Virus record (IMG/VR): IMGVR_UViG_3300023184_004198 | Span: 124,001-188,000 of that record | Reading direction: 5' to 3' (one strand) | DNA length: 64,000 nucleotides | Program-made: the position numbers and the translations under genes | The notes under the pieces: generated by a model | Databases searched by the model: none | Seen by the model: only the letters and a program-made list of their open reading frames with translations | What the model was told of the DNA's origin: nothing | Shown: piece after piece, positions 1-64,000 of the stretch | How positions within the stretch are numbered: the first letter of the stretch is position 1 | Layout: each line of letters begins with the position of its first letter

Positions 1-56
1 CACCTAGAATTGGCTTTTGTTGCAAGTGGCTAAATGATCCCGCCGAATGTGGCGGC

Positions 57-1022
57 ATGAAAGTCAATGCAGTGGACCGTGACTTAAACGGCAGATCAAC
101 TACTATGAGGTGGCTCCGCGAGCATGCGGGCGAAGCCGAACAACGTCAGTGGGACATCATGAACCACAATGCTCGTGCGGCTGTGCTCCTTATTGAGCGT
201 GTGGCCACACTGCCCCCTGAACGCAGAATGGTACGACTGGGCAGTGAAATGCTACAAGGCTACACTGAACCATCGTGGATTGACTGGTGGCAACGCCAGG
301 AGATACAAGACCACTGTGCAAAGATCTTTGCACCCATTGGCGAGACTGCCCGACGTCTTGGTGTACGCATATCGTTCCATCCCGGACAGTTTTGTGTGCT
401 GGCATCAGAGTCAGATGAAATTGTAGAACGCAGTATATTAGAGTTTGAATATCATGCAGACATGGCACGGTGGATGGGCTATGGCACGTCGTGGCATGAT
501 CATGGTTTCAAGATCAATGTGCATTTGTCAGGCAAAGGCGGGCCTGAGAAATTCTTACGCACTCTGGGTAGACTCACACCCGAGGCGAGGAACTTAATCG
601 CTATCGAGAATGATGAGATATCAAATGGCCTGGATACTGTTTTGCTTGTGGCTGAGCATGTTGCTCTTACGTTGGACGTCCATCACCACTGGATCAACTC
701 CGGCGAATACATCACCCCTAGCGACCCTAGGGCACAGCGTGTCGTGGAGTCTTGGCGCGGTGTTCGTCCTGTACTTCACTACAGTGTTAGTCGTGAAGAC
801 GTTTTGGTTGGTCACGATGACAGAACTAGACCCGATTTGGCTGACCTTCTTGCTAGAGGCTTTAAAAAGCAAAAGCTCCGCGCTCACAGCGATTTCATGT
901 GGAACCATGCTGTGAATGACTGGGCATTGACTTTCGCTGACCAGTGGGACATACAAGTAGAGGCCAAAGGAAAAAATCTTGCTTCAGAGCAGTTGTACCA
1001 ACAATGGAGACAAAATGTATAA
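57..1022 (+). CDS. uvsE: UV DNA damage endonuclease (UvsE/UVDE)
   Basis: RISFHPGQF, IENDE, LDVHHHW, HYS and RAHSD motifs of the UVDE TIM barrel. Confidence 0.9.
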   Translation: MKVNAVDRDLNGRSTTMRWLREHAGEAEQRQWDIMNHNARAAVLLIERVATLPPERRMVRLGSEMLQGYTEPSWIDWWQRQEIQDHCAKIFAPIGETARRLGVRISFHPGQFCVLASESDEIVERSILEFEYHADMARWMGYGTSWHDHGFKINVHLSGKGGPEKFLRTLGRLTPEARNLIAIENDEISNGLDTVLLVAEHVALTLDVHHHWINSGEYITPSDPRAQRVVESWRGVRPVLHYSVSREDVLVGHDDRTRPDLADLLARGFKKQKLRAHSDFMWNHAVNDWALTFADQWDIQVEAKGKNLASEQLYQQWRQNV

Positions 1023-2175
1023 CGTATACCAACACTGGGATCCACTCAAAGTTTGTGTAGTAGGAAAATCATATCCGCCTGAGTTTTATTCTTGGATTAC
1101 CAAACCTGCTGTGCGAAGTTTGTTTGAAAAAATAGCCATCGAAACCGAAGAAGATTATCAAGTCATTATTAAAAAATTAAAAAGTTTTGGTGTAGAAGTA
1201 TTGAGACCTAACTTGCCTGCGAATTCATTTGTCAATGGTCAATTTGTAATGCCTCCAATGACTCCACGCGATGATACTGTTATGATTGGTGAAACATTCT
1301 ATTCTAAATTTAACTGGCACGAGGCTTCGTTTGAAGGTTTTTATAACAATGTCAAAGATACAAGCTGGCCAGAATGTGATTCTATTGAAAAGTTTTATCA
1401 TTTACCAAAACACATCCGAGACGAGTGTATTCAAGTACACAACATGCACAAATTTTTAGCTCGACACAAAAATATCAACGGAAATAACAGCAATGTGTAT
1501 CAAGATATTTTTGATCATGTTACATCTATTGGAAATCGTTTTGTAGAAGGTGCAGATTTAATTATCAACGGTGCCATGGTCACACGAATTGGTCGGGATT
1601 TGTATTTTGGAACAAAAAATTATGTAGAAGATCCATTTCGTATTATACAAGCAGTAGAAAAAGAATTTCCAGATAACAGAACTCATGTCGTTAATACTGG
1701 TGGTCATTCTGATGGAACTTATTGTCCTGTGTGCCCGGGTTTGATCATTAGTTTGTATGATGTGCCCACCTATGCTGACACCTTTCCGGACTGGGAAGTT
1801 GTGTATCTACCTGCTCAGGGATTTGATGCATTTGAAGACTTCATGGATCTCAAAGCCAAAAACAAAGGTAAATGGTGGATTCCAGGTTTTGAAAAAAACC
1901 AAGATGTCATTGACACTGTGGAAACTTGGCTAGGACATTGGACCGGCTATGTTGAAGAAACTGTATTTGATGTCAACATGTTGATCATTGATCCAAAAAA
2001 CGTCATGGTGTTTAATTATAATAAACAAGTATTTGACGCACTAGAAAAGTACGGTATTACTCCGCACATTGTACCATTTAGACATAGGTATTTTTGGGAT
2101 GGAGGTATCCACTGTGTCACAACAGATCTGCATAGGGAAGGTGGTATGCAAGATTATTTTCCACAGAGGGGATGA
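1015..2175 (+). CDS. Amidinotransferase (glycine/inosamine-phosphate amidinotransferase family)
   Basis: WDPLKVCVVG N-terminus, PRDD, HSDG, C-terminal GGIHCVT catalytic Cys; start moved to ATG 1015. Confidence 0.85.
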   Translation: MYNVYQHWDPLKVCVVGKSYPPEFYSWITKPAVRSLFEKIAIETEEDYQVIIKKLKSFGVEVLRPNLPANSFVNGQFVMPPMTPRDDTVMIGETFYSKFNWHEASFEGFYNNVKDTSWPECDSIEKFYHLPKHIRDECIQVHNMHKFLARHKNINGNNSNVYQDIFDHVTSIGNRFVEGADLIINGAMVTRIGRDLYFGTKNYVEDPFRIIQAVEKEFPDNRTHVVNTGGHSDGTYCPVCPGLIISLYDVPTYADTFPDWEVVYLPAQGFDAFEDFMDLKAKNKGKWWIPGFEKNQDVIDTVETWLGHWTGYVEETVFDVNMLIIDPKNVMVFNYNKQVFDALEKYGITPHIVPFRHRYFWDGGIHCVTTDLHREGGMQDYFPQRG

Positions 2176-2465
2176 TGCCCGATATTTTAACTGGAATTTT
2201 TGATTGGATAAGAGATGACTATCGAACTAATCGCATTAGGTTTGTTGTTGAGCTCTTGGCTTGGGCTGTTAGTATTGGCTGCTCAATTACCATGGCACTC
2301 ACCGTACCAAATCCACCTCTTCTGTACATGTATCCTGTGTGGATCAGTGGTTGTGCCATGTATGCTTGGGCTGCCTGGACTCGAAAGAGTTTTGGCATGC
2401 TGGCCAACTACATCTTGTTGACCACAATAGATAGTGTTGGCCTAGCCCGGATGCTGTTAAACTGA
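2172..2465 (+). CDS. Small multi-pass membrane protein
   Basis: 97 aa, about 3 hydrophobic segments, ATGA overlap with the upstream gene. Confidence 0.7.
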   Translation: MMPDILTGIFDWIRDDYRTNRIRFVVELLAWAVSIGCSITMALTVPNPPLLYMYPVWISGCAMYAWAAWTRKSFGMLANYILLTTIDSVGLARMLLN

Positions 2466-2786
2466 TTTCTTTTTGGCAGGTGCTTTTTTAGCGGCTGCCG
2501 GCTTTTTAGCAGGTGCTTTTTTGGCAGCAGGCTTTTTGGCAGGTTTGGCAACTGGTACATTGTCTGCAGGGTTGCTGTTGGTCACAACTGGTGCAGGTTC
2601 TTCTACTCGGTCATCTGCTGACTTTCCAGGTGCAACATCAGCAGACTTGACGTGAATCTTGCCTTCAGACAATGTTTCACCAAACGGCCAAAGTTTGTCT
2701 TTTTCGGTGTCTTTCTTCTTTTGGCTCATGTCATACATCCAATATGCTGCCAATCCCAACACCGCCAATATGATAATAATTTCCAT
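2457..2786 (-). CDS. Membrane-anchored protein with Lys/Ala/Pro (AKKPA) tail
   Basis: N-terminal TM segment, repeated KKPAAKK; RBS and late hexamer (TATTTA 2806-2811 on +) upstream. Confidence 0.7.
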   Translation of the reverse strand: MEIIIILAVLGLAAYWMYDMSQKKKDTEKDKLWPFGETLSEGKIHVKSADVAPGKSADDRVEEPAPVVTNSNPADNVPVAKPAKKPAAKKAPAKKPAAAKKAPAKKKSV

Positions 2787-2855
2787 GTGTAAATCTCCTA
2801 TGAAATATTTAGTGACAGAATTAGTGAGTGTACACTAATTTGCCAGAAAACCTAG

Positions 2856-2891
2856 ATTTATGTTGCATTGCAACATAAATAATGCTACAAT
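2856..2891 (+). promoter_or_regulatory. Sigma70 promoter (TTGCAT-17-TACAAT) overlapped by a perfect 25-bp palindrome, candidate PhaR operator
   Basis: ATTTATGTTGCA-T-TGCAACATAAAT at 2856-2880; -35 at 2863-2868, -10 at 2886-2891. Confidence 0.7.
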
Positions 2892-2958
2892 AGAAACACA
2901 AGGCGCTGAATGGTTCGGGTCTTGTGCTCTAGAACTTGCTTAATTTAAGGAGAAAAAC

Positions 2959-3216
2959 ATGTTCAATTCTGTAATCGAAGCTGTACAAACAGCACAAAAA
3001 ACTTTTGTCAACACCGTTGTCACCAACGAAGAAATTGCCAAGCCCATGATCAAAATGATCGACAGCCAGTGCGATGCTGCCAAATTGACTGCCAAGGCTG
3101 TGTTGGATATCACCACTTCGATGGCTGCCGTGACCACTGAGAAAGTGCAGGAAGCAATGAAGTTTGACTGGACCAAATTTGCTGACGCATTTACACCAGC
3201 CACTGCTAAAAAGTAA
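2959..3216 (+). CDS. Phasin-like amphipathic helical protein
   Basis: 85 aa Ala/Thr/Lys-rich helical protein with strong AAGGAG RBS; resembles phage phasin-like proteins. Confidence 0.6.
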   Translation: MFNSVIEAVQTAQKTFVNTVVTNEEIAKPMIKMIDSQCDAAKLTAKAVLDITTSMAAVTTEKVQEAMKFDWTKFADAFTPATAKK

Positions 3217-3237
3217 TACTCAAGTAGTACTTTTAGA

Positions 3238-3262
3238 GACCCTGCCTTGTGCAGGGTTTTTC
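3238..3262 (+). terminator. Intrinsic terminator
   Basis: ACCCTGC-cttgt-GCAGGGT followed by a T tract. Confidence 0.8.
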
Positions 3263-3297
3263 TTGACCAAAATTTCCCAAACTGCTATAATACGAAC

Positions 3298-3405
3298 ATG
3301 AAAACAAAAAAACACAAAAAGAAAACCCTGGGTGAACTGCTTCGCAAGCGGTTAGGAATCAAACCAACTCTGGGCCAACTGCTTCGCAAGCGGTTGTCCA
3401 GTTGA
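3298..3405 (+). CDS. 35-aa basic peptide with internal duplication (not in ORF track)
   Basis: MKTKKHKKKTLGELLRKRLGIKPTLGQLLRKRLSS; TTGACC-17-TATAAT promoter ends 6 nt before the ATG. Confidence 0.55.
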   Translation: MKTKKHKKKTLGELLRKRLGIKPTLGQLLRKRLSS

Positions 3406-3436
3406 CCAATAAAGATCAATCTGCTATAATTACAAC

Positions 3437-3586
3437 ATGAAAACACTCAGCTTCACTATACAACTGCCAAAGCAACGCCGACGTGCGGTGGAGTTGTACA
3501 GTCGCGACACTCCGTTCAAGCCAAAGATTGAACGTGTGAAGACAGTGTACAATCGCAAAGTCAAACATCGGAACCGTGATGAATAA
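3437..3586 (+). CDS. ArfA-like small basic protein (not in ORF track)
   Basis: 49 aa ending LYSRDTPFKPKIERVKTVYNRKVKH; own promoter TTGACC (3402)-17-TATAAT (3425). Confidence 0.6.
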   Translation: MKTLSFTIQLPKQRRRAVELYSRDTPFKPKIERVKTVYNRKVKHRNRDE

Positions 3587-3827
3587 ACTGTTGATCGCAC
3601 TATTGACCGTGACTGTGGTAGGCTGTGCAAGCCAGCCCTATCGTCCGCCCTTGGACGTCAGCACTATTCCCAACGATTGTGCCAATAAAAATTCTCTCAT
3701 AACCTGGCTTGATCGCCAGGCCTCAATCCCCCAGCAAGCATTAGAATCAAAGGAAGACTATGTTAGAAGCCGTGGACAAATTCGCTCGCGTATTTGGAGC
3801 CTGCGTTATTACTGCCAGCCTGTGTAG
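3576..3827 (+). CDS. Lipoprotein
   Basis: Signal peptide with lipobox VVGC. Confidence 0.75.
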   Translation: MMNKLLIALLTVTVVGCASQPYRPPLDVSTIPNDCANKNSLITWLDRQASIPQQALESKEDYVRSRGQIRSRIWSLRYYCQPV

Positions 3828-4062
3828 TGGCTGTGCTACAGGCACACCAACCGCTCAACCTCAAGCACAAGATTTGAACCGCTTTCAACCCGACTGCAGA
3901 ATTGTTGCACAACAACGTGCTATGTTGGAGAGCATGCGTCCCACAGCAGAAGAAATTGCTTGGAACAAATTGAATCCATTTGCTGAAAAATTTGGCGACA
4001 TCAATACACAGATCAATTTCAATCTTCATCAACTGTCATATTGCGACAAACCATACTCATGA
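3769..4062 (+). CDS. Lipoprotein
   Basis: Probable GTG start, lipobox-like CSGC. Confidence 0.6.
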   Translation, partial: AVDKFARVFGACVITASLCSGCATGTPTAQPQAQDLNRFQPDCRIVAQQRAMLESMRPTAEEIAWNKLNPFAEKFGDINTQINFNLHQLSYCDKPYS

Positions 4063-4619
4063 AAAGATTACTTGCTCTTGCCCTAATTCCGGCTACTGTA
4101 CTGGCATCTGAATGTGTGTTACAAGATCGCACTGTAAGCCGTTCGGCTGTGACCATCTCAGAACGTAGTAAAATTACCCCAGAGGTTGTGCCCTCAATCA
4201 ACAACGGCAAGCGGTGCCTGGTCACATTCCGTGTACGCATTGGCACAGACTGGCACAGTGCTCACGGCGAATATGAGTGGGCAGGCGATCGACCCAGGGA
4301 AGAAGCCTGTGCTGTGGCTGTAAGACGTGCCGAAGATGAAGTACGTGAGCGTGTAGGTCGACAACAAACTGTGAGTGAAAAAACAATGATATGTACGGAT
4401 CGTCCAGACTTGGATGCACTACGTAGCACCAATCCAGGGACCATCGCAGAACTGCATCAGTTCAGACCGCATCCGGATTTTCCCCGAGAATTTTGGCATA
4501 ATGGCGCACCTTGCAGATACTTTTTGGACAGTGCATACGTCCAATCGGATGTGCGCACCTTTCAAGGAGTGATCTGCAAAATCCATGACTCAAAATGGGT
4601 AGTGGTGGATAAATGGTAG
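4059..4619 (+). CDS. Secreted Cys-containing protein
   Basis: MKRLLALALIPATVLA signal peptide, six Cys. Confidence 0.7.
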   Translation: MKRLLALALIPATVLASECVLQDRTVSRSAVTISERSKITPEVVPSINNGKRCLVTFRVRIGTDWHSAHGEYEWAGDRPREEACAVAVRRAEDEVRERVGRQQTVSEKTMICTDRPDLDALRSTNPGTIAELHQFRPHPDFPREFWHNGAPCRYFLDSAYVQSDVRTFQGVICKIHDSKWVVVDKW

Positions 4620-4679
4620 TTGACCAATTATTCACATTGTGTTAAACTTGTGTTATTGTAAACTGTTCAAAGGAACATC

Positions 4680-5276
4680 ATGAAGAAAGTATTAGCAATT
4701 GTGCCCTTGGTAGCCCTTGTGGCCTGTAGTTCAACCAAGACTGCAAACACAGGTCCTGTATTACCCACAGAGACCTACGACAATCGTGCGGCTGTAAGCC
4801 AGATTGATCGAGAAGCCCAGGTCAACAAGTCTATTGCCCAGGCTCCTGACTGGATGACCAAGGTGCCTTCTAGCAACAATGCAGTCTACGCCAATGGCTC
4901 AGCAGTGAGCACAGACATGAGCATGGCTGACTACAAGGCCAAACTGTTTGCATACGGCAAGATCTGTATGGCAGCTGGTGGTCGGGTCAATCAACAAGCC
5001 AAGGTGTTCATGCAAGACACTGCTGTGGCCAGTACTGAAATTTCAGAACTTGCCATCAAGTCAATGTGTCCTGGGGTAGACATCACCGGCACTGAGATCA
5101 AAGAAGTCAAACGCATCTCTGAAGGTGGACGTTTTCGCACTTATGTGCTGTTGGCCCTGCCCACAGGTGATGCCAATGCACTGCAAAAACGCAAAGACCA
5201 GTTGAAACTCAATGAACGTGCGGAACAACGCAGTAAAGAAGCGTTTCAAGAACTAGATTCTGGCGACAAACTGTAA
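4680..5276 (+). CDS. Lipoprotein (LPP20-like)
   Basis: Lipobox LVAC, APDW motif; promoter TTGACC 4620 and RBS. Confidence 0.7.
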   Translation: MKKVLAIVPLVALVACSSTKTANTGPVLPTETYDNRAAVSQIDREAQVNKSIAQAPDWMTKVPSSNNAVYANGSAVSTDMSMADYKAKLFAYGKICMAAGGRVNQQAKVFMQDTAVASTEISELAIKSMCPGVDITGTEIKEVKRISEGGRFRTYVLLALPTGDANALQKRKDQLKLNERAEQRSKEAFQELDSGDKL

Positions 5277-5294
5277 AAACGGCGTATAAATAAC

Positions 5295-5320
5295 AGCGAC
5301 CTTCGGGTCGCTTTCTTCAT
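5295..5320 (+). terminator. cUUCGg hairpin, probable terminator
   Basis: AGCGACC-ttcg-GGTCGCT then a T-rich run; TATAAATA just upstream at 5285-5292. Confidence 0.65.
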
Positions 5321-5322
5321 TT

Positions 5323-5895
5323 ATGAAAATGCCCACAGAAAACGAAACCATTGATTATGGCCAACAACTACATGAAAACGGCATGTATGTTTTCATGGGC
5401 GAGGTCAATGATGAAAACATCTTGCCAGTCATCGAGTGGATACTGCATGAAAACTATGTCAGCAAAAAGAAACGCAAAGAACTGTTGTTGATGATTTGCT
5501 CAGAAGGTGGTGACATGGGTGCCGCCTTTGCACTAATAGATGTCATGCAAAGCAGTACCATCCCAATCAAAACAGTGGGCCTGGGCATGATCGCCAGTGC
5601 TGGATTGTTGATTTTTATCTCAGGCAGCGCGGGTCGTAGAATACTCACTCCCAACACGTCTATATTGAGTCATCAGTTTTCCTGGATGAACGAAGGCAAA
5701 GCACACGAACTGTTTGCCACCATGCGAGAATTTGAACTCACACAACAACGCATGTTAAATCACTATAGATTGTGTACCGGACTCAGTGACGAAGAAATAA
5801 GACAACACCTGTTGCCACCCAATGATGTTTGGTTGAGTGCTACCGAAGCCATGAGCCTCAATGTGTGTGATCACATTTCGGCACTGTCACGCTGA
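5323..5895 (+). CDS. Divergent ClpP-like protease
   Basis: ICSEGG, GMIASAG (Ser) and ILSHQFS (His) motifs. Confidence 0.85.
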   Translation: MKMPTENETIDYGQQLHENGMYVFMGEVNDENILPVIEWILHENYVSKKKRKELLLMICSEGGDMGAAFALIDVMQSSTIPIKTVGLGMIASAGLLIFISGSAGRRILTPNTSILSHQFSWMNEGKAHELFATMREFELTQQRMLNHYRLCTGLSDEEIRQHLLPPNDVWLSATEAMSLNVCDHISALSR

Positions 5896-5897
5896 CA

Positions 5898-7007
5898 TTA
5901 TTTGCCGGTAAATTTCTTGATGTAGTTTTGTGTTTCCGCTGGCAATAAGTCTTTCCAGTGTCGTCCAGTTTCTTTTGCTTTCTGCAAAATCTTGTCAATA
6001 CGTCCAGGGCCGGCATTGTAAGCAGCCGCGGCCAATTCTGAATTTCCATACTTGTTTTTCATTGCCGCAAAATAATCTTTACCCACGCGATTAGATTCTT
6101 CAGCACCAGTGTTGGCAGCAGGCTTGACTCCGTAACCAGGATTGGTGTTTGTGGCCGGCATGACCTGTGCTGCAAATTTTGCACCCTTGGGCGACGTAAT
6201 GGGCCTACCATAATCATCATAATCTCTGTTGCCGCTTTCGATGCCACGTATGGTATCAAACTCACTGCTGGAGGTTTTTGTACCTGCTGGAAGTTTTGGT
6301 GCTTTGTTTGGTCTTGAACGCTCTGGTGATTTTTGTAATCGTTTTTGTCTTTCACGATCCTGCTTTTCCAGTTTGTCCAACAGTTCTTGGTCTTTGGCAA
6401 ATTTTTTGGGATCCATTTTGTAACCAGGAATAGGTTGATCTGCACCAATGCGTTTTTTAATATCAGCGTCATCAACTGGTGTGTCAGGTGGTGCATCATA
6501 CACAGGATCATGATAGTCGGGCTTTGTGGGTTTTGTTGCAGCCTTGGGTGCATCAGGCGGCGGAGTTGCGGATTTTAATCTAGGATCATCTTTCATTGTG
6601 GGATGACCACGTTTGACTTCTGGTGGACCAACTCTAGGAAGGTTTATCTCCGGTGGCTTGGTCACCGGAGATGTTACCACTGAAGTACTTCTTTTAGCAA
6701 TGCCACCTGGATCTTTGCTGGGACTAGGTGTTGGGGGTTTTACCTGAGGAGATGGAATAGGCGCAGGTGGTTCCGCTGTGGTAGATGAACCAGAATTTGG
6801 GATTTGCCCCTTTCTGATGTTTTGCGCAATACCACTCAATGTGTCGCCAGGCTTTACTGTATAAGTCGTGCCTTTGGGCAATACTATGCCATCACCTATG
6901 TCGAGCACCTGGCCGGGAAGTATCAAATCAGGATTTGCTAGGTTATTGCGAGCCGCAATGGTCCGCCAGTTGGCCACTGTGTCGTTGGTGAATTCTTTCA
7001 ATCTCAT
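5898..7007 (-). CDS. LysM + Pro-rich linker + soluble lytic transglycosylase
   Basis: YTVKPGDTLSGIA (LysM); IESG, AQVMPAT, AYNAGPG, ETQNY (SLT). Confidence 0.85.
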   Translation of the reverse strand: MRLKEFTNDTVANWRTIAARNNLANPDLILPGQVLDIGDGIVLPKGTTYTVKPGDTLSGIAQNIRKGQIPNSGSSTTAEPPAPIPSPQVKPPTPSPSKDPGGIAKRSTSVVTSPVTKPPEINLPRVGPPEVKRGHPTMKDDPRLKSATPPPDAPKAATKPTKPDYHDPVYDAPPDTPVDDADIKKRIGADQPIPGYKMDPKKFAKDQELLDKLEKQDRERQKRLQKSPERSRPNKAPKLPAGTKTSSSEFDTIRGIESGNRDYDDYGRPITSPKGAKFAAQVMPATNTNPGYGVKPAANTGAEESNRVGKDYFAAMKNKYGNSELAAAAYNAGPGRIDKILQKAKETGRHWKDLLPAETQNYIKKFTGK

Positions 7008-8194
7008 TATCGTTTCCTTTTTTCTCTACCTAATGTGCCCACATCAGTTTTAGGTTCATTTTTCTTTCTGGCGGCCTTGGCTCCAGGACCTGTGAGCCGC
7101 TTATCTGCTACTGCATCCAGATCATCTGTGTCTAGTTCGGCATCAGGTTCAATCTCATCGGCTTTTTTACGTTCCACAACATTGCCATCTTTGTCCACCA
7201 GGATAACATCTTTGGTGCCTTTTTTGCCAATGCCACGTGTGAGTGTAACACCCATGATTCTAATGCCAGGTAGGCCCAAGGCTGTGCTGTTGCGATTGCT
7301 GTCGTTGCGCAACAACCAAACCATGAGATGACTTTCAGGAATGTCTGCCTTGTTGGTAATCACAGCGTGTGCTTCGATAGTAACATCCTGACCAGTTTGT
7401 ACAAAATGCTCAGGCTTGAATGTTTGAATCACAATACCGCCCTTGGGGTTTAAATCACTGCCAAATATGGCATTCATGGCTTCTTCCTCAGTGGGCTCTA
7501 CCACAATTTCTTTGCTGAGCGCATACACTGGCTGGCCATTGCGTGTTTTTTCTAATTTTTGTAATCGAACTTGCTTGTCCTTGACCAGGTCGTCAATGAT
7601 GCCGCGAGCCTTTTTACCAAACAAGTTGTCGGCGCTTTCCCATGCTTCGGCATTGAGTTTCTTGATGCTTATGGGCAAACTGCGTTCAGGACTCTGCAAC
7701 ACTACATCAGCTTTTTTGCGCCCACCAGTATCACGTCCTGCTACATCCACTGAATTGCAATCGTTGATTGTGAGTGTTTTGCCACGTGGATCCACAAATG
7801 TCACATTCACACTGCCATAGCGATCAATCACACTCTGTAATAAACTGGCCATTTCGATTTCGTTGGCCACCCCTGCACTTTGATCGCCTTGAATACCAGA
7901 ATCTTTGACTAAAATTTTAACCGGGGTATCAGCAAATTCAATGCCACCGATACTGCTGAGTCTGGGATCCATGCTCAATGTGGGACGACTCCGGGGAAAA
8001 TTCTGTTTCATTAGCCCTAGAATTTCCCTTAAAATTGCTGATCTAAATTGATCTTTTTTCTCACCGTCGGGAATCTGTACCAACACACCAATTTTGTTGC
8101 CAGACACTTTGAGATCTGAATACCCAGATTTTTTTAGCACTGATTCGATGTCAGGTTTGCTCAAGTTTTCGATTAAATTGATCAAGTCGCGCAT
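7007..8194 (-). CDS. Putative PD-(D/E)XK nuclease-fold protein
   Basis: ANE...KKADVVL...ISIKK arrangement; late hexamer variant TAAGTA upstream. Confidence 0.5.
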
Positions 8195-8245
8195 TGGTTT
8201 TCCGTGAGAAGTATGTTATACTTATGCAACCAACAAGGAGACCGT

Positions 8246-8836
8246 GTGCCAAATTTAGTACCCATAGTTTTAGAAAACACCGCCAAGGGCGAACGCAGTT
8301 ATGACATTTACAGCCGCTTGCTCAAAGATCGTGTGATCATGCTGGACACAGAAGTTACAGAACATTCAGCCAGTTTAATCGTGGCGCAGTTGTTGTTTCT
8401 AGAAGCAGACAATCCTGACAAAGACATCAGTCTATATATTAACAGCCCTGGTGGCGTGGTCACAGCAGGCATGGCCATTTATGATACCATGCAGTTTATC
8501 AAACCCGACGTGCATACCATTGTGATGGGACAAGCCTGTAGTATGGGTTCATTGCTGGCACAAGCAGGTGCGCCGGGCAAGCGTTTTATGTTGCCCAATG
8601 CCAGACACATGATTCATCAACCGTCAGGTGGCGCACGTGGACAAGCCACAGACATGCTGATTCAAGTGGAAGAAATTCTTGCTATGAAACGGAACTTGAC
8701 CGGCATCTATGTCAAGCACAACTCAGCAGATCGAACCTTTGAAGAACTCACAGCCGACATGGAACGTGACAACTTTATGTCAGCACAACAAGCAGTTGAC
8801 TACGGCCTGGCTGACAAGATTGTGCAGAACCGTTAA
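8246..8836 (+). CDS. clpP: ATP-dependent Clp protease proteolytic subunit
   Basis: [31 protein letters not shown]; GTG start after AAGGAG. Confidence 0.95.
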
Positions 8837-9303
8837 GTGGGCCAGACCCAGCCCATGTTTTCAAGTTGATGTATCCATGAAAACACAGGTGCGTTGAACT
8901 GCAACTGCCATCGACCATTCCACCCCAGGTGTGTTTCCCCGGCTTGAACAGGATTCGGCTGGGGATTTTGCTGACTGTACCAGGGTTCAGGAAACACTGG
9001 CTCATAAGTGGCCAGCCAGTTGAAACGTGGCACATGTATGCTGTTGATTCTAATGGCACCAATGGTGATGTACTTGTCTAGCCCAAGGTGTGGTATGCAG
9101 TCTGAATCTTGTTTGTTCACAAAATCAACGATCACACTGTGTGGACCAGCAGTCAACAGTTGATCAAATCTCAAAGTAGTTGGCCGGCTTAGTTGCATGC
9201 GATCAACTGCATGATCAACGCCGTACATGATTTCAGGCACACTGCTGTGATATGTGGGCATGACATCTATTTCAATTTCAGTTTGATATTTTTTTGTATC
9301 CAT
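8833..9303 (-). CDS. Hypothetical protein coupled to the radical SAM gene
   Basis: Overlaps the 3' end of the radical SAM ORF; start at MDTKK. Confidence 0.65.
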
Positions 9304-10639
9304 ATTGTTCCAAGAAGTCAGTCCATTCTGGATAGTAGTCTCTGGCATCTAACTCGCAGTGGTGATCCCATTTGTTGAGCCAGCCAACCAGTTCTGTTTT
9401 GAGTGCTTCGGCATTGGGCAGTTCGGGCACTTGAATCATCTTGTACACACTGTTGAGTTCGTTGTACAGGTTAAGGGCATTCTTGCCATACTCTCTGCTT
9501 TGTGGCATGTCTGGATGTTGGTCTTGTTTGATATATGTACTCAATTTGTCAAGCACACGCTCGTATTCGGCAAAATAACTTTGTCTAATGTCCAAGGGCA
9601 ATGCGGCCGCCCGCAAATACGCAGGATTCCAGCAGGTGTTGTTTTCTGTGATGATGTTGCTGTCAAACATCCACTCCGTGAGTGCAGGAAATGTGGGCAC
9701 AGTGAGTGCAGTGATGGTGGGCTTCAAACACACGCAGAATGTTTCACTTTGATGCGACAAGAATGAACGGATGTTGTTCCAGTACAGTTCTTTGTCCAGA
9801 CCCTGGCGAATGTAAAAATTGTTATCTGACACAGACTCAATGCTGATGTCAATGTCTGCTCGGAAGAATCGAGCAAACTTTTCAGCAATCTCTCGACTGT
9901 ATATGGTGCCGTTGGAGATCAAACTCACAGCAAAGTCAGTGCGATCATGCTCAATAAAGAAATCCAAGAACTGTTCCAGTCTGGGACTCATAAAAGGCTC
10001 GCCGCCCATGAAGTGAACACTGCGCAGGTTCTTCATGCCCAGCAGTTCGTTCAGGAACCGTTGCCAAACTTCTTCATCATCCATCCAGTTCATTCTGGTA
10101 TGGTAGTCTTCTTTGCTGAGTATGCCCCAGATTTTGTATTTGGTTGCAATCTGTGTGCTGTAACTGGGGTTGCAATGTTTACAGTATAGGTTACATTCAT
10201 TGCCCATGTCAATATGCAGGTCCACAGGCATGCCATCGTAGTGCTCGTCCACGGCTTGACCAGATTGTTCACTGGTGAAAATATCATGGTGTGGGCTTTG
10301 TTCAAAACTTTGTTGAAAGTTTTGTTGGGTAAAGATAACACTGCGCCAATTGTGAGTGTTGCGATAACTGTCATTGCCATACTGTTCGTCTTGATAGCAG
10401 CCGGCACATTCAGCCAAAGGTTGGTCGCCCAGCATGGCAGCACGATAACGTTTCATTTTTTCACTGCGATACCACTCACGGATTGACGTGGTTTTGATAT
10501 TGGCTTTTACTTGTTCGGGTTGTTTGGCATAGCCATCGAACACAGGTGCTCGTTCACTGCAACACAGACCATAACTGCCGTCGTGGTAAAGTTGCATGTG
10601 GAACCAAGGCACATTACAGAATATTTTGGGATTTGGCAT
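9278..10639 (-). CDS. Radical SAM protein with N-terminal SPASM/Twitch-like domain
   Basis: CNLYCKHC, FMGGEP; N-terminal C..PW..CC..C..C; late hexamer 6 nt upstream. Confidence 0.9.
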   Translation of the reverse strand: MPNPKIFCNVPWFHMQLYHDGSYGLCCSERAPVFDGYAKQPEQVKANIKTTSIREWYRSEKMKRYRAAMLGDQPLAECAGCYQDEQYGNDSYRNTHNWRSVIFTQQNFQQSFEQSPHHDIFTSEQSGQAVDEHYDGMPVDLHIDMGNECNLYCKHCNPSYSTQIATKYKIWGILSKEDYHTRMNWMDDEEVWQRFLNELLGMKNLRSVHFMGGEPFMSPRLEQFLDFFIEHDRTDFAVSLISNGTIYSREIAEKFARFFRADIDISIESVSDNNFYIRQGLDKELYWNNIRSFLSHQSETFCVCLKPTITALTVPTFPALTEWMFDSNIITENNTCWNPAYLRAAALPLDIRQSYFAEYERVLDKLSTYIKQDQHPDMPQSREYGKNALNLYNELNSVYKMIQVPELPNAEALKTELVGWLNKWDHHCELDARDYYPEWTDFLEQYGYKKISN

Positions 10640-10676
10640 TGAAAATATTTAGTGTGCCCTGGATGAGTGTGTTATT

Positions 10677-10859
10677 TCACACAATGCTTTGGCGATGTTG
10701 ATCGTAATGATACTGACGTTCCCAATGTTCCACATCAGCGGCGCTTTGTGGGTTGCGGTTGGCAATGTACTGTTCCAGTCTGCTTTGATAGTCAGACCCT
10801 GGGAACATTTCCGCCAAGCGCTCTATTAGCCCTAGCATAAAATCTGATAAAATCTTCAT
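10677..10859 (-). CDS. Small hypothetical protein (DUF3563-like)
   Basis: LEQYIANRNPQSAADVEHWERQY pattern. Confidence 0.55.
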   Translation of the reverse strand: MKILSDFMLGLIERLAEMFPGSDYQSRLEQYIANRNPQSAADVEHWERQYHYDQHRQSIV

Positions 10860-11002
10860 TGTGTATTTTCCTCTGTATTTGCACTGATATTTATCTCTCA
10901 TGGTTTCTACTGAGTAATACTGAAGTGTTACACACTACCCACTTGACCGATAATTCACCAAATGTTATAATTGTGGCATACAAACAAACAAAGGAGTATT
11001 GT

Positions 11003-11227
11003 ATGAAGAATCTAAAAGTCAAAGCACTGGCCTTGTTGGCTGGTTGGATGGCCGCAGTGTTTGCAGGCGTAGCAGTGGTTCAATTGCTGGCGCACCAGTT
11101 TGGCAGTGAAATTGTAATGAACATGATTACAGGTGGCATCATGGCATGGTTGTTGTACATGGTGTATACTTTAATTTTAGCCAAATTGGAATGGGACTCC
11201 AAGGTTGATGAACTCAACAAAAAGTAA
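11003..11227 (+). CDS. Small two-TM membrane protein
   Basis: Early promoter near 10943, AAGGAG RBS, two hydrophobic segments. Confidence 0.7.
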   Translation: MKNLKVKALALLAGWMAAVFAGVAVVQLLAHQFGSEIVMNMITGGIMAWLLYMVYTLILAKLEWDSKVDELNKK

Positions 11228-11311
11228 TACTTGAGTATTACTAATTTGGTGGTTGACCAATAATTGCCAAAATGCTATAATATGGACATATTGTAACAAA
11301 AGGAGTTCGAA
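11223..11311 (+). repeat. Stem-loop + early promoter + RBS cassette, copy 1
   Basis: AGTAATAC-ttga-GTATTACT, then GTTGACCAATAATTGCCAAAATGCTATAATATGGACATATTGTAACAAAAGGAG. Confidence 0.9.
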
Positions 11312-11581
11312 ATGCGTAAACAGCGACTGATCCAAGGCTTGAACAACAGCCAAAAAATTCGTTTCATTGTTGACGGTGTTGGCATGTACTGTCGCATTTC
11401 GGACGTGGAAAATTTTGCTACTTACTCTGCCCAGCAGGCGGTGATCACAGCCCTGCAAAATCTGCAGGCTCAACGTGAACTGGCGTTTACCATGTGCAAG
11501 TCACAACCCACTGGCTGGGGCACCAACAGCATTTTTGCCGGCCGGCAACACAATGTTCAAGTTGATTTGCTCAAGGGCTAA
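11312..11581 (+). CDS. Hypothetical early protein
   Basis: Directly downstream of the cassette RBS. Confidence 0.75.
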   Translation: MRKQRLIQGLNNSQKIRFIVDGVGMYCRISDVENFATYSAQQAVITALQNLQAQRELAFTMCKSQPTGWGTNSIFAGRQHNVQVDLLKG

Positions 11582-11582
11582 T

Positions 11583-11753
11583 ATGAATTACAAAATCAAA
11601 CTCCAGCCACATCAAATTTGGCAACCTGAGAAACTGTACACTGTGCCCACTCTGGGCGTTCAGGTACAAGTTACCAACACCCCACAACTTGAACCCGAAC
11701 TCATGGACCTCTCCGAGGCTCGTGCAGTGTTAAAAAGGATCATGGCGCTATGA
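11583..11753 (+). CDS. Small hypothetical protein
   Basis: ATG 11583 in a tightly packed operon. Confidence 0.55.
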   Translation: MNYKIKLQPHQIWQPEKLYTVPTLGVQVQVTNTPQLEPELMDLSEARAVLKRIMAL

Positions 11754-12028
11754 TGCAAGATTTTTACTTTGAAAAGACTCGTGACAGTGTAGATGATGAC
11801 TGGCCTGAAAGTTTTTCTTCAGACGACCTTGCCAAAGCATTGAATGTGGACCGGGTAAGTTATAGGATCTACTATAGCAAGGACAATCTTACTTGCCGAC
11901 TGTTTGTGTTTCGTGCTCACTGTACACCTGCTGAAATGGACACAATGTTAGATATGGGCTTTGTGTTTGCACAAGATAATGATACAGAAAATATCCCTGA
12001 TAAACCTGTAGAGGAAATTGAAGAATGA
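11750..12028 (+). CDS. Acidic hypothetical protein
   Basis: ATGA overlaps at both ends. Confidence 0.65.
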   Translation: MMQDFYFEKTRDSVDDDWPESFSSDDLAKALNVDRVSYRIYYSKDNLTCRLFVFRAHCTPAEMDTMLDMGFVFAQDNDTENIPDKPVEEIEE

Positions 12029-12375
12029 AATGGTTTGCTGAAACTACAGAATGGGCTGGTGCCACAGCACCCAACCATGTGTACTTGTTAGACGACTCAA
12101 AGAGCAAGATGTTTGCCTATGTGAAGTTTGGCACGGGACTGCCTGAAAAATTCAGCAAACCCATTCGCATTGACATTCGTGGACGCAAGTTCAAATTGAA
12201 CCCTGTGCAGTTCAAAGTTGACGTTGAGGCCGAAGTACCAGAAGGACGTGTGATTGAGGTGCAAGGCAGCAAAGGCGACATTTATCGAGTAACCGAACTT
12301 GGCGGCAACTACTCATGCACTTGCTCGGGATTCAAGTTCCGCGGTGACTGCAAACACATCAAAGGCGTGCAATGA
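12025..12375 (+). CDS. SWIM zinc-finger protein
   Basis: C-terminal YSCTCSGFKFRGDCKH (CxC..CxH). Confidence 0.8.
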   Translation: MKWFAETTEWAGATAPNHVYLLDDSKSKMFAYVKFGTGLPEKFSKPIRIDIRGRKFKLNPVQFKVDVEAEVPEGRVIEVQGSKGDIYRVTELGGNYSCTCSGFKFRGDCKHIKGVQ

Positions 12376-12713
12376 TTGATTGGCGAAACCGAGACCTGCG
12401 TGACATAGGCATGGAACTGAGCTTGGAAACGCAACAAAGCATTGAGAGTTATTTGCTACGTGGTTGGGCTCCGGGCGGCTATGTTGAGAGCATGTTGGCA
12501 CACGACTACGAACGTGCGTTTGCCTGTGCTGATGTTGCCAACCGACAGACCATTTGGGTGCTATGGCGTTGGCTCAGAGACGATGCACCCCCACTGTGTC
12601 ATGGCAGTTATCAGGATATTGACCTGTGGCGTGATGACGTTGGTGGCCGCAGAACCGATTATGCCCGAAAGGTAGAACAAGCGGCAATTTGGCAAAAGTT
12701 GAGCACTGTATAA
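12372..12713 (+). CDS. Hypothetical protein
   Basis: Coupled ORF, 113 aa. Confidence 0.7.
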   Translation: MIDWRNRDLRDIGMELSLETQQSIESYLLRGWAPGGYVESMLAHDYERAFACADVANRQTIWVLWRWLRDDAPPLCHGSYQDIDLWRDDVGGRRTDYARKVEQAAIWQKLSTV

Positions 12714-12716
12714 CAA

Positions 12717-12745
12717 GAAAGCCCCTTGCGGGGCTTTCATTTTTT
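12717..12745. terminator. Bidirectional intrinsic terminator between convergent genes
   Basis: GAAAGCCCC-ttgc-GGGGCTTTC with flanking A/T runs. Confidence 0.85.
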
Positions 12746-12971
12746 ACGCCTGGTCTACAAACTTTTTAAGTTCTTCGGCCTTGGCCACAATGTCCGTACT
12801 GGACGGAAAATCGGGCAAGGTTGGGAACGGATACAATTCGCGATTGGCTTCGGTCAACTTGGAATGGTATTCGTCTGTGAGTGCTTGGCGCTTTTGAAAG
12901 ACGGGTGTAACAAGAATCTCGTTAGCCATCTTGAGTAGTTCGAGACGGATCTCGTAAGGTGTTTTGCTCAT
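12744..12971 (-). CDS. Conserved phage small protein (MSKTPYEIRLELLKMA...)
   Basis: AAGGAG RBS; late hexamer at 13030-13035. Confidence 0.75.
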   Translation of the reverse strand: MSKTPYEIRLELLKMANEILVTPVFQKRQALTDEYHSKLTEANRELYPFPTLPDFPSSTDIVAKAEELKKFVDQA

Positions 12972-13063
12972 ATTTTTCTCCTTTGTGTGTATGTGTGTTA
13001 AACACGAGCCGTGATTTGCATCACGCAAATATTTAGTTCGGCAAAACTGATCCCCAAAATATC

Positions 13064-13092
13064 TTGCATTGCTCTGCAACATCACTTATACT
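13064..13092 (+). promoter_or_regulatory. Sigma70 promoter TTGCAT-17-TATACT containing TGC repeats
   Basis: TTGCATTGCTCTGCAACA overlaps the -35, same layout as at 2863. Confidence 0.6.
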
Positions 13093-13136
13093 AGTGGAAT
13101 GCTGTATGTGACAGCTATTTTTTAAAGGAACTTTTT

Positions 13137-13403
13137 ATGACTATCAATCCAGGAACTAAAACCTACAAGTTGTTCTCCGCTCTCAGCAACGGCGAACGTG
13201 TCAGCGCCAGCCAGGCCGCCAAACGTTTTGGCATCAAGAACATCTCTGCTGAGGTGAGCCGTATTCGTCACAGCGGATTCGCAGTGTACGCAAACACACG
13301 CAAGGCCGGCAATGGCGTGCAAGTGACCGAGTACCGCATTGGTACACCAAGCCGCAAGTTGGTTGCCGCTGGTTACAAAGCCATGGCACTTGGTTTGGTC
13401 TAA
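13137..13403 (+). CDS. Small basic HTH-like DNA-binding protein
   Basis: SASQAAKRFGIKNISAEVSRIR helix-turn-helix-like segment. Confidence 0.65.
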   Translation: MTINPGTKTYKLFSALSNGERVSASQAAKRFGIKNISAEVSRIRHSGFAVYANTRKAGNGVQVTEYRIGTPSRKLVAAGYKAMALGLV

Positions 13404-13442
13404 ACCAACTCGCTGTCCAATTCACAGTGGACACACATGAAC

Positions 13443-13470
13443 AAAACCCTGCAACCGGCAGGGTTTTTTC
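13443..13470 (+). terminator. Intrinsic terminator
   Basis: AAAACCCTGC-aaccg-GCAGGGTTTTTT. Confidence 0.85.
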
Positions 13471-13505
13471 TTGACCGTTTATTCAACATAGTGTATAATA
13501 ACGCT

Positions 13506-13964
13506 ATGATTAAAGAACTCTTTGAACGTTGGGGCAGGCACCGTGTTATCATGGACAGGGTAAATGGCGAACCTTATTTGGAACGCTACTACGTGTTCTT
13601 GAAAGACCGCAAACGTTTTCCCTTCAACATCTTTGTGCATAAATTTCTCAAGTCAGATCCCGACGATGTGCATGACCATCCCTGGCCCTATGCCACATTG
13701 ATTCTCAAAGGTGGCTACTATGAATGGACACCACAGTTTGATGCACAAGGTAATAAAATTGGTGAGATAGCCAAATGGTGTAAACCAGGCAGTTTTAGAT
13801 TTGCTGGTGCCCGAACATATCATAGAATTGAATTGGATCCTGAGGTGGAATGTTGGACCTTGTTCATGCCTGGTGTCAAACAACGTGACTGGGGTTTTCT
13901 TGTTAAAAATAAATGGGTGCAGTGGCAAGAATACTTGGCACAACGCAAGAGTCAACAAAACTGA
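13506..13964 (+). CDS. Cupin-fold protein
   Basis: HDHPW..ILKGGYYE and YHRIEL cupin motifs; ATG 6 nt after TATAAT. Confidence 0.8.
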   Translation: MIKELFERWGRHRVIMDRVNGEPYLERYYVFLKDRKRFPFNIFVHKFLKSDPDDVHDHPWPYATLILKGGYYEWTPQFDAQGNKIGEIAKWCKPGSFRFAGARTYHRIELDPEVECWTLFMPGVKQRDWGFLVKNKWVQWQEYLAQRKSQQN

Positions 13965-13974
13965 AAGTAAATAA

Positions 13975-14382
13975 ATGGAAGACTTAGGAACTTTTTTCAT
14001 GGAATTTGTCAATTTTTTGATTTACTTTGGACTTGCATACTTTGTGATTAGTATAGCATTTGGCCTGCTGGAGGCATGGCTGATGCACAGGCTTTCTCAA
14101 GGGCTTGGCGAAGAGTTAAATTCAGTGGGCCAGGCTCTGGATGAAGAACGACTGATTGCACTCACCGTGGAAGTTGATAACGATCAGTATTTTTGTTACA
14201 ACAGTATCACAAAAGATTTTGTGTGTCAAGGGCGGGACTTGAAAGAAATCCGAGAACGATTTCGTGCCAGATACCCCGACAAAGATGCAGCCATATATGA
14301 TGGCGACAAATCGGCAGTGGCCATATTAAAATCACAGTTAAAAGATTTGAAAGCAAAAAATGAAAATAGCATTAGTGTCTGA
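13975..14382 (+). CDS. Membrane-anchored hypothetical protein
   Basis: N-terminal TM segment. Confidence 0.7.
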   Translation: MEDLGTFFMEFVNFLIYFGLAYFVISIAFGLLEAWLMHRLSQGLGEELNSVGQALDEERLIALTVEVDNDQYFCYNSITKDFVCQGRDLKEIRERFRARYPDKDAAIYDGDKSAVAILKSQLKDLKAKNENSISV

Positions 14383-15193
14383 CGTACACTTGGAATTTGG
14401 CGATTTAGACTTTGACAACGACAGCGGTGCCGATGTTTTAATCCTGAGCGGCGACATCTGCATTGCCTCAGACATTGTTCAACGTGATCCTTACAACACC
14501 ATGGGTGAGGAATACCGTAGCAACCGTTTTCATGCGTTCTTCCAACGATGCTGTGCTCGTTTCCCACATGTGATTTTCATTGTGGGCAATCACGAACACT
14601 ATCATGGCGACTTTGCCAAAACCATTCCACACTTTCGAGATGTGTTGGGTTATTTGAAGAATTTGCACATTCTGGAAAAAGAAACCGTTGTGCTGGATGA
14701 CATCACATTTATCGGTGGCACATTATGGACTGACATGAACCGGCGCGACACACGCACCTTGCATGAGATTTCACGAATGATGAACGATTTCCGGTGTGTC
14801 AGCAACAGTGCCAGATTGGATGATCATCGTGGATGGGCTGACCGTTTTACCACCACAGACGCCGCCGATGATCATGCGGCTATGGTGGCATTTATTGACC
14901 AAACCATTGCTGCCAATCCCTCTGGACGCTATGTTGTGGTGGGGCATCATGCACCCAGCAGGCTCAGCACTCATCCAAGATACCAACATCAACATATCAT
15001 GAATGGTGGCTACAGTAGTGAGCTGGATGACTTTATTCAGGACCGTCCACAGATCAAACTTTGGACACACGGCCACACACATGAAGATTTTGACTATATG
15101 ATTGCTGGTTGCCGAATCCTGTGCAACCCAAGAGGCTATGTTAACTATGAAGAAAGGGCAGATCAATGGCGACTGAAAACAGTAGAAGTATAA
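14360..15193 (+). CDS. Calcineurin-like metallophosphoesterase
   Basis: SDVHLE, GDI, GNHE, GHHAP, HGHTH. Confidence 0.92.
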   Translation: MKIALVSDVHLEFGDLDFDNDSGADVLILSGDICIASDIVQRDPYNTMGEEYRSNRFHAFFQRCCARFPHVIFIVGNHEHYHGDFAKTIPHFRDVLGYLKNLHILEKETVVLDDITFIGGTLWTDMNRRDTRTLHEISRMMNDFRCVSNSARLDDHRGWADRFTTTDAADDHAAMVAFIDQTIAANPSGRYVVVGHHAPSRLSTHPRYQHQHIMNGGYSSELDDFIQDRPQIKLWTHGHTHEDFDYMIAGCRILCNPRGYVNYEERADQWRLKTVEV

Positions 15194-15358
15194 AAAACTG
15201 GTTGCGTTATTCGGGATTTAGTGTTATACTAGTAGGAAATCCTTGTCATTGGAGTCTACTGCCCTGGTGGCGACGAGAAGCCAATGACGGATGGCCCAGT
15301 CCCAACGAACGCACTTGGAGTGTGGGTTGGATTTTTTTAACTGTAAGAATATGGATCG

Positions 15359-15568
15359 ATGATGGAAGCTGGTAAAACAAAAACTCGTTTTGACATGGAA
15401 CAAGAAATCATGCAGGCCTGGCAAGTGCTGGATGATATCAAGATGTTGAGTGCTCGTGAGGGCACTGACAAGGAAGACTGGGACGCAGTGTATCGACTGT
15501 ACCAAATTCGTTTTGAAACCTTGTTTGAAACATTTGAACAACTGATCAAAGCAGGCACCATACTGTGA
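15359..15568 (+). CDS. Hypothetical protein
   Basis: 69 aa, operonic. Confidence 0.6.
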   Translation: MMEAGKTKTRFDMEQEIMQAWQVLDDIKMLSAREGTDKEDWDAVYRLYQIRFETLFETFEQLIKAGTIL

Positions 15569-15762
15569 TGCGCAGAATGAACCTGACCCGCCATCAGTGG
15601 GAACAGGTAAGTGTGTGGTTGGCCTTGAATCAACAGGTAAACGAAGTGGAAATTGTGGAATCAAAGACCACAGGCATTGGACTGGATCACACTGCCAAGT
15701 TTTTTTACAAAGAACACATACTGTTGAGTGAGATGGACATAACTGATGTATCAAACTGGTAA
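15565..15762 (+). CDS. Hypothetical protein
   Basis: 65 aa, operonic. Confidence 0.6.
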   Translation: MMRRMNLTRHQWEQVSVWLALNQQVNEVEIVESKTTGIGLDHTAKFFYKEHILLSEMDITDVSNW

Positions 15763-15764
15763 AT

Positions 15765-16319
15765 GTGATGTTTACGGAATCTATTGCAACTGATCGATTT
15801 GTTTTGAGAGTGCCAAGATCCACAGATGGTGTGGCAGTACATAATGCTGTGGTAGAAGTGATTGAGCAACTTCGTGCCTGGCCTGGATCATGGCCTTGGG
15901 CTGGACAAGAGCAAAGTGTAGCAGTTTCCACAGCACATTGTGAACAAGCACGTGATCGTTTTGAGCGTCAACAAAAATGGAACTTGTTTGTACATGATCG
16001 AGACACCGAGTCGGTGGTTGGCAATGTAGAGTTTCATACCATACATGCACAGTCGAACATGTGGGAACTGGGGGTGTGGACAAGGCCTTCTTGGCAACAC
16101 CGTGGAGTGATGGGCGAGGCGTTGACGGCTGTGTTGTCATGGATGAGATCAAACAATCCTGACATTGAAATAGTTATAAAAATTGATGCCGCCAATACTG
16201 TGAGTTGGAAGTTGGCAGAAAAAGTAGGATTTAAATCAGTTGGCGTTTATCAAATTGACGGATTTACAATTAAAATGTATTCCAGCAACCCACAGGGAGT
16301 TGATCATGTGGGCCCGTGA
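15765..16319 (+). CDS. GNAT acetyltransferase, RimJ/RimL family
   Basis: TDRFVLR, ELGVW..WQHRGVM, NTVSWKLAEKVGF. Confidence 0.85.
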   Translation: MMFTESIATDRFVLRVPRSTDGVAVHNAVVEVIEQLRAWPGSWPWAGQEQSVAVSTAHCEQARDRFERQQKWNLFVHDRDTESVVGNVEFHTIHAQSNMWELGVWTRPSWQHRGVMGEALTAVLSWMRSNNPDIEIVIKIDAANTVSWKLAEKVGFKSVGVYQIDGFTIKMYSSNPQGVDHVGP

Positions 16320-16518
16320 ACAAAGTGTGCGTTATCTCCGGCAGTATATCCATGCTAGAAATGAAACACCTTGGGTGACAAGGATGTGCCCTGATATTGA
16401 AGATCGTGCTAGATGTGCATTGCAATATCTAGGCGGCATGGCAGGAGATTGGTACGGCCAACGGAGCGACTGCACCTACTACTATCCACAAAGGAATGCT
16501 AATGAACGAAAAGTTTAA
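16306..16518 (+). CDS. Hypothetical protein
   Basis: ATG 16306 after GGAG, coupled. Confidence 0.5.
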   Translation: MWAREQSVRYLRQYIHARNETPWVTRMCPDIEDRARCALQYLGGMAGDWYGQRSDCTYYYPQRNANERKV

Positions 16519-16720
16519 ACTGTTGGCTCTAGAGGCCAAGATGGGCACTGCTGACTTTGATGCAGGGTCGTACTATGTGGCCACACCAGACCGCATGCAA
16601 CTGTTTGCCGAGTTGATTGTGCGGAAATGTATGGATGTTTTGGATCCAGGCGAACATCAATTGATAGCACGTTTTCAAGCAAGACAATGGCTGGCAGAAC
16701 ATTTCGGAGTTGAAGAATGA
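16496..16720 (+). CDS. Hypothetical phage protein
   Basis: FAELIVRKC...EHFGVEE pattern typical of small phage proteins. Confidence 0.65.
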   Translation: MLMNEKFKLLALEAKMGTADFDAGSYYVATPDRMQLFAELIVRKCMDVLDPGEHQLIARFQARQWLAEHFGVEE

Positions 16721-17442
16721 AAATTTACATCAGCGGATATCGAGATCATTGGATCTCACCTTACACCATGTTGGACTATGTGTTCTTCTGGACTGACTGG
16801 TCCAAGTGTGCTCGTTGGACTGTGGAACAATCACTTGAAGATCATCGCAGAGAAAAATCTCAGTTTGTGGAACGTCCAGACTGGTGTGAAAAGTGGAGTG
16901 ACCGACTCACACCCATCAGCCGGGCCATCATGTGGGTGCTGGATCGTGTGCATCCAGAGATCAGGTATATCAAGATTGACCGCTATGATACCTGGAGCAT
17001 GGATCAGACCCTCAGTCCCATCATCCTGCCCATGCTGAAACAACTGAAAGAAACCAAACACGGTAGTCCATTTGTGGACGATGAGGATGTGCCCGAAGAA
17101 CTCAAGTCAACCTCTGCACCAGCCAAAGAAAACGAGTGGGACACAGATGCCAACCACTTTGCACGTTGGGACTGGGTCATGGATGAAATGATCTTTGCAT
17201 TTGAGTGCAAGGTAGATGACTCCTGGCAAGATGCTTTCCGCGAAGGTGAACATGATATCTTGTGGGTGCCAGTGGACCGGGAAGGCAACGAAGTCGCCAA
17301 AGGTGAGCACAAGTACTACCAAATGAAGGATGGACCAAACAACACATACAAGTGCGATTACGAAGGCATGAAGGTGGTAGAAACACGCATCCAAAACGGC
17401 TTCCGCTTGTTTGGCAAATACTATCAAGGTCTCTGGGACTGA
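16717..17442 (+). CDS. Conserved hypothetical phage protein
   Basis: DTWSMDQTL...WDWVMDEMIFAF...LFGKYYQGLWD. Confidence 0.8.
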   Translation: MKIYISGYRDHWISPYTMLDYVFFWTDWSKCARWTVEQSLEDHRREKSQFVERPDWCEKWSDRLTPISRAIMWVLDRVHPEIRYIKIDRYDTWSMDQTLSPIILPMLKQLKETKHGSPFVDDEDVPEELKSTSAPAKENEWDTDANHFARWDWVMDEMIFAFECKVDDSWQDAFREGEHDILWVPVDREGNEVAKGEHKYYQMKDGPNNTYKCDYEGMKVVETRIQNGFRLFGKYYQGLWD

Positions 17443-17717
17443 TGTTTGGTAGCAACTACAACGATCACAGGGCCAGCCTGGGATACTCAGTTAGAAGTAT
17501 GGAAGAAGCGGACCGCGCATTTTATAGCCGTGCTCGGTGGTCAATGAAATTTGCTATATTGCCGCACAGGTGTGACGTAACTAAAAAAATCATTTGGTTA
17601 GAATATGCTTATTGTGGTGTTGCTATATGGACCGGACCCGGGGACGATGCGGTAGAAGTTCGTTGGCATGATCGCCATGAACATTTGATTTACACACTAA
17701 AAGGTCCTTATGGGTGA
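17442..17717 (+). CDS. Hypothetical protein
   Basis: TGATG overlap with the upstream gene. Confidence 0.6.
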   Translation: MFGSNYNDHRASLGYSVRSMEEADRAFYSRARWSMKFAILPHRCDVTKKIIWLEYAYCGVAIWTGPGDDAVEVRWHDRHEHLIYTLKGPYG

Positions 17718-17964
17718 TTCAGTATTTGAAAACATGACAGCGGGCTTGATGGCCATTGACAACAAAGTCAACCGTGCATACAGCATTACTGAAGCAGAAT
17801 ATAGTGAGTGGAAGCGAGCATTTACATTTGAAGGTATCAAAGGATTAAGATACGGACAGAGTTTTTGCAATCATTTTGGATTGACAGACTATGTGCTGTT
17901 TTACAAAGTGGATTGGGCCAGTGCTGACCAACACATTAGGGCGGTGTATCTTGCGAAACCCTGA
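17710..17964 (+). CDS. Hypothetical protein
   Basis: 84 aa, coupled. Confidence 0.6.
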   Translation: MGDSVFENMTAGLMAIDNKVNRAYSITEAEYSEWKRAFTFEGIKGLRYGQSFCNHFGLTDYVLFYKVDWASADQHIRAVYLAKP

Positions 17965-17977
17965 ATATTCACATGGC

Positions 17978-18181
17978 ATGACCTTGGACTGGAACGATTC
18001 CTACAATGAAATGTTGCGATGGAATGAAATGATGGCCAATGTAGTACAAGTGTTTGGCCTGCCCGGCGACAGATACATCACAGACGTCAATGTCAACGAC
18101 ATGACCTTTTGGTTCCGCGATCTGCACGATGCACTGCTGTTTAAACTAAGCCATGGACACAGTAGACTACATCCGGCTTAA
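17978..18181 (+). CDS. Hypothetical protein
   Basis: Ends in a D-A-x-x-F-K-L motif shared with neighbouring small ORFs. Confidence 0.6.
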   Translation: MTLDWNDSYNEMLRWNEMMANVVQVFGLPGDRYITDVNVNDMTFWFRDLHDALLFKLSHGHSRLHPA

Positions 18182-18380
18182 TTGCGATGCGCAACGGGCC
18201 TTGGCATACAAGCATCAGTTGGATCTGGACGGACTCATTGTGAACCAAGACTATGAGTGGCGCTATCAAAAACCCGTGTACGATGAATTTGCTTGGACCG
18301 ACTCAGAAGTCAGCAATGTGACTTTTACGTTTCGTAATCCTGCTCTGGCCACATTTTATCAACTCAAATGGGCTCGGTAA
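18153..18380 (+). CDS. Hypothetical protein
   Basis: Ends ATFYQLKW, same small-protein type. Confidence 0.6.
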   Translation: MDTVDYIRLNCDAQRALAYKHQLDLDGLIVNQDYEWRYQKPVYDEFAWTDSEVSNVTFTFRNPALATFYQLKWAR

Positions 18381-18387
18381 ATATCCT

Positions 18388-19179
18388 ATGAGGTATTTAA
18401 TATTGACCCTTTTGTTTGTTTTCAGCACTGCTCATGCACGTGAGCCCAGTGTCTACGTTTACAATGAAACCACAGACCGTGTGGAATACCAACGCAACTC
18501 AACAGAGTATCGTCCCATTGCCAGCATCACCAAGCTGATGACTGCCATGGTGGCCTTAGATCACAGCAAAGACCTGTTTCGTCAGCTGCCACTCAATACC
18601 ACGGTAAAAAGCAACTTGCTACGTGGCAACTACACTAGGCAAGAACTGTTCACGGCCATGCTGGTGCGAAGTGACAATGCAGCCGCAGAAACACTGGCTG
18701 CAGACTATCCTGGTGGTCGTAAAGAGTTTGTATGGCGCATGAATCAACAGGCCCGGGAATGGGGTATCAATGCTGTATTCCGTGACCCCACTGGCTTGGA
18801 CGCACACAACATGGCCACTGCTGGTGATGTTGGCACCATGGCTGGATATGCCGCGGGCTATTGGGTCATACGTGAAGCCAGTGTGAAAAAGACCGTGGCG
18901 TTTGAACGCAAGTTCAAAAAGAAATTACGCAAGATTCAACTCAACAATACCAACCGCCCATTGTTGATGGAGTTTGACGAAATCATTGCTTCAAAAACTG
19001 GATTTACCAATCCTGCAGGATATTGTGTTGCACTTGTGGTAGAACACAAAAAACAACGGCGAGTGATTGTGGTCTTGGGCGAACGAAACAAAAGCCGTAG
19101 AATAGACACTGTACAGGATATCATGTACAATCATGTGCTGGACCAAAATTTACAGGATCCCAAGTACATCAATAACTAA
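18388..19179 (+). CDS. D-alanyl-D-alanine carboxypeptidase/endopeptidase (peptidase S11)
   Basis: Signal peptide; SITK (SxxK), SDN (SxN) and KTG motifs. Confidence 0.92.
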   Translation: MRYLILTLLFVFSTAHAREPSVYVYNETTDRVEYQRNSTEYRPIASITKLMTAMVALDHSKDLFRQLPLNTTVKSNLLRGNYTRQELFTAMLVRSDNAAAETLAADYPGGRKEFVWRMNQQAREWGINAVFRDPTGLDAHNMATAGDVGTMAGYAAGYWVIREASVKKTVAFERKFKKKLRKIQLNNTNRPLLMEFDEIIASKTGFTNPAGYCVALVVEHKKQRRVIVVLGERNKSRRIDTVQDIMYNHVLDQNLQDPKYINN

Positions 19180-19181
19180 AG

Positions 19182-19421
19182 TTGATGCAACTGCAACACC
19201 CCATAGGCACCATACGGCTCGGCGAAAGTTTTAACCATGCTCGAGAAATTGCCCGACCTTTTGGGCAAATAGATCGAATCATAGAGTGGTGCAAAACTGA
19301 ACTCACAGGCGACTGGCGCTGGCAGGTTGTGACAACCAGTAGTGACCGTGCTCCGGGACGCTACATTTTCTACTTTGACTCAGACCGAGACGCCGCTGCC
19401 TTATTGCTGTTTTGGGCCTAA
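19182..19421 (+). CDS. Hypothetical protein
   Basis: WCK..YIFYFDSDRDAAAL pattern. Confidence 0.65.
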   Translation: MMQLQHPIGTIRLGESFNHAREIARPFGQIDRIIEWCKTELTGDWRWQVVTTSSDRAPGRYIFYFDSDRDAAALLLFWA

Positions 19422-19497
19422 TGCTTTTTACTGACTTGACTAGATATTTCTGATCTGTTATACTAGACGCATTGTATTGCATAGTATAGGACATGAT

Positions 19498-19716
19498 ATG
19501 AATTCGTGGGATCGTGAAAATCTACATTTTATTCTAGATTCAGACGAGGAGACCTTGGCTGATTTTTATTCCTGGGCCACTGAAGATGACTTGACCTATG
19601 CGCTGGAACTGGTGCGCACTGCTATGTCTGAACTCATAGTGCAGGAAGCAGAACTCATGGATGAAGTTGAGGACTTGAGTGCGGCCCGTGGTGTATTAAA
19701 ACAATTTCAACTATGA
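19498..19716 (+). CDS. Acidic hypothetical protein
   Basis: Promoter and AGGA RBS upstream. Confidence 0.65.
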   Translation: MNSWDRENLHFILDSDEETLADFYSWATEDDLTYALELVRTAMSELIVQEAELMDEVEDLSAARGVLKQFQL

Positions 19717-20048
19717 GCCATCAGTTTCTCATAGTGTGGGACAATCTGGGTCTTGAGTGTTGCATAGACATCACTGAGGACCAACAACGCCGCATGTGGC
19801 AAACACTGCAAGGTGAGCCAGTGAGTGGAAGCACAATTCCCAACATCAATCACCTCATGCTACGTGCTAGATTCAACACTCACAGGCACTATGAGATCTA
19901 CACTTGCGAAGCAGTGGATGGTATCACTGCTGAGGATATTCGAGAAATGTTTGAAGCCAATCCGCAGAACGCGGCTGACACAATTCGACGCTTGGGACAC
20001 TGTATTCACAGTGATCGAGCAGAAAAACACAGGGTGTTGATCACCTAA
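19713..20048 (+). CDS. Conserved hypothetical phage protein
   Basis: WDNLGLEC...ARFNTHRHYEIY. Confidence 0.7.
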   Translation: MSHQFLIVWDNLGLECCIDITEDQQRRMWQTLQGEPVSGSTIPNINHLMLRARFNTHRHYEIYTCEAVDGITAEDIREMFEANPQNAADTIRRLGHCIHSDRAEKHRVLIT

Positions 20049-20055
20049 CTGAACG

Positions 20056-20245
20056 TTCTGCCTAATCAGCAGATAGTATGACCCGTACGATGAGAAGTGG
20101 TGTGATAGCCAAGGGTGGTAGTCTTCTTACCGAAAGGCCGCTGGCAATGCGAGAACGGACCCTGTCGGGAAGCGGGTGGAAGGTGTGTGAGATTTGCGGG
20201 GCAACCCAAGAGATGATACACTAAATTACCGCCGGGGGTCGCAGA
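20056..20245 (+). ncRNA. Candidate structured non-coding RNA, family unknown
   Basis: About 200-nt gap in otherwise dense coding; nested helices 20080-84/20236-40 and 20114-22/20225-33; GGG-gcaa-CCC hairpin. Confidence 0.55.
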
Positions 20246-20259
20246 GCATTAAGTATCAC

Positions 20260-20811
20260 ATGAACTCACAAATAATCAACGACTTTAAACAGTTTTCTTG
20301 GCAAAAAATCATAGACTACAGCAACAGCCTTGAAGACTTAAATGATGCCCAGTTAAGATTTGCCAAAGGATTGGCAATTGAAGCCGCGGTAGAAAAACTC
20401 AGCAACAGTGATCTTACCTATGTAGGAGAACCACACAGAGATTATCACTGGCCCAAACACAACGTTGATGTAGAACTTAAAAGCATTGTCAGTCAAAAAA
20501 TGTATGATCGCAATGGTCAACTCAAAGCACCTCCCAGTGTTCGTCTCAATAACAGTATGGGCAGTAACAGCAATCAACTAGATCCTGATACTATTGCAGA
20601 CATCATTGTCATAGTGTGTGCAGACGGAGCATTTGCAGCCAGCAGACAAGATGTTTTGGACACTGCATCACATCGTGGTGATGGATGGTATCTCCGGCTC
20701 AAACAAAATCAAATTGTAGAACTGTCCGGTCACATTGTACAACAAAACAAGTACGATCTTAATCTTGCTACCAAAGTTCGGGACGCAATCAAGGAAAGTA
20801 TATTGATTTAA
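20260..20811 (+). CDS. Putative PD-(D/E)XK restriction-endonuclease-like protein
   Basis: GLAIE...HRDY...VELK. Confidence 0.55.
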   Translation: MNSQIINDFKQFSWQKIIDYSNSLEDLNDAQLRFAKGLAIEAAVEKLSNSDLTYVGEPHRDYHWPKHNVDVELKSIVSQKMYDRNGQLKAPPSVRLNNSMGSNSNQLDPDTIADIIVIVCADGAFAASRQDVLDTASHRGDGWYLRLKQNQIVELSGHIVQQNKYDLNLATKVRDAIKESILI

Positions 20812-20871
20812 CTGGTTGACCAATAAAGATCAAAGTGCTATAATTTTAACATCTATTAACCACAAAGGACT

Positions 20872-22017
20872 GTGATGATTCCTGCCTACGAAAAAGTTCA
20901 ACGTCGACCCAACGTGATGAGAAATCGCAATCCGCTGAAATCCACCACCAGCAAAGTTATCAAACTTGCCCAACGGGTAAAAGAACTACAAAACTACAAA
21001 GCATGGCAACGATTAATGGCCGAATACAGAGCACAAGGCATTGTGTTGAGTCCAAAACTTCGTCCTTTAATTAAAATGGTCAAACTTGGTGCTATCTGCA
21101 TCGATGAAGATATTCAACGAGCACTTGATGCCAGTCATTGTACAAAGATTTGTAAAATTGGCAATTTTAATCCCATGTATCTTCAGGTTATCTACTGTGT
21201 GAAGATTCCCGGAAAAGATGAATATCATGCTGTAGATGCACAACACACGGCCACTTTTTTGGCTGCCATGATTGACGCTGGCGTGTTTGATGGCGAAGCA
21301 GACTGGCAAGAAGTTGAAATGCCTGTGTTGTACATCGAAACAACCAGTAAGGCATTTGCTCGTAAAGCATTTGCATTGATCAATGGCAAAGGCAAAAAGA
21401 AAATCAGTCCTTGGTACGAACACCGTACCAAGGTGATGAGTGCTAGAATCGATGGCAGTCAAGATGATGACGATCAAGAAGCACTGCGAAAACAGAAAAT
21501 TTGCGAAAAATACGATTGTTACCCAGTGGACAAAGAAAGTGATTTTGTAGGCTTACCAGGTACATTCACTCACATGGAAGCCCTGCGTCTCAACGAAAAT
21601 GTTCTTGAACTGGCCTGCAAGTTTCACAATGATTATTTCCACTATGACGAGATCAACGGTGCGCTGTGGTTTATGATTGAAGATTTGCACAAATCATTTG
21701 ATGCCGCACACATTAAAATCACTGACAAGTTTTTAAGAGAACTTGCTGGCATCATACAAGGATACTTTGCAGGCATTGCACAGTTTCATGATGCAGTACA
21801 CAATGCCCATGTCAAATGGGGAGAGTACACTTATGGGTATAGAGTGAGTTGGCAGGATGATGCTATTGCTTCAGTGTTGGTGTTGCTGTATCAGAAACTT
21901 GGTGGTACCCAACAAATTCCCAAACCTTTGTTGGATCGATTTGAAAAGATTTTGGATTTTTTTGATGATGACATCAAAGCGTTGTTTGAAGAACAAGAAG
22001 AACTGGCAGTGGCCTAA
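20872..22017 (+). CDS. ParB/DGQH(R/T)-like domain protein
   Basis: IDEDIQR, HAVDAQHT, FALING; own early promoter TTGACC at 20816. Confidence 0.55.
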   Translation: MMIPAYEKVQRRPNVMRNRNPLKSTTSKVIKLAQRVKELQNYKAWQRLMAEYRAQGIVLSPKLRPLIKMVKLGAICIDEDIQRALDASHCTKICKIGNFNPMYLQVIYCVKIPGKDEYHAVDAQHTATFLAAMIDAGVFDGEADWQEVEMPVLYIETTSKAFARKAFALINGKGKKKISPWYEHRTKVMSARIDGSQDDDDQEALRKQKICEKYDCYPVDKESDFVGLPGTFTHMEALRLNENVLELACKFHNDYFHYDEINGALWFMIEDLHKSFDAAHIKITDKFLRELAGIIQGYFAGIAQFHDAVHNAHVKWGEYTYGYRVSWQDDAIASVLVLLYQKLGGTQQIPKPLLDRFEKILDFFDDDIKALFEEQEELAVA

Positions 22018-22325
22018 TGAAATTTTACATATTGCCAGGACCCTTTAGAGTAGGATTTGGTATCACCGGAGATCATGACCGCAGAGAAAAAGATTACACT
22101 GGTGCCTGGGGAGGTATTGCTCAATTCAAATATTTGTTTGAAGGGCCAGGCCCACATGTCAAACGCCTTGAAAATATTATCAAAAAACAAAACAGAGACA
22201 TGTTGTGGAAAGTAGACGAGTGGGAAACTGAATGGCTGGACAATGGCTGGACTGCCGAACAGTTGTTGGAATTTGTACAAGCCACTATTGCAGAACGTCA
22301 TTTAAAAATTCAACAGATACGATAA
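22017..22325 (+). CDS. Small GIY-YIG/T5orf172-like protein
   Basis: FYIL..VGFGITGD..RR..Y..LEN. Confidence 0.4.
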   Translation: MKFYILPGPFRVGFGITGDHDRREKDYTGAWGGIAQFKYLFEGPGPHVKRLENIIKKQNRDMLWKVDEWETEWLDNGWTAEQLLEFVQATIAERHLKIQQIR

Positions 22326-22326
22326 T

Positions 22327-22560
22327 ATGAGCTCACTACATCTCAATGCTAGACCTTGGGTAGTATTTGATCCTGCCAATGACGACCATCGTCGTTATTA
22401 CTATGATTTTGTATCCACTGGTACATGGGGTCGATGTCCGGTGCGTTTTGTAGTGCCTGATGCACACGGTGACTTGATCTCAATGATTCAACGCAGCCTG
22501 ATCAAGTGGTACGTGATCAACGAGTTCAAACCCAAACCCAAGCGCCGACGCACTGCATGA
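22327..22560 (+). CDS. Hypothetical protein
   Basis: RPWVVFDPANDDHRR..WGRCPVRF. Confidence 0.7.
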   Translation: MSSLHLNARPWVVFDPANDDHRRYYYDFVSTGTWGRCPVRFVVPDAHGDLISMIQRSLIKWYVINEFKPKPKRRRTA

Positions 22561-23891
22561 CAGATCTAACTCAAGCCACAGCCACAGAATTATTCCAACT
22601 ATACCAATCTGGTGCTGTGAGTCCTGTTGCTGTGGCCGAGCAAGTGTTGTCCAAAATCGAACGTGTAAATCCTGTGATCAATGCGTTTTGTTTTGTAGAT
22701 CCTGAGACTACAATGATTCAAGCACAGGATAGCGAACAACGCTGGCAACAAAATTGTCCACTGGGACCACTGGACGGAATACCTATAGCAGTCAAAGATT
22801 CAATACTTACACACGGCTGGCCCACTCTTCATGCAAGTCAAGCCATTGATCCTGATCAGTCTTGGGCAGAAGATGCACCAGCAGTGGCAAGATTACGTGA
22901 AGCAGGTGCAGTATTTGTGGGCAAAACTACAATGAGTGAATTTGGATTCAATGCACATGATTCAAATTCGTTACTGTATGGCAAGGTACACAATCCATGG
23001 AACCTTGCAAATTCTCCAGGTGGCAGCTCGGGAGGATCCGCAGTGGCAGTGGCCGCTGGTCTGGTTCCTATTGCACTGGCTTCGGATCTTGGAGGTAGCA
23101 TTGCAGTGCCAAGTGCTTGGTGTGGCGTGGTTGGCATCAAACCAAGCACCGGACTGGTGTCACAGTTTCCTACGGATGTTCTTGAACTTACCACTGTGGG
23201 ACTTATGGCAAGATCGTGTCAGGATCTTTCAACAGGCATGAACATAATCTCAAGATCCGATTGGCGTGACAGCACTGCATTTGCTGGCGGAAGTTTGGTG
23301 TTTGATTTAAATTCTCCATACACTTTAAAAAACAAAAAAATAGCATGCCTTGCACCCATTGACCAGTCAAACAATGTTGTTCAATATCTAATTGATCAAT
23401 CAGCCATGATCGATTTTGTTCAAATTGATGCCGGTGTCGCAACAGAAGTGTTTGCCAAATTACTAGATCCAAAATTATTACAACAGTGGTCAGATATCCC
23501 TGAATCTTTGCGGCAAAAAACTGGTCGTAAAATACAACAACTGGCGGTGATTGCACACAAAAAAGAAAAAACGTATTCTCATCTCTTAGAGCGCCACAAG
23601 TTAATTGCACACATGCGCAGATTTATGGAATCTTATGATTTGATTATTTGTCCTGCAACTGTAGACAGTGCAGACAACGCTAATAACATTGTGTCAGATG
23701 TTTCGCCTATGTCGGTATTTTTTTGTATGACCAAACAACCCACAGTGACTATGCCCATTGGTGTAGATTCAGATGGTGCCCCAATGGCTATAATGATAGC
23801 CGGTGCAGTATACAAAGATCACGATCTCATGTGTGCGGCGCACATGATTCAATCTGCTTTTCCCATTCCTGCTTGTCCGGTAATACTGTAG
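22557..23891 (+). CDS. Amidase signature family enzyme (GatA/AtzE-like)
   Basis: GPLDGIPIAVKD, PGGSSGGS, SDLGGSI (Lys-Ser-Ser triad). Confidence 0.92.
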   Translation: MTDLTQATATELFQLYQSGAVSPVAVAEQVLSKIERVNPVINAFCFVDPETTMIQAQDSEQRWQQNCPLGPLDGIPIAVKDSILTHGWPTLHASQAIDPDQSWAEDAPAVARLREAGAVFVGKTTMSEFGFNAHDSNSLLYGKVHNPWNLANSPGGSSGGSAVAVAAGLVPIALASDLGGSIAVPSAWCGVVGIKPSTGLVSQFPTDVLELTTVGLMARSCQDLSTGMNIISRSDWRDSTAFAGGSLVFDLNSPYTLKNKKIACLAPIDQSNNVVQYLIDQSAMIDFVQIDAGVATEVFAKLLDPKLLQQWSDIPESLRQKTGRKIQQLAVIAHKKEKTYSHLLERHKLIAHMRRFMESYDLIICPATVDSADNANNIVSDVSPMSVFFCMTKQPTVTMPIGVDSDGAPMAIMIAGAVYKDHDLMCAAHMIQSAFPIPACPVIL

Positions 23892-23967
23892 TATTACTTT
23901 TGTAGTGGTTGACCAATAATTGCCAAAATGCTATAATATGGACATATTGTAACAACAAGGAGCCCAA
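23880..23967 (+). repeat. Stem-loop + early promoter + RBS cassette, copy 2
   Basis: GTAATAC-tgta-GTATTAC, then promoter/leader nearly identical to copy 1. Confidence 0.9.
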
Positions 23968-24240
23968 ATGAAAGCACTCAACGCATTGATCAAACAAGAG
24001 AACGACTGGTCCAGCATTTTTAATAGCAAGTTTGTGGCTTACGAAGTTGCCACTGCTCAAGGACGCGAACGTGTGGCAAAAATGATTGACTGCAAGCTCA
24101 GCCCAGAAAATCTTTCCTGTGACGGCGAACTGCCCCGTGCAGAAGTCAACCGTCGTTATCGTGCGCTGACCAGTGCCGCACAAGATCTGCTGAAACTGGA
24201 CCCCAGCATGGCTCAGTTCATGTACGAGTTTGGTGAGTAA
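23968..24240 (+). CDS. Hypothetical early protein
   Basis: Follows cassette copy 2. Confidence 0.75.
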   Translation: MKALNALIKQENDWSSIFNSKFVAYEVATAQGRERVAKMIDCKLSPENLSCDGELPRAEVNRRYRALTSAAQDLLKLDPSMAQFMYEFGE

Positions 24241-24242
24241 CA

Positions 24243-24328
24243 AAAAGTAGTACTTTTGCAGTACTACTTTTGTGGTTGACCAAAAATAGCCGAAATGCTA
24301 TAATATAGACATATTGTAACAAAAGGAG
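24243..24328 (+). repeat. Stem-loop + early promoter + RBS cassette, copy 3
   Basis: AAAAGTAGTAC-ttttgca-GTACTACTTTT, TTGACC 24276, TATAAT 24299. Confidence 0.88.
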
Positions 24329-24820
24329 TTGATGATGGGAACACGCAGTCGAATTGGTGTCATGCACGGTGACAAAGTCAAAAGCATTTACTGTCATTGG
24401 GACGGTTATCTGGGCTACAATGGTCAGGTCCTGCAAGAGCACTATGACAGTGCCAAGGCCAACAATCTTGTGGCCTTGGGCGACATGTCAAGCCTGCGAG
24501 CCGACATTGGTGAGAAGCATGCGTTCAGCAAGTTTGAACTTCCTGCAGAAGAAGTTGAAGCATTTGAAACACTGACCGAAAACTGGTGTACATTTTACGG
24601 CCGTGATCGTGGCGAGAAGGACACTGAGTGGCAAGTGGCCACCACGTTTGATCAGTTCCTGGAACAATGCGACAACTGTGGTGCTGAATACTACTACATC
24701 ATGAAAGATGGCGTTTGGTATTGCGGTGACACTTACGAGTCTAGCCCGTTAAGCAAAAAGTTAACAGTTTTGGCTGAAGCTTTGGAACAGTTTGCAGACG
24801 CTGAAGAGGTTGACCAATAA
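24329..24820 (+). CDS. Conserved phage protein (MGTRS..YCHWDGY type)
   Basis: SIYCHWDGYLGYNG..EYYY. Confidence 0.8.
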   Translation: MMMGTRSRIGVMHGDKVKSIYCHWDGYLGYNGQVLQEHYDSAKANNLVALGDMSSLRADIGEKHAFSKFELPAEEVEAFETLTENWCTFYGRDRGEKDTEWQVATTFDQFLEQCDNCGAEYYYIMKDGVWYCGDTYESSPLSKKLTVLAEALEQFADAEEVDQ

Positions 24821-24868
24821 TTGCCAAAATGCTATAATATGAACATATTGTAACAAAAGGAGCCCACA
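24808..24868 (+). repeat. Early promoter + RBS cassette, copy 4 (no stem-loop)
   Basis: GTTGACCAATAATTGCCAAAATGCTATAATATGAACATATTGTAACAAAAGGAG; starts inside the 3' end of the previous gene. Confidence 0.88.
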
Positions 24869-25093
24869 ATGCAAGACACAAAAGAAATCTATTACGGCAT
24901 GTTTTCAGATGCAGGCAACCAGGCTGTGCATGCTATCGTTGAACAGGCTCGTGAGAGCAAAATGGCTTGGCTCGAAGTGTACCAAGAACTGTGTCGTCTT
25001 GCTGATGTCAAGGCATTTGGTGAAGCCACTGACACCATGGTGCGTGAGATTGTTTATGACGCCCTGGGTTTCAATTCTGATTTTTACGTTTAA
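24869..25093 (+). CDS. Hypothetical early protein
   Basis: Follows cassette copy 4. Confidence 0.75.
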   Translation: MQDTKEIYYGMFSDAGNQAVHAIVEQARESKMAWLEVYQELCRLADVKAFGEATDTMVREIVYDALGFNSDFYV

Positions 25094-25103
25094 GGAGATC
25101 ACA

Positions 25104-25289
25104 ATGCGTGAAGAATATTTTTGGCTTGCACTGTTGATAGTTGTTGTTGTTGCAGGTCCGCTGTTGAGTATTTGGGCCTTGAACACCTTGTTCCCAGTGT
25201 TGGCTATTCCCTACACCATGGAAACTTGGGCCGCAATGGCCTTGGTTGGTGGCGTGTTTCAAGGTTTGAGAATTGGTAAGAAAGACTAA
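25104..25289 (+). CDS. Small two-TM protein
   Basis: AAGGAG RBS, hydrophobic. Confidence 0.7.
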   Translation: MREEYFWLALLIVVVVAGPLLSIWALNTLFPVLAIPYTMETWAAMALVGGVFQGLRIGKKD

Positions 25290-25290
25290 T

Positions 25291-26058
25291 ATGTTTGTAG
25301 ATGTTTCTAACATGACAGCCCGCGAAATACAACGCCTGGGCCACGAGGACGATGAAGGTCCTGTGCAACGCCGGTGGACTTCACGTACCACTGCCGGTAG
25401 TGGGCATCGCGGCTACAGTATCAGCGATGTGTGGGGTGCGGCATGCCATGCGCAACGCATCAACGGTGCCTACATCAAACAAGATGAATGGGAACTGCCT
25501 TCAGAGTCGGCCACTGCTGTGCAACTCAAACGCAAGAGCAATCGCAACATCATGATGGAAGCACTGGAAAATCCTTTCATGATCACAGATGAAGATCGAG
25601 TGGCAGGTGCGGAGTGCCTAAAGTTCTTGCAAAATGACTTAACTTTCCGCGCACTGCAAAACCGGCTCACAGACTTTGACCGCGGTGTGATCAAGATCAC
25701 TGCTTGGTCAGACCAATTCTTTCCGCAGGCACACAAACTGGAATTGGCCACAGTGGCTTGTTTGCCCAACAGTCACCAACGTGCCCTGAAACGCATTGAA
25801 GAACAGGACAGACTCAATCAAACTGCTGGCTATATTGGCGCCATTAGTGACAAAGTCACAGTCACAGTGGACATTGTTCGTTGTGTTTTCAGTCAAAAGT
25901 GGAACACCTACTACGCCACTGGTATCACCAGCAACAACGAAACAGTGTTCTTTTCCATCCGTGAACCACTAAACACCGGCACACTGCTGACCGTCCGTGG
26001 TACTGTGAAAGCACACAGGGACGGACAGACTCAACTCAACCGTGTAGCAGTGGTATGA
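25291..26058 (+). CDS. Hypothetical protein with C-terminal OB-fold
   Basis: C-terminal YIG..VTVD..VFF..VRGTVKAH..TQLNRV. Confidence 0.7.
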   Translation: MFVDVSNMTAREIQRLGHEDDEGPVQRRWTSRTTAGSGHRGYSISDVWGAACHAQRINGAYIKQDEWELPSESATAVQLKRKSNRNIMMEALENPFMITDEDRVAGAECLKFLQNDLTFRALQNRLTDFDRGVIKITAWSDQFFPQAHKLELATVACLPNSHQRALKRIEEQDRLNQTAGYIGAISDKVTVTVDIVRCVFSQKWNTYYATGITSNNETVFFSIREPLNTGTLLTVRGTVKAHRDGQTQLNRVAVV

Positions 26059-26189
26059 GGGCTGTGCTGATTGCGTTTGTGTTAACCGGATGCAGTGTGT
26101 TTCACGATGCCCGTGATGAGCTCCGAAAAGACATCATAGGCGTTCAGGCAGAATTTGCTAGACTTTACAACAAGGAGAACTCGCAATGA
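26055..26189 (+). CDS. Small lipoprotein (not in ORF track)
   Basis: MRAVLIAFVLTGC lipobox. Confidence 0.5.
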   Translation: MRAVLIAFVLTGCSVFHDARDELRKDIIGVQAEFARLYNKENSQ

Positions 26190-26447
26190 GAGGATACTTA
26201 ATTGGTTTTGTATTGGGCTTGGTTGTGGCGTCAGTGGGTTTTTCGGGCATTGCTCGAATTGCCGACCGCGGTGTCCAAACCATCCAAACACAGAGCCGAG
26301 AATTGGCCCAGTAAAACGGGCAACCAGAACCAAAATTATGCAAAAAGTAGTTGACCAATATATCATCTTTTGCTATAATAATGGTATGTTGTGCAGTAGT
26401 GCAACATTTTTTAAACGTGATAGGCAACTTTTTTGAAAGGCAACACC

Positions 26448-26801
26448 ATGTCAAATGACAAAACTTTTACCGTAGCAGGTACTGCAACTAACAAAGATGG
26501 CACCGTCAAGGTCCGCTTTGCAAACGACCTTGTGGCTCGTATCAAGATCCTGAACAAGGCAGGTTGTAGCAACATCAACTTGATCGAATTGCCCCGTGCA
26601 ATGACCAAGTTGGAAGCTCTGCAACACCTGCAGGCACAAGGCATCACCGGTGGTGATGAAGGCTATGCTGTGGCCAATAAATTGGCTGAAAAGAGCAAGG
26701 TCGCTAAGAAAGGCGAAGTCAAGGTCTCTGCAAAGAGTGCCAAGGCCAAGAGTGCTCCTGCAACTGTTAAGTCAGATGCAGTTGAAAGCACCAACGCCTA
26801 A
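26448..26801 (+). CDS. Basic hypothetical protein with Lys/Ala tail
   Basis: FTVAGT..KVRFAND; early promoter near 26351. Confidence 0.75.
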   Translation: MSNDKTFTVAGTATNKDGTVKVRFANDLVARIKILNKAGCSNINLIELPRAMTKLEALQHLQAQGITGGDEGYAVANKLAEKSKVAKKGEVKVSAKSAKAKSAPATVKSDAVESTNA

Positions 26802-26817
26802 TCTACTAGGCTCCCAC

Positions 26818-26843
26818 AGCGCCGTTTAATACGGCGCTTTTTA
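26818..26843 (+). terminator. Intrinsic terminator
   Basis: AGCGCCGT-ttaat-ACGGCGCT followed by TTTT. Confidence 0.85.
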
Positions 26844-26871
26844 TTGGCCGCACAAAAGAGATAATTACTGT

Positions 26872-27132
26872 ATGCACGATTTTGAAGATGACCCCATTTA
26901 CGAATATGCAAAAACTGTGATGTTTCAAATCATGACAGTGCTGTACATGAACGGTCGCCGGGAAGCACATGTGGGTGCCATAATGCGCCTGTTGGGCGTG
27001 GATGAAGACCACGCCCGCCTGCACGATGATGAGCGCATAGAGTTGGATGAAAATTTTGCCAGGATGGCGGCAGAATTAAATATGCATGAGCTTGTGTCTG
27101 CTCAAATCCCCCTAGGAACCACAATCCATTAA
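26872..27132 (+). CDS. Hypothetical protein
   Basis: TAATTA hexamer 4 nt upstream. Confidence 0.7.
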   Translation: MHDFEDDPIYEYAKTVMFQIMTVLYMNGRREAHVGAIMRLLGVDEDHARLHDDERIELDENFARMAAELNMHELVSAQIPLGTTIH

Positions 27133-27377
27133 TGTCCATACCCACGTACCGTGCAGTTGAACCGCTGTACATTGTAATGTTACGCAACACCCAAGCAGAA
27201 CCCATGTTCAAGACTTGGATACGTAAAAATCAAATCGAGCATGCCACGGTCGCCGGCAACAAGATGATGCTTCACCACCAGCAGGCATTTGATCGATTTC
27301 TTGTGACTTGGACCCATGAGTGGAATATGATCACTGTATGGGATACGTGGAACCGCAGACACATCTACGTTGACTAG
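27132..27377 (+). CDS. Hypothetical protein
   Basis: TAATG overlap with the upstream gene. Confidence 0.65.
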   Translation: MSIPTYRAVEPLYIVMLRNTQAEPMFKTWIRKNQIEHATVAGNKMMLHHQQAFDRFLVTWTHEWNMITVWDTWNRRHIYVD

Positions 27378-27459
27378 GCTGGAGTGCCAAAATCAATGAT
27401 TTTTCTTGACATGCTCACACAAGGCATGTATAATTACTATTCACAACAAAGGAGTCTCG

Positions 27460-27651
27460 ATGACTAATCATGAACAAATCGTAGCCGCTTACGAAACATA
27501 CATTGCGGAAAATGAAAAATTCACAGCCAAGGGTGTCAAAGCCGCGGCTGCCCGTGCCAGAAAAGCCTTGCAAGAAATGAGCAAAGGCATCAAAGAACGT
27601 CGCAAGGAAATCACAGCGGAGAAGGAAGCTCTTGCGGCAGCACCCAAGTAA
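27460..27651 (+). CDS. Histone H1-like protein, Hc1 family
   Basis: EKFTAKGVKAAAARARKALQEMSKGIKERRKEI; promoter and AAGGAG RBS. Confidence 0.75.
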   Translation: MTNHEQIVAAYETYIAENEKFTAKGVKAAAARARKALQEMSKGIKERRKEITAEKEALAAAPK

Positions 27652-27800
27652 CGCCCAGCCTGAGATGCATGAACTACATTCATGGCCAGTGCATCTCACT
27701 GCCGACCTCAGGCAGAAACTGTTGGATGACAAACTGCGTCGAGCCCAGCATTACTGGCAGGCGCAACAAAAATCCGCAGTGCCAAAAATCGCAAATTCCC

Positions 27801-28289
27801 ATGTCAATATCAGCAACACCAATTCCCACGCTAACATTAGATGAAGTTAATGAGTTGACCACTAGTATAACCAGTGGTATAGGAACCGACACTATCACCT
27901 ACAGTCCAATCTGGAGCACAACAGGCACAGTGGTACCAGGTTATGGTGCTGCCATTGGTAATGGTGGAACTGGATACACCTACACAACCAATACAACCGG
28001 TCCTTGGATTGCCACTGGTAGTAGCCCTGGTACTTTAAGTGTCGAACAAAGCGGTACCATTGATCTGCGAGGCGAAAACCCTGACATCAAGATCAACGGC
28101 AAAAGCATGGTGGCCTGGATGGAAAAGGTAGAGGAACGACTAAACATCCTCACACCTAATCCTGAGCTGGAAAAAGAATGGGACGATTTGCGCAGACTGG
28201 GTGAACGCTATAGAGCATTGGAAAAGAAGTGTAAGGAAAAAGCCCAGATGTGGGAAGCCTTGAAAAAAGTACAACCTAAACAACCATGA
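27801..28289 (+). CDS. Thr/Gly-rich protein with C-terminal coiled coil
   Basis: ADI-like GENPDIKING..IEERL-type segment, PNPELEKEW. Confidence 0.7.
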   Translation: MSISATPIPTLTLDEVNELTTSITSGIGTDTITYSPIWSTTGTVVPGYGAAIGNGGTGYTYTTNTTGPWIATGSSPGTLSVEQSGTIDLRGENPDIKINGKSMVAWMEKVEERLNILTPNPELEKEWDDLRRLGERYRALEKKCKEKAQMWEALKKVQPKQP

Positions 28290-29074
28290 TACCCAAGCAA
28301 ATGACACCCAAACAACGCATCAAACACATCTCCAAATGGATCCGAGACTATGCCCGCAAGGCCAAGGTAGATACTTTGGTAGTAGGCATTTCGGGCGGTA
28401 TTGATTCATCAGTTGTCAGTGCCTTGTGTGCAGAAACTGGCCTAAAAACTGTTGTGGTACAAATGCCTATTCGGCAGAATCGCAAATTGGACAATCTAAG
28501 TTCAGCACAAGCAGGCTGGCTGTTGGAGCACTATCCCAACAACGTCACGCACATGAGCATGGATCTAACTCCAGTGTTCACTGCATTTGAGAAAAAAGTT
28601 TCTCCTTTTGGAGACAGTGAATTAGCGTTTGCTAATAGCAGAGCCAGATTGCGCATGATGACCCTGTATCAAATTGCACAAAGTCATGGTGGTATTGTGG
28701 TGGGCACAGGCAACCGAGTGGAAGACTTTGGCGTGGGATTCTTTACCAAGTATGGTGATGGCGGTGTGGATATTTCCCCCATTGGCGACTGCATGAAAAC
28801 TGAAGTGTGGGACCTGGGCCGCGAACTGGGCCTGCTGAAAGAAATCATTGATGCACCACCCACAGACGGCTTGTGGGCTGATGGTCGCAACGACGAAGAT
28901 CAGTTAGGCATGACTTATCCTGAACTGGAAAAGGCCATGTTGCAAGACACTTACTCAGGCATTCGCGAGTATGCCACTGCGCCAGAAAAGAAGTTACTCA
29001 AACGTTATCGTGAGATACGTGCAAGAAATCTGCACAAGATGACACCTATTCCTGTTTGCACAATACCTCATTAA
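28286..29074 (+). CDS. nadE: NH3-dependent NAD+ synthetase
   Basis: VVGISGGIDS, ANSRARLRM, VGTGN, FFTKYGDG, PPTDGLW..DE. Confidence 0.95.
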   Translation: MIPKQMTPKQRIKHISKWIRDYARKAKVDTLVVGISGGIDSSVVSALCAETGLKTVVVQMPIRQNRKLDNLSSAQAGWLLEHYPNNVTHMSMDLTPVFTAFEKKVSPFGDSELAFANSRARLRMMTLYQIAQSHGGIVVGTGNRVEDFGVGFFTKYGDGGVDISPIGDCMKTEVWDLGRELGLLKEIIDAPPTDGLWADGRNDEDQLGMTYPELEKAMLQDTYSGIREYATAPEKKLLKRYREIRARNLHKMTPIPVCTIPH

Positions 29075-29140
29075 CTACAATGTTAATGACAAAAACACAC
29101 CATTTTGACAGTTTTTTGACCGGCCTAGTGCCAAATAAAA

Positions 29141-29469
29141 TAAGTAAAAGTGGTGGTAGAACAACACATTGCAATCAAATAGGATCTTCTACTGCTGATT
29201 GGTATCTTGTCCAATTGAAAAAAACAAGTACCCGTAGCACTGGCAGAGGTTTGTCCAAGCCAACATCAGTGTTCGAAAGAGACTCTCGGAAAGTCTCTTC
29301 GTTGACAACTAGAATTGGACAGGGTCATTTCTCAGGACGCGACCTTGTCCCAAACGAGTATGCCAAGGAGGCCCGAGGTCTATCTATGCTCATCTCAATC
29401 CCTAATCTGTCAACGTGATTTACTCGGGTAACCGCGTACGGCCACGTATTGGCTTCTAAAGGAAATCTA
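29141..29469 (+). ncRNA. Long structured 5' leader or ncRNA upstream of the SleB-type hydrolase
   Basis: TAAGTA hexamer at 29141; at least five hairpins, e.g. AAGAGACT/AGTCTCTT and GGACAGGGTC/GACCTTGTCC. Confidence 0.6.
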
Positions 29470-30045
29470 ATGAAATTGAATGTTAATCGACCCAATGCTC
29501 TAGCAACTTGGGCAGGTAGAATTATCAAAACTGTGGCTCTGTTTGCAGTGGCATTTACAGTATGGTCAGTGTGTCAATCACGCATGGAAGACCTAAGACA
29601 GAATCAAAACAATTGGGACCAGTCACATGTGAGTGCCGCAGAACGACTGCGCCAGTTGAACTGCTTGACCCAAAACATCTACTGGGAGGCAGCCTCAGAA
29701 CCATTTGAGGGCAAAGTAGCAGTGGCGCAGGTCACGTTAAATAGAGTGGAATCAGGTAGATTTGCACCCACAGTATGCGGTGTGGTTTACCAGAAGAATG
29801 TGTTTTACGAAAAGGTAGTTTGCCAATTCAGCTGGTTGTGTGAGAGCACACACAAAACACGCCCAGTTTATCAGCCCATGTGGCAAGAGAGCGAACTAGT
29901 GGCCAAGAAAGTGTTGTTGGAAAACTTCCGATTGCCCAGCATGAAAAATGCGTTATACTATCACGCTGACTACGTAAACCCCAACTGGCGCAAGCCAAAA
30001 ATTGACCAAATTGGTCGTCACATCTTTTATGGAGAACGTTCATGA
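29470..30045 (+). CDS. Cell wall hydrolase, SleB family
   Basis: CLTQNIYWEA, AVAQVTLNRV, CQFSW, YYHADYVNPNW, IGRHIFY. Confidence 0.92.
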   Translation: MKLNVNRPNALATWAGRIIKTVALFAVAFTVWSVCQSRMEDLRQNQNNWDQSHVSAAERLRQLNCLTQNIYWEAASEPFEGKVAVAQVTLNRVESGRFAPTVCGVVYQKNVFYEKVVCQFSWLCESTHKTRPVYQPMWQESELVAKKVLLENFRLPSMKNALYYHADYVNPNWRKPKIDQIGRHIFYGERS

Positions 30046-30353
30046 ACAACTGGCCCTTTAATCTGCAAACTATCCGTGATTTTTTGAACAACCATTTGCA
30101 CAAAATTTCGGCAGACACCCTGGGCTGGTTGGCAGCCATTGTGTTGCATTGTGCCACTGTGCCTACATTGCTGGCACTAATGACTGGACTTTCAGATCGA
30201 GTGCCCAGTTTGGATGTGGTGGCATTTCTTTGGGCAGGACTGGTCATGCTGTTCCTGCGAGCCATTGTGTTAAAAGACACCCTAAACATCATCACAATTG
30301 GGGTGGGTTTTATAGTGCAAGCCGGGCTCATGGCCTTGATCCTGTTTAGGTAA
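30042..30353 (+). CDS. Three-TM membrane protein
   Basis: Hydrophobic, coupled to sleB. Confidence 0.7.
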   Translation: MNNWPFNLQTIRDFLNNHLHKISADTLGWLAAIVLHCATVPTLLALMTGLSDRVPSLDVVAFLWAGLVMLFLRAIVLKDTLNIITIGVGFIVQAGLMALILFR

Positions 30354-30426
30354 TACTTCAGTAGTATTGACCGGAAATTGCGATCATGCTATAATACAGC
30401 ATGATTAGCAACTCTGGAGTACTGCA

Positions 30427-30819
30427 ATGACTATGCATCTTGAAGGTCCGTGGCTCAGCATGAGCGGTAAAAAGCGCGGCAAGGTCAAGTTCCGCAATGC
30501 CGAAGAGGCCCGGCGTGCCCGCGAACTAGAACAGTCGTGGCGAGAACTGCTGAAACGCCAAGGCGTTGAAGCAGAAGAAAAGAAACGTGCTAGAGCCATG
30601 AAGGCACCTGCACTGGATTACAAACTGAGTGCCCCTCCTGGGCGTACAACCAGCACACACATTCCCAGCCGCGACACAGGTGGCAACGCTACACTGGCCG
30701 CACCCAAGGTTTACACAGGCACCAAGGTCAAGGGCATTGCCACCATGCACAAGTCAAATGCTGTGCCAGTGTTCTCGGACGAGGAGGCAGTGGAGATTTC
30801 CAGGATGCGCCGTGGCTAA
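30427..30819 (+). CDS. Conserved basic phage protein
   Basis: YTGTKVKGIATMHKSNAVPVFS motif; promoter TTGACC 30367. Confidence 0.8.
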   Translation: MTMHLEGPWLSMSGKKRGKVKFRNAEEARRARELEQSWRELLKRQGVEAEEKKRARAMKAPALDYKLSAPPGRTTSTHIPSRDTGGNATLAAPKVYTGTKVKGIATMHKSNAVPVFSDEEAVEISRMRRG

Positions 30820-31093
30820 TACTTACTACGGGGTCGCTGGTGCTGTTGTATGGAAACTACAATGGCAACACGTATCGGGTTCCTTGGAACGAAACTGGTA
30901 TCATCAACCCCGACTCATACGTGAAAGTGAACAGGTGTGGTGTCAAGGCCCACGTGGTGGCGTCAAGTTGGTCAAAGACAGCAGTGAATCACTTCCCTGG
31001 AATGTATGGGCACCGTATCTGCGGCAGGATTCAGAAAAAATGAAACAGTTTGCCTGGATCAAACTACGAGCACGGGCGTTGAAGCAATCATGA
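30812..31093 (+). CDS. Hypothetical protein
   Basis: GTG start after a GGAG-rich region. Confidence 0.5.
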   Translation: MANTYYGVAGAVVWKLQWQHVSGSLERNWYHQPRLIRESEQVWCQGPRGGVKLVKDSSESLPWNVWAPYLRQDSEKMKQFAWIKLRARALKQS

Positions 31094-31332
31094 TGCTACT
31101 GGGACATGGCACAGTGTATGGCGCACAGTATTATACTGTGGCTCCGCCCATGGCAGGTGTGTCATGGAGTGATATGGAAGAATGGTGTACGGAAACTTTT
31201 GGGTCCAGCACTGGCAGTATTTGGTTCAAGGCCAATATACAGGCACCTAATGAACGTTGGTATCAAAACAACAGCAAGTTTTGGTTCCGTGATGAAGCAG
31301 ATAGAACTTGGTTCTTGTTGAGGTGGTCATGA
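31090..31332 (+). CDS. Hypothetical protein
   Basis: EWCTETFG..FWFRDEADRTWFLLRWS. Confidence 0.65.
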   Translation: MMLLGHGTVYGAQYYTVAPPMAGVSWSDMEEWCTETFGSSTGSIWFKANIQAPNERWYQNNSKFWFRDEADRTWFLLRWS

Positions 31333-31568
31333 AACGATATCACAGTGAAGGTGGCACACAAAATCCTGACTTCCTGTATCAGGTTCGAGTGCGCGATTTC
31401 ACCACAGAAATGTATGACTGGTGTGAGGCCTATGATGATCAAGGCGAAACATTTTGTAGATTTCATGTGAAATGGAATCTGTATGACGATCACAATGAAT
31501 ATGATCGTGTGACATTTGAGCAGGAAGCACCGGCCATAATGTTTGCACTGAGATTTGGCAAGGCATGA
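31329..31568 (+). CDS. Hypothetical protein
   Basis: DWCEAY..FEQEAPAIMFALRF, same small-protein type. Confidence 0.65.
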   Translation: MKRYHSEGGTQNPDFLYQVRVRDFTTEMYDWCEAYDDQGETFCRFHVKWNLYDDHNEYDRVTFEQEAPAIMFALRFGKA

Positions 31569-32011
31569 AAAAGAAACGTTTATTAACCTATAGAGGAGAA
31601 CCTATGTTTGAAGAACCATTGAGCTGGGAACAGCAAGAAGTGTTTAGGTTGTTGAAAGCACAACCGGGCACCACTTACCAAGAAGCCGATGAAACAGGCC
31701 GGCACGTTTTTAGAGACTGGATGCGCGGCCTGCTGAATGTGGCAGAAATCACAGTGACGTTTGTCAAAGCAGATGGCACACTGCGTGACATGCGATGCAC
31801 CCTGGACCAGGATCGTATTCCGCCCCAGCCACCACGTGCAGCCAAGCCTGCTAAGGAAGCACCAGTAGATGGTATTGTGCGTGAGAGCAAAGAAGTCACC
31901 AAGCCCGAAGAAAACCACACCCAAAAAGTGTTTGATTTAGACGCAGGTGCTTGGCGCAGTTTTCGTTATGATCGGCTCAAAAAGGTCAGTGCCAGCATGA
32001 GTTTTGAATAA
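31565..32011 (+). CDS. WYL-like/SH3-barrel protein
   Basis: VTFVKADGTLRDMRCTL..VFDLDAGAWRSFR. Confidence 0.7.
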   Translation: MKKKRLLTYRGEPMFEEPLSWEQQEVFRLLKAQPGTTYQEADETGRHVFRDWMRGLLNVAEITVTFVKADGTLRDMRCTLDQDRIPPQPPRAAKPAKEAPVDGIVRESKEVTKPEENHTQKVFDLDAGAWRSFRYDRLKKVSASMSFE

Positions 32012-32037
32012 GTAATAGTATCACTTTAAGGAAACGC

Positions 32038-33033
32038 ATGGCCGCAGAATTAACTATCAAATATGTTGTAGACTCTATTGAAGGCAATTCATTGAGTACC
32101 ACTGTCACTGGACCGGAACATGGTTGGGTAGAATATTGCAATCAACGAGGACAACTTGTTTATGCTGATGCGGTCAGTGAAGAGTTTTATAAAAAATGCC
32201 ACCAACAAGTCATTGAACTCATTACCAAACATGCCATAGAAGATAACAAAAAAAATCTTGGATTTATAAATCACATAAGCAACATACTAGTCAATGATGA
32301 TTTTGTATTTCCCATGTTCGGATCAGTGCCCAACGGCGGCAGTGAACTTGAAATTACCACGGGGGTTACAAGATTAATTGCCAGCATAATGAATGGTCGT
32401 ACCGCTCGAGAATTAAAGACTGTGGCATTTACACCTAAAGGACAATCAGCAACGCAATTAGAAAATTTAAAACCTTTGACCAGTACTGCTAATTTTGAAA
32501 AAATATACAATCTTGCAGATATTGATTACGAAATCAGCATGTCGGACTCCCCAGCTGGCGATATGAGTGAGTTTCGATTTGATCGAAGTGTGCTGAAATA
32601 TTCAATCTATGACAAAAAAGATCAGGCACTGCCACATACTCAAATAGGAGCAAACGTTTCAAATTTTTGGAGTAGACATATTAAAAAAGATAAAATTCAA
32701 TTGAACATAAGATGTACTCCTGAAGTAGAAAAATTAATTCAACCCAGTAAAATTTTTAACTGGAATGTAGTGCATGAAAAACACGAAGAATGGCAATGGA
32801 GTTATGGAAGAATTTTGGGTGCATATCGAAAAACAGAAGTACCTTTGTCCTTTGATGAGTCTCAAATTCATCTCTGGTTGTACGATGTGTCTGAACCTGT
32901 GTACTTGGAATTGTTATTGCCTTGGGTCACTGGACAATATACTTGTTGCCATACCAAAAATAAAAAAGCATTGTTTTTTGACACTTCCAGTGATGTGACC
33001 AGTATGCAAATTGTTGGAGACTGGGTCAAATAA
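32038..33033 (+). CDS. Hypothetical protein (AT-rich gene)
   Basis: 331-aa ORF, TAAGTA upstream; no family recognised. Confidence 0.7.
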
Positions 33034-33251
33034 TGGCCAAGGAAGAAACAATTAATATGGAAGGCAAGGTGCAAGAAATTCTACCCAATGCCATGTTTAG
33101 AGTATTGCTGGATGATGTCAACACAGAAGTTATAGGATACTTGTCGGGAAAAATGCGCACTCATAATATCAAGGTGTTGCTGGGTGATAGGGTTGCCATG
33201 GAATTTAGTCCTTACGATTTGACACGTGGGCGTATTACAAGAAGAAGATGA
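33033..33251 (+). CDS. infA: Translation initiation factor IF-1
   Basis: [44 protein letters not shown]. Confidence 0.95.
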
Positions 33252-33868
33252 TAACAGAGTACAGTGCAAAGAAACCCAATATACGAGGATTGATTTTATT
33301 AGATTGTTGGGAACCGGAAGTTCGCGATCATTTTTATAAAGACAAGTATTATGTAAATCTCATTGAAAAACTCAAAGATAAAAATTTTGAGTACATAGTT
33401 CACAGCGCCCATGGATTACAAATAGATTTAAATGATACTGTCATGTCCAACACCTTCAAAGTTTGCGACTACTCTGACAATCATTCAATCATGCGTAGTT
33501 TGTTGGAACACGCAGGGGATCTTAGAACATCAAATTTGTTGGAAAAATATCTTCTCAAGCAAAATGGAGCTTCAATTAACATCATAAACATCCACGACTT
33601 TGTTTGGTTCTCTAAGGATTATTTGTTAAACCGGATAAAAAACTGGTTGATTGTAGGACATACCTGGCAGATGTGTACGCATGACCATGCACTTGGGTTG
33701 CCTCGACTGGCCAACTTATCAAAAACATATAATTTAAATTTTTATGCTACTGATTACAGTTTTTGCACTATGACCGAGCAAACAGCAGGATTAAAAGAGT
33801 TTGAACAAGACAGTCTGAATTGGTGTTTGATTGAAGATTTTGGATATCAATTACTGCCGCAGGACTAA
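33248..33868 (+). CDS. Possible isochorismatase/cysteine-hydrolase-fold protein
   Basis: LILLDCW and [11 protein letters not shown] resemble the D and C motifs of the fold. Confidence 0.4.
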
Positions 33869-33884
33869 CTAGATAAATATCTAC

Positions 33885-34433
33885 ATGGAACTGAGAGATC
33901 ACATTAACCTAGTAGAGGCCAGTACTAGACCGGCCAAGTTGGAAACCACTCCCTTGCCTTATGGTCCCAAAGACTTGGCACCGGTGATGAGTGCTGACAC
34001 AATTAATTATCATTTTGAACACTTGGCCAAGGGCTATGCAAAACGTTATAATGCTGGAGAAGGCAATGCAGATTTCAATCGTGCTGGCAGTTTTTTACAC
34101 AATAAGTTTTTCCCTCAGCTTCGCGCTCCCAAAGGTGCCAACAGACCCCGTGGTGCTGTACTTGCCTTGATTGAAGAGCATTTCAAAACCTACGAAGACT
34201 TCAAAGAGGCTGTTAAAGAAAAGGCCATGAAGATACAGGGTTCAGGTTGGGTGTATTTGAGCACTGGTGGTGAAATCAAAACCATTGCCAACCATGCTGT
34301 GCGCACAGATATCTGTGTGCTCATTGACTGGTGGGAACACGCCTGGGCATTGGATTATCAAAGCGACAAAGAACGCTATCTAGATAACATCTGGAAAATA
34401 ATAGATTGGGACGTCTGTAACGAACGTCTGTAA
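33885..34433 (+). CDS. sod: Fe/Mn superoxide dismutase with N-terminal extension
   Basis: LPY..LAPVMS..YHFEH, FLHNKFF, GSGW, DWWEHAW. Confidence 0.92.
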   Translation: MELRDHINLVEASTRPAKLETTPLPYGPKDLAPVMSADTINYHFEHLAKGYAKRYNAGEGNADFNRAGSFLHNKFFPQLRAPKGANRPRGAVLALIEEHFKTYEDFKEAVKEKAMKIQGSGWVYLSTGGEIKTIANHAVRTDICVLIDWWEHAWALDYQSDKERYLDNIWKIIDWDVCNERL

Positions 34434-34442
34434 GGAGTCGGC

Positions 34443-34706
34443 ATGTGGCAACTACTGTGGGTACTACTGCCCGTTGTGGCACATGCGGACATGAATGATT
34501 GTGTGAGAGAACCCAACCAGGATAAAAAGAATTATTGTATGGCTACTTACAGCGGGAGTGCCGCTTTTTGCGATCGAATACGAGGCTACGAATATCGAAC
34601 ACAATGCATGCGAATGGTCATTGCCAAGCAACGAGAAGTCGCATATCAAACACCCAAACCACCCACAAAGGAAAAAAAGAATGAACCTGCAACCAGCGGC
34701 CATTAG
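34443..34706 (+). CDS. Small secreted Cys-rich protein
   Basis: Signal peptide plus four Cys. Confidence 0.65.
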
Positions 34707-35001
34707 CAAACTAAAAGAACTTGTTGCTGAAGAAGGCAACCCTGAACTAAAACTACGAGTATTTGTACAAGGTGGAGGATGTTCAGGATTCAGTTATGGT
34801 TTTACATTTGATGAAGCTCGAAACGAAGATGATTTTGATTTCTCTTACGACACTGTGCAAGTTGTTGTAGATGCCATGAGCATGCAGTATCTACAAGGAT
34901 CAGAGATTGATTACAAAGAAGATATGATGGGCGCCAGCTTTGTGATCAACAATCCGCAAGCAGTCAGCACTTGCGGATGTGGATCAAGTTTTAGCATTTA
35001 A
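34681..35001 (+). CDS. erpA: A-type Fe-S carrier (HesB/IscA/ErpA)
   Basis: [28 protein letters not shown]. Confidence 0.92.
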
Positions 35002-37775
35002 ACTGTTTCACCATTTTCGCGGATGAACTCAGTGTCTCCGCCTACAATATCAAACACACGCATCCAGAAGCGTTCCACTGGTCGGAATATCCAACCCCAG
35101 CGGTTTTCGCCGTAATAGTATTTGCCATAGCATACCAAGGGATCTGCAAAAGTCTTTGTGACCAAGAACTTGAACACACGTGACTCACGCATGAGTGGCA
35201 CCAGTACTTCTGCCAGTCGGTAGTAGCCTCTGCGGTTTCGACCAGTCATCTTCTCATCACGGTATCTGCGTACCACTGAATCCATGGTGCCATCACCGTA
35301 GCGAGCTTCAAGCATGATGAAGCAGCAACCACCACCACCACCGCCGCCGCCACCTGCACTGCAACCACTGCCGGCTGAACTGCTGCAACTGCCTGCACTG
35401 CCGTCGCCACCAAATCCTGTTTGTCCCTTGTTATGAACCACAAGGTTGTTGGCTATGTAAGTGTTGTTGCCATCTAGTTTGAAATTATAGATTACTTGTT
35501 GTTGATCTTGATCGCTGTATTCTTCAATTGAGTCGATTACAACCCCCACGCCGTCTTCAGTTTCGACTACATCGCCCACGGCATATTTGCCCACGGTCAT
35601 TTTATACTTGGCGTAGGTCATTACAGGGTCAAAAGATCGCCAACCATGGCCACGTATCCATACTGGGTGATCGCTGGTCATAAATGGTGTGCTGCCGTTG
35701 AATGCCATCATGGTGGCACCGGTTTCGCCCAAAGTGGGTCGCAAAAACTCCAGCACGGTGTTGTGTGCGCCATCCATACCCAGCACAACTTCCCCTAGCG
35801 CAACATCTTCGATATTTTTGCGTGAACCGTCGGCCATGGTAATTTGTGTACCAGCCACAAAGCAACAACAAATACGAACAGTGTCATACACTTTTGGTGG
35901 GGGAGGAGGCAACGCTCTCAAATCCGGGGGTCTAGATACTCTGGCCCAATCATCTGATTGAGATATAAAATAGGGCACAAAAGTTCCAACCACCGGTTCC
36001 CATACCCCAGCTTCGTTTACATACATGCCGTCAATTTGTTTCCACTCGCCATCTACATTAACAAAAATAGTTTTAACTTCTTGCCAACCGCCGGCAGTTC
36101 TCACTCTAGGACCAAAACTGTTGAATATGAACACAGCGCCACCGTTGCCACCTTGCACCGAACCTGGCAGTCCACCTTGTCCTACTCCGGGCAACAGGTT
36201 ATGATATGGACCAGTAAAAGCCACACCCGCACCATTGGGACTTAATGCTGTGCCAGTGGCAATTGGATTTAGATAACTTACTCCTACACCACCGGCTTGT
36301 CCGTAAGCATCACCTTCGCTACTGTAACCATTTTTTCCAGCGCCGCCAGGACCGCCAGGACCGCCTGCCCCTCCACCGCCACCATCTTTGTAGAAATCGC
36401 CTTGATTTTGGCCAACTTGTCCATTGGAAATTCCAGCGGCAGTCTGTCCACGTGGTCCTGGTGCATTGGATTCAGAAATACCAGTATCACTGTTGCCAGC
36501 ACCACCGCCACCAGCGCCACCTACTGCAACTGCTATCAATGTTTCATTTGGTGTTTGTGGATTTAGTACCAATGTGGTACAACCGCCAGACCCACCACCA
36601 CCACCTGAACTGCCCACAGGACCTGCCAGTCCACCAGTGGCGCCTGACCAACTTTTACTAATGACAATGGCCACACCTGCACTTGGCAAAGCTGTTTGAC
36701 TAAATGAAGCAAAGAATGAAATTGTGTGATAGCCTTGACTTACTGTAACATTTGTAGTGTATGCTGTGCTGTATGAATCAGAACCCGGTGTGGTATACAC
36801 CACAACACCATCAATGCTGAGTGTGGCTGTGTTGGCAGCAGCCATCTCAACTTGATAAGACCCAGTGTAAGGAAAATACACATTGGCATAGGTTCTAGCG
36901 CATGAACTGGCTTTGAAATTTTGTTCCCACATACCAAAGTCCAACATCAAATTGCTGTAAATATTGTCAGGCTCTGTGTCAGGATTTGGCACGTATAAAG
37001 GCGGACTGGCTACAGCACTTCTAGTATCAAATACATTTCTCACCAAACCATATCCACCCAACCCTGCATTGCCAGTTGTGGCTATGGTAAGTCCTACTCC
37101 AAATACGCCGTATGTGGCTCCAACATTGGCATTGGCAAGAATACGTATGGTATGATTACCCGGAGTTATAGTGCGTACAAATTGCACACCGCCTGACTCT
37201 TGTGTCTTCCAACTGTCAACACCGGATTCCAACAATACTTCGCCGTCAAGAAAAACTGTGGCTTGGTAATACGCTGCTAATCTAAAAACATAAGTGATAG
37301 AAAAAGGAAAAAATACAGTAAATGATTGATCAAAGTTTAAAGTATTGGCTAAACTGGTGGTACTGCCATCCAATGCTGTGCCAGTGTTCCACACACCAGT
37401 GTCATTCAAAAATTTTGACCAGCGAGCAACCGTGGTAGCACTGGCACGAGGCAGTGCTGTGGTTCTTCCAATAGGAACAGCGGTGCGTGTGTTAAAAATA
37501 CTGTCTTCGTAAGAATTGGCTATGCTACTGTTTCGGCCACTGCCACCAGCAGCGCCCACTGCAATCTCAATCACATCACCAGGATTAACAGTAAACGACG
37601 CTGATACATATCCACCACCAGAGCCTGAGCCACCTTGACGACTCCCGTCGCTGCCGCCGGAACCTCCGCCTGCACCCCAGAGATAAGCCTGTACAGTTTG
37701 TGAATATCCGGCAGCAGGCAAAGTCAGGGTTTGCCGAGCGTTGATCATGCTCAAAGGTCTAATTAGTGTGGTCAT
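34998..37775 (-). CDS. Gly-rich fibre/adhesin with two PA14-like modules, Hint domain and C-terminal CFI-box domain
   Basis: WGAGGG repeats; CFVAGT...VVHN (Hint, 35430-35864); GGCCFIM C-terminal domain. Confidence 0.8.
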
Positions 37776-37778
37776 TGT

Positions 37779-39176
37779 TTACGCTACAATTTGATACCAA
37801 ATATCTCCAGTGACACCAGCAATGTTGGGTCCTGTGGTTCCAATGTAACGTGTGCCGTATCCGTTACTGGTGGTGGCGATAGTAATAGTTCGATCGGCAC
37901 TGAGATCGCCACCACCAGTCAAACCACCTGTGCCTGTAATTGTTCTAGTGTTGGGTGGCACGCCAAGATTGGTTCTTGCCACTGCGGCAGTTGCACCACC
38001 GGTACCACCATCTGCCACAGCCAGTGGAGTGATACCACTTACAGCACCGCCAGTTATGACAACAGCATTGGCATTTTGCACTGCCATGGTGCCCACTGTT
38101 GTGATAGCACCTGTGGCTAGTCCAAGATTGGTTCTTGCATCAGCAGCATTGCTGGCGCCAGTGCCGCCATCTGCTACAGCCAGGTCTGTAATGCCTGAAA
38201 TACTTCCGCCCAAAATAGACACAGCAGTTCTATCTTGTGTGGACATCGTGCCCAGGCCGAGGTTGGTTCTTGCGCCGGCTGCGGTACTAGCACCTGTACC
38301 GCCATCTGCTACAGCCAGATCTGCAATACCTACAATGAACCCACCAGTGATAGCAACCACAGTGGAGTCTTGGAATGCCATGGTGCCTAGAGTGTTTATG
38401 TTGTTGATTACAAACTCAGTACTGGCAATTTGTGTGGTGCTGGTTCCATTGGCAGCAGTGGGCGCTCTAGGTATTCCAGTAAAAACAGGACTGACTTTTT
38501 CATTTTGCACAAAACTAGTTGTGGCAATTTGTGTGGTGTTAGTGCCATATGCCGCAGTGGGTGCAGTGGGTACACCGTTGAATGCTGGACTGTTGGACAC
38601 AAACGCTGTGGTAGCAATTTGTGTGGTGTTGGTTCCTGCCACAGCAGTGGGTGCTGTGGGTGTGCCAGTAAATGCAGGTGAAACTTTTTCTCCTTGTACA
38701 AATGCTGTGGTAGCAATTTGTGTTGTTCCGGTTCCTGCTGTGGCTGTGGGTGCAGTAGGTGTGCCCGAAAATGCAGGAGATACTTTGTTGTTTTGTACAA
38801 ATGCTGTAGTAGCAAGTTGTGTAGTACTGGTGCTGGTGCTGGCTGTGGGTGCAGTGGGTGTGCCTGAGAATGCAGGACTAATTTTTTGTAATTGCACATA
38901 ATCTTGACTGGCCAGCGCAACCCAAACATTTGCTGTGCTGTAAGCACTGATGATATCATTGCCGGAATCATACCAAAGTTGACCCAAAATAGGCTGGGTA
39001 GGTGCAGTACCGTTGGCAAAATTTTCCAACAAATATACATAGTTTTCGTTTTGATAATCCCCGTAGTTGGTAACAGCACGACCCACTAGGGCAAGATCTG
39101 TGGCAGTGGTGTTAACTGTGCCGTCTCCTACAACTGCTACAATTTGTCCACGAGTGTTATTGATGATATATGACAT
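37779..39176 (-). CDS. Tail fibre-type protein with TPTAPTA and DGGTGA repeats
   Basis: Five SPAFxGTPTAPTA..TTQIATTAFV repeats and three LAVADGGTG..ARTNLG repeats; LENFA..P..GQLWYD N-terminal module. Confidence 0.85.
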   Translation of the reverse strand: MSYIINNTRGQIVAVVGDGTVNTTATDLALVGRAVTNYGDYQNENYVYLLENFANGTAPTQPILGQLWYDSGNDIISAYSTANVWVALASQDYVQLQKISPAFSGTPTAPTASTSTSTTQLATTAFVQNNKVSPAFSGTPTAPTATAGTGTTQIATTAFVQGEKVSPAFTGTPTAPTAVAGTNTTQIATTAFVSNSPAFNGVPTAPTAAYGTNTTQIATTSFVQNEKVSPVFTGIPRAPTAANGTSTTQIASTEFVINNINTLGTMAFQDSTVVAITGGFIVGIADLAVADGGTGASTAAGARTNLGLGTMSTQDRTAVSILGGSISGITDLAVADGGTGASNAADARTNLGLATGAITTVGTMAVQNANAVVITGGAVSGITPLAVADGGTGGATAAVARTNLGVPPNTRTITGTGGLTGGGDLSADRTITIATTSNGYGTRYIGTTGPNIAGVTGDIWYQIVA

Positions 39177-39195
39177 TGACCGCTCCGATTGTCAG

Positions 39196-39226
39196 TATTT
39201 AGCGGCACGCAAAGTTTTGGTAAATA
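39196..39226. promoter_or_regulatory. Back-to-back late promoters for the fibre and baseplate blocks
   Basis: TATTTA 39196-39201 (minus strand) and TAAATA 39221-39226 (plus strand). Confidence 0.7.
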
Positions 39227-39244
39227 CTCAACTGGAACACAAAC

Positions 39245-41434
39245 ATGGCACAAGAAATTATCAACATCGGAGCAGTGGCCAACGACGGCGCTGGAGATCC
39301 TTTACGCACTGCGTTTACCAAAACCAACAACAACTTCAGTCAGTTGTTTGCAGCAGGTGGCGTGTCAGGTATTTCAAACGGCACTAGTAATATCAACATA
39401 TTAAACAGTGGTGCTATATTGATGAGCCCACAAGGCGTGGCCAATGTGATCACTGTCACTGCAACTGGCGCTACTGTTACAGGAACACTGATTGGAAACA
39501 CCACAATCAGTGCCGTGGGCAACGTTTTAGCAGGTCAGTTTTTCATTGGCAATGGATCACAACTTACTGGTGTTGTGTCTGTGGCTGCTGCGGCTCTGAT
39601 TACCGGAAACACATTGAGTTCTAACGTTGTAACCAGCAGTTTGACCACAGTGGGCACATTGGGTACGCTCAGTGTCACTGGTAATATTCGCGGTGGCAAT
39701 ATCAATACTCCTGGTGCAGTAGTTGCATCAGGTGATGTTTCTGGCACAAATGTCAATGCAGGCAGCAATGTTAACGCTTCAGGCAATGTCACTGGTGGAA
39801 ATGTAATAGTTGTAGCAGATGTATCAGCAGGTGGTGTTGTCAGTGCTGTGGGCAATGTCAGTGGCGCATATTTCATTGGCAATGGATCACAACTATCAGG
39901 TATTTCTGTAAGCTCTAATGCAGCATTATTGACTTATACCACATTGAGTAGTAATGTTACAGACAGTAGTCTGCGACAACTTGGTACATTGAATTATTTA
40001 AATGTTGGAAATGCATTAGGTGGCAATGGTGCCATCAACTCCAACAGTATTTCTGCTGGAACAACCATTGTGGCCACCGGCAACATCACTGGTGGTAACA
40101 TCAACACTGGAGGCATAGTCACCGCCACAGGGAATATTAATTCAGGTGCAATTATTTCTGCATTTGGCAACATTGCCACAGCAGCCAATATCTCAGGAGG
40201 CAATTTAAATATTGCTACTCAAATTTTCAGTGCTGGAGACATCAACGCTGTTGGTAATATTACAGGCGGTAATGTCAACACCGGTGGCGAATTGTTTGCT
40301 GCTGGCAATGTTTATGGCGCCAATATTCAAGGTGGTGCCAATGTATTTGCTACATTGCACACAGGAACCACAGTGTCAATGACTGGTAATATACGTGGTG
40401 GTAACCTGATCACAGCCGGTTTGGCCAATGTAGCAGGACGAGTAGAAGCTGGCAACATTTTAACTTATGGTACAGTTACTGCTATTGGCAACGTCACAGC
40501 ACCAAACTTCATAGGCAATGTTGTTGGTAATATCACTGGTACATTGTCTGCACCAGGATCCAATACACAAGTGGTGTTTAACGATTCTGGTACAGCCAAT
40601 GCCAATGCAAGTTTAACATTCAACAAGACCACTGGAGCACTCACAGCCAATGGTACTATAACAGGCGGCAATATTAACACAGCAGGCACACTCAGTGTTG
40701 GTGGTAGCACCATTATTGCTGGCAACTTGACAGTGAGTGGCACAACTGAATATACCAACGTTTCCACTTTGGCCATACAAGATCCTATCATCAGCATAGG
40801 TCGTGGTGCCAACAATGCTGCGCTGTTGAGCAGTGACGGCAAAGATCGCGGCGAACAATTGTATTATTTTAGTTCTGCTGAGCGATCGGCGTTTATTGGT
40901 TATCAAGCCAGCTCAGGCAAATTGATAGCAGCAGTACAAACTACCATTACCAACGAAGTTGTAACAGTCAACAGTTATGGAACCATTGTGGTTGGCACAG
41001 TAGAAGGCACAGCACTCAATGTCACCGGCAATGTACAAGGTGGCAATGTGATATCCAATGCTCTGGTGCAAGGTGCAAGCCTCAGCGTTACTGGTAACAC
41101 CGCCACAGTCACAAGTGCCAATTATCAAATTGGCTACAGAGACTTGCCGCAGATTACCACATTCAGCACTTTGGTTGCAGATGCCGGTGGCAAACATTAC
41201 TACGGTTCGGGCACTATTACTATCCCTGCCAGTGGTACACTGAATTTTGCTGTGGGCACTGCTATCTTGATTATTGCTAGTAACAGCACTACCATTGCTA
41301 ATGCCGCTGGTGTCACACTGATTCAAGCCGGCACTGGATCCACAGGATCAAGAACTTTGGCACAATACGGTGAGGCCAGCTTGGTCAAAGTGGCCACAGA
41401 TACCTGGTACATATCAGGCGTAGGAATAAGTTAA
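39245..41434 (+). CDS. Tail/baseplate fibre protein with T4 gp9/gp10-like N-terminus and GNITGGN repeats
   Basis: INIGAVANDGAGDPLRTAFTKTNNNF; many GNVxGGN repeats; C-terminal W-Y-I-S-G module. Confidence 0.85.
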   Translation: MAQEIINIGAVANDGAGDPLRTAFTKTNNNFSQLFAAGGVSGISNGTSNINILNSGAILMSPQGVANVITVTATGATVTGTLIGNTTISAVGNVLAGQFFIGNGSQLTGVVSVAAAALITGNTLSSNVVTSSLTTVGTLGTLSVTGNIRGGNINTPGAVVASGDVSGTNVNAGSNVNASGNVTGGNVIVVADVSAGGVVSAVGNVSGAYFIGNGSQLSGISVSSNAALLTYTTLSSNVTDSSLRQLGTLNYLNVGNALGGNGAINSNSISAGTTIVATGNITGGNINTGGIVTATGNINSGAIISAFGNIATAANISGGNLNIATQIFSAGDINAVGNITGGNVNTGGELFAAGNVYGANIQGGANVFATLHTGTTVSMTGNIRGGNLITAGLANVAGRVEAGNILTYGTVTAIGNVTAPNFIGNVVGNITGTLSAPGSNTQVVFNDSGTANANASLTFNKTTGALTANGTITGGNINTAGTLSVGGSTIIAGNLTVSGTTEYTNVSTLAIQDPIISIGRGANNAALLSSDGKDRGEQLYYFSSAERSAFIGYQASSGKLIAAVQTTITNEVVTVNSYGTIVVGTVEGTALNVTGNVQGGNVISNALVQGASLSVTGNTATVTSANYQIGYRDLPQITTFSTLVADAGGKHYYGSGTITIPASGTLNFAVGTAILIIASNSTTIANAAGVTLIQAGTGSTGSRTLAQYGEASLVKVATDTWYISGVGIS

Positions 41435-41973
41435 TGACTGGCATAATGACCGCTATCTCAGGATCAGTTGCTGGGAGAGTTTACGCCAGTGGCCTGTATC
41501 GAAGAACATATTCTGGATATTTCGCGGACAATGTAAACTATTTTGATGGTGCCTCACCCACTGCCTCGGCAGTGGACACATCACCTGTTGCTGTGCCAGG
41601 AACAATCCCCGCCGCAACCAGTTATCAATGGCTGGGCTACTGGTTGTCCACAGCAGACACACTGGTTGGTGGCACTAATACATTTTTTGGAATCACCTCA
41701 GATGATGCCAGTTACATGTGGGTTGGCAATACTGCAATCACAGGATATACCACAGGCAATGCCTTGATCAACAACGGTGGCCTTCATTCACCGGCTAGCA
41801 TTTATGCTGCATACCCAATGACTGCAGGAGTGTATTATCCCATTAGAATACAATATGGCAATAGTGGCAGCGGTGGCGCATTTGAATTTGTTGTGTACAG
41901 CAATTCTCTAGGGCTCTATACCACCACAATGACCAGTAATATCTTTTATAATTTGGTGCTAAATGGCTTCTAA
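41434..41973 (+). CDS. PA14-domain (carbohydrate-binding) protein
   Basis: GLYRR, SDDASYMW, NNGGLH, YYPIRIQYGN. Confidence 0.8.
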   Translation: MTGIMTAISGSVAGRVYASGLYRRTYSGYFADNVNYFDGASPTASAVDTSPVAVPGTIPAATSYQWLGYWLSTADTLVGGTNTFFGITSDDASYMWVGNTAITGYTTGNALINNGGLHSPASIYAAYPMTAGVYYPIRIQYGNSGSGGAFEFVVYSNSLGLYTTTMTSNIFYNLVLNGF

Positions 41974-42008
41974 CGTCACAATAAATATGTCAAAGGCTTA
42001 ATAACAAC

Positions 42009-45000
42009 ATGGCACAACCTGTTTGGATCACCCCCGCTGGAAGCCTAGGCATCATACCTGAAGGCATATTTTATCAAAACAGCATGCGGGCCTACGATCC
42101 TGATCCTGCACCAGGCACAGATCTGTATTATCGAGTCATATCAGGTACCTTGCCAGCCGGAATTCAATGCAGTGTCACTGGTTTAATTGCCGGCGTACCT
42201 CAGGCTGTGGCCAGTTTGCAAGGTGTACCACAACCAGTTAATCGCAACGAAACCAGCAAATTTACTCTGCGTGCCTACACTGAAAATGAAGCCACTGGGC
42301 AAATTTTGCGCATTGCGGATCGTACATTTACTCTCACAGTCAGTGGCAATGACATACCTGAATTTACCACGCCTATTGGATCATTCACCGCTAGTAATAC
42401 TGCACAGTTTGTGGGTGCAATTTCCGGCACAGAACTCACTGTAAGTTCTATTACATCAGGCACATTGAGCAATGGCATGGTTTTGCGCGGAACCAATATT
42501 GTTCCTGGAACAACCATTGTTGACACAGGAACAGCCAATGGCGGCACAGGCAAATACACTGTAAATATCAGTCAAACCAATTTAGGTACAACAATCACCG
42601 GCTGGATAGGCACCTATTACGACGGAGACCTTGTTGATCTAACATTTGGGTATACCAGTTTGGATCCCGACGAAACTATCACAGTCAGGCTGGTGTCAGG
42701 TGAATTACCATTGGGGCTGACACTCAGTACTTCAGGGCGTTTGTATGGATACATAGAACCTGCTGCCAATGTAAACAAAACTCCAGGTTACGACGAAACA
42801 CAAATTGACACAGTGCCTTATGACTTTGTAGTGTCTGCTATCAACAAAAATTATCAATTCACACTAGAAGTCACTGATGGGAAAAGCAGTAGTCTAAGAA
42901 CATTTACAATTTATGTTTACAACAAAAGTGATCTCACAGCAGACAATTCAATAGTAACAGGGGACAACACATTTGTCACAACTGATCAAATTGTGGATCG
43001 AAATCCATTCTTGGTCAATGCTGAGCCCAGTTATCTTGGTCGTGTGCGTTCTGACAACTATTTTGCCTATCAATTCAGGGCCAATGACTACGACACTGTG
43101 GATCTCACATATTCAATTGAAGTCAATCAAGGTGAGGGTCTTCCACCAGGATTAACACTGGATCCCACAACTGGTTGGTACTACGGATACATTCCAGATC
43201 AGGGACTGTTGGAAGTTACCTACAGTTTCAACATCACGGTAAGTCAAACTGACAATCCCACAATTACCAGTCAGCCATATCCTTTTACCTTGACCATTGT
43301 GGGCATTACCGACAGTGAATGTACTTGGATAACAGATTCAGATCTTGGTGTACTGGAAAATGGTGCCACAAGTTTGCTCAAAGTTGAAGCCATCAATCGT
43401 GGCAACAAACCACTGAGTTACAGATTAAAGAGTGGTGCATTCAATGAGTTACCACAGGGACTGACATTGTTGCCATCGGGAGAAATTGCCGGACGAGCAA
43501 CATTCAACACGTTTTCAGTGGACTTGGGATTTACCACATTTGATAAATCACAAAGCAACATCACCGGTATTAGTGAAACCACGTTTGACAGCTCATACAC
43601 GTTTACTGTAAACGCTTATGCTGAGGATCCCAGCCAAGATGTTTACAATGTGGCCAGTGTCACTGTGACCAATGGTGGTTCAGGCTACAGCGGCATCAAT
43701 TTACCTACATTGGAATTTTCAGCACCAATTGGTGCTGATGCAGAGCGAGCACAAGGAACGGCAGTGGTTTCAGGAGGTCAAATAGTTGCGGTTAATGTGA
43801 CCAATCAAGGTGCTGGTTACTACAGTCAACCCACACTGACAGTGACTCAAGGATTTGGTGGATCAGGTGCTGTGCTTACGCCGGTGATACAACCCTATGG
43901 CGCCAGAGATGCTATCTCAGTGTTCAAAACTTTCACTATCAGAGTATTCAGAGCTTACAACTATCCATATCAAAACTTGTATGTGGTGGCCATGCCGCCT
44001 GTAAATGACCGTGTACTGTTGGATCAACTGCTGACTAATCAAGAAATTTTTGTACCTGAATACATTTATCGCCCAGACGATGCCAACTTTGGTGTCAGTA
44101 CCGCGGTAAAATACGAGCATGCATATGGATTAGCACCTGAAACAATCGACACTTACGTGGCTAGTTTGTATCTGAATCATTATTGGAAGAATTTGATCTT
44201 AGGATCAATTGAAACAGCCCAGGCATTGGATGCCAATGGCAACGTGGTGTATGAAGTTGTTTACAGTAAAATTGTTGATGACCTTGTAAATTCAGCCGGA
44301 GAAAGTGTGAGCAAAATTGTAAATTTGCCATATTCCATAACTGATCCTGCAGATGGCAGCACAGAAATCACACAGGTGTATCCCAACAGTCTTGTGAACA
44401 TGCGAGATCAAGTTATTGACGTTGTGGGACAAATCAGCACAAAACTACCACTGTGGATGACTTCAAAACAAACCAATGGTCGTGTGTTGGGCTTTACCCC
44501 TGCTTGGGTGATATGTTATGCCAATCCTGGGCGATCAAAACAGATTGCTTATTATATTTCTGAATATTTTGCTCAACAATTAAACAGTGTAGATTTCAAA
44601 GTTGATAGGTATGTGCTAGACCGTACATTGAGCAAAAATTGGAATACCGAAACACAACAATGGACTCCCACAGGAAGTCTTACCACATTTGACTACTATA
44701 ATACCACTGGATATGTTGACATTGGTCTAGTGGAATGTGCTACCAATCTAGCCTATGACGACATCAATTACAGAACCCTGGACGAAATAAATGCCTTGGG
44801 CGGCATAGATGGACTGACCTGGATCGATGATGGTGGTGTAGCACCATTTGGCACCAAGGTAGTAATCAGAGATGGTACACGAATTATTTTTGTCAAACAA
44901 GAAGGATATTTCAATTATAGCACACCAGACGATGCTTGGCAACAATACACTTCTTTGTATGATGAAACTTCATTTGACCCTGTGTTGATAAATGATGCTG

Positions 45001-45839
45001 TGGGCAGTTTTGATAGTGCTTACACCATTCCCGGCGGATATCAAGTGCAATGTTCTGCCACTGTTGCTGCCACAGATCGAATCACTTGTTCAGATACCAC
45101 AGACATGACTGTGGGGGACATTATTTGGTTCACTGGTTCAACATTTGGTGGAGTCGTAGGATTTGGCACCAACAATCAAATTTATTGTGTGTATGACAAA
45201 CCCAATGCCACTCAATTCCGTATTGCAGAAATTGATGGCACTTTTCGAGCATCAATTTCAGGAACCACACTTGTTGTGAGCACTGTGCTCACTGGTGTTT
45301 TACAAGTTGGTGACGTTTTATTAGGAAGCGGAATTGCGGCTGGCACCCAGATCACTGCTTTTGCTAATGGCAGTGGGGGGACAGGAACATACACTGTTAG
45401 CATAAGTCAAACTGTGGCTCTTTCTACTGTGACTGCTACTGCCAGTCCGCCTTTGCAACTGACCACTGCCACAGGAGATATGACCGCTAGTTGGGGCAAT
45501 TACCGCATGGACATTTATAAGATTTCTATACAACCTGCCACAGCAACTGATCCAGCAATTGTTACGTTGAATCCATTACAACAAGTTGCACCCAATGACT
45601 TTGTCACAGTCACGCAAGGTACAACGTACGGTACAGCACAGTTGTACAGACCCACTGCACCAGGATCTGGGCTGAACTTAATAAATTGGCAGTCACTGAT
45701 CACTGTGATCACTGTGATTGGCAATGAAACCACATTTGATGAAGCCAGTATGCAGTTCATTGAGCCTGTGGATATGTACGATACTAGCGATGCACTAGAT
45801 AAATATCTGGTATTTCCCAAACAGAATATTTTGGTATAA
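42009..45839 (+). CDS. Large baseplate/tail structural protein with Ig-like repeats
   Basis: [11 protein letters not shown], repeated LPxGLTL..G, TTFD motifs. Confidence 0.8.
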
Positions 45840-45851
45840 CAAGGATAACCA

Positions 45852-47354
45852 ATGTCAAGTAATATTAACCCAAACAACATTGACGGCACATACCCCATTG
45901 CTGGTCAAGACAATAACTCACAAGGTTTTCGTGACAATTTCACGCAGACCAAAGTTAACTTTCAGTATGCAGCCGATGAAATCAATGACTTGCAGGCCAA
46001 GGGTATTTTCAAAGCAGCACTTACTGGTACCACACTTGACAACAACATGAATGATGCGCTGTTGTATGCTGCCTTGATTCAAGATTTTGCCGCGGTAAAA
46101 ATTGCACCCAGTCCGATTTCAGGCACATTAACATTGAATTATGCATCAGCACACTATCAAAGTTATACCACTGCCTCAGCAGGCAGTGTAACTCTGGCAT
46201 TTTCTAACTTTCCACCGTCGGGTACATATGGTTACATGAAATTGCAATTTACTGTGACCAATGTGAGTTACACATTGACCTTGCCTGCCGCAGTGAGTTT
46301 GGGTATCACAGGTGTGCAAGGTATTAGTCCTGGCACAGCAGGTATTCCCAATACCATTACATTTGGAACTACTGGTGTATATGAATTTGGTTTTGGCAGT
46401 TATGATGGTGGTAGCACCATAACCGTGTTTGACTTGAATCGTCCGTTGACATCCTTAGGAGGTGGTGCAGTCACTGTAGGTAGCCTAACTGCCAGTAGTT
46501 TTGTCAGCGCAACAGGCAATGTGATTGGTGGCAACATCAACTCAGCAGGTCTAGCATCAATCACTGGCAATGTGATTGGTGGCAACATCAACTCAGCAGG
46601 TCTAGCATCAATCACTGGCAACATTCAAGGTGGCAATCTTCGCACAGTTGGCTTGGTCAGTGCCACAGGCAATGTCACAGGTGGCAACATTAATGGATTT
46701 GTCAGACCCTCCGTAGGCACTGCAACAGTTCCTGCATTGTCATTTACCACAGGCCTCAATATGACCACTCCTACAGCAGGTGCTGTAGAGTATGACGGTG
46801 TTACATTCTATGGTACTCCCAATGCCAGCAATCGCGGTGTTTTAAACACATCGCACTTCATGGTCCTGGCCAGCGATTACATTGGCAGCGATACAAGTTC
46901 TGCACAAAAAGTTTTTAACCTAGGCACAGGATCAGCAGGTGCAATCACACTGCCTGCCAGCACCGCTTATTTCATGGAAGCAGTGTACTACATCACACGA
47001 GGAGTGGGATCAAATTCACACACATTGAGCACACTGTTTGCACTGAGTTCAGCATTGACCGGTATTACATACACTGCCGATACTACTAGTACCACTGGTA
47101 ATACCCTGGGTGCTGTGAGTAGAATATATGGTACAGCGGCCACAGCAGTGGCAGTCACTGGTGCCAGTACCAGTACAACTGAAAACATCACTGTGGTAAT
47201 TCGTGGCATTGTTCGTACCAATGCATCTACAACCTTTACACCACAAGTGCAATACAGTTCGGCACCAGGTGGCGCTCCCACATTCTTGACCAACAGTTAT
47301 ATTCGATTGACACCAATCGGTAGCGGTGCTGTGACTTATGTGGGCAACTGGTAA
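45852..47354 (+). CDS. Virion structural protein
   Basis: MSSNINPNNIDGTYPIAGQDNNSQGFRDNF N-terminus; GNxxGGN repeats. Confidence 0.8.
   Translation: MSSNINPNNIDGTYPIAGQDNNSQGFRDNFTQTKVNFQYAADEINDLQAKGIFKAALTGTTLDNNMNDALLYAALIQDFAAVKIAPSPISGTLTLNYASAHYQSYTTASAGSVTLAFSNFPPSGTYGYMKLQFTVTNVSYTLTLPAAVSLGITGVQGISPGTAGIPNTITFGTTGVYEFGFGSYDGGSTITVFDLNRPLTSLGGGAVTVGSLTASSFVSATGNVIGGNINSAGLASITGNVIGGNINSAGLASITGNIQGGNLRTVGLVSATGNVTGGNINGFVRPSVGTATVPALSFTTGLNMTTPTAGAVEYDGVTFYGTPNASNRGVLNTSHFMVLASDYIGSDTSSAQKVFNLGTGSAGAITLPASTAYFMEAVYYITRGVGSNSHTLSTLFALSSALTGITYTADTTSTTGNTLGAVSRIYGTAATAVAVTGASTSTTENITVVIRGIVRTNASTTFTPQVQYSSAPGGAPTFLTNSYIRLTPIGSGAVTYVGNW
46515..46621 (+). repeat. Perfect 51-bp tandem duplication (17 aa)
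   Basis: GGCAATGTGATTGGTGGCAACATCAACTCAGCAGGTCTAGCATCAATCACT twice. Confidence 0.95.
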
Positions 47355-47399
47355 TCCAAACGCCTTGACTTTCATCAGCGGTCTGCTGTATAATATACT

Positions 47400-47636
47400 A
47401 TGGAACATCCGCTGATAGGCCCACTTGATGAATTAACGCTGGAAGAACTCGGCGCCAAAGTCAACGAACTGGGTAAAAAATTGGGCATTGCTGCCCGCAC
47501 TGGAAATGGCCATTTGTGTAATCAAATACGCATGGCCATGGAAAACTATCAAAACATGTATCAAACCCGGTTGCAAGAGAGTTATAAAAAAGCTCAAGGT
47601 GACTCAAACTTCGACGACAAAATAAACATCCAATGA
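47400..47636 (+). CDS. Hypothetical protein
   Basis: Promoter TTGACT-18-TATAAT directly upstream. Confidence 0.75.
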   Translation: MEHPLIGPLDELTLEELGAKVNELGKKLGIAARTGNGHLCNQIRMAMENYQNMYQTRLQESYKKAQGDSNFDDKINIQ

Positions 47637-48235
47637 ACGTTAGACTACAATACGACCTAGATTTCCTGGCAGGAATCTACTACGACGACCGATTGCAATT
47701 AAACAGTTACTCAGTGAGCATGAGTTTGTTGACCAAAACCATGGATGCTGCCAACACTAACATTGCCATGGATCGACTGAAAATGTTCATGCACGGTGAA
47801 TTGGCCAATACTGTGTTCGTTAACCAAGCACACAGAGAACGTGCTGAAATGTTGCAGATCATGGGTGTGAATGTGACCACATTGCCCGAAGAACCAGTAG
47901 ACCAGATTGTGGGCATGATGCTATACTACAAGCTCAATGCCATCATGGAAGGACGCATGAGTGTGACCAGATTGGATCTCATGAGTGCATTAGGCGATTC
48001 AGTTTGGTATCAACATGACGCTGATGAAGACTCACCAGGTCCATTCAGAGCCGAAGGCTGGTGGCATGAACCCACTGTGCAACATGACACTGTGGCTCAG
48101 GGAGATGCTGGAGACAACGTGGTCAAAGTCATACCCAATGCCTGGATTGAATACGGCTTGACCTGGCCCGAAAACACACCTGAACCCACTGCCAACACTG
48201 TGGTATTTGCCAATTTCTCAAAAAATGAAGACTAA
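47633..48235 (+). CDS. Conserved hypothetical protein upstream of the DnaE fragment
   Basis: 200 aa, LPEEPVDQ..WW. Confidence 0.8.
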   Translation: MNVRLQYDLDFLAGIYYDDRLQLNSYSVSMSLLTKTMDAANTNIAMDRLKMFMHGELANTVFVNQAHRERAEMLQIMGVNVTTLPEEPVDQIVGMMLYYKLNAIMEGRMSVTRLDLMSALGDSVWYQHDADEDSPGPFRAEGWWHEPTVQHDTVAQGDAGDNVVKVIPNAWIEYGLTWPENTPEPTANTVVFANFSKNED

Positions 48236-48737
48236 TCAATACGGCGAAATTATATATAACGAAAGTGATCTTGTGAACATGATCATGAGTGGCGCTACTA
48301 TAGATGGCTTGAAAGGCATGCTGGTTGAGTCAGGCGTGAATTTAGAAACAGCGTCAGCATATTTAGAGCAGGTGCCGGAACTAATTGAATACTCATTTAC
48401 AGACATGACTGTGGAAGAGTTTGATGTAATGAAACAGAACTCCTGGCACATGCCTGAAGAGTACAAACAGTTGGACATTGCCGAATATGTGTTGAGCCTG
48501 TGCGACTCAGATGCTCGACTGCAACGCTGTGGTCAAGAACTGTTGTTGTTTCAAGAACGCAACTTGTTTGATTTGTTGCGTTATCTCAAATATCTTGTGG
48601 ATACGTTGACAGCCAACCACATGATTTGGGGAGTAGGACGTGGGTCCAGTGTGGCCAGTTACGTGTTGTACTTGTTGGGTGTGCATAGAATTGACAGTAT
48701 GTTCTATGATTTAGATCCCACAGAGTTCTTGCGTTAA
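48225..48737 (+). CDS. DNA polymerase III alpha (DnaE)-like fragment, about 170 aa
   Basis: RCGQELLLF..WGVGRGSSVASYVLYLLGVHRID; ends before the PDxDxD motif. Confidence 0.85.
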   Translation: MKTNQYGEIIYNESDLVNMIMSGATIDGLKGMLVESGVNLETASAYLEQVPELIEYSFTDMTVEEFDVMKQNSWHMPEEYKQLDIAEYVLSLCDSDARLQRCGQELLLFQERNLFDLLRYLKYLVDTLTANHMIWGVGRGSSVASYVLYLLGVHRIDSMFYDLDPTEFLR

Positions 48738-48758
48738 ATAGAGTTTTAGGAGAAAGAC

Positions 48759-48986
48759 ATGACCAAAGAAGTATACAAAAGTGCTCGTGGCAAACCTGTG
48801 GACATGGGAGCATTGCGTTTAAAAAATGAAAAAGAACGTGCAGTAGGCAATATGAAAGTGAATGCTCGTGGTGACGCTGTGGATGAAGGCAATCACCCAG
48901 TTCAAAGCCGACCACAACAGGTGCATAAACAATATCAACAACAGATTCAAGCAAAAACTTCTTCACACAAATGGGATTTAGATTAA
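48759..48986 (+). CDS. Conserved hypothetical late protein
   Basis: GKPVDMGAL..AVGNMKVNARGD; TAAATA and AGGAG upstream. Confidence 0.75.
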   Translation: MTKEVYKSARGKPVDMGALRLKNEKERAVGNMKVNARGDAVDEGNHPVQSRPQQVHKQYQQQIQAKTSSHKWDLD

Positions 48987-49363
48987 TGAAAGCAGCATAC
49001 AGCGCACATAGAGTTAGCAAGTTACAAGCATTAAATGATTCAGTGTTAGTAGAAGATATGGTATTTGATGAACGCCTTTCAAATGGCGGTATTGTGCTGT
49101 TAAACGACAATGGCAAGAGTTCAGGTATTCGTCCACGCTGGGGGCGAGTGTATGCCATTGGTCCTGAGCAGCAAGATGTGCGGGTAGGTGAGTGGATTTG
49201 TGTGGCACACGGACGTTGGACACGTGGCCTGGACATTGAAGATGACAAAGGCAAACGTACCATTCGCAAAATTGACCCCAAAGATATCTTGATGTCAGCA
49301 GATGAAAAACCATCAGATGTCACATTCTCTGATGCTATTCACGTTGAACGCAAAGAACGATGA
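48986..49363 (+). CDS. groES: Co-chaperonin GroES-like
   Basis: ALNDSVLV..GGIVL..GRVYAIGP..VRVGE. Confidence 0.8.
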   Translation: MKAAYSAHRVSKLQALNDSVLVEDMVFDERLSNGGIVLLNDNGKSSGIRPRWGRVYAIGPEQQDVRVGEWICVAHGRWTRGLDIEDDKGKRTIRKIDPKDILMSADEKPSDVTFSDAIHVERKER

Positions 49364-49593
49364 AAATTGACTGGAACGTTGACCAAGTGATTGGTGAATG
49401 TCAAAAAATGTATTACGGGGCAACGGATCCATATGTCACAGGTTGGAACAATTGGCCTTGCAAACAAGACTTGTATCGTGTAAAATTTGCTGTGGACGAA
49501 ATGTTAAAAAACACCAGTACGTTCACTGGTGAAGAAAAGTGGTTGTTGGAACAAGAACAACAACAGATGTGGAAAATACTAAAATCAAGGTAA
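49360..49593 (+). CDS. Hypothetical protein
   Basis: 77 aa, coupled. Confidence 0.65.
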   Translation: MKIDWNVDQVIGECQKMYYGATDPYVTGWNNWPCKQDLYRVKFAVDEMLKNTSTFTGEEKWLLEQEQQQMWKILKSR

Positions 49594-49596
49594 AAC

Positions 49597-50520
49597 ATGA
49601 AACAGTTATGGACAGAAAAATATCGGCCCAACACTTTGGCGGATTATGTTTTTCGTGACCAAGCACAGCGAGAGCAGGTAGAGGGTTGGGTCAAATCTGG
49701 CGCTATCCCACACTTGCTGTTCTCTGGATCACCAGGTGTGGGCAAGACCACCTTGGCCAAGATCCTGATACATGAACTAGGCATTGATCCGTTTGATGTC
49801 ATGGAAATCAATGCGTCAAGAGAAAACAACATTGATACTATTCGTGCCAAGATCACAGGCTTTGTGCAGACCATGCCGTTTGGTGATTTTAAAATTGTGT
49901 TGTTGGACGAAGCAGATTACATCACTCCCAACGGCCAAGCAGCCTTGCGTGGTGTAATGGAAACCTACTCCAGCACTGCCAGATTCATACTCACTTGCAA
50001 TTATCCCAATCGTGTTATCCCGGCCTTGCACAGCAGATGTCAAGGATTCCACATTGAGAAAGTGGATGTCACAGAATTCACTGCTAGAATGGCCACCATC
50101 TTGGTAACAGAGAGTGTGGAGTTTGACCTGGATACCTTGGACAGTTATGTCAAGGCCACATATCCAGACCTGCGCAAGTGTATCAACTTGTGCCAAATGA
50201 ACACAGTGGATGGCAGGTTGTCAGCCCCTCATGGGGACGAAGGTGGCGCAACATCTGACTATTTGTTGGCGGCTGTGGACATGTTCAAACGTGGCAAAAT
50301 ACGTGAAGCCAGAACATTGTTGTGCCAAAATGTGCGCAGTGAGGACATGGAAGCCCTGTTCCGCTGGATGTACGACAACTTGGACTTGTGGGGCACAACA
50401 CCCGAACGCCAGGACCAAGCCATTATAATCATACGCAACAGTGCGGCCAATAACAGCCTTGTGGCGGATCACGAAATCAACTTGAGCGCAACCATTGTAG
50501 AACTGTGCAACATTCAATGA
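49597..50520 (+). CDS. Sliding clamp loader ATPase (RFC small subunit/T4 gp44-like)
   Basis: WTEKYRP, GSPGVGKTT, NAS, LDEAD, SRC. Confidence 0.95.
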   Translation: MKQLWTEKYRPNTLADYVFRDQAQREQVEGWVKSGAIPHLLFSGSPGVGKTTLAKILIHELGIDPFDVMEINASRENNIDTIRAKITGFVQTMPFGDFKIVLLDEADYITPNGQAALRGVMETYSSTARFILTCNYPNRVIPALHSRCQGFHIEKVDVTEFTARMATILVTESVEFDLDTLDSYVKATYPDLRKCINLCQMNTVDGRLSAPHGDEGGATSDYLLAAVDMFKRGKIREARTLLCQNVRSEDMEALFRWMYDNLDLWGTTPERQDQAIIIIRNSAANNSLVADHEINLSATIVELCNIQ

Positions 50521-50807
50521 GATACTTACTTTTAACCTATTACAAAAAACCCGACGGCAAGATTGACGAAGTCATGGCCGTGGCCAAAAACTTGAAAAAA
50601 CGCGACATTGCAACTTGCAACGTCATACTTGACTTTAAAAAATTAGAAGTGATCAAAGCCAGTATGTCGGGCACAGATGTACCAAAAGATTTTGACCGCA
50701 TTGCAGGGTATTACCATCAACACTATGCTGCCACCATAGAGCGATTGTTCAACGAGAATGGCTACGAAGTTGAAGTCAACAAACCCCAACAAGATGCGGC
50801 TGGATGA
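50517..50807 (+). CDS. Hypothetical protein
   Basis: MRYLLLTYYKKPDGKIDE, coupled. Confidence 0.7.
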   Translation: MRYLLLTYYKKPDGKIDEVMAVAKNLKKRDIATCNVILDFKKLEVIKASMSGTDVPKDFDRIAGYYHQHYAATIERLFNENGYEVEVNKPQQDAAG

Positions 50808-51732
50808 TTTAGATGGTTTACACATTGAACTGACCAATCTGTGTACGTTGAAATGTCCAGGTTGCCTGAGAACACAGTTGATTAAAAAATGGCCTCGCCA
50901 TTGGAAAAATTACAGTTTAGATTTGGATGTTGTTGCAAAATTCTTAGACGTTGATTTGCAGGGCAAAACCATTACCTTGTGTGGCAACACAGGCGATTCT
51001 ATATATCATCCCAAGTTTCATGACTTTGTGGCATATTTTAAAAATCGCGGTGCCCAGCTTCGAGTGTTTACCAATGGTAGTTATCGCAATCAGTCTTGGT
51101 GGGACACCACTGTTTCTTATTTGGACAGCGCAGATACAGTGATTTTTAGCGTGGATGGTCTGCCAGAAAATTTTACACAATATCGAATCAATGCAGATTG
51201 GCAATCAATTTTGATTGGCATGCAGGCTTGTATACAAGCATCTTGCAAAACTGTGTGGAAATACATTCCGTTCAATTTCAATGAAAATGACATTGCTGCC
51301 GCAGAACAACTCAGTCAAAACATGGGCTTTGATGTTTTTAAAATTGAACAAAGCAGCAGATTTGACGAACGCAATGGAGTAGATTATCAGTTGATGTCTT
51401 TCATGCCCAGCGGCAATCAACACATAGATGCAAGATATCAACATCAAGCAGAATGGAAAAACTCAAGGCTCACAATCCAGATTGATCCTGTTTGCAATGA
51501 TCAAAGAAGTCATTACATTTCGGCCAACGGGTTTTACAGTCCCTGTTGTTTTGTATCTGACTATGCATTTTATTACAAGACAGAATTTGGTAAAAACAAA
51601 AAAATGTACAACATTGCAGACCGTACACTCACCGGGTTGTTTCAACAAACAGAATTCAATGAGTTTTACAATAATTTACACGATCACGCAGTTTGTCAAT
51701 TTAGTTGTCCCGCTACACAGGAAAGAAAATGA
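50794..51732 (+). CDS. Radical SAM protein with C-terminal Twitch-like domain
   Basis: CTLKCPGC, CGNTGD, FTNG, SVDG, PCC. Confidence 0.9.
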   Translation: MRLDDLDGLHIELTNLCTLKCPGCLRTQLIKKWPRHWKNYSLDLDVVAKFLDVDLQGKTITLCGNTGDSIYHPKFHDFVAYFKNRGAQLRVFTNGSYRNQSWWDTTVSYLDSADTVIFSVDGLPENFTQYRINADWQSILIGMQACIQASCKTVWKYIPFNFNENDIAAAEQLSQNMGFDVFKIEQSSRFDERNGVDYQLMSFMPSGNQHIDARYQHQAEWKNSRLTIQIDPVCNDQRSHYISANGFYSPCCFVSDYAFYYKTEFGKNKKMYNIADRTLTGLFQQTEFNEFYNNLHDHAVCQFSCPATQERK

Positions 51733-52310
51733 AAAAGAAATTAATATTAGTTGATGCAGATGGTGTATTGTTAGACTGGGAGTTTGCGTTCTCAGTGTGG
51801 ATGGAAGAACACGGGTTTGCCAAACAGGAAGGACATCAGTTTGAATACGATATTGGTGTTCGCTACGGCATTGATCGAGAGCAGAGTTTCAAACTGATCA
51901 AAATGTTCAACGAGTCGGCTGCAATTGGATTTTTGCCACCGCTGCGTGATGCCATGTACTATGTGAAACGCCTGCACGAAGAGCATGGCTATGTGTTTCA
52001 CTGCATCACCAGTTTGAGTACAGACGTCAATGCTGGTAGATTGAGAGAAATGAACCTGCGTAAGTTGTTTGGCAAGACTGCATTTACAGGTGTCACATGT
52101 TTGGCCACTGGTGCAGATAAACACTCGGCACTGGAGCCTTATACCAATTCGGGTCTGTGGTGGATTGAAGACAAGCCCGAAAATGCTGACCTAGGCTATG
52201 ATCTGGGTTTGCAGAGCATATTAATGGAACACGGGCACAACATGAATCATGAGTGCCCGTATCCTGTGGTTAAAAATTGGCGGGAAATCTACGCAATAAT
52301 CACCTCCTAA
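51729..52310 (+). CDS. HAD-family 5'(3')-nucleotidase-like
   Basis: DADGVLLDW, ITSL, WIEDK. Confidence 0.85.
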   Translation: MKKKLILVDADGVLLDWEFAFSVWMEEHGFAKQEGHQFEYDIGVRYGIDREQSFKLIKMFNESAAIGFLPPLRDAMYYVKRLHEEHGYVFHCITSLSTDVNAGRLREMNLRKLFGKTAFTGVTCLATGADKHSALEPYTNSGLWWIEDKPENADLGYDLGLQSILMEHGHNMNHECPYPVVKNWREIYAIITS

Positions 52311-53041
52311 GCGGCGTAGAGTTTCAACACTGACCCAATGATGCTGTGGCGTTGCACGTCACGAGTTTGCATTTCGCACACAGCAATTCCCGCCACTGGT
52401 GTTTGACCCAGTTTAGCGCATAGATCGTACAAGCCATTGTCCCCTCTAGCACGATCGGCTTGTTCCACATCTCCTGTAATCACTATCTTAGAGTTCTGTC
52501 CAATGCGTGTCATCAGCATTTTTACTTGTGCTGGTGTGGCATTTTGCATTTCGTCTGCGATGATCCACGAATTTTTGAAGGTTCGGCCTCTCATGTATGC
52601 CAGAGGAGATATTTCCAGAACTTGATCTTCAATCATGGCCACGATGTCTTGTGGCCTATAGTATTCACGCATGACATCCAATAAGGGACGAGTCCAAGGT
52701 TCCATTTTGGCAACTAAATTGCCGGGCAAAAAGCCATGGCTTTCGCCCTCTACACCCACTGCGGGTCTTGTCAGCACTATTCGATCGCATACTCCTTCTC
52801 TTAGATTTTTAACAGCAGCCAGCATCGCCAGGTACGTTTTACCTGTTCCAGCGGGACCTGCTGTGACGACAATGTGTTGATCAGGGTCCTGTAGTGCCAT
52901 GACCAGGCGCTCTTGATTTCGTGTTCGAGGGATCAAGTCTATGCGGCGAGGTTGTGCCCGCGGCGCTTGGTTAAAGTTAATGGTGTTTTCTACTGCCTGA
53001 TTCATACGTTTTTGTGCTTTTGTTGCTCGTTGTCTACTCAA
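52307..53041 (-). CDS. phoH: PhoH-like ATPase
   Basis: GPAGTGKT, RPAV, GFLPG, YMRGRT, DEMQN, TGDVEQ. Confidence 0.95.
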   Translation of the reverse strand: MSRQRATKAQKRMNQAVENTINFNQAPRAQPRRIDLIPRTRNQERLVMALQDPDQHIVVTAGPAGTGKTYLAMLAAVKNLREGVCDRIVLTRPAVGVEGESHGFLPGNLVAKMEPWTRPLLDVMREYYRPQDIVAMIEDQVLEISPLAYMRGRTFKNSWIIADEMQNATPAQVKMLMTRIGQNSKIVITGDVEQADRARGDNGLYDLCAKLGQTPVAGIAVCEMQTRDVQRHSIIGSVLKLYAA

Positions 53042-53207
53042 GTGTGATTCTCCTAAGCCCTGTAGGGCCAGGTATTTACGGTCAGCATTTTGATGATAAC
53101 GGAGTGGTATTCTTTAATTCTTGGTCACTAAATACTGACCAGGCCGCAAAAAGCACACAGGCCTAAGTCTATTGTGCGCTCACAACAACTTTGGTAAATA
53201 ATGCATT

Positions 53208-53819
53208 ATGCAAACAAAGAACATACACGGCACCAACGACAAAGAACTGTTCAAGAATCACGAAGATTATTGGCAGGTCGCTGACAACATTCGTGACATT
53301 TACATGAGCGATGGCAGTCTGACCACGCTGTTGGACTTTGAACGTGTGTTGGACGAGATGGATATTTACGCATTTCGTAACTGGGAAATTGGCGAATTAG
53401 TTGCTGGCCCAGACATTGGCAAATACACAGTGGGTGTGACATTTATGTGGCCAGAAAAAATGATGCCTGACCCACGCGGCGGCAAAAGGCTGCTGCCATT
53501 TGATTGCAAAGTCACATACAAAAAACAAAAGATCAAAATCCCCATCAAAATTGATGATCCATCGGATTACATTCCTGGCACCAAGAAAGCCAAGATTGTT
53601 GAGAAGCCTGTGTGGCTGGTGGAGATTGTCATGCCCAAGCGCCTCATGAGCGAGATCCGTACAGGCTCAATTGAGATGGAAGATCAAGAAATTGACTTGG
53701 ATGAACTAGACGCAGCCTACGAGCAGGATCTAGACAAAGAAGACACACAAAGTGATGCAAAGGCACAAAATGCACAACAAAACTTACAACAAGACCTCCA
53801 ACCCGTCCCGGCTGCTTGA
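53208..53819 (+). CDS. Conserved hypothetical late protein with acidic tail
   Basis: LLDFERVLDE..NWEIGE..MPDPRGG; TAAATA 7 nt upstream. Confidence 0.8.
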   Translation: MQTKNIHGTNDKELFKNHEDYWQVADNIRDIYMSDGSLTTLLDFERVLDEMDIYAFRNWEIGELVAGPDIGKYTVGVTFMWPEKMMPDPRGGKRLLPFDCKVTYKKQKIKIPIKIDDPSDYIPGTKKAKIVEKPVWLVEIVMPKRLMSEIRTGSIEMEDQEIDLDELDAAYEQDLDKEDTQSDAKAQNAQQNLQQDLQPVPAA

Positions 53820-54339
53820 AGGGTTGCAATATCGTGACCTAGAAGGCATGATGAAGCCTACCATTCATGTGGATGAATTTAGTGGCAAAATGGGCGATGA
53901 TGAGGATATCATTGTGTTGAGTTTCTTTGTGCGTGACAAACAAGCAGCCAAAGACCTAGTGGCCTGGTTTGAAAAAGGCTATGATTTTGTACTGGATGCT
54001 GACCGCAGCCCAGGTGAAATCAAACCCAGCCGCTATTTGGTGTATGTGGAAATGCGTCGCCGCAGTGCTGCACCACAGTATGTGGCCGAATTGATTAATG
54101 ATTTAACTACACTCACAGAACATGAACCTGAAGATTGGATAATGCGATATAATAATCAAACACAGCCTTGGAGTGAAGAAGCATTTGCAAGCACTGTGCC
54201 GCTGACTCCAGATGAGTATCGTAGAACACACGAATCAGATTTGAATGAGTGGCGCACTGCCGCTGGGTTGCCTGTAAAACAGATTCACGAAACCCGGCCT
54301 GACATGCGGGCACTACAGGCTGCTGCTGGACTTATCTAA
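53770..54339 (+). CDS. Conserved hypothetical late protein
   Basis: IHVDEFSGKMG..FEKGYDFVLDAD; start uncertain. Confidence 0.75.
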   Translation: MHNKTYNKTSNPSRLLEGLQYRDLEGMMKPTIHVDEFSGKMGDDEDIIVLSFFVRDKQAAKDLVAWFEKGYDFVLDADRSPGEIKPSRYLVYVEMRRRSAAPQYVAELINDLTTLTEHEPEDWIMRYNNQTQPWSEEAFASTVPLTPDEYRRTHESDLNEWRTAAGLPVKQIHETRPDMRALQAAAGLI

Positions 54340-54847
54340 TCCATTCACAGTAGATTCTATTGTTGCTGTCCTGCTGTAAATCAGCAACACGGAATCCAAA
54401 CTGGTCAGCATATTGATGCAACCGTTCAGGAGTCCAGTCAAAAAAATCAATAGACTTGCATTGTTCATTGCCGTGGTCTTGACGTCCAGGATTGCAACGC
54501 CAGTATATTCTAGCATGCGGAGTCAGCAATTGAACCACATGATCAATTTGCTTTAATATTGTTTCCTCACTACCAAAATTGATACTGCCCAGGCAAAATG
54601 CCACATTAAATTGTATATTGCTTTCAAACTCTTCAATGGTGCATTTGTAGTCAGCCTGATCAAACGCAGGATCTATGCCGGTTAGATTGGCAATGCGTCC
54701 TCGAAACGGATTGGTGCCGCAGCCTACATCCAGCACTGATTCGCCTAGTTTTATTTTTTGGAGAAGTGCCCATCCAGAATATTCATATTGATCAATGTTT
54801 GAGTGCCAATGAGTGCTGAAATATTTGTCTAAGGTGTGTTGGTCCAT
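54332..54847 (-). CDS. Class I SAM-dependent methyltransferase
   Basis: VLDVGCG, GIDP, GSINFG. Confidence 0.88.
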   Translation of the reverse strand: MDQHTLDKYFSTHWHSNIDQYEYSGWALLQKIKLGESVLDVGCGTNPFRGRIANLTGIDPAFDQADYKCTIEEFESNIQFNVAFCLGSINFGSEETILKQIDHVVQLLTPHARIYWRCNPGRQDHGNEQCKSIDFFDWTPERLHQYADQFGFRVADLQQDSNNRIYCEWIR

Positions 54848-54863
54848 ATAATTAATTATACAC
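54847..54863. promoter_or_regulatory. Palindromic bidirectional late-promoter candidate
   Basis: TATAATTAATTATA; TAATTA at 54853-54858 is 5 nt from both divergent ATGs. Confidence 0.6.
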
Positions 54864-55439
54864 ATGCTTCCCAACAGAATATTTCTAACAGGCGTGCCCG
54901 GCTCACGCTGGTCAGGTATTGCACAAACACTAGAAACCATTCCAGGTTTTAATACCACAGACCGCACACCAGCACGTACATACAGTCATCATAGTTACAC
55001 AGGACACCAAGGTGCTTACTTTGGTCCAGGTATGGAACTGGAATGTAGATTAAATGACCAGTATATTGATGCGGCCTGGACTGAGCCTGGTGGCACACGA
55101 TTGATTAAAAGTCATGACTGGGCATATGTGTTGCCTCAAGTACAACATTATTTTCCCAAAGACTGGATCATGTTGGTGTATCGTCCAGACATGGCGTCAT
55201 ATGCATGGTGGCACGAAGCAGGCGGGTTTCAAATCAAATACCCTTGCTATAATGCTTACCAGGACAGTACAGGCATGTTGGCAGCCATAACAAGACAGAA
55301 TCAGTGCATACTTGAATATGCACACAGTCGTAATGCCACTTGGCATCACTTTACACCTGAATGGGTTGAAAGTACATTTGGACATAAGGTTGAAATTAAG
55401 AAGACTTTTCCAGATATTTTAGTAACGGTGCTCAAATGA
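54864..55439 (+). CDS. Sulfotransferase-like P-loop protein
   Basis: IFLTGVPGSRWS, LIKSH, MLVYR. Confidence 0.5.
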   Translation: MLPNRIFLTGVPGSRWSGIAQTLETIPGFNTTDRTPARTYSHHSYTGHQGAYFGPGMELECRLNDQYIDAAWTEPGGTRLIKSHDWAYVLPQVQHYFPKDWIMLVYRPDMASYAWWHEAGGFQIKYPCYNAYQDSTGMLAAITRQNQCILEYAHSRNATWHHFTPEWVESTFGHKVEIKKTFPDILVTVLK

Positions 55440-55666
55440 GAGATCATGTTTGGTATATCAAATACGCCAGTGCCATAACCATATTATGTGCAATGGTGTT
55501 ACACGTTTTGGGCATCACGCCCTGGAACAGTTTTGTGCAAATGATCGGAGCCGCTGGCTGGATCTATGTGGGCTATCGCTGGAATGAGCGAGCTCTGATG
55601 TTGAATTTCTTGCCCCAGTTCTTCATTATTATCCCGGGGCTGGTGTACATGTATTTTTTGCGATGA
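55436..55666 (+). CDS. Small membrane protein
   Basis: Two to three TM segments. Confidence 0.7.
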   Translation: MRDHVWYIKYASAITILCAMVLHVLGITPWNSFVQMIGAAGWIYVGYRWNERALMLNFLPQFFIIIPGLVYMYFLR

Positions 55667-56064
55667 AACGCATACTGATCATGGGTTTGAGTGGTACAGG
55701 CAAGACCACACTGGCTAAGTCACTGCAAACCAAATTGAACTCTGTACATTTTAATGCAGATCAAGTTAGAGGTATGTTCAATGACTGGGACTTCAGTGCA
55801 GAAGGACGCATACGTCAAAGTCAACGCATGCGAGATCTTGCTGATGCAGCCCAGGCTGACTATGTGATTGCTGATTTTATTGCACCATTGAATCGCATGC
55901 GAGTAATATTTGACGCTGATTTTACCATATGGATGGACACTGTACAGCGCAGTCGGTTTGCAGACACTGACCAAATGTTTGTACCTCCTACTAGTTGGGA
56001 ATATGACATGAGGATCACCTCATTTGACTACAATATAGATAATATCTTAAAGGAACTACCATGA
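55663..56064 (+). CDS. Short adenylylsulfate kinase (CysC)-like protein
   Basis: GLSGTGKTT, NADQVR, DFIAP. Confidence 0.75.
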   Translation: MKRILIMGLSGTGKTTLAKSLQTKLNSVHFNADQVRGMFNDWDFSAEGRIRQSQRMRDLADAAQADYVIADFIAPLNRMRVIFDADFTIWMDTVQRSRFADTDQMFVPPTSWEYDMRITSFDYNIDNILKELP

Positions 56065-57026
56065 AACGATTACTCTTACTGTTATTAATGATTCCCATGA
56101 TGGCCCTGGCCTGGGAACCCAGCCGCCCAGTTACTGTGGTGATAGGCAATGCACCTGGTGCAGGCAATGAACTAGCATTTAGAAAACTGTCACAGATCAT
56201 CAATCGCACCAACAAAAAAATTACGTTTGTTGTTGAAAACCGTGCAGGCGCAGACAGCGTGATTGCAATGAATCACATGATGCAAGTATTGCCAGATGGG
56301 CATACCATTGCTGCTTTTAATCACATGAGCCAATATGTTACCCAGGACATTTGGCAGCGCGACATCAAAAAGTATGACTACAACACATTTGAGGATGTGC
56401 TTACCATAGGCAAAAGTCCCTTAGTGCTTGTTGCTATTTCCACCAGCGCAGTCAACACTCCAGATGAATTTGCTACACTGTTGCGTACCACACAACAACC
56501 CGTGTTTGTGGCTGTGGGGTCAGGCGCACATAGAATCACATTTGAGTATTTGATGCTGAAGACCGGGGGCAATAAAAACTTGGTTCGGCACATTGCTTTT
56601 AATGGGCCGGCACAGGCATTGCAAAGTGTTGCTAGTAGTGCAGGTGGCACAGAGTTTGGTATCATGCCCTTGACTGTGGCCCGTCCCTTGATCGAAGCAG
56701 GCCGGGTCAAAGCCATTGGCATCACTGGTGATCGAAAAATAGCGCAAATGCCAAATATCCCACTATTACGAAAGATCGCCCCGGGCATCAACATATTTGC
56801 TGCCTGGAACATTGTGTTGCCGCCACGCACTGATCGTGTGATTGTGGACTATTATGCGGATTTATTTGCTCGGGCTATAAATACTACAGAATACCAAGAA
56901 TGGATGGATCAAAACTTGGTATTTGTGGAAAGCCGAGAGTTAGATCCAGATGGTTTACGGCAACATGCCCAAGAACTACGCCGAACATTCCTACCCCTAG
57001 CAAACCAAATCAACCCCACCGAATAA
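56061..57026 (+). CDS. Tripartite tricarboxylate transporter substrate-binding protein (Bug/TctC)
   Basis: Signal peptide, P.RPVTVV..APG, VENRAGA, GRVKAIG. Confidence 0.88.
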   Translation: MKRLLLLLLMIPMMALAWEPSRPVTVVIGNAPGAGNELAFRKLSQIINRTNKKITFVVENRAGADSVIAMNHMMQVLPDGHTIAAFNHMSQYVTQDIWQRDIKKYDYNTFEDVLTIGKSPLVLVAISTSAVNTPDEFATLLRTTQQPVFVAVGSGAHRITFEYLMLKTGGNKNLVRHIAFNGPAQALQSVASSAGGTEFGIMPLTVARPLIEAGRVKAIGITGDRKIAQMPNIPLLRKIAPGINIFAAWNIVLPPRTDRVIVDYYADLFARAINTTEYQEWMDQNLVFVESRELDPDGLRQHAQELRRTFLPLANQINPTE

Positions 57027-57065
57027 CATAAATATTCGTGTATCGATACACTTAAGGAGAATTCC

Positions 57066-57761
57066 ATGGATGCAAAACAATTTGTTAAAAAACTAGTTGA
57101 GGACAATCAAGCATTGTTCAAGGCCAGCCAGTATAACGTTAAAGAATACTTCGACAGCAAACCTGCTCAAGAAGAATTAGTCGAGCACTTTGTTGGCCGC
57201 ATGGTCAACGAGCGCATGAACATGGTGGAAATTGCCAATGCAGTTGCTGCCATGCCTGCTGACACCCCAACAGAAGAACTAGAACTGTTGACACGTCAGG
57301 CACAAGACGAAGCCCGTCACTTCCGCATGGTCAAAGAAGTCATTGAGCACATGACTGGTCAGCCGCTAGACGTAGCCGCTGCCATCGCTGCTGAGGCTGC
57401 CAAACCCACTGCCAAAGGTGCTGGCTTGTTGGCCAAGTACGAAGCAGAAACTGATCCTGTTGCCCTGGCAGCATATCAGTTGGTTGCTGAAGGCCGCGCT
57501 GAGGCTGTATGGAACCAAATGGCTGACTGCATTGAAGACGAGTTCATCTCTACTAGTTACGCCAAGATTGCCAAAGACGAAGGTTTCCACGCCAACATTG
57601 GTGGTTGGAAACTGGAAAAATTGGTTCAAGACGAAGCCACACAACAACGTGTTGAAGTGTTGGTCGCTAAAATGCGCCGGGACTTGTATGACATTTCATG
57701 CCGGAACACCACTGCTGCTGCGGCAGGCAAGCAACTAGTGGCCGAAGCCTACGGTTGGTAA
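57066..57761 (+). CDS. Ferritin-like diiron protein
   Basis: E..DEARH and E..DEGFH; TAAATA and AAGGAG upstream. Confidence 0.85.
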   Translation: MDAKQFVKKLVEDNQALFKASQYNVKEYFDSKPAQEELVEHFVGRMVNERMNMVEIANAVAAMPADTPTEELELLTRQAQDEARHFRMVKEVIEHMTGQPLDVAAAIAAEAAKPTAKGAGLLAKYEAETDPVALAAYQLVAEGRAEAVWNQMADCIEDEFISTSYAKIAKDEGFHANIGGWKLEKLVQDEATQQRVEVLVAKMRRDLYDISCRNTTAAAAGKQLVAEAYGW

Positions 57762-58294
57762 TGAAGATAGGACTCACACAACGAGTCCTGTTTCACCAAG
57801 ATCGGGCGTATGATTCCTTGGAGCACTCGTGGTACGAGTTTTTGCAAGGACATACGCTCATTCCAATTGCAAACAGACTTCCTGTAAACATCACAGATCT
57901 AGACGCACTAATCATCACAGGTGGCGATGATCATGTCATACGCAACCAAGTAGAACATGAACTAGCAGATTGGATGTTTTTGCTCAATCTTCCTGTGTTA
58001 GGTATTTGTCATGGATGCCAATTCCTAACACAGAAACTGGGTGGCACAGTTGTGCCCGTTGACGATCACATGGACAGTTATCATGAAGTTGATTATCACG
58101 GTGAATCGCACCTGGTCAACAGTTATCATTCTCTGCGTATAGAACACCCACCCCCAGGCGCCACAGTGCTGGCACGTGACCCCGATGGCTATGTAGAATC
58201 CTGGATCCAGGGACGCACCGCTGGCATCATGTGGCATCCTGAGCGCATGTCACAACCTTGGATACCCCAAGAAATACAAAACTTACTAAATTGA
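57761..58294 (+). CDS. Class I glutamine amidotransferase-like (peptidase C26/PuuD-like)
   Basis: ITGGD, LGICHG, NSYH, WHPE. Confidence 0.9.
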   Translation: MKIGLTQRVLFHQDRAYDSLEHSWYEFLQGHTLIPIANRLPVNITDLDALIITGGDDHVIRNQVEHELADWMFLLNLPVLGICHGCQFLTQKLGGTVVPVDDHMDSYHEVDYHGESHLVNSYHSLRIEHPPPGATVLARDPDGYVESWIQGRTAGIMWHPERMSQPWIPQEIQNLLN

Positions 58295-59292
58295 ATCGAC
58301 TGGTTTATTATCCCACAGGCAGTTACGGTACATTTATGCAGTGGCTGTGCAATACTCCCAATATTTCTTCAGCAGAAGATTTACCATTCCATGTTGATGG
58401 CAACAGTCATCAATATGTGCTGAGTGATCAATTCAAATTATTAGTGTCAGATCAAGACACTGAAGAATTTGTTTTGACTAAAAATTCTACTGTGGTATCC
58501 TGTATTCCTCCAGTAGACCACAACAGCAAACTTTACAACAAACATGAACAACAAGATTTTTATTACCAGACCACTTTACAACACATAGAATATTTTGATA
58601 AACGATTGGTAAAAATATTGGTACTTTATCCAACTGAAACTAGTAAAATATGGTGGTGGCATAACAACTGCAAAAAAGTATTTTACACCGAAGAAATGTT
58701 TGATAGAAAAATCAAACATGCTCATCCTGATATCCCTTGGTTGACCACAATAGATCCTGTACAACGTGCTAGGGTGCAAATGAATTATTATCAAAGTCGT
58801 GCATGGTATCAAACATTGTTAGAAAATTTTAACTGCGTAAATGCACATCAACTCAGGCCTGGGCAACTGCGCACAGTGATGGCGCAAGCAATACATTACG
58901 AAACATTTGACAGTTTGAGTCATTGGGCGCAATTGCCCCCACAATTGCCCAATGTTAAATTTGTGTCTTTAGATCAACTACGAGATTGCACAAAGCAAAC
59001 AGTACAAAACATATTTGAATATTTCAAAGTGCAATCTAATTTGCCATTGGATTTTGTTTTGGATCAGTGGACTATGCGACAAACAACTCGCAATAGAGAC
59101 GTCGAACACAGTAAAATTATAAACTGCATAGTTAACAATCAAACCTGTGATTGGAGCAATTTGAATTTTGATTTGTTTGACGAAGTGTACCTTTATTATG
59201 CATTAAAATATCAACACAATATCTTATTAGACACAGACAGCATAGATTGTTTGCCAACCAACTCACAGGATCTACTGCGCCTGGCCCGCTAA
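58291..59292 (+). CDS. Hypothetical protein, possibly sulfotransferase-like (AT-rich)
   Basis: YYPTGSYGTF N-terminal loop; TTG start overlaps the upstream stop. Confidence 0.55.
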   Translation: MNRLVYYPTGSYGTFMQWLCNTPNISSAEDLPFHVDGNSHQYVLSDQFKLLVSDQDTEEFVLTKNSTVVSCIPPVDHNSKLYNKHEQQDFYYQTTLQHIEYFDKRLVKILVLYPTETSKIWWWHNNCKKVFYTEEMFDRKIKHAHPDIPWLTTIDPVQRARVQMNYYQSRAWYQTLLENFNCVNAHQLRPGQLRTVMAQAIHYETFDSLSHWAQLPPQLPNVKFVSLDQLRDCTKQTVQNIFEYFKVQSNLPLDFVLDQWTMRQTTRNRDVEHSKIINCIVNNQTCDWSNLNFDLFDEVYLYYALKYQHNILLDTDSIDCLPTNSQDLLRLAR

Positions 59293-59300
59293 ATAATCAC

Positions 59301-59759
59301 ATGTGGATTTTACACTTCTTACCGGACACACTCATACTTTGGATCTGCAACACGGTGTTGTTGGCAGGCATCTTGCTGACTGTGACAGCATTTTTTATCA
59401 AACGCATACCTGTCATAAACCAATACCGGATACCCGCACAAGTTCTGGGCATCGCACTGCTGGTGATAGGCGTATACTGGCGCGGTGGCTATGCTATCGA
59501 AATGGAATGGCGAGAACGTGTGGCCGAAGTAGAAGCCAAGGTAGCGGCTGCTGAAGCACAGAGCCGAGAAGCCAACACAAAAATTGTAACCAAAGTTGTT
59601 ACAAAAACACAGGTTATACGAACTCGTGGCGAAACTATCACCAAATACATTGACCGGGAAATTGTACAGTATGATACAAAGTTTGCCCCAGGTGGCCAGT
59701 GTGAAATACCACAAGAATTTATCAAAGCACACAACAGTGCAGCAGAGGCACCCAAATGA
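59301..59759 (+). CDS. Putative i-spanin (Rz-like)
   Basis: N-terminal TMs, coiled coil, C-terminal CEIPQEFIKAHN. Confidence 0.65.
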   Translation: MWILHFLPDTLILWICNTVLLAGILLTVTAFFIKRIPVINQYRIPAQVLGIALLVIGVYWRGGYAIEMEWRERVAEVEAKVAAAEAQSREANTKIVTKVVTKTQVIRTRGETITKYIDREIVQYDTKFAPGGQCEIPQEFIKAHNSAAEAPK

Positions 59760-60292
59760 AAATTAACGACATTATTACAGAAGCCAAATCGGCACATCCA
59801 CGACAGGCTGCAAAAGCCATAGCCATGAGAAATGCGGGCATAAAACCCAAGCACATGGGCGAGAGTGCAGAGTTGGCTGAAGAGTTTGATCTCATTGAAT
59901 CAATCATTGAACGCCTGGCCGAACACAACGGTGTGGATTCTGAAGTGATCTGGGAAGATTTAGAAACACTGTCAGAAGATGAACTGTATGTGTTTGCTGT
60001 GACATCAGAGCCCATCATGGAAAGTGAAGCCTGGCAAAAAGCCAACAACCGTGACAAAACAGATGGCATGAGTCGCAAAGCAGTGAAAACTTATCGCAGA
60101 GAACATCCAGGCAGTAAACTACAAACAGCAGTTACTACCAAGCCTAGTAAACTCAAGCGTGGTAGCAAGGCCAGCAAGCGTAGATCAAGTTATTGCAGTC
60201 GCAGTCGTGGACAGATGAAGATGCACAGCATTTCGTGTTCCAAGACTCCAGACAAAGCAATATGCAAAGCACGTCGTCGTTGGAACTGCTGA
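59756..60292 (+). CDS. Protein with acidic middle and basic Cys-containing C-terminal domain
   Basis: MKINDIITEA; C-terminal KRRSSYCSR...ARRRWNC. Confidence 0.75.
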   Translation: MKINDIITEAKSAHPRQAAKAIAMRNAGIKPKHMGESAELAEEFDLIESIIERLAEHNGVDSEVIWEDLETLSEDELYVFAVTSEPIMESEAWQKANNRDKTDGMSRKAVKTYRREHPGSKLQTAVTTKPSKLKRGSKASKRRSSYCSRSRGQMKMHSISCSKTPDKAICKARRRWNC

Positions 60293-60552
60293 TGCGAGTA
60301 CTACTGTTATCATTGCTACTCACCGGTTGCAGTACTGTGGTACCTGTCACTGCCAAGTTTCCTGAAGCACCGGGTAACATAGCAATGACCCCTTGTCCAC
60401 AACTGCAAAAATTAGCAGAAGATGCCAAGTTAAGTGACATCACAAAAACTGTCACAGTAAACTATGGCACGTATTATGAATGTGCTGTGAAAACAGATGC
60501 CTGGATTGAGTGGTATCAAAAACAACAACAAATATTCAACAACATAAAATAA
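60292..60552 (+). CDS. Putative o-spanin lipoprotein (Rz1-like)
   Basis: Lipobox LTGC, Pro-rich, PCPQL and YECA. Confidence 0.7.
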   Translation: MRVLLLSLLLTGCSTVVPVTAKFPEAPGNIAMTPCPQLQKLAEDAKLSDITKTVTVNYGTYYECAVKTDAWIEWYQKQQQIFNNIK

Positions 60553-60562
60553 GGAGCCACAA

Positions 60563-61177
60563 ATGGAACTAACAATCGGTCAACTAAAACAAATGGTGCC
60601 CGGCATACCCTATGCTGAACACTGGTATGAAGCATTAGACCAATTATTACCCGACTATGAGATCAACACACCCGAACGCATTGCTGCCTTTATAGCACAG
60701 TGCGCACATGAGTCAGGCGGATTCCGGTTCATCAAAGAAAACTTGAACTACAAAGCAGAAAGTCTGCGTAAAATTTTTAGCAAGTATTTTCCCACAGATG
60801 AACTAGCACAGGCCTATGCTAAAAAGCCTGAAATGATTGCCAACAGAGTTTACGCTAATCGCATGGGCAACGGTGACGAGCACTCCGGTGACGGGTATCG
60901 CTACTGCGGACGTGGGCTGATCCAACTTACTGGCAAAAGCAATTACGAAAACTTTGCTGCCAGTTTGGAAATTTCCCCAGAAGAAGCCGCAGAGTACCTG
61001 GGCACATTTGAAGGTGCCGCACAAAGTGCCTGCTGGTTCTGGGAAAGCAACAACTTGAATGTGGAAGCCGACGCCGGCGACATCAAGAAAATGACCAAGA
61101 AGATCAATGGTGGTTACATTGGTTTGGAAGATCGTATCAAGCACTACGAACACGCATTACACATCATGGGAGCATAA
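60563..61177 (+). CDS. Endolysin, glycoside hydrolase family 19
   Basis: AAFIAQCAHES, ENLNY, YCGRGLIQLTG, INGG..GLEDR. Confidence 0.92.
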   Translation: MELTIGQLKQMVPGIPYAEHWYEALDQLLPDYEINTPERIAAFIAQCAHESGGFRFIKENLNYKAESLRKIFSKYFPTDELAQAYAKKPEMIANRVYANRMGNGDEHSGDGYRYCGRGLIQLTGKSNYENFAASLEISPEEAAEYLGTFEGAAQSACWFWESNNLNVEADAGDIKKMTKKINGGYIGLEDRIKHYEHALHIMGA

Positions 61178-61178
61178 C

Positions 61179-61892
61179 ATGCCAATACAAATTGGCGGCG
61201 GCATTAGTATAGGTGGTGGGATTACTATAGATCAGGGATTTGCACCAAGTGTGACCTTGTCGTATGATTTAGATGCTGCCAACTATTCAGCAGTGCCCAC
61301 AAACGGTTCATTGGATGCCACAGGTACCTATGCTATCACTGTGGCCAATGCTGGTGCTAGTATTTCTTGGCAGGCTGACAATGGTGGATTATTTAGAAAA
61401 AGCAACGCTACAGGCACAGATGTAATCTACGGTGGACCCAACTGGGTTACTGGGCAAAGTTATTCAGTATTCATGGCCTACAGACGCATAGCCACATCCA
61501 GTGGACGACTGCTGAACACACAAAGCGAAGCATCAAAAGACTGGCTCATGGGATTGTACAACGGCAACCCCAACACATTCTATCCCAACTTCTCAGTGAA
61601 CTTGCCTGCCACTGGTGCTGACCTTGTGTGGCGCTTTGGCTGGGCCACATGGAATACCTCTACCAGCACAGGACAGATATGGGGCGCCACTAATACTTTG
61701 CCCACAAATTACTTGTTCACAGGTACCAATGGTGCTGGCGGCGGCTTCAATCAACTGCGAATGTTCAGCAGATCCGCAGGCAGCGAAGTGCAAACCGCTG
61801 ACATAGGCTTTGTCAAAGCCTACAGTGGTATACTGACATTGGCAGACATACAAGGTCTATACAATCAATACCGAACAAGATTTGGATACTAA
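61179..61892 (+). CDS. ConA/LamG-like putative adhesin
   Basis: GGGISIGGGITI leader; beta-rich; ends DIQGLYNQYRTRFGY. Confidence 0.6.
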   Translation: MPIQIGGGISIGGGITIDQGFAPSVTLSYDLDAANYSAVPTNGSLDATGTYAITVANAGASISWQADNGGLFRKSNATGTDVIYGGPNWVTGQSYSVFMAYRRIATSSGRLLNTQSEASKDWLMGLYNGNPNTFYPNFSVNLPATGADLVWRFGWATWNTSTSTGQIWGATNTLPTNYLFTGTNGAGGGFNQLRMFSRSAGSEVQTADIGFVKAYSGILTLADIQGLYNQYRTRFGY

Positions 61893-61903
61893 AGGAGAAT
61901 ACC

Positions 61904-62449
61904 ATGGCTGAAGAGCAAACACAACCCAAACCACTGTCACGTAGCGAACGTGAAGCAGCAATCAAAGACAAAGCAGGCCTAGTGATTGTGATCATGGCCC
62001 TGTTCATGGCTGTGACCACTTACTTTAGCAACAGTTACTCAGGTGCTGTGTTAAAGAACATGCTCAAGGCCACAGACACCTATGCTTTCTATCAGAGCAA
62101 AAGTATCAAGCAAAGCATTGCCGAAGGACAGTTAGAACAAACTCAAAATCCTCAGCGTCGAGCAGAACTCGAAGCCAAAATTGCACGTTACGAAAGTGAC
62201 CCTGCCAAGGGCGAAGGCAAACGTGAACTGTTGCAAAAGGCACAGGCCTATGAAGCAGCACGTGATGAAGCCACCCGACACTCGCCATGGTTGACATTTG
62301 CGTCCCTGGCATTTCAACTGGCCATTGTGCTGTTGAGTGCCAGCATTTTGAGTGTGAACAACACCATGTACAGAATAAGTGAAGTTGTGGCTGTGATTGG
62401 CACAGTGCTGTTGAGCCAGGGTATCTGGCTGTGGATTCCGTTCATCTAA
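61904..62449 (+). CDS. DUF4337-like membrane protein
   Basis: TM, then DTYAFYQSKSIK, coiled coil and two TMs. Confidence 0.7.
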   Translation: MAEEQTQPKPLSRSEREAAIKDKAGLVIVIMALFMAVTTYFSNSYSGAVLKNMLKATDTYAFYQSKSIKQSIAEGQLEQTQNPQRRAELEAKIARYESDPAKGEGKRELLQKAQAYEAARDEATRHSPWLTFASLAFQLAIVLLSASILSVNNTMYRISEVVAVIGTVLLSQGIWLWIPFI

Positions 62450-62506
62450 CACGCACTTAATCTAGCACAAGATCCGTTAAATACTCATAGCCACCATCGA
62501 AGTGGC

Positions 62507-63340
62507 ATGAGTTATAATAAGATGGATCCACTAACACTATTTGCATTAGCCAACGGTGCAGTTCAGGCTGTGAAAAAAGGATGTCAACTGTACAAGGACA
62601 TCAAATCCGCTGCGGGCGATGTAAAAGGCGTACTTAAAGATCTTGACAATCAGTTTCACAAAAAGTACGATGGCAAGCCTGTGCCTGACGCTGCTGTCAA
62701 ACAACTCAACGAAGAAAAAGCCCGGGTCAAAGACCTAAACAAACGCAGTGAAGAAAGCACCAATATCTACACAGAGATTGGAGATGCCTTGGGACAGTAC
62801 TACGACAACTATTTCAAATGTTTAGCAGTGCTGGAAGATGAAGAAAAACGTAGCAAAACTGAAGTATACAGTGGTGGTGACAGTCTGGCCAAACGTGCGT
62901 TGAAACGTGTGTTGATGAAAAAGCAACTGGAACAAATGGGCACTGAACTGCGTGAACTCATGATTTATCAAAGCCCACCTGAACTGGGTGCGCTGTTCAC
63001 TGAAGTAGAGGCCATGACCAAAGAACTAGGCAAAGAACAACGAGTTCTCATGGCACGTGAACTAGAAAAAGCACATCGTCGCCGGCAACGCATGGCCAAG
63101 TATCAATTTGAATTTGCATTAGGCATTGCTATTCTTGTGTTGATTCTCATCATGGGCGGATTTTTCATGTGGGTAGCCTATGATGCGCAACGTCGTTGGG
63201 GTAACCCCACTCAATACCGAGACACCTTGGCTGCGGTACAAAAACAAGAATGGTTTGAGCAACAGAAAAAACTCAAAGACTACGAACAATTTTTAGAACA
63301 ACGTCGGCGTGAGGCGGAACAAAATGAATCCAGTCGCTAA
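62507..63340 (+). CDS. Coiled-coil protein with C-terminal TM
   Basis: MDPLTLFALANGAV..; hydrophobic stretch near the C-terminus. Confidence 0.75.
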   Translation: MSYNKMDPLTLFALANGAVQAVKKGCQLYKDIKSAAGDVKGVLKDLDNQFHKKYDGKPVPDAAVKQLNEEKARVKDLNKRSEESTNIYTEIGDALGQYYDNYFKCLAVLEDEEKRSKTEVYSGGDSLAKRALKRVLMKKQLEQMGTELRELMIYQSPPELGALFTEVEAMTKELGKEQRVLMARELEKAHRRRQRMAKYQFEFALGIAILVLILIMGGFFMWVAYDAQRRWGNPTQYRDTLAAVQKQEWFEQQKKLKDYEQFLEQRRREAEQNESSR

Positions 63341-63659
63341 AACTCTGTTGTTGGTCATGGGCACAATACTTGCTGTGTTTGCAATACCTGCTGTATTAAT
63401 CATATTTCATGAGTACTTGAATGCGTTTTTTGCCATTGTGCTGGTGCTGGCCTGTTTTGTGTTGTTTGCCTATTACACCTATCAAGAGTTCTTGCCAGAG
63501 TTTCAGCGAGCACAATTAGAAGAAGAGCAAATTGTAGCCGGCTTTGACGGTGACCCTGAAAAAATACGTTTTTACCGGGGATTCAAAAAACACTTTGATG
63601 GTGATTTAAACTTAGATGAGTTAAAGCAGTGGTTAATTGATCATCCAAGAAAATATTAA
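63324..63659 (+). CDS. Two-TM membrane protein
   Basis: Two hydrophobic segments. Confidence 0.7.
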   Translation: MNPVAKTLLLVMGTILAVFAIPAVLIIFHEYLNAFFAIVLVLACFVLFAYYTYQEFLPEFQRAQLEEEQIVAGFDGDPEKIRFYRGFKKHFDGDLNLDELKQWLIDHPRKY

Positions 63660-63881
63660 TGTCGGGTGTATACCCATACAAAGGTCAAAGTCACTGCGCC
63701 GGCCACAATAAAAATCAAACCCACGGTCAGCATGAATGACCATACAGCAACATTTTCTAAGTATTTTATAAGACGATCAACAAAGGATTTACGCATTTTA
63801 TTATTTAAATACAAGTTGTTTAAAGAATACACAGCAGTTATCTGTATGCAAAAACCATAAATATTCTAAAAGGAGCCTGAC

Positions 63882-64000
63882 ATGGCAGAAGAACAAAAAC
63901 CAGAAAAGAAAGACGAAGACTGGATGCAGAAAAAATGGCGTCCAGCCATGGGATGGATGTACATGTTGGTATGTACCCTGGACATGGCAGTATTCCCTGT
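63882..64000 (+). CDS. Probable 3TM holin (truncated by window end)
   Basis: DWMQKKWRPAMGWMYM; TAAATA and AAGGAG upstream. Confidence 0.65.
   Translation, partial: MAEEQKPEKKDEDWMQKKWRPAMGWMYMLVCTLDMAVFP

Follow-up and report, generated by a model that had tools for sequence, protein, structure and literature searches.

A 925-residue open reading frame in a 64,000-nucleotide stretch of DNA (the window; positions 124,001 to 188,000 of IMG/VR record IMGVR_UViG_3300023184_004198) carries, behind a long N-terminal body, an endonuclease-free Hint domain that is closest to the bacterial intein-like (BIL) domains, followed by a linker and a C-terminal domain referred to here as CFI. On balance we think it probable that the gene encodes a modular virion protein in which the Hint is a self-removing BIL-type linker cassette and CFI is a separate end module. 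The coordinates of these features are listed in the table below.

Features of the Hint-containing gene and its upstream neighbor, in coordinates of the window
Feature	Coordinates	Strand	Basis
Whole ORF: body, Hint, linker and CFI domain, 925 aa plus stop	34998..37775	(-)	ORF call
Upstream co-directional tail-fiber gene, 465 aa, tandem SPAFxGxPTAPTA repeats	37779..39176	(-)	phrog_2631
Body, residues 1-635	35871..37775	(-)	Pfam, AF2, structure superposition
Cys636-Cys637 (Hint residues -2/-1)	35865..35870	(-)	Comparison with Hint-less orthologue
BIL-type Hint, residues 638-782, 145 aa	35430..35864	(-)	Pfam, profile, AF2
Lys783 (+1 residue)	35427..35429	(-)	Lys/Arg after every non-terminal copy
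Gly/Ser/Cys linker, residues 784-816	35328..35426	(-)	AF2 pLDDT below 50
CC-FIMLE ('CFI') C-terminal domain, residues 817-925, 109 aa	35001..35327	(-)	Family search, AF2

The start codon lies 3 nt beyond the stop codon of the upstream tail-fiber gene (phrog_2631), a position that agrees with the description of the product as a fiber protein in an earlier sequence-only reading of the window. However, the body does not model as a long fiber, and consists instead of Gly-rich segments (with a weak match to PF21722), two PA14/CBM-like β-sandwich domains and a short β-hairpin region, closing with a Pro-rich stretch (13 residues, not shown). The product presumably belongs to the virion of an uncultured freshwater jumbo phage, as a modular, tail-associated protein that probably binds glycans and in which a body, a flexible linker and an interchangeable C-terminal module would follow one another, with the Hint lodged in the linker. 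The sequence-only reading placed the Hint correctly to the base and was right about the +1 Lys, the Gly/Ser/Cys linker and the CFI domain that follow it. A search with the body returned 129 orthologues at E≤1e-10. GC3 rises from 0.33 in the body to 0.51–0.53 in the Hint and CFI, which is only suggestive of mosaicism because 14% of same-size windows in the genome reach the same value.

The Hint begins at Cys638, the third Cys of CCC-FVAGT (coded at 35864-35862), and ends at Asn782 (coded at 35432-35430), with His781-Asn782 as block G and T700-S-D-H703 as block B. Cys1, the block-B His and the HNK motif are conserved among 39 diverse copies, and the block-B position corresponding to Thr varies among Thr, Ala and Ser. 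When excised, the domain matches Pfam Hom_end_hint with 43.9 bits (cutoff 32.1) and, more weakly, Hint, Hint_2, Vint and Intein_splicing; a profile built from the 39 copies has the BIL domain 2lwy as its best sequence-profile match in the PDB (4e-18). The AF2 model (residues 640-782, pLDDT 78–91) has the horseshoe Hint fold, which with Cys1 in first position and the block-B His defines the domain as a member of the HINT superfamily. It superposes with TM values of 0.75–0.80 on 6y75, 2lwy and the gp41-1 intein, the best match being 6y75 (TM 0.80 by target) and that to 2lwy having a TM of 0.75. A match of the N-terminal half to the AXH domain (42 bits in Pfam, with ataxin-1 in the PDB search) was taken as a sub-fold cross-match.

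A-type BIL domains are defined as Hints that have a C-terminal His-Asn but no C-flanking nucleophile and lie in variable regions of non-conserved proteins (PMC7765530), and the domain described here has the same layout. The terminal His-Asn of a class 1 intein is present (H781-N782), but the +1 Cys, Ser or Thr is absent, its place being taken by Lys783; canonical splicing is therefore excluded and BIL-type autoprocessing is to be expected (PMC7664689), in agreement with the sequence-only reading, which had recognized a non-splicing Hint. Its further suggestion of a hedgehog-like attachment of an adduct is not indicated for this Hint, as the Hint has an intein-type HN end and the 925-residue protein lacks the hedgehog/Hog layout of a terminal Hint without Asn cyclization plus an adduct-recognition region; a Hog-like terminal Hint is found in relatives only. 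The protein gave no match to PF07591 (PT-HINT) in Pfam, and a literature search for Hint domains in tail fibers returned only ordinary inteins in terminases.

Comparison of related alleles identifies the Hint as a discrete mobile cassette that comes with flanking residues of its own, a Cys-Cys pair in front and a Lys behind. The same body carries 0 (P0073), 1, 2, 3, 4–6 or at least 7 Hint copies, and alleles with an empty site exist (P0073, P0276), as they do for inteins, but the site is a low-complexity linker rather than a conserved motif. P0274 and P0276 differ by a one-Hint indel with both flanks about 100% identical, and on a second, unrelated body a Hint precedes CFI in P0069-71 and is missing from L054. 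Cys636-Cys637 is absent from the Hint-less orthologue and the pair therefore travels with the cassette; the C-x8-C motif of the linker is present in Hint-less orthologues too. Cys stands at position -1 in 87 of 143 copies. Copies within a single protein share just 30–55% identity, but Cys1, HN and a +1 Lys or Arg (Arg in two copies) are kept in all of about 146 non-terminal copies. HN is lost in 6 of the 10 terminal copies. Contigs from four independent runs mapped on the gene show this allele in a further lake sample as well and no joint that skips the Hint, with thin coverage in three of the runs. The Hint arrays could be neutral passengers if the N-terminal cut of the first Hint were alone to matter.

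The C-terminal slot is also variable. Orthologous bodies end in Peptidase_S74 (PF13884, 27.6 bits, cutoff 22) where CFI stands here, which bears out the grouping of this region with shed fiber chaperones in the sequence-only reading. The proposal that the Hint replaces S74 fares less well: more than 25 orthologues contain both, and it is therefore CFI, not the Hint, that holds the S74 position. In some of the S74 relatives the chaperone directly follows the last Hint (HNK-SD.R.K), and other relatives (e.g. P0264 and P0276) terminate in a Hog-like Hint that lacks HN, with a helical and hydrophobic tail of roughly 110 aa behind it. The equivalence of CFI and S74 is positional only, with neither PF13884 (Pfam, E≤10) nor the Ser-Lys dyad motif S-D-x-R-x-K being found in CFI. 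Because the slot is otherwise filled by two self-removing modules, the S74 chaperone and the Hog-like Hint, we infer by analogy that CFI may be a prodomain-like module for assembly or oligomerization, and its Cys-Cys pair might then either act as the nucleophile in self-removal or tie chains together through a disulfide knot. That CFI persists as a functional tip is equally conceivable.

CFI reads CC-FIMLE...RRYRDE...GYY...KYYYG up to the stop codon and, judged by its distribution, is an undescribed phage-specific domain family that is independent of the Hint. There are 570 cluster representatives at E≤1e-3 (50% identity clusters), the domain is at the exact C-terminus in 188 of 210 copies, and it occurs once per record in all six of the records. 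Counting architectures among CFI carriers on viral contigs gave 77 of 78 without a Hint, and P0073 combines the same body with CFI and no Hint; the Hint is optional and the two domains thus do not form the obligate two-step machine that had been envisaged for them. Invariant residues are C1, C2, R20, R23, G34, Y35, P44, M46, Y72, W88 and G96, the two leading Cys being invariant across 114 diverse copies, and CFI is under strong purifying selection (pN 0.12–0.20 versus pS 0.68–0.88). It may, as the sequence-only reading suggested, be a second Cys-initiated module. The AF2 model is a five-helix bundle with a pLDDT of 89.

Among cultured phages CFI is found in the roseophages CRP-13 (gp55) and CRP-345. 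Pfam and NCBIfam searches with the isolated domain (E≤10) returned nothing, nor did Foldseek with the model against the PDB; BFVD returned CRP-13 gp55 alone, the ESM atlas only unnamed viral clusters, and AFDB CFI-like C-terminal helical domains in unnamed proteins (TM 0.7–0.83). None of the model's structural neighbors of known function is significant. The match to the IpaH/SspH NEL E3-ligase domains was rejected as evidence because the best Z of 5.2 in a wide VIA-align comparison is below the level that is meaningful for helical bundles with this tool, and the single CFI match in a scan of genome contigs is a chance CCFIMLEA string within a glycoside hydrolase. CFI matches no NCBIfam model and so not the 'CFI-box-CTERM' type of sorting domain, to which it is conceivably a distant relative; a literature search found no paper that contains the term 'CFI-box'. 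Searches of PHROGs with 60 diverse CFI carriers revealed no common family and a few matches to 'virion structural', 'tape measure' and 'tail fiber assembly', and the conserved neighbors of CFI genes gave little except 'virion structural protein'. Some carriers are low-complexity Gly/Ala/Ser-rich proteins, and one is a 1208-aa protein adjoining the portal gene. A fiber-type chaperone role is not obvious for carriers of either kind, which counts against the assembly reading.

The conservation of Cys1, HN and Lys/Arg in every non-terminal copy, together with the frequent loss of HN at the terminus, leads us to conclude that the Hint probably excises itself from the protein, most plausibly by the following chemistry. 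A thioester would form at Cys637/Cys638 by an N-to-S acyl shift (Cys638, His703), and cyclization of Asn782 (His781) would make the C-terminal cut and so remove the Hint. The flanks could then be re-joined by attack of an amine on the thioester, either the α-amine freed at Lys783 or the Lys783 ε-amine, making the insertion phenotypically silent; the other possible fate is that the body is merely cut from the tail. BIL domains can ligate without nucleophilic side chains according to Aranko 2013, as cited in PMC7664689, and a Lys isopeptide is the product of BUBL BIL2 (PMC8616854). Against ligation stands the finding that cleavage products outweigh ligated ones among the BIL domains examined to date (PMC7664689); we lean toward ligation of the flanks over their mere separation, with the two close to evenly balanced. 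The two copies with a +1 Arg argue against an obligatory ε-amine nucleophile.

It is possible, if doubtful, that the Hint instead serves for release, cutting at both of its own ends such that the body and the linker-CFI segment part in the infected cell and CFI is freed or discarded. Pre-toxin Hint domains of polymorphic toxins have been proposed to act so, several relatives match PF07591, and the predominance of N- and C-cleaved BIL products (PMC7664689) is as such a role would have it. The +1 residue is exclusively Lys or Arg, and HN is kept when anything lies downstream and often lost otherwise. Lys and Arg are secondary destabilizing residues in bacteria, and when exposed at an N-terminus could even act as an N-end-rule degradation mark. 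However, release leaves unexplained the full set of catalytic residues in every middle copy of arrays of 4–7 copies, as well as the otherwise identical alleles with and without a Hint if an inserted Hint severs the terminal module from the body, and CFI normally works attached, because most of its carriers have no Hint.

A bolder form of the favored reading, which we regard as unlikely as a whole, is that the HN-Lys Hints constitute a new intein-like class that splices via the amine of the +1 lysine to give a peptide or isopeptide bond, and that CFI is a new Cys-initiated prodomain, self-removing or disulfide-knotting, present once per genome in many aquatic phages. If true, splicing of this type would explain both the intact catalysis in every array copy and the interchangeability of Hint-containing and Hint-free alleles.

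We consider it very improbable that the Cys638 thioester is resolved by an external nucleophile, for example a small molecule, a Lys of another virion protein or a host surface group, which would covalently modify or anchor the end of the body. BUBL BIL2, the closest structural match, does move its N-extein onto lysines of other proteins, and the relatives with an HN-less Hog-like Hint and tail have the layout of hedgehog autoprocessing, but the domain here has neither that type of end nor an adduct-recognition region, no partner gene is conserved alongside, and since the Hint is optional any adduct is not essential. Still less probable is an inactive Hint that persists as a structural spacer, with tandem arrays lengthening the fiber; arrays of up to seven copies do resemble repeat-built fibers, and S74 straight after the last Hint, in some relatives, looks as though the Hint were what the chaperone helps to fold, but a spacer has no need of the Cys1, block-B His and HN that are kept in all non-terminal copies despite their low identity. 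Least credible is a role of CFI as an effector or toxin for delivery, freed by the Hint as in polymorphic toxin systems. The order of carrier, Hint and C-terminal domain would suit this, as would the single CFI in each genome on carriers of various kinds, some of which have the gene position of internal virion proteins that are ejected. However, CFI is not polymorphic but extremely conserved, resembles no toxin family, usually has no Hint before it and has no immunity-like gene conserved downstream.

Surface proteins of bacteria and ubiquitin-like loci of ciliates are the known settings of BIL-type domains; here such a domain forms a copy-number-variable cassette in phage virion proteins, with a near-invariant +1 lysine. 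Its signature of selection, with HN kept in all non-terminal copies and often lost at the terminus, makes testable the long-standing question of whether natural BIL domains cut or ligate, and by which nucleophile, and a compact 145-aa ligation or cleavage domain without need for Cys, Ser or Thr is a possible tool. CFI is a large unannotated virus-restricted family with an S74-like position, and knowledge of its role would give an annotation to a feature that recurs in the virions of aquatic phages.

Several known systems share parts of this arrangement. With hedgehog/Hog proteins it would have in common a Cys thioester formed toward the end of a protein that is secreted or surface-exposed, and the likeness extends to the HN-less Hint and hydrophobic tail of relatives P0264 and P0276, but the Hint here is internal, ends in HN and has no adduct-recognition region. 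The PT-HINT (PF07591) systems likewise have a Hint directly ahead of the C-terminal module in a long surface protein, and PF07591 matches are given by relatives, whereas here the PF07591 threshold is not reached, the downstream module is conserved and there is no immunity gene. CFI resembles Peptidase_S74 (PF13884) of phage fibers and endosialidases in being a promiscuous C-terminal module with a conserved nucleophile-type first residue, but shares neither sequence nor fold with it and starts with Cys-Cys where S74 has a Ser-Lys dyad. Tetrahymena BUBL1 BIL2 (6y75/6tmm) is the best structural match of the Hint and its Lys isopeptide (PMC8616854) is a precedent for resolution by an amine. The Hints of BUBL, however, border ubiquitin-like domains, which they attach to other proteins; the protein described here contains no such domain, and its Lys is located on the Hint's own chain, at +1. 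The A-type BIL of Clostridium thermocellum (2lwy) likewise has Cys1, the block-B His and a terminal His-Asn, without a +1 Cys, Ser or Thr and without an endonuclease, and A-type BILs too occupy the variable parts of surface proteins that are not essential. The phage cassette differs from them in its virion host protein, its near-invariant +1 Lys and frequent Cys-Cys flank, its tandem arrays of up to seven copies and presence/absence alleles, and its S74, Hog-like or CFI neighbors.

The IMG/VR virus record that contains the window is 212,614 bp long at a CheckV completeness of 61%, and its source is therefore a jumbo phage; an orthologue of the 925-aa protein was found on a 351-kb contig. The DNA derives from lake and freshwater metagenomes, and an independent freshwater sample of 2025 contains an identical allele. 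The upstream tail-fibre gene encodes, in tandem, four to five copies of a repeat about 35 aa long (SPAFxGxPTAPTA...TTQIATTxFV) and, after these, a run of ...AVADGGTGA...ARTNLGL repeat units, and the two large ORFs beside the fibre genes have no Pfam or PHROG matches. The same phage encodes the IF-1, superoxide dismutase-like, IscA-type, SleB-type and radical SAM proteins listed below.

Features of the window and layout of the 925-aa protein
Feature	Window position	Strand	Residues	Remarks
Radical SAM protein	9278-10639	-
SleB-type cell-wall hydrolase	29449-30045	+
Translation initiation factor IF-1	33033-33251	+
Fe/Mn superoxide dismutase-like protein	33885-34433	+
IscA-type Fe-S carrier	34558-35001	+		Convergent; 4-nt overlap with 3' end of Hint/CFI gene
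Hint/CFI gene	34998-37775	-		ORF, 925 aa
Body			1-635	Gly-rich segments (weak PF21722), two PA14/CBM-like beta-sandwich domains
Pro-rich stretch			Last residues Cys636-Cys637	Directly before Hint
Hint domain	35430-35864	-	Cys638-Asn782
+1 residue			Lys783
Gly/Ser/Cys linker	35328-35426		784-816	Disordered
CFI domain			817-925	109 aa, opens with CC-FIMLE
Tail-fibre gene	37779-39176	-		phrog_2631; stop 3 nt before start of 925-aa ORF
Large ORF beside fibre genes	39245-41434	+		GN[IV]xGGN-type repeats
Second large ORF beside fibre genes	45852-47354	+

What the sequence-only reading saw is confirmed, and the boundaries that it gave to the Hint proved exact. The domain is a bona fide Hint of bacterial intein-like (BIL) A-type. 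When excised it matches Pfam Hom_end_hint at 43.9 bits (cutoff 32.1), with weaker support from Hint, Hint_2, Vint and the intein C-terminal splicing block. Cys1, Phe2, Gly5, the block-B His and one Trp are invariant in an alignment of 39 diverse copies, more than 90% of which keep the terminal His-Asn-Lys. A profile from this alignment finds 2lwy (bacterial intein-like, 4e-18) as its best match among solved structures, followed by Tetrahymena BUBL BIL2. In the AF2 full-length model the Hint is the best-predicted region (pLDDT 78-91) and superposes on 6y75 (TM 0.80), 2lwy (TM 0.75) and mini-inteins. It is predicted to have the machinery for an N-to-S acyl shift and Asn cyclisation, and has neither an endonuclease nor Cys, Ser or Thr at +1. 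The interpretation in the sequence-only reading holds in part: its proposal that a non-canonical Hint processes itself is, as a prediction from sequence and model, well supported. Pfam AXH (the ataxin-1/HBP1 module) also passes its cutoff over the first two-thirds of the Hint, counted from the N-terminus, and ataxin-1 AXH structures are among its PDB profile-search matches, a hint that AXH and the Hint half-domain may be related.

Searches using the C-terminal region and the body recovered over 100 orthologous bodies at 55-92% identity, with widely differing ends. These consist of one Hint and CFI (30 clusters); CFI without Hint (P0073); one to three Hints and Peptidase_S74, the self-cleaving fibre chaperone (PF13884, 27.6 bits against a cutoff of 22); two Hints, the protein stopping exactly at ...HNK; two Hints, the second degenerate (...WDE); or up to five HNK-Hints, or none, ahead of a hedgehog-like (Hog-like) terminal Hint that lacks His-Asn and has about 110 aa of helical/hydrophobic tail. 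At least seven copies stand in tandem in P0083, a more distant relative, each with an HN-K/R end. P0073 is a clean empty site, in which the Pro-rich end of the body joins the same C-x8-C linker and CFI directly and the Cys-Cys...Lys flanks are missing. Two other relatives, the metagenomic proteins P0274 and P0276, differ solely by one 144-aa Hint indel, with approximately 100% identity over about 750 residues upstream and 220 downstream. On a second, unrelated body the Hint precedes CFI in P0069-71, and CFI occurs without it in L054 and L060. In these comparisons the Hint behaves as a mobile cassette and is dispensable for CFI-bearing proteins. Because Hint and S74 occur together in orthologues, the suggestion that the Hint replaces the S74 chaperone is contradicted.

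The linker motif (G-x-C-x4-GS-x2-C-[ST]-[AG]), shared with P0073, P0264 and P0276, is kept across orthologues regardless of the type of terminal module; it could be a metal site or a disulfide. Third-position GC is about 0.33 in the body and about 0.51-0.53 in the Hint and CFI parts; this step would fit a mosaic origin, though the value is within the range of the genome. The source genome has one Hint and one CFI in total, and the body-Hint-CFI architecture is absent from 50,697 GenBank phage records.

Cys1, His-Asn and Lys are kept in all of the approximately 146 Hint copies with sequence downstream, apart from two in which Arg replaces Lys, and His-Asn is lost in six of ten terminal copies. 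The non-terminal copies keep these residues although identity between copies of the same protein is only 30-55%. This pattern suggests strongly that C-terminal cutting is maintained exactly where sequence lies downstream and that all array copies are kept active, and it is presumably the signature of an element obliged to remove itself. What becomes of the flanks is less certain. BIL domains give chiefly N- and C-cleaved products, yet ligation is possible without a nucleophilic side chain (PMC7664689; PMC7765530), and the BUBL BIL2 reaction ends in a lysine isopeptide (PMC8616854). Plain cleavage, leaving the flanks separate, stays the main rival in view of this known bias and the two copies with Arg at +1; however, middle copies could decay if the first N-terminal cut alone mattered, and they remain active, and alleles with and without a copy are interchangeable. 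We therefore lean slightly towards intein-like re-joining of the flanks, in which the thioester could be resolved by an amine of the near-invariant +1 Lys, carried along with the cassette.

CFI is a widespread and previously undescribed phage domain. Searches of Pfam and NCBIfam with isolated CFI gave no match, even at E<=10, and 570 cluster representatives were found at E<=1e-3 in a library of 1.84 billion proteins. Carriers range from about 95 to 2017 aa, some of the short ones probably being fragments; the domain is C-terminal, or close to it, in nearly all representatives checked, forms the exact protein end in 188 of 210 cases, and follows Gly/Ser-rich low-complexity linkers. Within its sensitivity, the pattern scan found no CFI in 185,579 species-representative prokaryote genomes, and all six records tested have one CFI each. 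Since 77 carriers on 78 viral contigs have no Hint, CFI is an independent module and Hint plus CFI a minority combination. Most carriers on viral contigs are Gly/Ala/Ser-rich proteins of 300-450 aa in a conserved structural-gene neighbourhood. In the cultured roseophages CRP-13 and CRP-345 it ends a 1208-aa protein whose gene has the portal gene on one side and the coat gene on the other; in CRP-13 (L001:6308-7003) the end of the CFI-bearing gene overlaps with a methyltransferase gene. Some 47 podovirus-like contigs, as at viral loci L016-L049, have a fixed order of 845-aa structural protein, 122-aa protein, CFI carrier, Gly-rich protein of about 240 aa and protein of about 500-700 aa.

The two leading Cys, R20, R23, G34, Y35, P44, M46, Y72, W88 and G96 are invariant in 114 diverse CFI copies. 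Pairwise pS is 0.68-0.88, with synonymous sites saturated, at a pN of only 0.12-0.20, and this conservation therefore points to old, strong constraint rather than recent transfer. AF2 predicts a confident five-helix bundle (pLDDT 89, pTM 0.78) that has no significant structural neighbours in the PDB; similar C-terminal domains in AFDB, BFVD and the atlas belong to unnamed proteins only.

Three modules share the terminal slot of this body family: CFI, S74 and the Hog-like Hint. S74 and the Hog-like Hint remove themselves with their first residue as nucleophile, and CFI begins with an invariant, structured Cys-Cys. From the shared position we give modest weight to a prodomain-like role of CFI in assembly or oligomerisation, in which the Cys-Cys that follows the Gly-rich linker would be a nucleophile or would knot chains together by disulfides; CFI may instead serve permanently in binding or as an effector.

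The new element is the use of BIL-type Hints, themselves known, as a copy-variable cassette with a near-invariant +1 Lys in phage virion proteins. Hedgehog-like adduct transfer, also proposed by the sequence-only reading, has no indication for the window copy. The hedgehog layout is resembled by the terminal Hint of relatives (P0264, P0266, P0271-P0279, P0013 and P0086), which keeps Cys1 and the block-B His, lacks His-Asn and precedes a helical tail, about 110 aa long and hydrophobic at its end; it may be a phage 'Hog' domain, which could add an adduct to the body C-terminus.

What the first reader, a model, noticed from the sequence alone, without database searches (positions are those of the whole stretch)
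47400..48737. DnaE split just before its catalytic aspartates, with no intein
Seen: a ~170-aa ORF with GRGSS and LGVHRID stops at DPTEFLR, where DnaE continues to PDxDxD. There is no PHP domain and no intein motif. A new late gene follows, so this is not a frameshift. Clamp loader and GroES are nearby. Inference: a two-gene C-family replicase assembled in trans, with 47633 as a possible accessory subunit.
Basis: partly seen in the sequence, partly recalled or inferred. Interest (0 to 1): 0.6.

Follow-up and report, generated by a model that had tools for sequence, protein, structure and literature searches.

The report
Half of a split phage polymerase
The ORF is the front half of a stripped-down bacterial-type (Pol III alpha) DNA polymerase core, and this uncultured freshwater jumbo phage encodes the back half, with the catalytic aspartates, about 98 kb away; the arrangement was predicted by computer in 2021 and is still untested at the bench.

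Summary
Window 48225-48737(+) encodes a 170-aa protein with the GRGSS motif. It ends at ...EFLR, which aligns with E. coli Pol III alpha residue ~393, just before Asp401/Asp403. It has no PHP domain and no intein.

The complementary ORF exists on the same phage contig, 98.2 kb upstream and outside the window. It is 192 aa, begins MSADIDIDV, and keeps counterparts of K553/D555, RPG and Y754/K758/H760.

Both halves are under purifying selection. They co-occur in about 95 cultured phages and in 5 of 5 near-complete relatives. A natural 375-aa fusion exists. The two halves are predicted to bind (ipSAE 0.91; best control 0.10).

The "two genes, assembled in trans" reading is therefore supported.
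- "Replicase": complete relatives carry a ~900-aa family-B polymerase.
- ORF 47633 as an accessory subunit: it is lineage-specific.
- The "late gene": the cluster sits behind a conserved sigma70-like promoter.

Iyer et al. 2021 (PMC7824862) already described this split minimal Pol III in group 2.2 jumbo phages. This is a new member of a known but biochemically untested kind.

The parts
47365..47394 (+). sigma70-like promoter (TTGACT-18 nt-TATAAT) in the 45-bp gap after the tail-fibre-like gene; probably drives the gene cluster that holds the N-unit
   Evidence: 11 of 12 consensus positions match. A TTGAnn-N16-19-TAnnnT motif sits at the same place in 70 of 77 related loci although the spacers differ. 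The -10 hexamer ends about 6 nt before the ATG of the first gene.
47400..47636 (+). orf78, a small conserved protein of unknown function; its stop overlaps the next start (ATGA)
   Evidence: Found upstream of the N-unit in 77 of 80 IMG/VR loci. Weak profile matches to Paride_0085 (prob 70) and GAP32_322 (prob 78). No Pfam or PHROG hit.
   Evidence: No Pfam or PHROG hit. Found in 74 of 80 IMG/VR loci but not by tblastn in Paride, 121Q, GAP32 or Phosso. BLASTP against Paride_0086 gives nothing; a profile gives prob 75 over 110 columns. The Atlas shows only viral hypothetical clusters, plus a weak PTPS lead at 0.85.
48225..48737 (+). N-unit of the split minimal Pol III alpha (170 aa; alternative TTG start at 48207). 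Residues 61-170 correspond to E. coli alpha 271-393: palm strand P-beta-1, the GS motif R139-G140-S141 and the following helix. It ends in an invariant EFLR just before the DxD strand.
   Evidence: Family matches. PDB profile and structure matches. All 80 related loci end EFLR*. dN/dS 0.10-0.19. More than 8000 metagenomic homologues.
48759..48986 (+). orf75 (phrog_14844), a small protein that follows the N-unit in distant phages as well
   Evidence: PHROG E 2e-8. tblastn hits directly downstream of the N-unit in Paride, 121Q and GAP32. Profile matches: Paride_0088 prob 99.6, Phosso_139 prob 94.
48971..49363 (+). GroES / T4 gp31-like co-chaperonin
   Evidence: Pfam Cpn10 E 1e-4; phrog_931 E 1e-13. 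Syntenic in Paride, 121Q, GAP32, Phosso and Slicko01.
49597..50520 (+). gp44/RFC-like clamp-loader large subunit
   Evidence: phrog_168 E 2e-81; Pfam AAA and DNA_pol3_delta2.

Best explanation
Window 48225-48737 encodes the N-terminal unit of a two-polypeptide, stripped-down C-family (Pol III alpha-like) polymerase core.

What each half supplies:
- The N-unit (170 aa) supplies the rigid first part of the palm: strand P-beta-1, the nucleotide-binding GS motif R139-G140-S141 and the helix after it.
- The C-unit (192 aa; G000:C1:73442-74020, same strand, 98.2 kb upstream, outside the window) supplies the metal-binding strand (D4, D6), a thumb-like beta-hairpin, the small palm (K67, D69), the RPG template contact (R137-P138) and the Y164/K168/H170 loop. 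In E. coli that loop stacks on the incoming dNTP and excludes rNTPs.

How it works (inferred): neither chain has a complete active site. The two are inferred to associate non-covalently, with no intein and no splicing, by pairing strand P-beta-1 with the DxD strand, so rebuilding the Pol-beta-like nucleotidyltransferase fold. The product is most likely a small dNTP-using auxiliary DNA polymerase (repair, gap filling or one strand) working beside the phage's T4-like family-B replicase. It is probably not the replicase itself.

Shown: homology, the position of the seam, conservation, co-occurrence, a natural fusion.
Inferred: binding, catalysis, biological role.
For: - C-unit found in the own genome. 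It matches phrog_11778 end to end at E 3e-51.
- In 81 diverse C-units, D4, D6, K67, D69 and P138 are invariant, and H35, R137, K140, K167 and H170 nearly so.
- The C-unit profile hits E. coli alpha 2HNH at E 3e-6: positions 54-140 on 538-641 (KFD555, RPG) and 151-180 on 739-769 (YGFNKSH).
- Structure models: C-unit pLDDT 95, residues 1-192 on E. coli 399-~810 (Z 8.1), Taq 460-841 (Z 9.6) and PolC 970-1299 (Z 10.0). N-unit residues 61-170 on E. coli 271-393 (Z 8.7-9.4).
- A 2026 preprint on E. coli Pol III treats 271-393 as a rigid sub-part of the large palm. It lists R362/G363/S364, D401/D403, Y754/F756/N757/H760 and R639-G641 as the dNTP and template contacts, and K553 as essential. All have counterparts split between the two units.
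- Co-occurrence: 93 phage records hold the N-unit and 96 the C-unit, with near-identical genus tallies. Five of five near-complete IMG/VR relatives chosen by their N-unit hold exactly one C-unit, 89-105 kb away. The 141-kb phage Slicko01 has both, 11 kb apart.
- A natural 375-aa fusion, P0169, joins ...KEFIK to ADFDID through a 9-residue linker.
- Purifying selection: dN/dS 0.10-0.19 (N) and 0.04-0.11 (C). 80 of 80 N-units end EFLR*, and 79 of 80 C-units start like MSADIDID.
- Complex prediction: ipSAE 0.91 against a best control of 0.10. That mark was reached by 58 of 80 solved complexes and 2 of 110 mismatched pairs. Runs share at least 96% of contacts; partner pLDDT 91. N-unit 134-144 touches C-unit 2-10.
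- Family-B polymerase in relatives.
- The same conclusion was published by Iyer et al. 2021.
Against: - No biochemical or expression evidence exists; no RNA run holds the region.
- The complex score may only echo intrachain contacts of solved DnaE structures.
- E. coli Arg390, where an R390A mutant loses 27-fold in efficiency, aligns with an invariant Glu (E167) in the N-unit.
- The E. coli 642-738 stretch that carries Arg709, Arg710, Lys714 and Lys715 is reduced to about 10 residues.
- About 85 residues between the DxD strand and the small palm (the helical thumb) are absent.
- No clamp-binding, OB or HhH domain was found, so DNA binding and processivity are uncertain.
- The two genes lie in different transcription units about 98 kb apart.
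- The own contig is only 61% complete, and no family-B polymerase was found on it.
Confidence: 0.8

Rival explanations
1. The heterodimer forms as described but is no longer a templated DNA polymerase. It would be a specialised nucleotidyltransferase, for example non-templated tailing, nucleotide addition to another substrate, or a regulatory nucleotide-binding module.
For: Most of the thumb and index finger, the (HhH)2, clamp-binding and OB domains are missing. Arg390 is replaced by Glu. A separate family-B replicase is present in relatives.
Against: Residues specific to templated dNTP use are kept: RPG (template contact), Y164 (base stacking), H170 (the steric gate against rNTPs) and K67 (primer phosphate). 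The thumb-like beta-hairpin is retained in the model.
Confidence: 0.13
2. The two-gene enzyme is the phage's main replicase.
For: The N-unit lies in a cluster with the clamp loader. In Paride the C-unit lies beside helicase and primase genes. No family-B polymerase was found on the own, 61%-complete contig.
Against: Five of five near-complete close relatives and Paride, 121Q and GAP32 all carry a ~900-1010-aa family-B polymerase. The minimal enzyme has no proofreading domain and no recognisable clamp-binding part.
Confidence: 0.04
3. The N-unit acts alone, for example as a decoy or inhibitor that mimics part of the host Pol III alpha, and its link with the C-unit is incidental.
For: It is a stand-alone gene in a different operon from the C-unit. 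Its first 60 residues have no DnaE counterpart.
Against: Strict co-occurrence with the C-unit. A natural fusion exists. An extensive interface is predicted. The catalytic-site residues R139, G140 and S141 are invariant.
Confidence: 0.02
4. A decaying gene fragment, a frameshifted gene or an intein-split gene.
For: Annotators of phage CBB called the homologue a truncated Pol III alpha.
Against: dN/dS is 0.10-0.19 and the stop position is identical in 80 of 80 loci. There are thousands of intact 170-aa homologues. No other PF07733 piece appears in any frame of the contig. No DIDID-coding sequence occurs in the window. There is no Hint or intein hit and no room for one: the N-unit ends at E. coli ~393 and the C-unit starts at ~399.
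Confidence: 0.01

Closest known systems
Split 'minimal' DNA polymerase III alpha of group 2.2 jumbo phages (Iyer, Anantharaman, Krishnan, Burroughs & Aravind 2021, Viruses 13:63, PMC7824862)
   Same: A stand-alone N-terminal NTP-binding unit and a C-terminal Mg2+/template-binding unit, encoded by distant genes beside a family-B polymerase and an RFC-like clamp loader. The window's protein is 32-45% identical to the units of RaK2-like, PA5oct-like, Atu_ph07-like and Phosso phages, in the same gene order.
   Different: It comes from an uncultured freshwater clade. The paper, as far as I read it, does not state these.
E. coli / Thermus Pol III alpha (DnaE) and Geobacillus PolC (PDB 2HNH, 5FKV, 3E0D, 3F2B)
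   Same: The Pol-beta-like palm with the GS motif, the Asp triad, K553, RPG and the YxFxKSH loop. Structural Z scores are 8-10 over both units.
   Different: Two chains of 170 + 192 aa instead of one of ~1160 aa. No PHP domain. The helical thumb and most of the index finger are missing. Nothing lies beyond E. coli ~785-810: no little finger/(HhH)2, clamp-binding, OB or tau-binding domain. Glu stands in place of Arg390.
Intein-split DnaE of cyanobacteria (DnaE-n/DnaE-c joined by a split intein; from my own knowledge, not tested here)
   Same: A C-family polymerase encoded by two distant genes.
   Different: There the halves carry split-intein parts, are spliced into one full-length chain, and the break lies far downstream in the fingers. 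Here there is no intein, the break lies inside the catalytic palm fold, and assembly must be non-covalent.
Full-length phage DnaE (group 3.2 jumbo phages such as Bacillus phage G; phrog_405)
   Same: Weak family-level similarity of both units to phrog_405.
   Different: Those are single ~1190-aa host-like enzymes with a PHP domain.
P0169, a 375-aa metagenomic protein (ENA contig, L183:1066-2193)
   Same: Holds an N-unit and a C-unit in one chain; its C-part is 41% identical to the own C-unit.
   Different: Fused through a 9-residue linker. It is known from a single 2.4-kb contig. In the tree it nests (SH-aLRT 96) among four stand-alone C-units, so the fusion is probably secondary. The tree is rooted only at its midpoint.

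Membership tests
C-family DNA polymerase catalytic core (Pol III alpha / DnaE, Pfam PF07733) | GS (Arg-Gly-Ser) nucleotide-binding motif on palm strand P-beta-1 | tested here: met
   GRGSS at N-unit 138-142 is invariant in 46 relatives and in 4 distant phages. It aligns with E. coli R362-G363-S364. PF07733 scores above its cut-off.
C-family DNA polymerase catalytic core (Pol III alpha / DnaE, Pfam PF07733) | Three catalytic aspartates (E. coli D401, D403, D555) in the same polypeptide | tested here: not met
   The flagged ORF ends at E. coli ~393 and has none of them. They are D4, D6 and D69 of a second protein encoded 98 kb away, invariant in 81 relatives.
C-family DNA polymerase catalytic core (Pol III alpha / DnaE, Pfam PF07733) | N-terminal PHP domain | tested here: not met
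   No PF02811 hit in the ORF, nor anywhere on the own contig or in four near-complete relatives, while 14 of 14 control genomes gave a hit.
C-family DNA polymerase catalytic core (Pol III alpha / DnaE, Pfam PF07733) | Full thumb and fingers, plus clamp-binding, OB and tau-binding C-terminal domains | tested here: not met
   C-unit residues 1-192 span E. coli 399-~810 with only ~186 aligned residues. E. coli 642-738 is reduced to ~10 residues, and 409-537 to ~43. PF17657 gives no significant hit.
C-family DNA polymerase catalytic core (Pol III alpha / DnaE, Pfam PF07733) | Template-directed dNTP polymerisation | not testable with these tools
   Only residue conservation is available (Y164, K168, H170, R137-P138, K67).
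Split minimal Pol III alpha of group 2.2 jumbo phages (Iyer et al. 2021) | Stand-alone N-terminal NTP-binding unit of ~170 aa | tested here: met
   170 aa; matches phrog_11127 end to end; orthologous and syntenic with the units of 121Q, GAP32, Paride and Phosso.
Split minimal Pol III alpha of group 2.2 jumbo phages (Iyer et al. 2021) | Separate C-terminal Mg2+/template-binding unit encoded by a distant gene of the same genome | tested here: met
   G000:C1:73442-74020, 192 aa, phrog_11778 E 3e-51, 98.2 kb from the N-unit.
Split minimal Pol III alpha of group 2.2 jumbo phages (Iyer et al. 2021) | Accompanied by a family-B polymerase and an RFC-like clamp loader | tested here: inconclusive
   The clamp loader is present in the window. 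No family-B polymerase is on the own 61%-complete contig. It is present in five of five near-complete close relatives.
Split minimal Pol III alpha of group 2.2 jumbo phages (Iyer et al. 2021) | The two units physically reconstitute one enzyme | tested here: inconclusive
   A model supports binding (ipSAE 0.91 against a best control of 0.10) and a natural fusion exists. No experiment has been done.
Intein-split DnaE | Split-intein halves flanking the break | tested here: not met
   No intein or Hint Pfam hit. The N-unit ends EFLR and the C-unit starts MSAD, which leaves no room for an intein.

The most novel reading that the evidence does not exclude
The 170 + 192-aa pair is a catalytically active, dNTP-selective DNA polymerase: by far the smallest C-family polymerase, and one whose active site is built across two chains. 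It would work without a PHP domain, helical thumb, index finger, clamp-binding domain or OB domain, as a second polymerase in a T4-like replisome. Encoding the halves in separate transcription units would make activity depend on both being expressed. It could also stand as a living model of an ancestral Pol III core, as Iyer et al. suggest.
Probability: 0.4. Interest if true: 0.75.

Novelty: new member of a known kind. Interest (0 to 1): 0.45.

Why it matters
If the pair is active, it defines the minimal catalytic unit of the bacterial replicative polymerase family. It would also show that a Pol-beta-fold active site can be assembled from two polypeptides cut between the nucleotide-binding motif and the metal-binding strand. 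It would mean that many large T4-like phages, including thousands of freshwater metagenomic relatives, run two unrelated polymerase families side by side. Cultured relatives that infect laboratory strains exist (PA5oct/Paride, 121Q, RaK2), so the question can be tested directly. The kind has been in print since 2021, so the value here is confirmation, sharper anatomy and a ready experimental design rather than discovery.

Tried and rejected
- Six-frame Pfam scans with PF07733 and PF17657 did not find the C-unit in the own contig or in three complete relatives. For a while this made the split look unsupported. Only a 13-bit PF17657 hit in 121Q/GAP32 and the paper led to it. This was a false negative of the family models.
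- Single-sequence searches of the PDB with either unit found nothing. The N-unit profile was only marginal (E 0.6).
- Foldseek E-values for both models were weak. VIA-align was needed to get ranges.
- Alignment A5 (the fusion plus both unit families, meant for folding the whole module) was misaligned by MAFFT and dropped.
- ORF 47633 as a partner: rejected as an obligate subunit.
- DnaQ-like exonuclease: none on the own incomplete contig.
- T4-type late promoter TATAAATA: none near the locus.
- RNA evidence: no RNA run holds the region.
- Literature after 2021 on the split enzyme: none found. The PA5oct omics paper does not mention the genes.
- Pseudogene, frameshift, intein and lone-decoy readings were rejected (see the rival explanations).
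Full report
**Setting.** The window is bases 124001-188000 of a 212.6-kb IMG/VR viral contig judged 61% complete. Near-identical DNA occurs in lake and freshwater metagenomes from several independent studies. No RNA run holds it. Around the finding lie tail-fibre-like genes, a GroES/gp31-like gene, a gp44/RFC-like clamp loader and a radical-SAM/SPASM gene. The closest cultured relatives are jumbo myoviruses: the PA5oct/Paride group, the RaK2/121Q/GAP32/CBB group, RsoM2USA, Xoo-sp13, Atu_ph07 and Phosso.

- The ORF at 48207-48737 most likely starts at the ATG at 48225, giving 170 aa. The 120 best-scoring metagenomic homologues listed are nearly all 170 aa.
- It contains WGVGRGSS...LGVHRID and stops after DLDPTEFLR.
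- It passes the Pfam threshold for DNA_pol3_alpha, but only over profile positions 25-94 of 260.
- It matches a 171-position phage family, phrog_11127, from end to end (E 1e-40).
- A profile of 46 relatives puts GRGS on E. coli Arg362-Gly363-Ser364 and the C-terminus on residue ~392.
- An AlphaFold model (pLDDT 79) aligns residues 61-170 with E. coli alpha 271-393 (Z 8.7-9.4, rmsd about 3 A, 100-104 residues). It aligns with the equivalent parts of M. tuberculosis DnaE1, Thermus DnaE and PolC.
- The first 60 residues have no DnaE counterpart.
- There is no PHP or intein hit in the ORF. There is no PHP domain anywhere on the contig or in four near-complete relatives.

**It is not a decaying fragment.**
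- More than 8000 metagenomic proteins match it.
- All 80 IMG/VR loci fetched (57-89% identical) end with EFLR and a stop.
- dN/dS against six relatives is 0.10-0.19.
- The gene sits in the same order in phages as distant as Paride, 121Q, GAP32, Phosso and the 141-kb Slicko01: small ORFs, N-unit, a phrog_14844 gene, a GroES-like gene, then the clamp loader.

**The missing half exists.**
- Pfam scans of the own contig and of three complete relatives at first found no second DnaE piece.
- Iyer et al. 2021 (PMC7824862) report that 'group 2.2' jumbo phages carry a minimal Pol III alpha split into an N-terminal NTP-binding protein and a C-terminal Mg2+/template-binding protein. The two are encoded by distant genes, beside a family-B polymerase.
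- Sub-threshold PF17657 hits in 121Q and GAP32 fall in 212- and 216-aa ORFs that begin ...RTDIDIDF.
- With the 121Q protein as query, the own contig gives a 192-aa ORF at G000:C1:73442-74020 (L020:1498-2076). It begins MSADIDIDVP.
- This ORF lies on the same strand, 98.2 kb upstream of the N-unit and outside the window.

**Anatomy of the C-unit.**
- It matches phrog_11778 end to end (E 3e-51).
- Across 81 representatives sharing only 28-64% identity, D4, D6, K67, D69 and P138 are invariant. H35, R137, K140, K167 and H170 are nearly so.
- The profile hits E. coli alpha at E 3e-6. Positions 54-140 fall on 538-641 (KFD555...FRPG) and 151-180 on 739-769 (YGFNKSHSAAYA).
- The AlphaFold model is confident (pLDDT 95). 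It aligns over its whole length with E. coli 399-~810 (Z 8.1), Thermus 460-841 (Z 9.6) and PolC 970-1299 (Z 10.0). Unrelated folds start at Z 3.3.

**Where the cut falls.** The seam lies between E. coli residues 393 and 399. A 2026 preprint on E. coli Pol III cryo-EM structures supports this reading:
- It treats 271-393 as the rigid N-terminal part of the large palm.
- It describes the part that carries Asp401 and Asp403 as mobile.
- The dNTP contacts it lists are Arg362/Gly363/Ser364, Asp401/Asp403 and Tyr754/Phe756/Asn757/His760. His760 is the steric gate against rNTPs.
- The template contacts it lists are Arg639-Gly641, and Lys553 is essential.

Counterparts of all of these are shared out between the two phage proteins: R139-G140-S141 in the N-unit, and D4/D6, K67/D69, R137-P138, Y164/F166 and H170 in the C-unit.

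Other elements have no counterpart:
- E. coli 642-738, which carries Arg709, Arg710, Lys714 and Lys715.
- About 85 residues of 409-537, the helical thumb. A beta-hairpin at C-unit 22-40 remains. I infer, but did not show, that it equals the thumb strands.
- Everything beyond ~785-810.

Arg390 aligns with an invariant Glu (E167).

**Evidence that the two halves belong together.**
1. Phyletic pattern. 93 phage records hold the N-unit and 96 the C-unit, with near-identical genus tallies. At least 27 accessions appear in both displayed lists.
2. Five near-complete IMG/VR genomes (331-364 kb), picked only because they carry an N-unit, each hold exactly one C-unit, 89-105 kb away. Slicko01 has both, 11 kb apart.
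3. A natural fusion. P0169 (375 aa, one 2.4-kb ENA contig) reads ...GVGRGSS...KEFIK-DNKEGIYNI-ADFDIDT.... In a quick maximum-likelihood tree its C-part groups (SH-aLRT 96) with four stand-alone C-units. The fusion therefore looks secondary, though the tree is rooted only at its midpoint.
4. Selection on the C-unit. dN/dS is 0.04-0.11, and 79 of 80 loci start like MSADIDID.
5. Predicted complex. ipSAE is 0.91, with a best control of 0.10. That mark was reached by 58 of 80 solved complexes and 2 of 110 mismatched pairs. The runs agree in at least 96% of contacts, and the partner pLDDT is 91. About 155 contacts are predicted, and the IWGVGRGSS strand (N 134-144) lies against the DIDID strand (C 2-10). 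The model may simply recall intrachain DnaE contacts, so this shows likeness to the intact fold, not binding.

**What is not supported.**
- 'Replicase'. Paride, 121Q and GAP32 carry family-B polymerases (~1010-aa frames in 121Q and GAP32; two frames in Paride), and five of five near-complete close relatives carry a family-B polymerase of 889-912 aa. The own contig shows none, but it is incomplete.
- ORF 47633 (200 aa) as an accessory subunit:
  - It has no family match.
  - It is conserved in 74 of 80 freshwater-clade loci.
  - A profile gives a modest match to Paride_0086 (prob 75).
  - It is absent beside the N-unit in 121Q, GAP32, Phosso and Slicko01, which have both halves.
  - The Atlas offers only viral hypothetical clusters and a weak PTPS lead.
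- 'Late gene'. No T4-type TATAAATA motif lies near. Instead, a TTGACT-18-TATAAT element at 47365-47394 fills the gap after the tail-fibre-like gene. It recurs in 70 of 77 related loci despite divergent spacers. This points to a host-sigma70-type transcription unit running orf78, orf200, N-unit, orf75, GroES-like and onward. Overlapping stops and starts (ATGA at 47633; the ATG at 48225 lies inside the end of orf200) suggest translational coupling.

**Most likely mechanism.** The two chains associate non-covalently and rebuild the Pol-beta-like fold, with a composite active site. The N-unit brings the triphosphate-binding GS loop. The C-unit brings the metals, the primer and template contacts, and the sugar gate. 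Because the stacking tyrosine and the steric-gate histidine are retained, I favour a template-dependent, dNTP-using auxiliary polymerase working beside the family-B replicase, as Iyer et al. proposed. My probabilities are about 0.9 that this is the N-half of the split enzyme, about 0.8 that the halves bind, and about 0.5-0.6 that the pair polymerises DNA. Its role (repair, gap filling, one strand) is open.

**Novelty.** The kind is already in print as a computational prediction, and I found no later experimental work. This locus is a new member from an abundant uncultured freshwater clade.

**Housekeeping.**

Noticed in passing
window 47365-47402: The conserved sigma70-like -10 hexamer ends only about 6 nt before the ATG of orf78 in most of 70 related loci. 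The first gene of the cluster may therefore be translated from a leaderless or nearly leaderless mRNA.
   Followed up: partly
window 48759-48986; L001:4478-4819; L022:3336-3797: A small protein (phrog_14844) directly follows the N-unit in the freshwater clade, Paride, 121Q, GAP32 and probably Phosso (profile prob 99.6 and 94). It is more widely linked to the N-unit than ORF 47633, so it is a better candidate for a third partner. Its function is unknown.
   Followed up: partly
window 47633-48235: The only named lead for orf200 is a weak Atlas feature match (0.85) to 6-pyruvoyl-tetrahydropterin synthase (QueD-like) clusters. This may be chance.
   Followed up: no
window 50758-51732: A radical-SAM protein with a SPASM domain (phrog_21308) lies just downstream of the clamp loader. 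Its substrate is unknown.
   Followed up: no
L014/L015/L018 (Paride 88906-92683): In Paride the family-B polymerase matches fall in two separate frames (825 aa and 379 aa). That replicase may therefore also be encoded in two pieces.
   Followed up: no
L020:436-1146 (own contig, upstream of the C-unit): A 236-aa C2H2 zinc-finger protein (phrog_11058) precedes the C-unit in the own genome, in 121Q and in GAP32. In the own genome an extra 117-aa ORF is inserted between them.
   Followed up: no
L184/L185 (Alishewanella phage Slicko01, 141 kb): A phage well below jumbo size carries both units, 11 kb apart, with the same N-unit, small ORF, GroES order. The system is therefore not confined to genomes over 200 kb.
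   Followed up: partly
window 42009-47354: Two large, repeat-rich, tail-fibre-like proteins (1276 and 500 aa) lie immediately upstream. The replication-type cluster starts abruptly after them.
   Followed up: no

What the first reader, a model, noticed from the sequence alone, without database searches (positions are those of the whole stretch)
54332..59292. Compact enzyme-transporter cluster: MTase, sulfotransferase-like, APS-kinase-like, TctC, diiron ferritin-like, GATase
Seen: eight genes, seven co-directional and mostly overlapping, all with late hexamers upstream or coupled. Motifs are DVGCG; GVPGSRWS/IKSH; GLSGTGKT; Bug signature; twin DExxH; GICHG/WHPE. Known: APS kinase supplies PAPS to sulfotransferases, diiron ferritin-like proteins oxidise substrates, and TctC binds carboxylates in the periplasm. 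Inference: an undescribed phage pathway that makes, modifies or senses a small carboxylate or sulfated metabolite. An orphan TctC (no TctA/B here) could receive a signal or plug into host transporters.
Basis: partly seen in the sequence, partly recalled or inferred. Interest (0 to 1): 0.75.

Follow-up and report, generated by a model that had tools for sequence, protein, structure and literature searches.

The report
Jumbo-phage sulfotransferase, transporter, diiron gene island
The eight genes are real and recur together in hundreds of uncultured aquatic giant-phage genomes, forming an undescribed accessory gene island that most likely takes up a carboxylate and modifies some target by sulfation, methylation and oxidation, although neither the target nor the product is known.

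Summary
All eight ORFs exist, all six quoted motifs are present, and family, profile or fold evidence supports seven of the eight gene calls. The window lies in a 212.6-kb fragment of an uncultured freshwater jumbo phage whose virion proteins resemble those of PA5oct and Atu_ph07.

- Among 84 loci anchored on the diiron gene (FER; 4 duplicates), MT is in 79, GAT in 80 and ST in 77.
- Among 50 loci anchored on the sulfotransferase-like gene (ST), MT is next to it in 49 and TctC or TctA is present in 27.
- FER, MT and ST also travel together into low-GC islands of two Oxalobacteraceae genomes.

Refinements:
- The island has two sub-modules, MT/ST plus a transporter part, and FER–GAT with its own TAAATA promoter-like site.
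- Some relatives carry TctA with a TctC-like protein, so the receptor is orphan only in this record.
- ST has a sulfotransferase fold, and KIN is a truncated APS-kinase relative.
- FER is a phage-specific, very conserved diiron family.

The chemistry remains inference. PAPS-dependent sulfation linked to carboxylate uptake is the best reading (about 0.4). I found no published description of it. Interest is moderate to high.

The parts
54332..54847 (-). MT: small class-I SAM methyltransferase-like protein of 171 aa. The ORF extends to 54967, but Met41 is the probable start.
   Evidence: Motif I VLDVGCG, GIDP and LGSINF are invariant in 21 homologues (A3). Pfam gives Methyltransf_23 below its cut-off. 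The Janthinobacterium homologue passes Methyltransf_11. MT lies next to ST in 49 of 50 ST-anchored loci.
54847..54860 (.). Perfect palindrome TATAATTAATTATA that fills the 16-nt MT/ST divergent gap and reads TATAAT on both strands.
   Evidence: Sequence read. Function is inferred.
54864..55439 (+). ST: sulfotransferase-fold protein of 191 aa from a new, mostly viral family.
   Evidence: No Pfam hit. hhalign against 23 bona fide Sulfotransfer_3 domains gives 68% probability, E 4.6e-5, over 123 columns, with the 5'-PSB loop, the K-x-H region and the 3'-PB arginine in register; controls score under 1%. The AF2 model has pLDDT 91. The top 8 structural matches are all sulfotransferases at Z 7.9-10.0, while P-loop kinases score 7.9 or less. 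Atlas neighbours carry Sulfotransfer_1/3.
55436..55666 (+). DUF6552: membrane protein of 76 aa with 2-3 hydrophobic segments.
   Evidence: Pfam DUF6552, E 3.9e-12. Its Atlas clusters are mostly viral. It is present in 29 of 50 ST-anchored loci. It overlaps both neighbours by 4 nt.
55663..56064 (+). KIN: truncated APS-kinase-like P-loop kinase of 133 aa.
   Evidence: Pfam APS_kinase, 31.3 bits against a cut-off of 21.1. 21 of the 22 best PDB hits of the family profile are APS kinases or APS-kinase domains, best E 2.4e-11. LDGDxxR corresponds to FNADQVR and FISP to FIAP, and the lid half is shortened. Relatives carry a fusion to an NMNAT-like HxGH nucleotidyltransferase.
56061..57026 (+). TctC: periplasmic solute receptor of the Bug/TTT family, 321 aa, with an N-terminal signal-peptide-like leader.
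   Evidence: PF03401, E 1.5e-25. The leader MKRLLLLLLMIPMMALA/WEP and the NxPGAGNE and GxxAH loops are conserved in 33 homologues. No TctA was found in this record. Nine relatives carry TctA plus a TctC-like protein in the same slot.
57029..57051 (+). Promoter-like TAAATA hexamer (57029-57034) and 14-nt palindrome GTGTATCGATACAC (57038-57051), upstream of the FER ribosome-binding site.
   Evidence: TAAATA is enriched 13-18 fold upstream of genes genome-wide. It lies upstream of FER in 62 of 66 distinct related loci, against 7% of random windows. Sequence read.
57066..57761 (+). FER: ferritin-like diiron-carboxylate protein of 231 aa from a phage-specific, highly conserved family.
   Evidence: E49, E82xxH85, E142 and E172xxH175 are invariant in 30 sequences. 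The AF2 model has pLDDT 94. Structural neighbours are split between haem-oxygenase-like diiron enzymes and ferritin-like oxygenases, Z 12-16. No Pfam family passes its cut-off. Median identity is 74%, against 34-62% for neighbouring genes. Only 106 clusters at 50% identity were found among 1.84 billion representatives.
57761..58294 (+). GAT: class-I glutamine amidotransferase / peptidase C26-type protein of 177 aa.
   Evidence: Peptidase_C26 and GATase both pass their cut-offs. C83, H159 and E161 are invariant (A5). The best PDB hits are Lin1909 and GMP synthase subunit A. The best NCBIfam hit is gamma-glutamyl-CDP-amidate hydrolase, at 54 bits against a cut-off of 250. Its start shares one base with the FER stop.
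58291..59292 (+). ST2: protein of about 333 aa with an N-terminal YYPTGSYGTF loop, possibly a second sulfotransferase-like enzyme.
   Evidence: No Pfam hit. Atlas feature neighbours carry Sulfotransfer_1, but with few shared features. hhalign against Sulfotransfer_3 gives only 10%. It is found in 10-12 related loci. Its TTG start overlaps the GAT stop.

Best explanation
This is a modular accessory gene island, conserved in a large clade of uncultured aquatic jumbo phages. It most likely couples uptake of a carboxylate to PAPS-dependent group transfer and further tailoring inside the infected cell.

Proposed mechanism (steps 1-5 are inferred):
1. A first operon, ST-DUF6552-KIN-TctC, is translationally coupled and preceded by a TATAAT-type site. 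It exports TctC to the host periplasm.
2. TctC captures a carboxylate and hands it to the host's TctAB. In some relatives the phage supplies its own TctA.
3. KIN, an APS-kinase relative, turns host APS into PAPS.
4. ST, and perhaps ST2, transfer the sulfuryl group to an acceptor. The divergently transcribed MT methylates it.
5. A second unit, FER-GAT-ST2, is driven by the phage's TAAATA-type promoter and runs on into the lysis genes. It adds a diiron oxidation or hydroxylation (FER), and either amide-nitrogen transfer or gamma-glutamyl hydrolysis (GAT).

Shown here: gene identities at fold or family level, operon-like coupling, and conserved co-occurrence. Inferred: every catalytic step, the donor (PAPS), the acceptor, and that the two sub-modules act on the same molecule.
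For: Co-occurrence:
- Among 84 FER-anchored loci (four are duplicates: the window's own stretch and three repeats), MT is present in 79, GAT in 80, ST in 77, TctC in 36 and KIN in 26.
- Gene order is shuffled between loci, yet the genes stay clustered while the island moves relative to PhoH, the virion genes and the lysis genes.
- Among 50 ST-anchored loci with at least 5 kb on both sides, MT is present in 49, TctC in 20, TctA in 7, FER in 28 and GAT in 24.
- FER, MT and ST, with a cupin and the P-loop protein f4, occur together in low-GC islands of Janthinobacterium and Massilia genomes. Those genomes gave no match to the one phage virion protein queried, and a sulfatase-family gene sits beside the island.

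Gene identities:
- KIN belongs to the APS-kinase family.
- ST has a sulfotransferase fold with its signature loops aligned.
- The two genes lie in one run of 4-nt overlapping genes.
- TctC keeps a secretion leader and the Bug-family loops in 33 homologues.
- Relatives replace TctC with TctA plus a TctC-like protein.

Expression:
- FER has a conserved TAAATA site in 62 of 66 loci.
- Contigs from an RNA library match ST, TctC (200 of 200 bases) and FER. This is weak evidence, because DNA carry-over is not excluded.

Established precedent (from my own knowledge): APS kinase paired with a sulfotransferase is a known functional pair, as in NodPQ/NodH and RaxPQ/RaxST.
Against: - No enzymatic step has been tested.
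- ST matches no curated sulfotransferase model, and the profile-profile probability is only 68%.
- KIN lacks the lid half of APS kinase. It has NAD in place of DGD and FIAP in place of FISP.
- KIN is present in only 26 of 84 FER-anchored loci and 6 of 50 ST-anchored loci, so it is dispensable.
- No ATP sulfurylase (CysD-type) was found in the record.
- The two sub-modules often occur apart. For example, MT-ST-TctC occurs without FER within 10 kb in about 8 loci.
- The two sub-modules have different promoter-like sites.
- Most of the compared loci come from related phages, so part of the synteny may be shared descent and not functional linkage.
- The structural neighbours of FER do not indicate a substrate.
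Confidence: 0.4

Rival explanations
1. The region is a hot spot of independent auxiliary genes. It is a hyperplastic region where unrelated accessory genes accumulate. MT/ST/TctC and FER/GAT have separate functions and are adjacent only through shared ancestry of the phages.
For: - The sub-modules separate: FER is absent within 10 kb in 22 of 50 ST-anchored loci.
- The two units have different promoter-like elements.
- Accessory content is highly variable between loci: cupin, f4, f5, GDSL esterases, an HExxH protein, a nuclease.
- Most compared loci come from one phage clade.
Against: - FER, MT, ST, f4 and a cupin were co-transferred into two bacterial genomes.
- The genes stay clustered despite shuffled order and a changing position in the genome.
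- ST, DUF6552, KIN and TctC are translationally coupled, as are FER, GAT and ST2.
Confidence: 0.25
2. The island makes another 3'-phosphonucleotide-activated donor instead of PAPS, in the manner of the Campylobacter O-methyl phosphoramidate (MeOPN) pathway. There a C26-type hydrolase (Cj1417), a cytidylyltransferase (Cj1416) and an APS-kinase-like kinase (Cj1415) make CDP-phosphoramidate 3'-phosphate. That donor is then transferred and methylated.
For: - The best NCBIfam match of GAT is gamma-glutamyl-CDP-amidate hydrolase, E 2.4e-14, over nearly the full profile.
- In at least 16 related loci (family 22) KIN is fused to an HxGH nucleotidyltransferase.
- A methyltransferase and PAPS-fold transferases are present.
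- The pathway composition is taken from PMC11800397.
Against: - The GAT score is 54 bits against a cut-off of 250.
- No glutamine-kinase-type PPDK_N domain was found in the record.
- The fused domain scores best against NMN adenylyltransferases, not cytidylyltransferases.
- The window's KIN lacks that domain.
- The record's two cytidylyltransferase-like matches lie outside the cluster; the stronger is fused to a sugar-isomerase-type cupin.
Confidence: 0.12
3. The same enzymes modify a macromolecule and not an imported metabolite. Candidates are sulfation and methylation of host envelope polysaccharide, or tyrosine sulfation of a protein, for example to block superinfection or to decorate virions. 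TctC would then be an unrelated nutrient-uptake gene.
For: - The closest structural matches of ST are tyrosylprotein sulfotransferases, Z 9.5-10.
- Related loci carry SGNH/GDSL esterases, a 2OG-oxygenase-like protein (f5) and cupins, which are typical of glycan or protein tailoring.
- A sugar-nucleotide-type gene lies elsewhere in the genome.
- FER-GAT-ST2 appears to be co-transcribed with the lysis genes, which implies late expression.
Against: - A TTT component lies directly downstream of ST in many loci.
- No glycosyltransferase or polysaccharide-export gene is in the cluster.
- ST, KIN, FER and GAT have no secretion signals visible in the sequence.
Confidence: 0.15
4. The island serves nucleotide or NAD-related metabolism, or counter-defence. 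The kinase(-NMNAT) unit and its partners would rebuild or alter a nucleotide cofactor or signal.
For: - The fused domain of KIN-CT resembles NMN adenylyltransferase.
- The same fusion sits beside a COG3236/NADAR-type gene in Casjensviridae phages.
- The bacterial islands include a 2H phosphoesterase, and in Massilia also a 5'-nucleotidase domain.
Against: - The window has the kinase only.
- The kinase matches APS kinases specifically.
- PADLOC returns nothing beyond a P-loop-only hit.
- Nothing links FER, GAT, MT or TctC to NAD.
Confidence: 0.08

Closest known systems
APS kinase + PAPS-dependent sulfotransferase gene pairs (for example rhizobial NodPQ/NodH and Xanthomonas RaxPQ/RaxST; recalled from my own knowledge)
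   Same: An APS-kinase-family gene and a sulfotransferase-fold gene lie in one operon. The sulfotransferase signature loops (5'-PSB, 3'-PB) are aligned.
   Different: - The kinase is truncated (133 aa, no lid).
- No ATP sulfurylase is present.
- The transferase belongs to a new, mostly viral family without a Pfam match.
- The pair is encoded by a phage and joined to a TTT receptor, a methyltransferase, a diiron protein and a GATase.
Tripartite tricarboxylate transporter (TctABC) / Bug-family receptors
   Same: TctC passes the PF03401 cut-off and has a secretion-type leader. Relatives carry a full-length TctA.
   Different: - It is encoded by a phage.
- No TctA or TctB was found in this record.
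- The first binding loop reads NxPGAGNE.
- The substrate is unknown.
- The only earlier mention I found of a TTT gene in viruses is a tctA domain hit in SUP05 viral contigs (PMC4164917).
Ferritin-like diiron-carboxylate oxygenases (aldehyde-deformylating oxygenase, PaaC, R2, MiaE) and haem-oxygenase-like diiron enzymes (CADD, UndA)
   Same: All-helical bundle, an invariant E/ExxH/E/ExxH ligand set, and structural Z 12-16.
   Different: - No family model passes its cut-off.
- Sequence identity to any solved structure is 19% or less.
- The family is almost confined to phages and unusually conserved.
- The overall fold match does not discriminate between the two diiron classes.
Campylobacter jejuni MeOPN donor pathway (Cj1415-Cj1418)
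   Same: A C26-type GATase, an APS-kinase-like kinase, a methyltransferase and, in relatives, a nucleotidyltransferase domain.
   Different: No glutamine kinase is present. All scores lie far below the equivalog cut-offs. The nucleotidyltransferase domain is NMNAT-like and is absent from the window.
Phage auxiliary metabolic genes for nutrient uptake (for example cyanophage PstS; recalled from my own knowledge)
   Same: A phage-encoded periplasmic solute receptor that presumably plugs into a host transporter.
   Different: The transporter family is different (TTT), and the receptor is embedded in an operon of tailoring enzymes instead of standing alone.

Membership tests
APS kinase (PF01583) | Family model score above the curated cut-off | tested here: met
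   31.3 bits against 21.1. 21 of the 22 best PDB hits of the family profile are APS kinases or APS-kinase domains.
APS kinase (PF01583) | Walker A loop, DGD motif and FISP motif | tested here: inconclusive
   GLSGTGKT is present. DGD reads NAD, with the last Asp invariant. FISP reads F(I/V)AP. The Arg and Phe residues aligned to the APS-binding positions are kept.
APS kinase (PF01583) | Full-length domain with the lid region (about 175-200 aa) | tested here: not met
   The protein is 133 aa, and matches cover only model positions 5-89 of 152.
APS kinase (PF01583) | Phosphorylation of the 3'-OH of APS | not testable with these tools
   Needs an enzyme assay.
PAPS-dependent sulfotransferase superfamily | Match to a curated sulfotransferase family model | tested here: not met
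   No Pfam or NCBIfam sulfotransferase hit for ST or ST2. PF13469 finds nothing in the whole record.
PAPS-dependent sulfotransferase superfamily | Profile-profile homology with the 5'-PSB loop and the 3'-PB arginine in register | tested here: inconclusive
   ST against 23 Sulfotransfer_3 domains gives 68% probability, E 4.6e-5, over 123 columns. PGSKWS aligns with PRSGTT and R107 with the RDP arginine. Controls score under 1%. ST2 reaches only 10%.
PAPS-dependent sulfotransferase superfamily | Sulfotransferase fold | tested here: met
   For ST, the top 8 VIA-align matches are all sulfotransferases (Z 7.9-10.0), with P-loop kinases from rank 9 at Z 7.9 or less. Foldseek results are weak and mixed. 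ST2 was not modelled.
PAPS-dependent sulfotransferase superfamily | PAPS binding and sulfuryl transfer | not testable with these tools
   Needs biochemistry.
TctC / Bug solute receptors (PF03401) | Family model above its cut-off | tested here: met
   90.7 bits against 27.
TctC / Bug solute receptors (PF03401) | Secretion signal for the periplasm | tested here: met
   The hydrophobic leader ending ALA/WEP is conserved in 33 homologues. This was read from the sequence; no signal-peptide predictor was available.
TctC / Bug solute receptors (PF03401) | Cognate TctA/TctB membrane components | tested here: not met
   No TctA in the 212.6-kb record, which is 61% complete. TctA plus a TctC-like protein is present in 9 related loci, with a possible TctB-like protein in 3 of them.
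Ferritin-like diiron-carboxylate proteins | Two E...ExxH ligand sets on a four-helix core | tested here: met
   E49, E82xxH85, E142 and E172xxH175 are invariant. They lie on helices 35-62, 69-97, 131-155 and 159-186 of a model with pLDDT 94.
Ferritin-like diiron-carboxylate proteins | Membership of a named subfamily (R2, AurF, MiaE, DUF455, COQ7, ADO) | tested here: not met
   All Pfam and NCBIfam hits are below their cut-offs. There is no sequence-level PDB hit.
Class-I glutamine amidotransferase / peptidase C26 | Family models above their cut-offs and a Cys-His-Glu triad | tested here: met
   51.7 against 20.5 and 48.7 against 22.8. C83, H159 and E161 are invariant.
gamma-glutamyl-CDP-amidate hydrolase (NF045546, Cj1417 type) | Equivalog score above the cut-off | tested here: not met
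   53.9 bits against 250.
MeOPN donor pathway | Glutamine kinase and phosphoglutamine cytidylyltransferase present | tested here: not met
   No PPDK_N domain in the record. Cytidylyltransferase-like genes occur only elsewhere in the genome.
Class-I SAM methyltransferase | Motif I and a family model | tested here: inconclusive
   VLDVGCG is invariant. Methyltransf_23 scores 17.1 against 27. The Janthinobacterium homologue scores 29.7 against 21.2 for Methyltransf_11.

The most novel reading that the evidence does not exclude
A widespread clade of aquatic jumbo phages encodes a self-contained route. A phage-specified TTT receptor, or in some relatives a whole transporter, imports an environmental carboxylate. 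The infected cell then converts it into a new metabolite, such as a sulfated or sulfamoylated antimetabolite or a signal, that acts on the host or on competitors. The conversion would use PAPS made by a minimal phage APS kinase, new-family sulfotransferases, a methyltransferase, a phage-specific diiron oxygenase and an amidotransferase.
Probability: 0.15. Interest if true: 0.85.

Novelty: new variant of a known kind. Interest (0 to 1): 0.55.

Why it matters
If the island works as proposed, it would be the first phage-encoded sulfation system. It would also be the first functional link between a phage-borne TTT solute receptor and intracellular tailoring enzymes.

The gene families are abundant. 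About 2,500 FER, 5,200 ST and 1,600 TctC clusters at 90% identity occur in public metagenomes. Near-identical DNA occurs in lakes, ponds and some marine samples collected from 2017 to 2025.

FER is more conserved than most neighbouring genes compared, PhoH and two virion proteins included, yet it belongs to no described diiron subfamily. That makes it a good target for enzyme discovery.

The Janthinobacterium and Massilia islands, together with recently isolated Janthinobacterium jumbophages (PMC13573597), may offer a culturable way in.

Tried and rejected
- No nucleotide match, and few or no protein matches, in GenBank phages for the cluster, FER, TctC or ST. No cultured close relative exists in that collection.
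- Sequence-profile searches of the PDB with FER, ST and MT gave nothing significant.
- I tried to assign FER to either the haem-oxygenase-like or the ferritin-like diiron class by fold. Foldseek, VIA-align, the AFDB clusters and the Atlas all give mixed neighbours. I rely on the ligand pattern instead.
- The deep HMM search for cellular FER relatives found only 106 clusters. Two distant relatives had uninformative contexts.
- FER was not found in 400 sampled Burkholderiales genomes apart from Massilia, and ST was not found in 400 sampled Pseudomonadota genomes apart from Massilia. Bacterial context is therefore limited to two islands.
- The MeOPN lead was followed and downgraded.
- The idea that KIN-CT makes a complete PAPS synthase, or NAD, could not be tested.
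- PADLOC found no defence-system membership.
- Literature searches found no description of this cluster.
- DUF6552 as a SemiSWEET/PnuC-like transporter was an idea from its sequence only. The Atlas gave no support.
- T4's TATAAATA as the 'late hexamer' occurs at chance level. The real enriched motif is TAAATA.
- Structure prediction and fold search were temporarily unavailable.

Full report
**What is there.** The window is bases 124001-188000 of a 212.6-kb IMG/VR virus record that CheckV rates 61% complete. The region 54332-59292 holds eight ORFs.

| Gene | Coordinates | Family evidence |
|---|---|---|
| MT | 54332-54847, minus strand | Class-I methyltransferase motif I, VLDVGCG. Pfam below its cut-off. 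The bacterial homologue passes Methyltransf_11. |
| ST | 54864-55439 | No Pfam hit (see below) |
| DUF6552 | 55436-55666 | Small membrane protein, Pfam E 3.9e-12 |
| KIN | 55663-56064 | APS_kinase, 31.3 bits against 21.1 |
| TctC | 56061-57026 | PF03401, 90.7 bits against 27 |
| FER | 57066-57761 | No family above its cut-off (see below) |
| GAT | 57761-58294 | Peptidase_C26 and GATase, both above their cut-offs |
| ST2 | 58291-59292 | No Pfam hit |

Family alignments and the DNA move three starts.
- MT begins at 54847.
- GAT begins at 57761 and shares one base with the FER stop.
- ST2 probably begins at 58291 on a TTGA overlap.
- ST, DUF6552, KIN and TctC are linked by ATGA overlaps.

Independent lake and freshwater metagenomes contain identical contigs across four of the five gene junctions. 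A pond contig about 97% identical spans the fifth, TctC-FER. The arrangement is therefore not an assembly artefact.

**Regulatory signals.** The hexamer TAAATA is enriched 13-18 fold in the 60 nt upstream of genes across this genome. T4's TATAAATA is not enriched.

Around the cluster, plus-strand TAAATA lies at three places:
- 57029, which is 37 nt before the FER start;
- 56878, inside TctC;
- 59290, just before the spanin-like gene that follows ST2.

A TAAATA lies upstream of FER in 62 of 66 distinct related loci, against 7% of random 120-nt windows.

The 16-nt gap between MT and ST is almost filled by a perfect palindrome, TATAATTAATTATA. It reads TATAAT on both strands and gives the best sigma-70-like match in the region.

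The cluster therefore looks like two transcription units with different promoter types, plus the divergent MT. This is inference; nothing was measured. A salt-marsh RNA library contains contigs matching ST, TctC (200 of 200 bases) and FER. DNA carry-over cannot be excluded.

**Is the neighbourhood conserved?** Yes.

A scan of IMG/VR with FER found 348 relatives. I examined 84 loci: the best 80, the window's own stretch, and three repeats of loci already in the set. MT occurs in 79, GAT in 80, ST in 77, TctC in 36, KIN in 26 and DUF6552 in 23.

I clustered all ORFs of these loci. The recurrent island reads:

MT< | FER> GAT> [TctC, or TctA plus a TctC-like protein] ST> f5> f4> [cupin] [KIN or KIN-CT] [SGNH esterases]

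Gene order is shuffled between loci. The position of the island relative to PhoH, two virion genes and the lysis cassette also changes.

The reciprocal scan was anchored on ST. In 50 loci with at least 5 kb on each side, the counts were MT 49, DUF6552 29, FER 28, GAT 24, f4 23, TctC 20, TctA 7 and KIN 6.

Two tight pairs emerge:
- MT/ST, often followed directly by a TTT component;
- FER/GAT.

About eight loci have MT-ST-TctC without FER within 10 kb.

Outside phages, FER is rare. It was found in only 5 of the genome-collection records, and in none of 400 other sampled Burkholderiales genomes.

In Janthinobacterium sp. UMAB-56 and Massilia atriviolacea SOD, FER sits in a low-GC island. The island also holds a cupin, f4, MT, ST, a sulfatase-family protein and a 2H phosphoesterase. 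The one phage virion protein queried gave no match in those genomes. Co-transfer of genes from both sub-modules is the best argument that they work together.

**The individual proteins.**

*KIN.* The family profile's best PDB matches are almost all APS kinases or APS-kinase domains (21 of the first 22), best E 2.4e-11. The alignment equates LDGDxxR with LNADDVR, GFSxEER with DFSEEGR, and FVSP with FVAP. It covers only the N-terminal half. KIN is thus a truncated APS-kinase relative.

In at least 16 related loci (family 22) the kinase is fused to a nucleotidyltransferase domain carrying GRWQPWHxGH and ISATKIR. That domain scores best against archaeal-type NMN adenylyltransferases. The same fusion occurs in cultured Casjensviridae phages such as Xylella phages Sano, Salvo and Bacata. 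The kinase alone occurs in Ralstonia jumbo phages, where it is annotated as APS kinase.

*ST.* It matches no curated family. Three independent lines place it in the sulfotransferase fold.
- Atlas neighbours carry Sulfotransfer_1/3.
- hhalign against 23 genuine Sulfotransfer_3 domains, taken from Burkholderiales genomes, gives 68% probability and E 4.6e-5 over 123 columns. The P-loop-like PGSKWS, the KSH region and the invariant R107 fall on the 5'-PSB loop, the K-x-P region and the 3'-PB arginine. Seven unrelated families score below 1%. Two P-loop families, f4 and KIN, match only over the P-loop at 58% and 44%.
- A model with pLDDT 91 has sulfotransferases as its eight best matches. These include TPST1 at Z 10.0, TPST2, the olefin-synthase ST domain, Stf9, Stf1 and NDST1. 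P-loop kinases follow from rank 9 at Z 7.9 or less. Foldseek alone is weak and mixed.

The ST family has about 5,200 clusters at 90% identity in metagenomes. All of the best 120 listed are unannotated.

*ST2.* The evidence is weak only.

*FER.* E49, E82xxH85, E142 and E172xxH175 are invariant in 30 sequences. They lie on four long helices of a model with pLDDT 94. This is the canonical diiron-carboxylate ligand set.

Fold searches give comparable scores to two groups:
- haem-oxygenase-like diiron enzymes: CADD, UndA and the TenA fold;
- ferritin-like oxygenases: ADO-like proteins, PaaC and R2.

The subclass and the substrate therefore remain open.

FER is among the most conserved genes of the neighbourhood. 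Its median identity is 74%, against 62% for PhoH, 51% for GAT and about 35% for MT and ST; only DUF6552 (79%, in 15 loci) is higher. It forms only 106 clusters at 50% identity among 1.84 billion representatives.

*GAT.* It has an invariant Cys-His-Glu triad. Its best solved relatives are Lin1909 and GMP synthase subunit A. Its best NCBIfam match is the Cj1417-type gamma-glutamyl-CDP-amidate hydrolase, but far below the cut-off.

*TctC.* All 33 homologues keep a secretion-type leader and two glycine-rich loops. No TctA was found in this record.

Nine related loci carry a full TctA (E 1.3e-88), followed by a protein that hhalign relates to TctC at 97.8% probability. In three of these loci a 117-aa hydrophobic protein follows, which could stand in for TctB.

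**Interpretation.** The most economical reading is a sulfation-centred tailoring island tied to carboxylate uptake.
- TctC delivers a ligand through the host's TTT permease, or through the phage's own.
- KIN raises PAPS from host APS.
- ST, and possibly ST2, transfer the sulfuryl group, and MT methylates.
- FER and GAT add oxidation and nitrogen chemistry.

Only the fold and family assignments, the coupling and the co-occurrence are shown here. Every catalytic step, and the identity of the acceptor, is inferred.

I give this reading 0.4. The rivals are as follows.

| Rival | Confidence |
|---|---|
| Hot spot of unrelated auxiliary genes | 0.25 |
| Macromolecular target, such as envelope glycan or protein tyrosine (supported by the TPST-like fold and by esterase and oxygenase genes in relatives) | 0.15 |
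| MeOPN-like donor, not PAPS (the pathway components are given in PMC11800397; weakened by the absence of a glutamine kinase) | 0.12 |
| Nucleotide or NAD-related role | 0.08 |

PADLOC gives no link to known defence systems.

**Context and novelty.** The virion proteins beside the island resemble those of PA5oct, Atu_ph07 and other jumbo myoviruses. Related contigs reach 354 kb. The DNA recurs in lake, pond and some marine metagenomes.

The two bacterial islands, and the abundance of the Bug family in Burkholderiales (the latter from my own knowledge), hint at betaproteobacterial hosts. This is not established.

I found no paper describing this island. The nearest mentions are tctA as a putative auxiliary gene in SUP05 viruses (PMC4164917), and newly isolated Janthinobacterium jumbophages whose text does not mention these genes (PMC13573597).

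I rate it a new variant of a known kind. The known kinds are phage auxiliary gene clusters and APS-kinase/sulfotransferase pairs. The new elements are two new protein families (ST and FER) and a phage-borne TTT component.

Noticed in passing
window 54847-54860: A perfect 14-nt palindrome, TATAATTAATTATA, almost fills the 16-nt gap between the divergent MT and ST starts. It reads TATAAT in both directions and leaves only 7-11 nt to each start codon, so the transcripts may be nearly leaderless.
   Followed up: partly
window 57029-57059; whole genome: TAAATA is the hexamer enriched upstream of genes in this phage (13-18 fold). Before FER it is followed by the palindrome GTGTATCGATACAC, a possible operator or hairpin. 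TAAATA is conserved upstream of FER in 62 of 66 related loci.
   Followed up: partly
L055:12366-13172 and at least 15 other related loci; Xylella phage Bacata, L093:5004-5744: Fusion protein of an APS-kinase-like domain with an NMNAT-like nucleotidyltransferase (GRWQPWHxGH, ISATKIR). It also occurs in cultured Casjensviridae phages of Xylella, Stenotrophomonas and Xanthomonas, beside a COG3236/NADAR-type gene. Its product is unknown; candidates are PAPS, a CoA-like compound or an NAD-like compound.
   Followed up: partly
L086:2200-10300 (Janthinobacterium sp. UMAB-56); L087:700-10300 (Massilia atriviolacea SOD): Low-GC chromosomal islands that combine MT, ST, a sulfatase-family protein, a 2H phosphoesterase, FER, a cupin and f4. 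Massilia adds a glutamine cyclotransferase fused to a 5'-nucleotidase domain. The one phage virion protein queried (vs1) was not found in these genomes.
   Followed up: partly
L008:9246-12129, L011, L030: Phage loci with TctA (483 aa), a divergent TctC-like protein (f39) and a 117-aa hydrophobic protein that could be a TctB analogue. Together these would make a near-complete phage-encoded TTT transporter.
   Followed up: partly
related loci, for example L040:10840-11511 (f5), L067:3299-3958 (f4), L068:6290-6958 (cupin), L036:6004-6582 (f19): Further island families that are absent from the window: a protein with an HxD...H motif like 2OG oxygenases (f5), a P-loop protein with GPQGSGNH and VRD motifs that is possibly another sulfotransferase-like enzyme (f4), a cupin, and an HExxH protein (f19).
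   Followed up: partly
window 59301-61177: A lysis cassette lies directly downstream and is apparently co-transcribed. It holds a spanin-like protein (phrog Rz-like), a DUF6321 protein, a small protein of unknown function at 60193-60552 (possibly the outer spanin) and a protein at 60563-61177 that I read as a chitinase-type lysozyme from its sequence (not scanned against any family).
   Followed up: no
window 50758-51732 and 9278-10639: Two radical SAM genes, one with a SPASM domain, lie upstream of the island beside a clamp loader and PhoH. Radical SAM genes also recur near the island in relatives.
   Followed up: no
G000:C1:55762-56562 (outside the window; locus L090:1450-2250): A fusion of a cytidylyltransferase-like domain with a mannose-6-phosphate-isomerase-type cupin, which suggests sugar-nucleotide metabolism elsewhere in the phage.
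   Followed up: no
L066:68-901, L031:6361-7179, L061:5530-6375: A secreted Serratia-type non-specific nuclease (DKGHMAPDGD, NMxPQ motifs) lies just upstream of MT in several related loci.
   Followed up: no
window 55436-55666: DUF6552 is a predominantly viral family of small membrane proteins. It is the best-conserved partner of the window-type ST (56-92% identity). One Atlas cluster of it carries a misleading automatic 'UbiE' name.
   Followed up: partly
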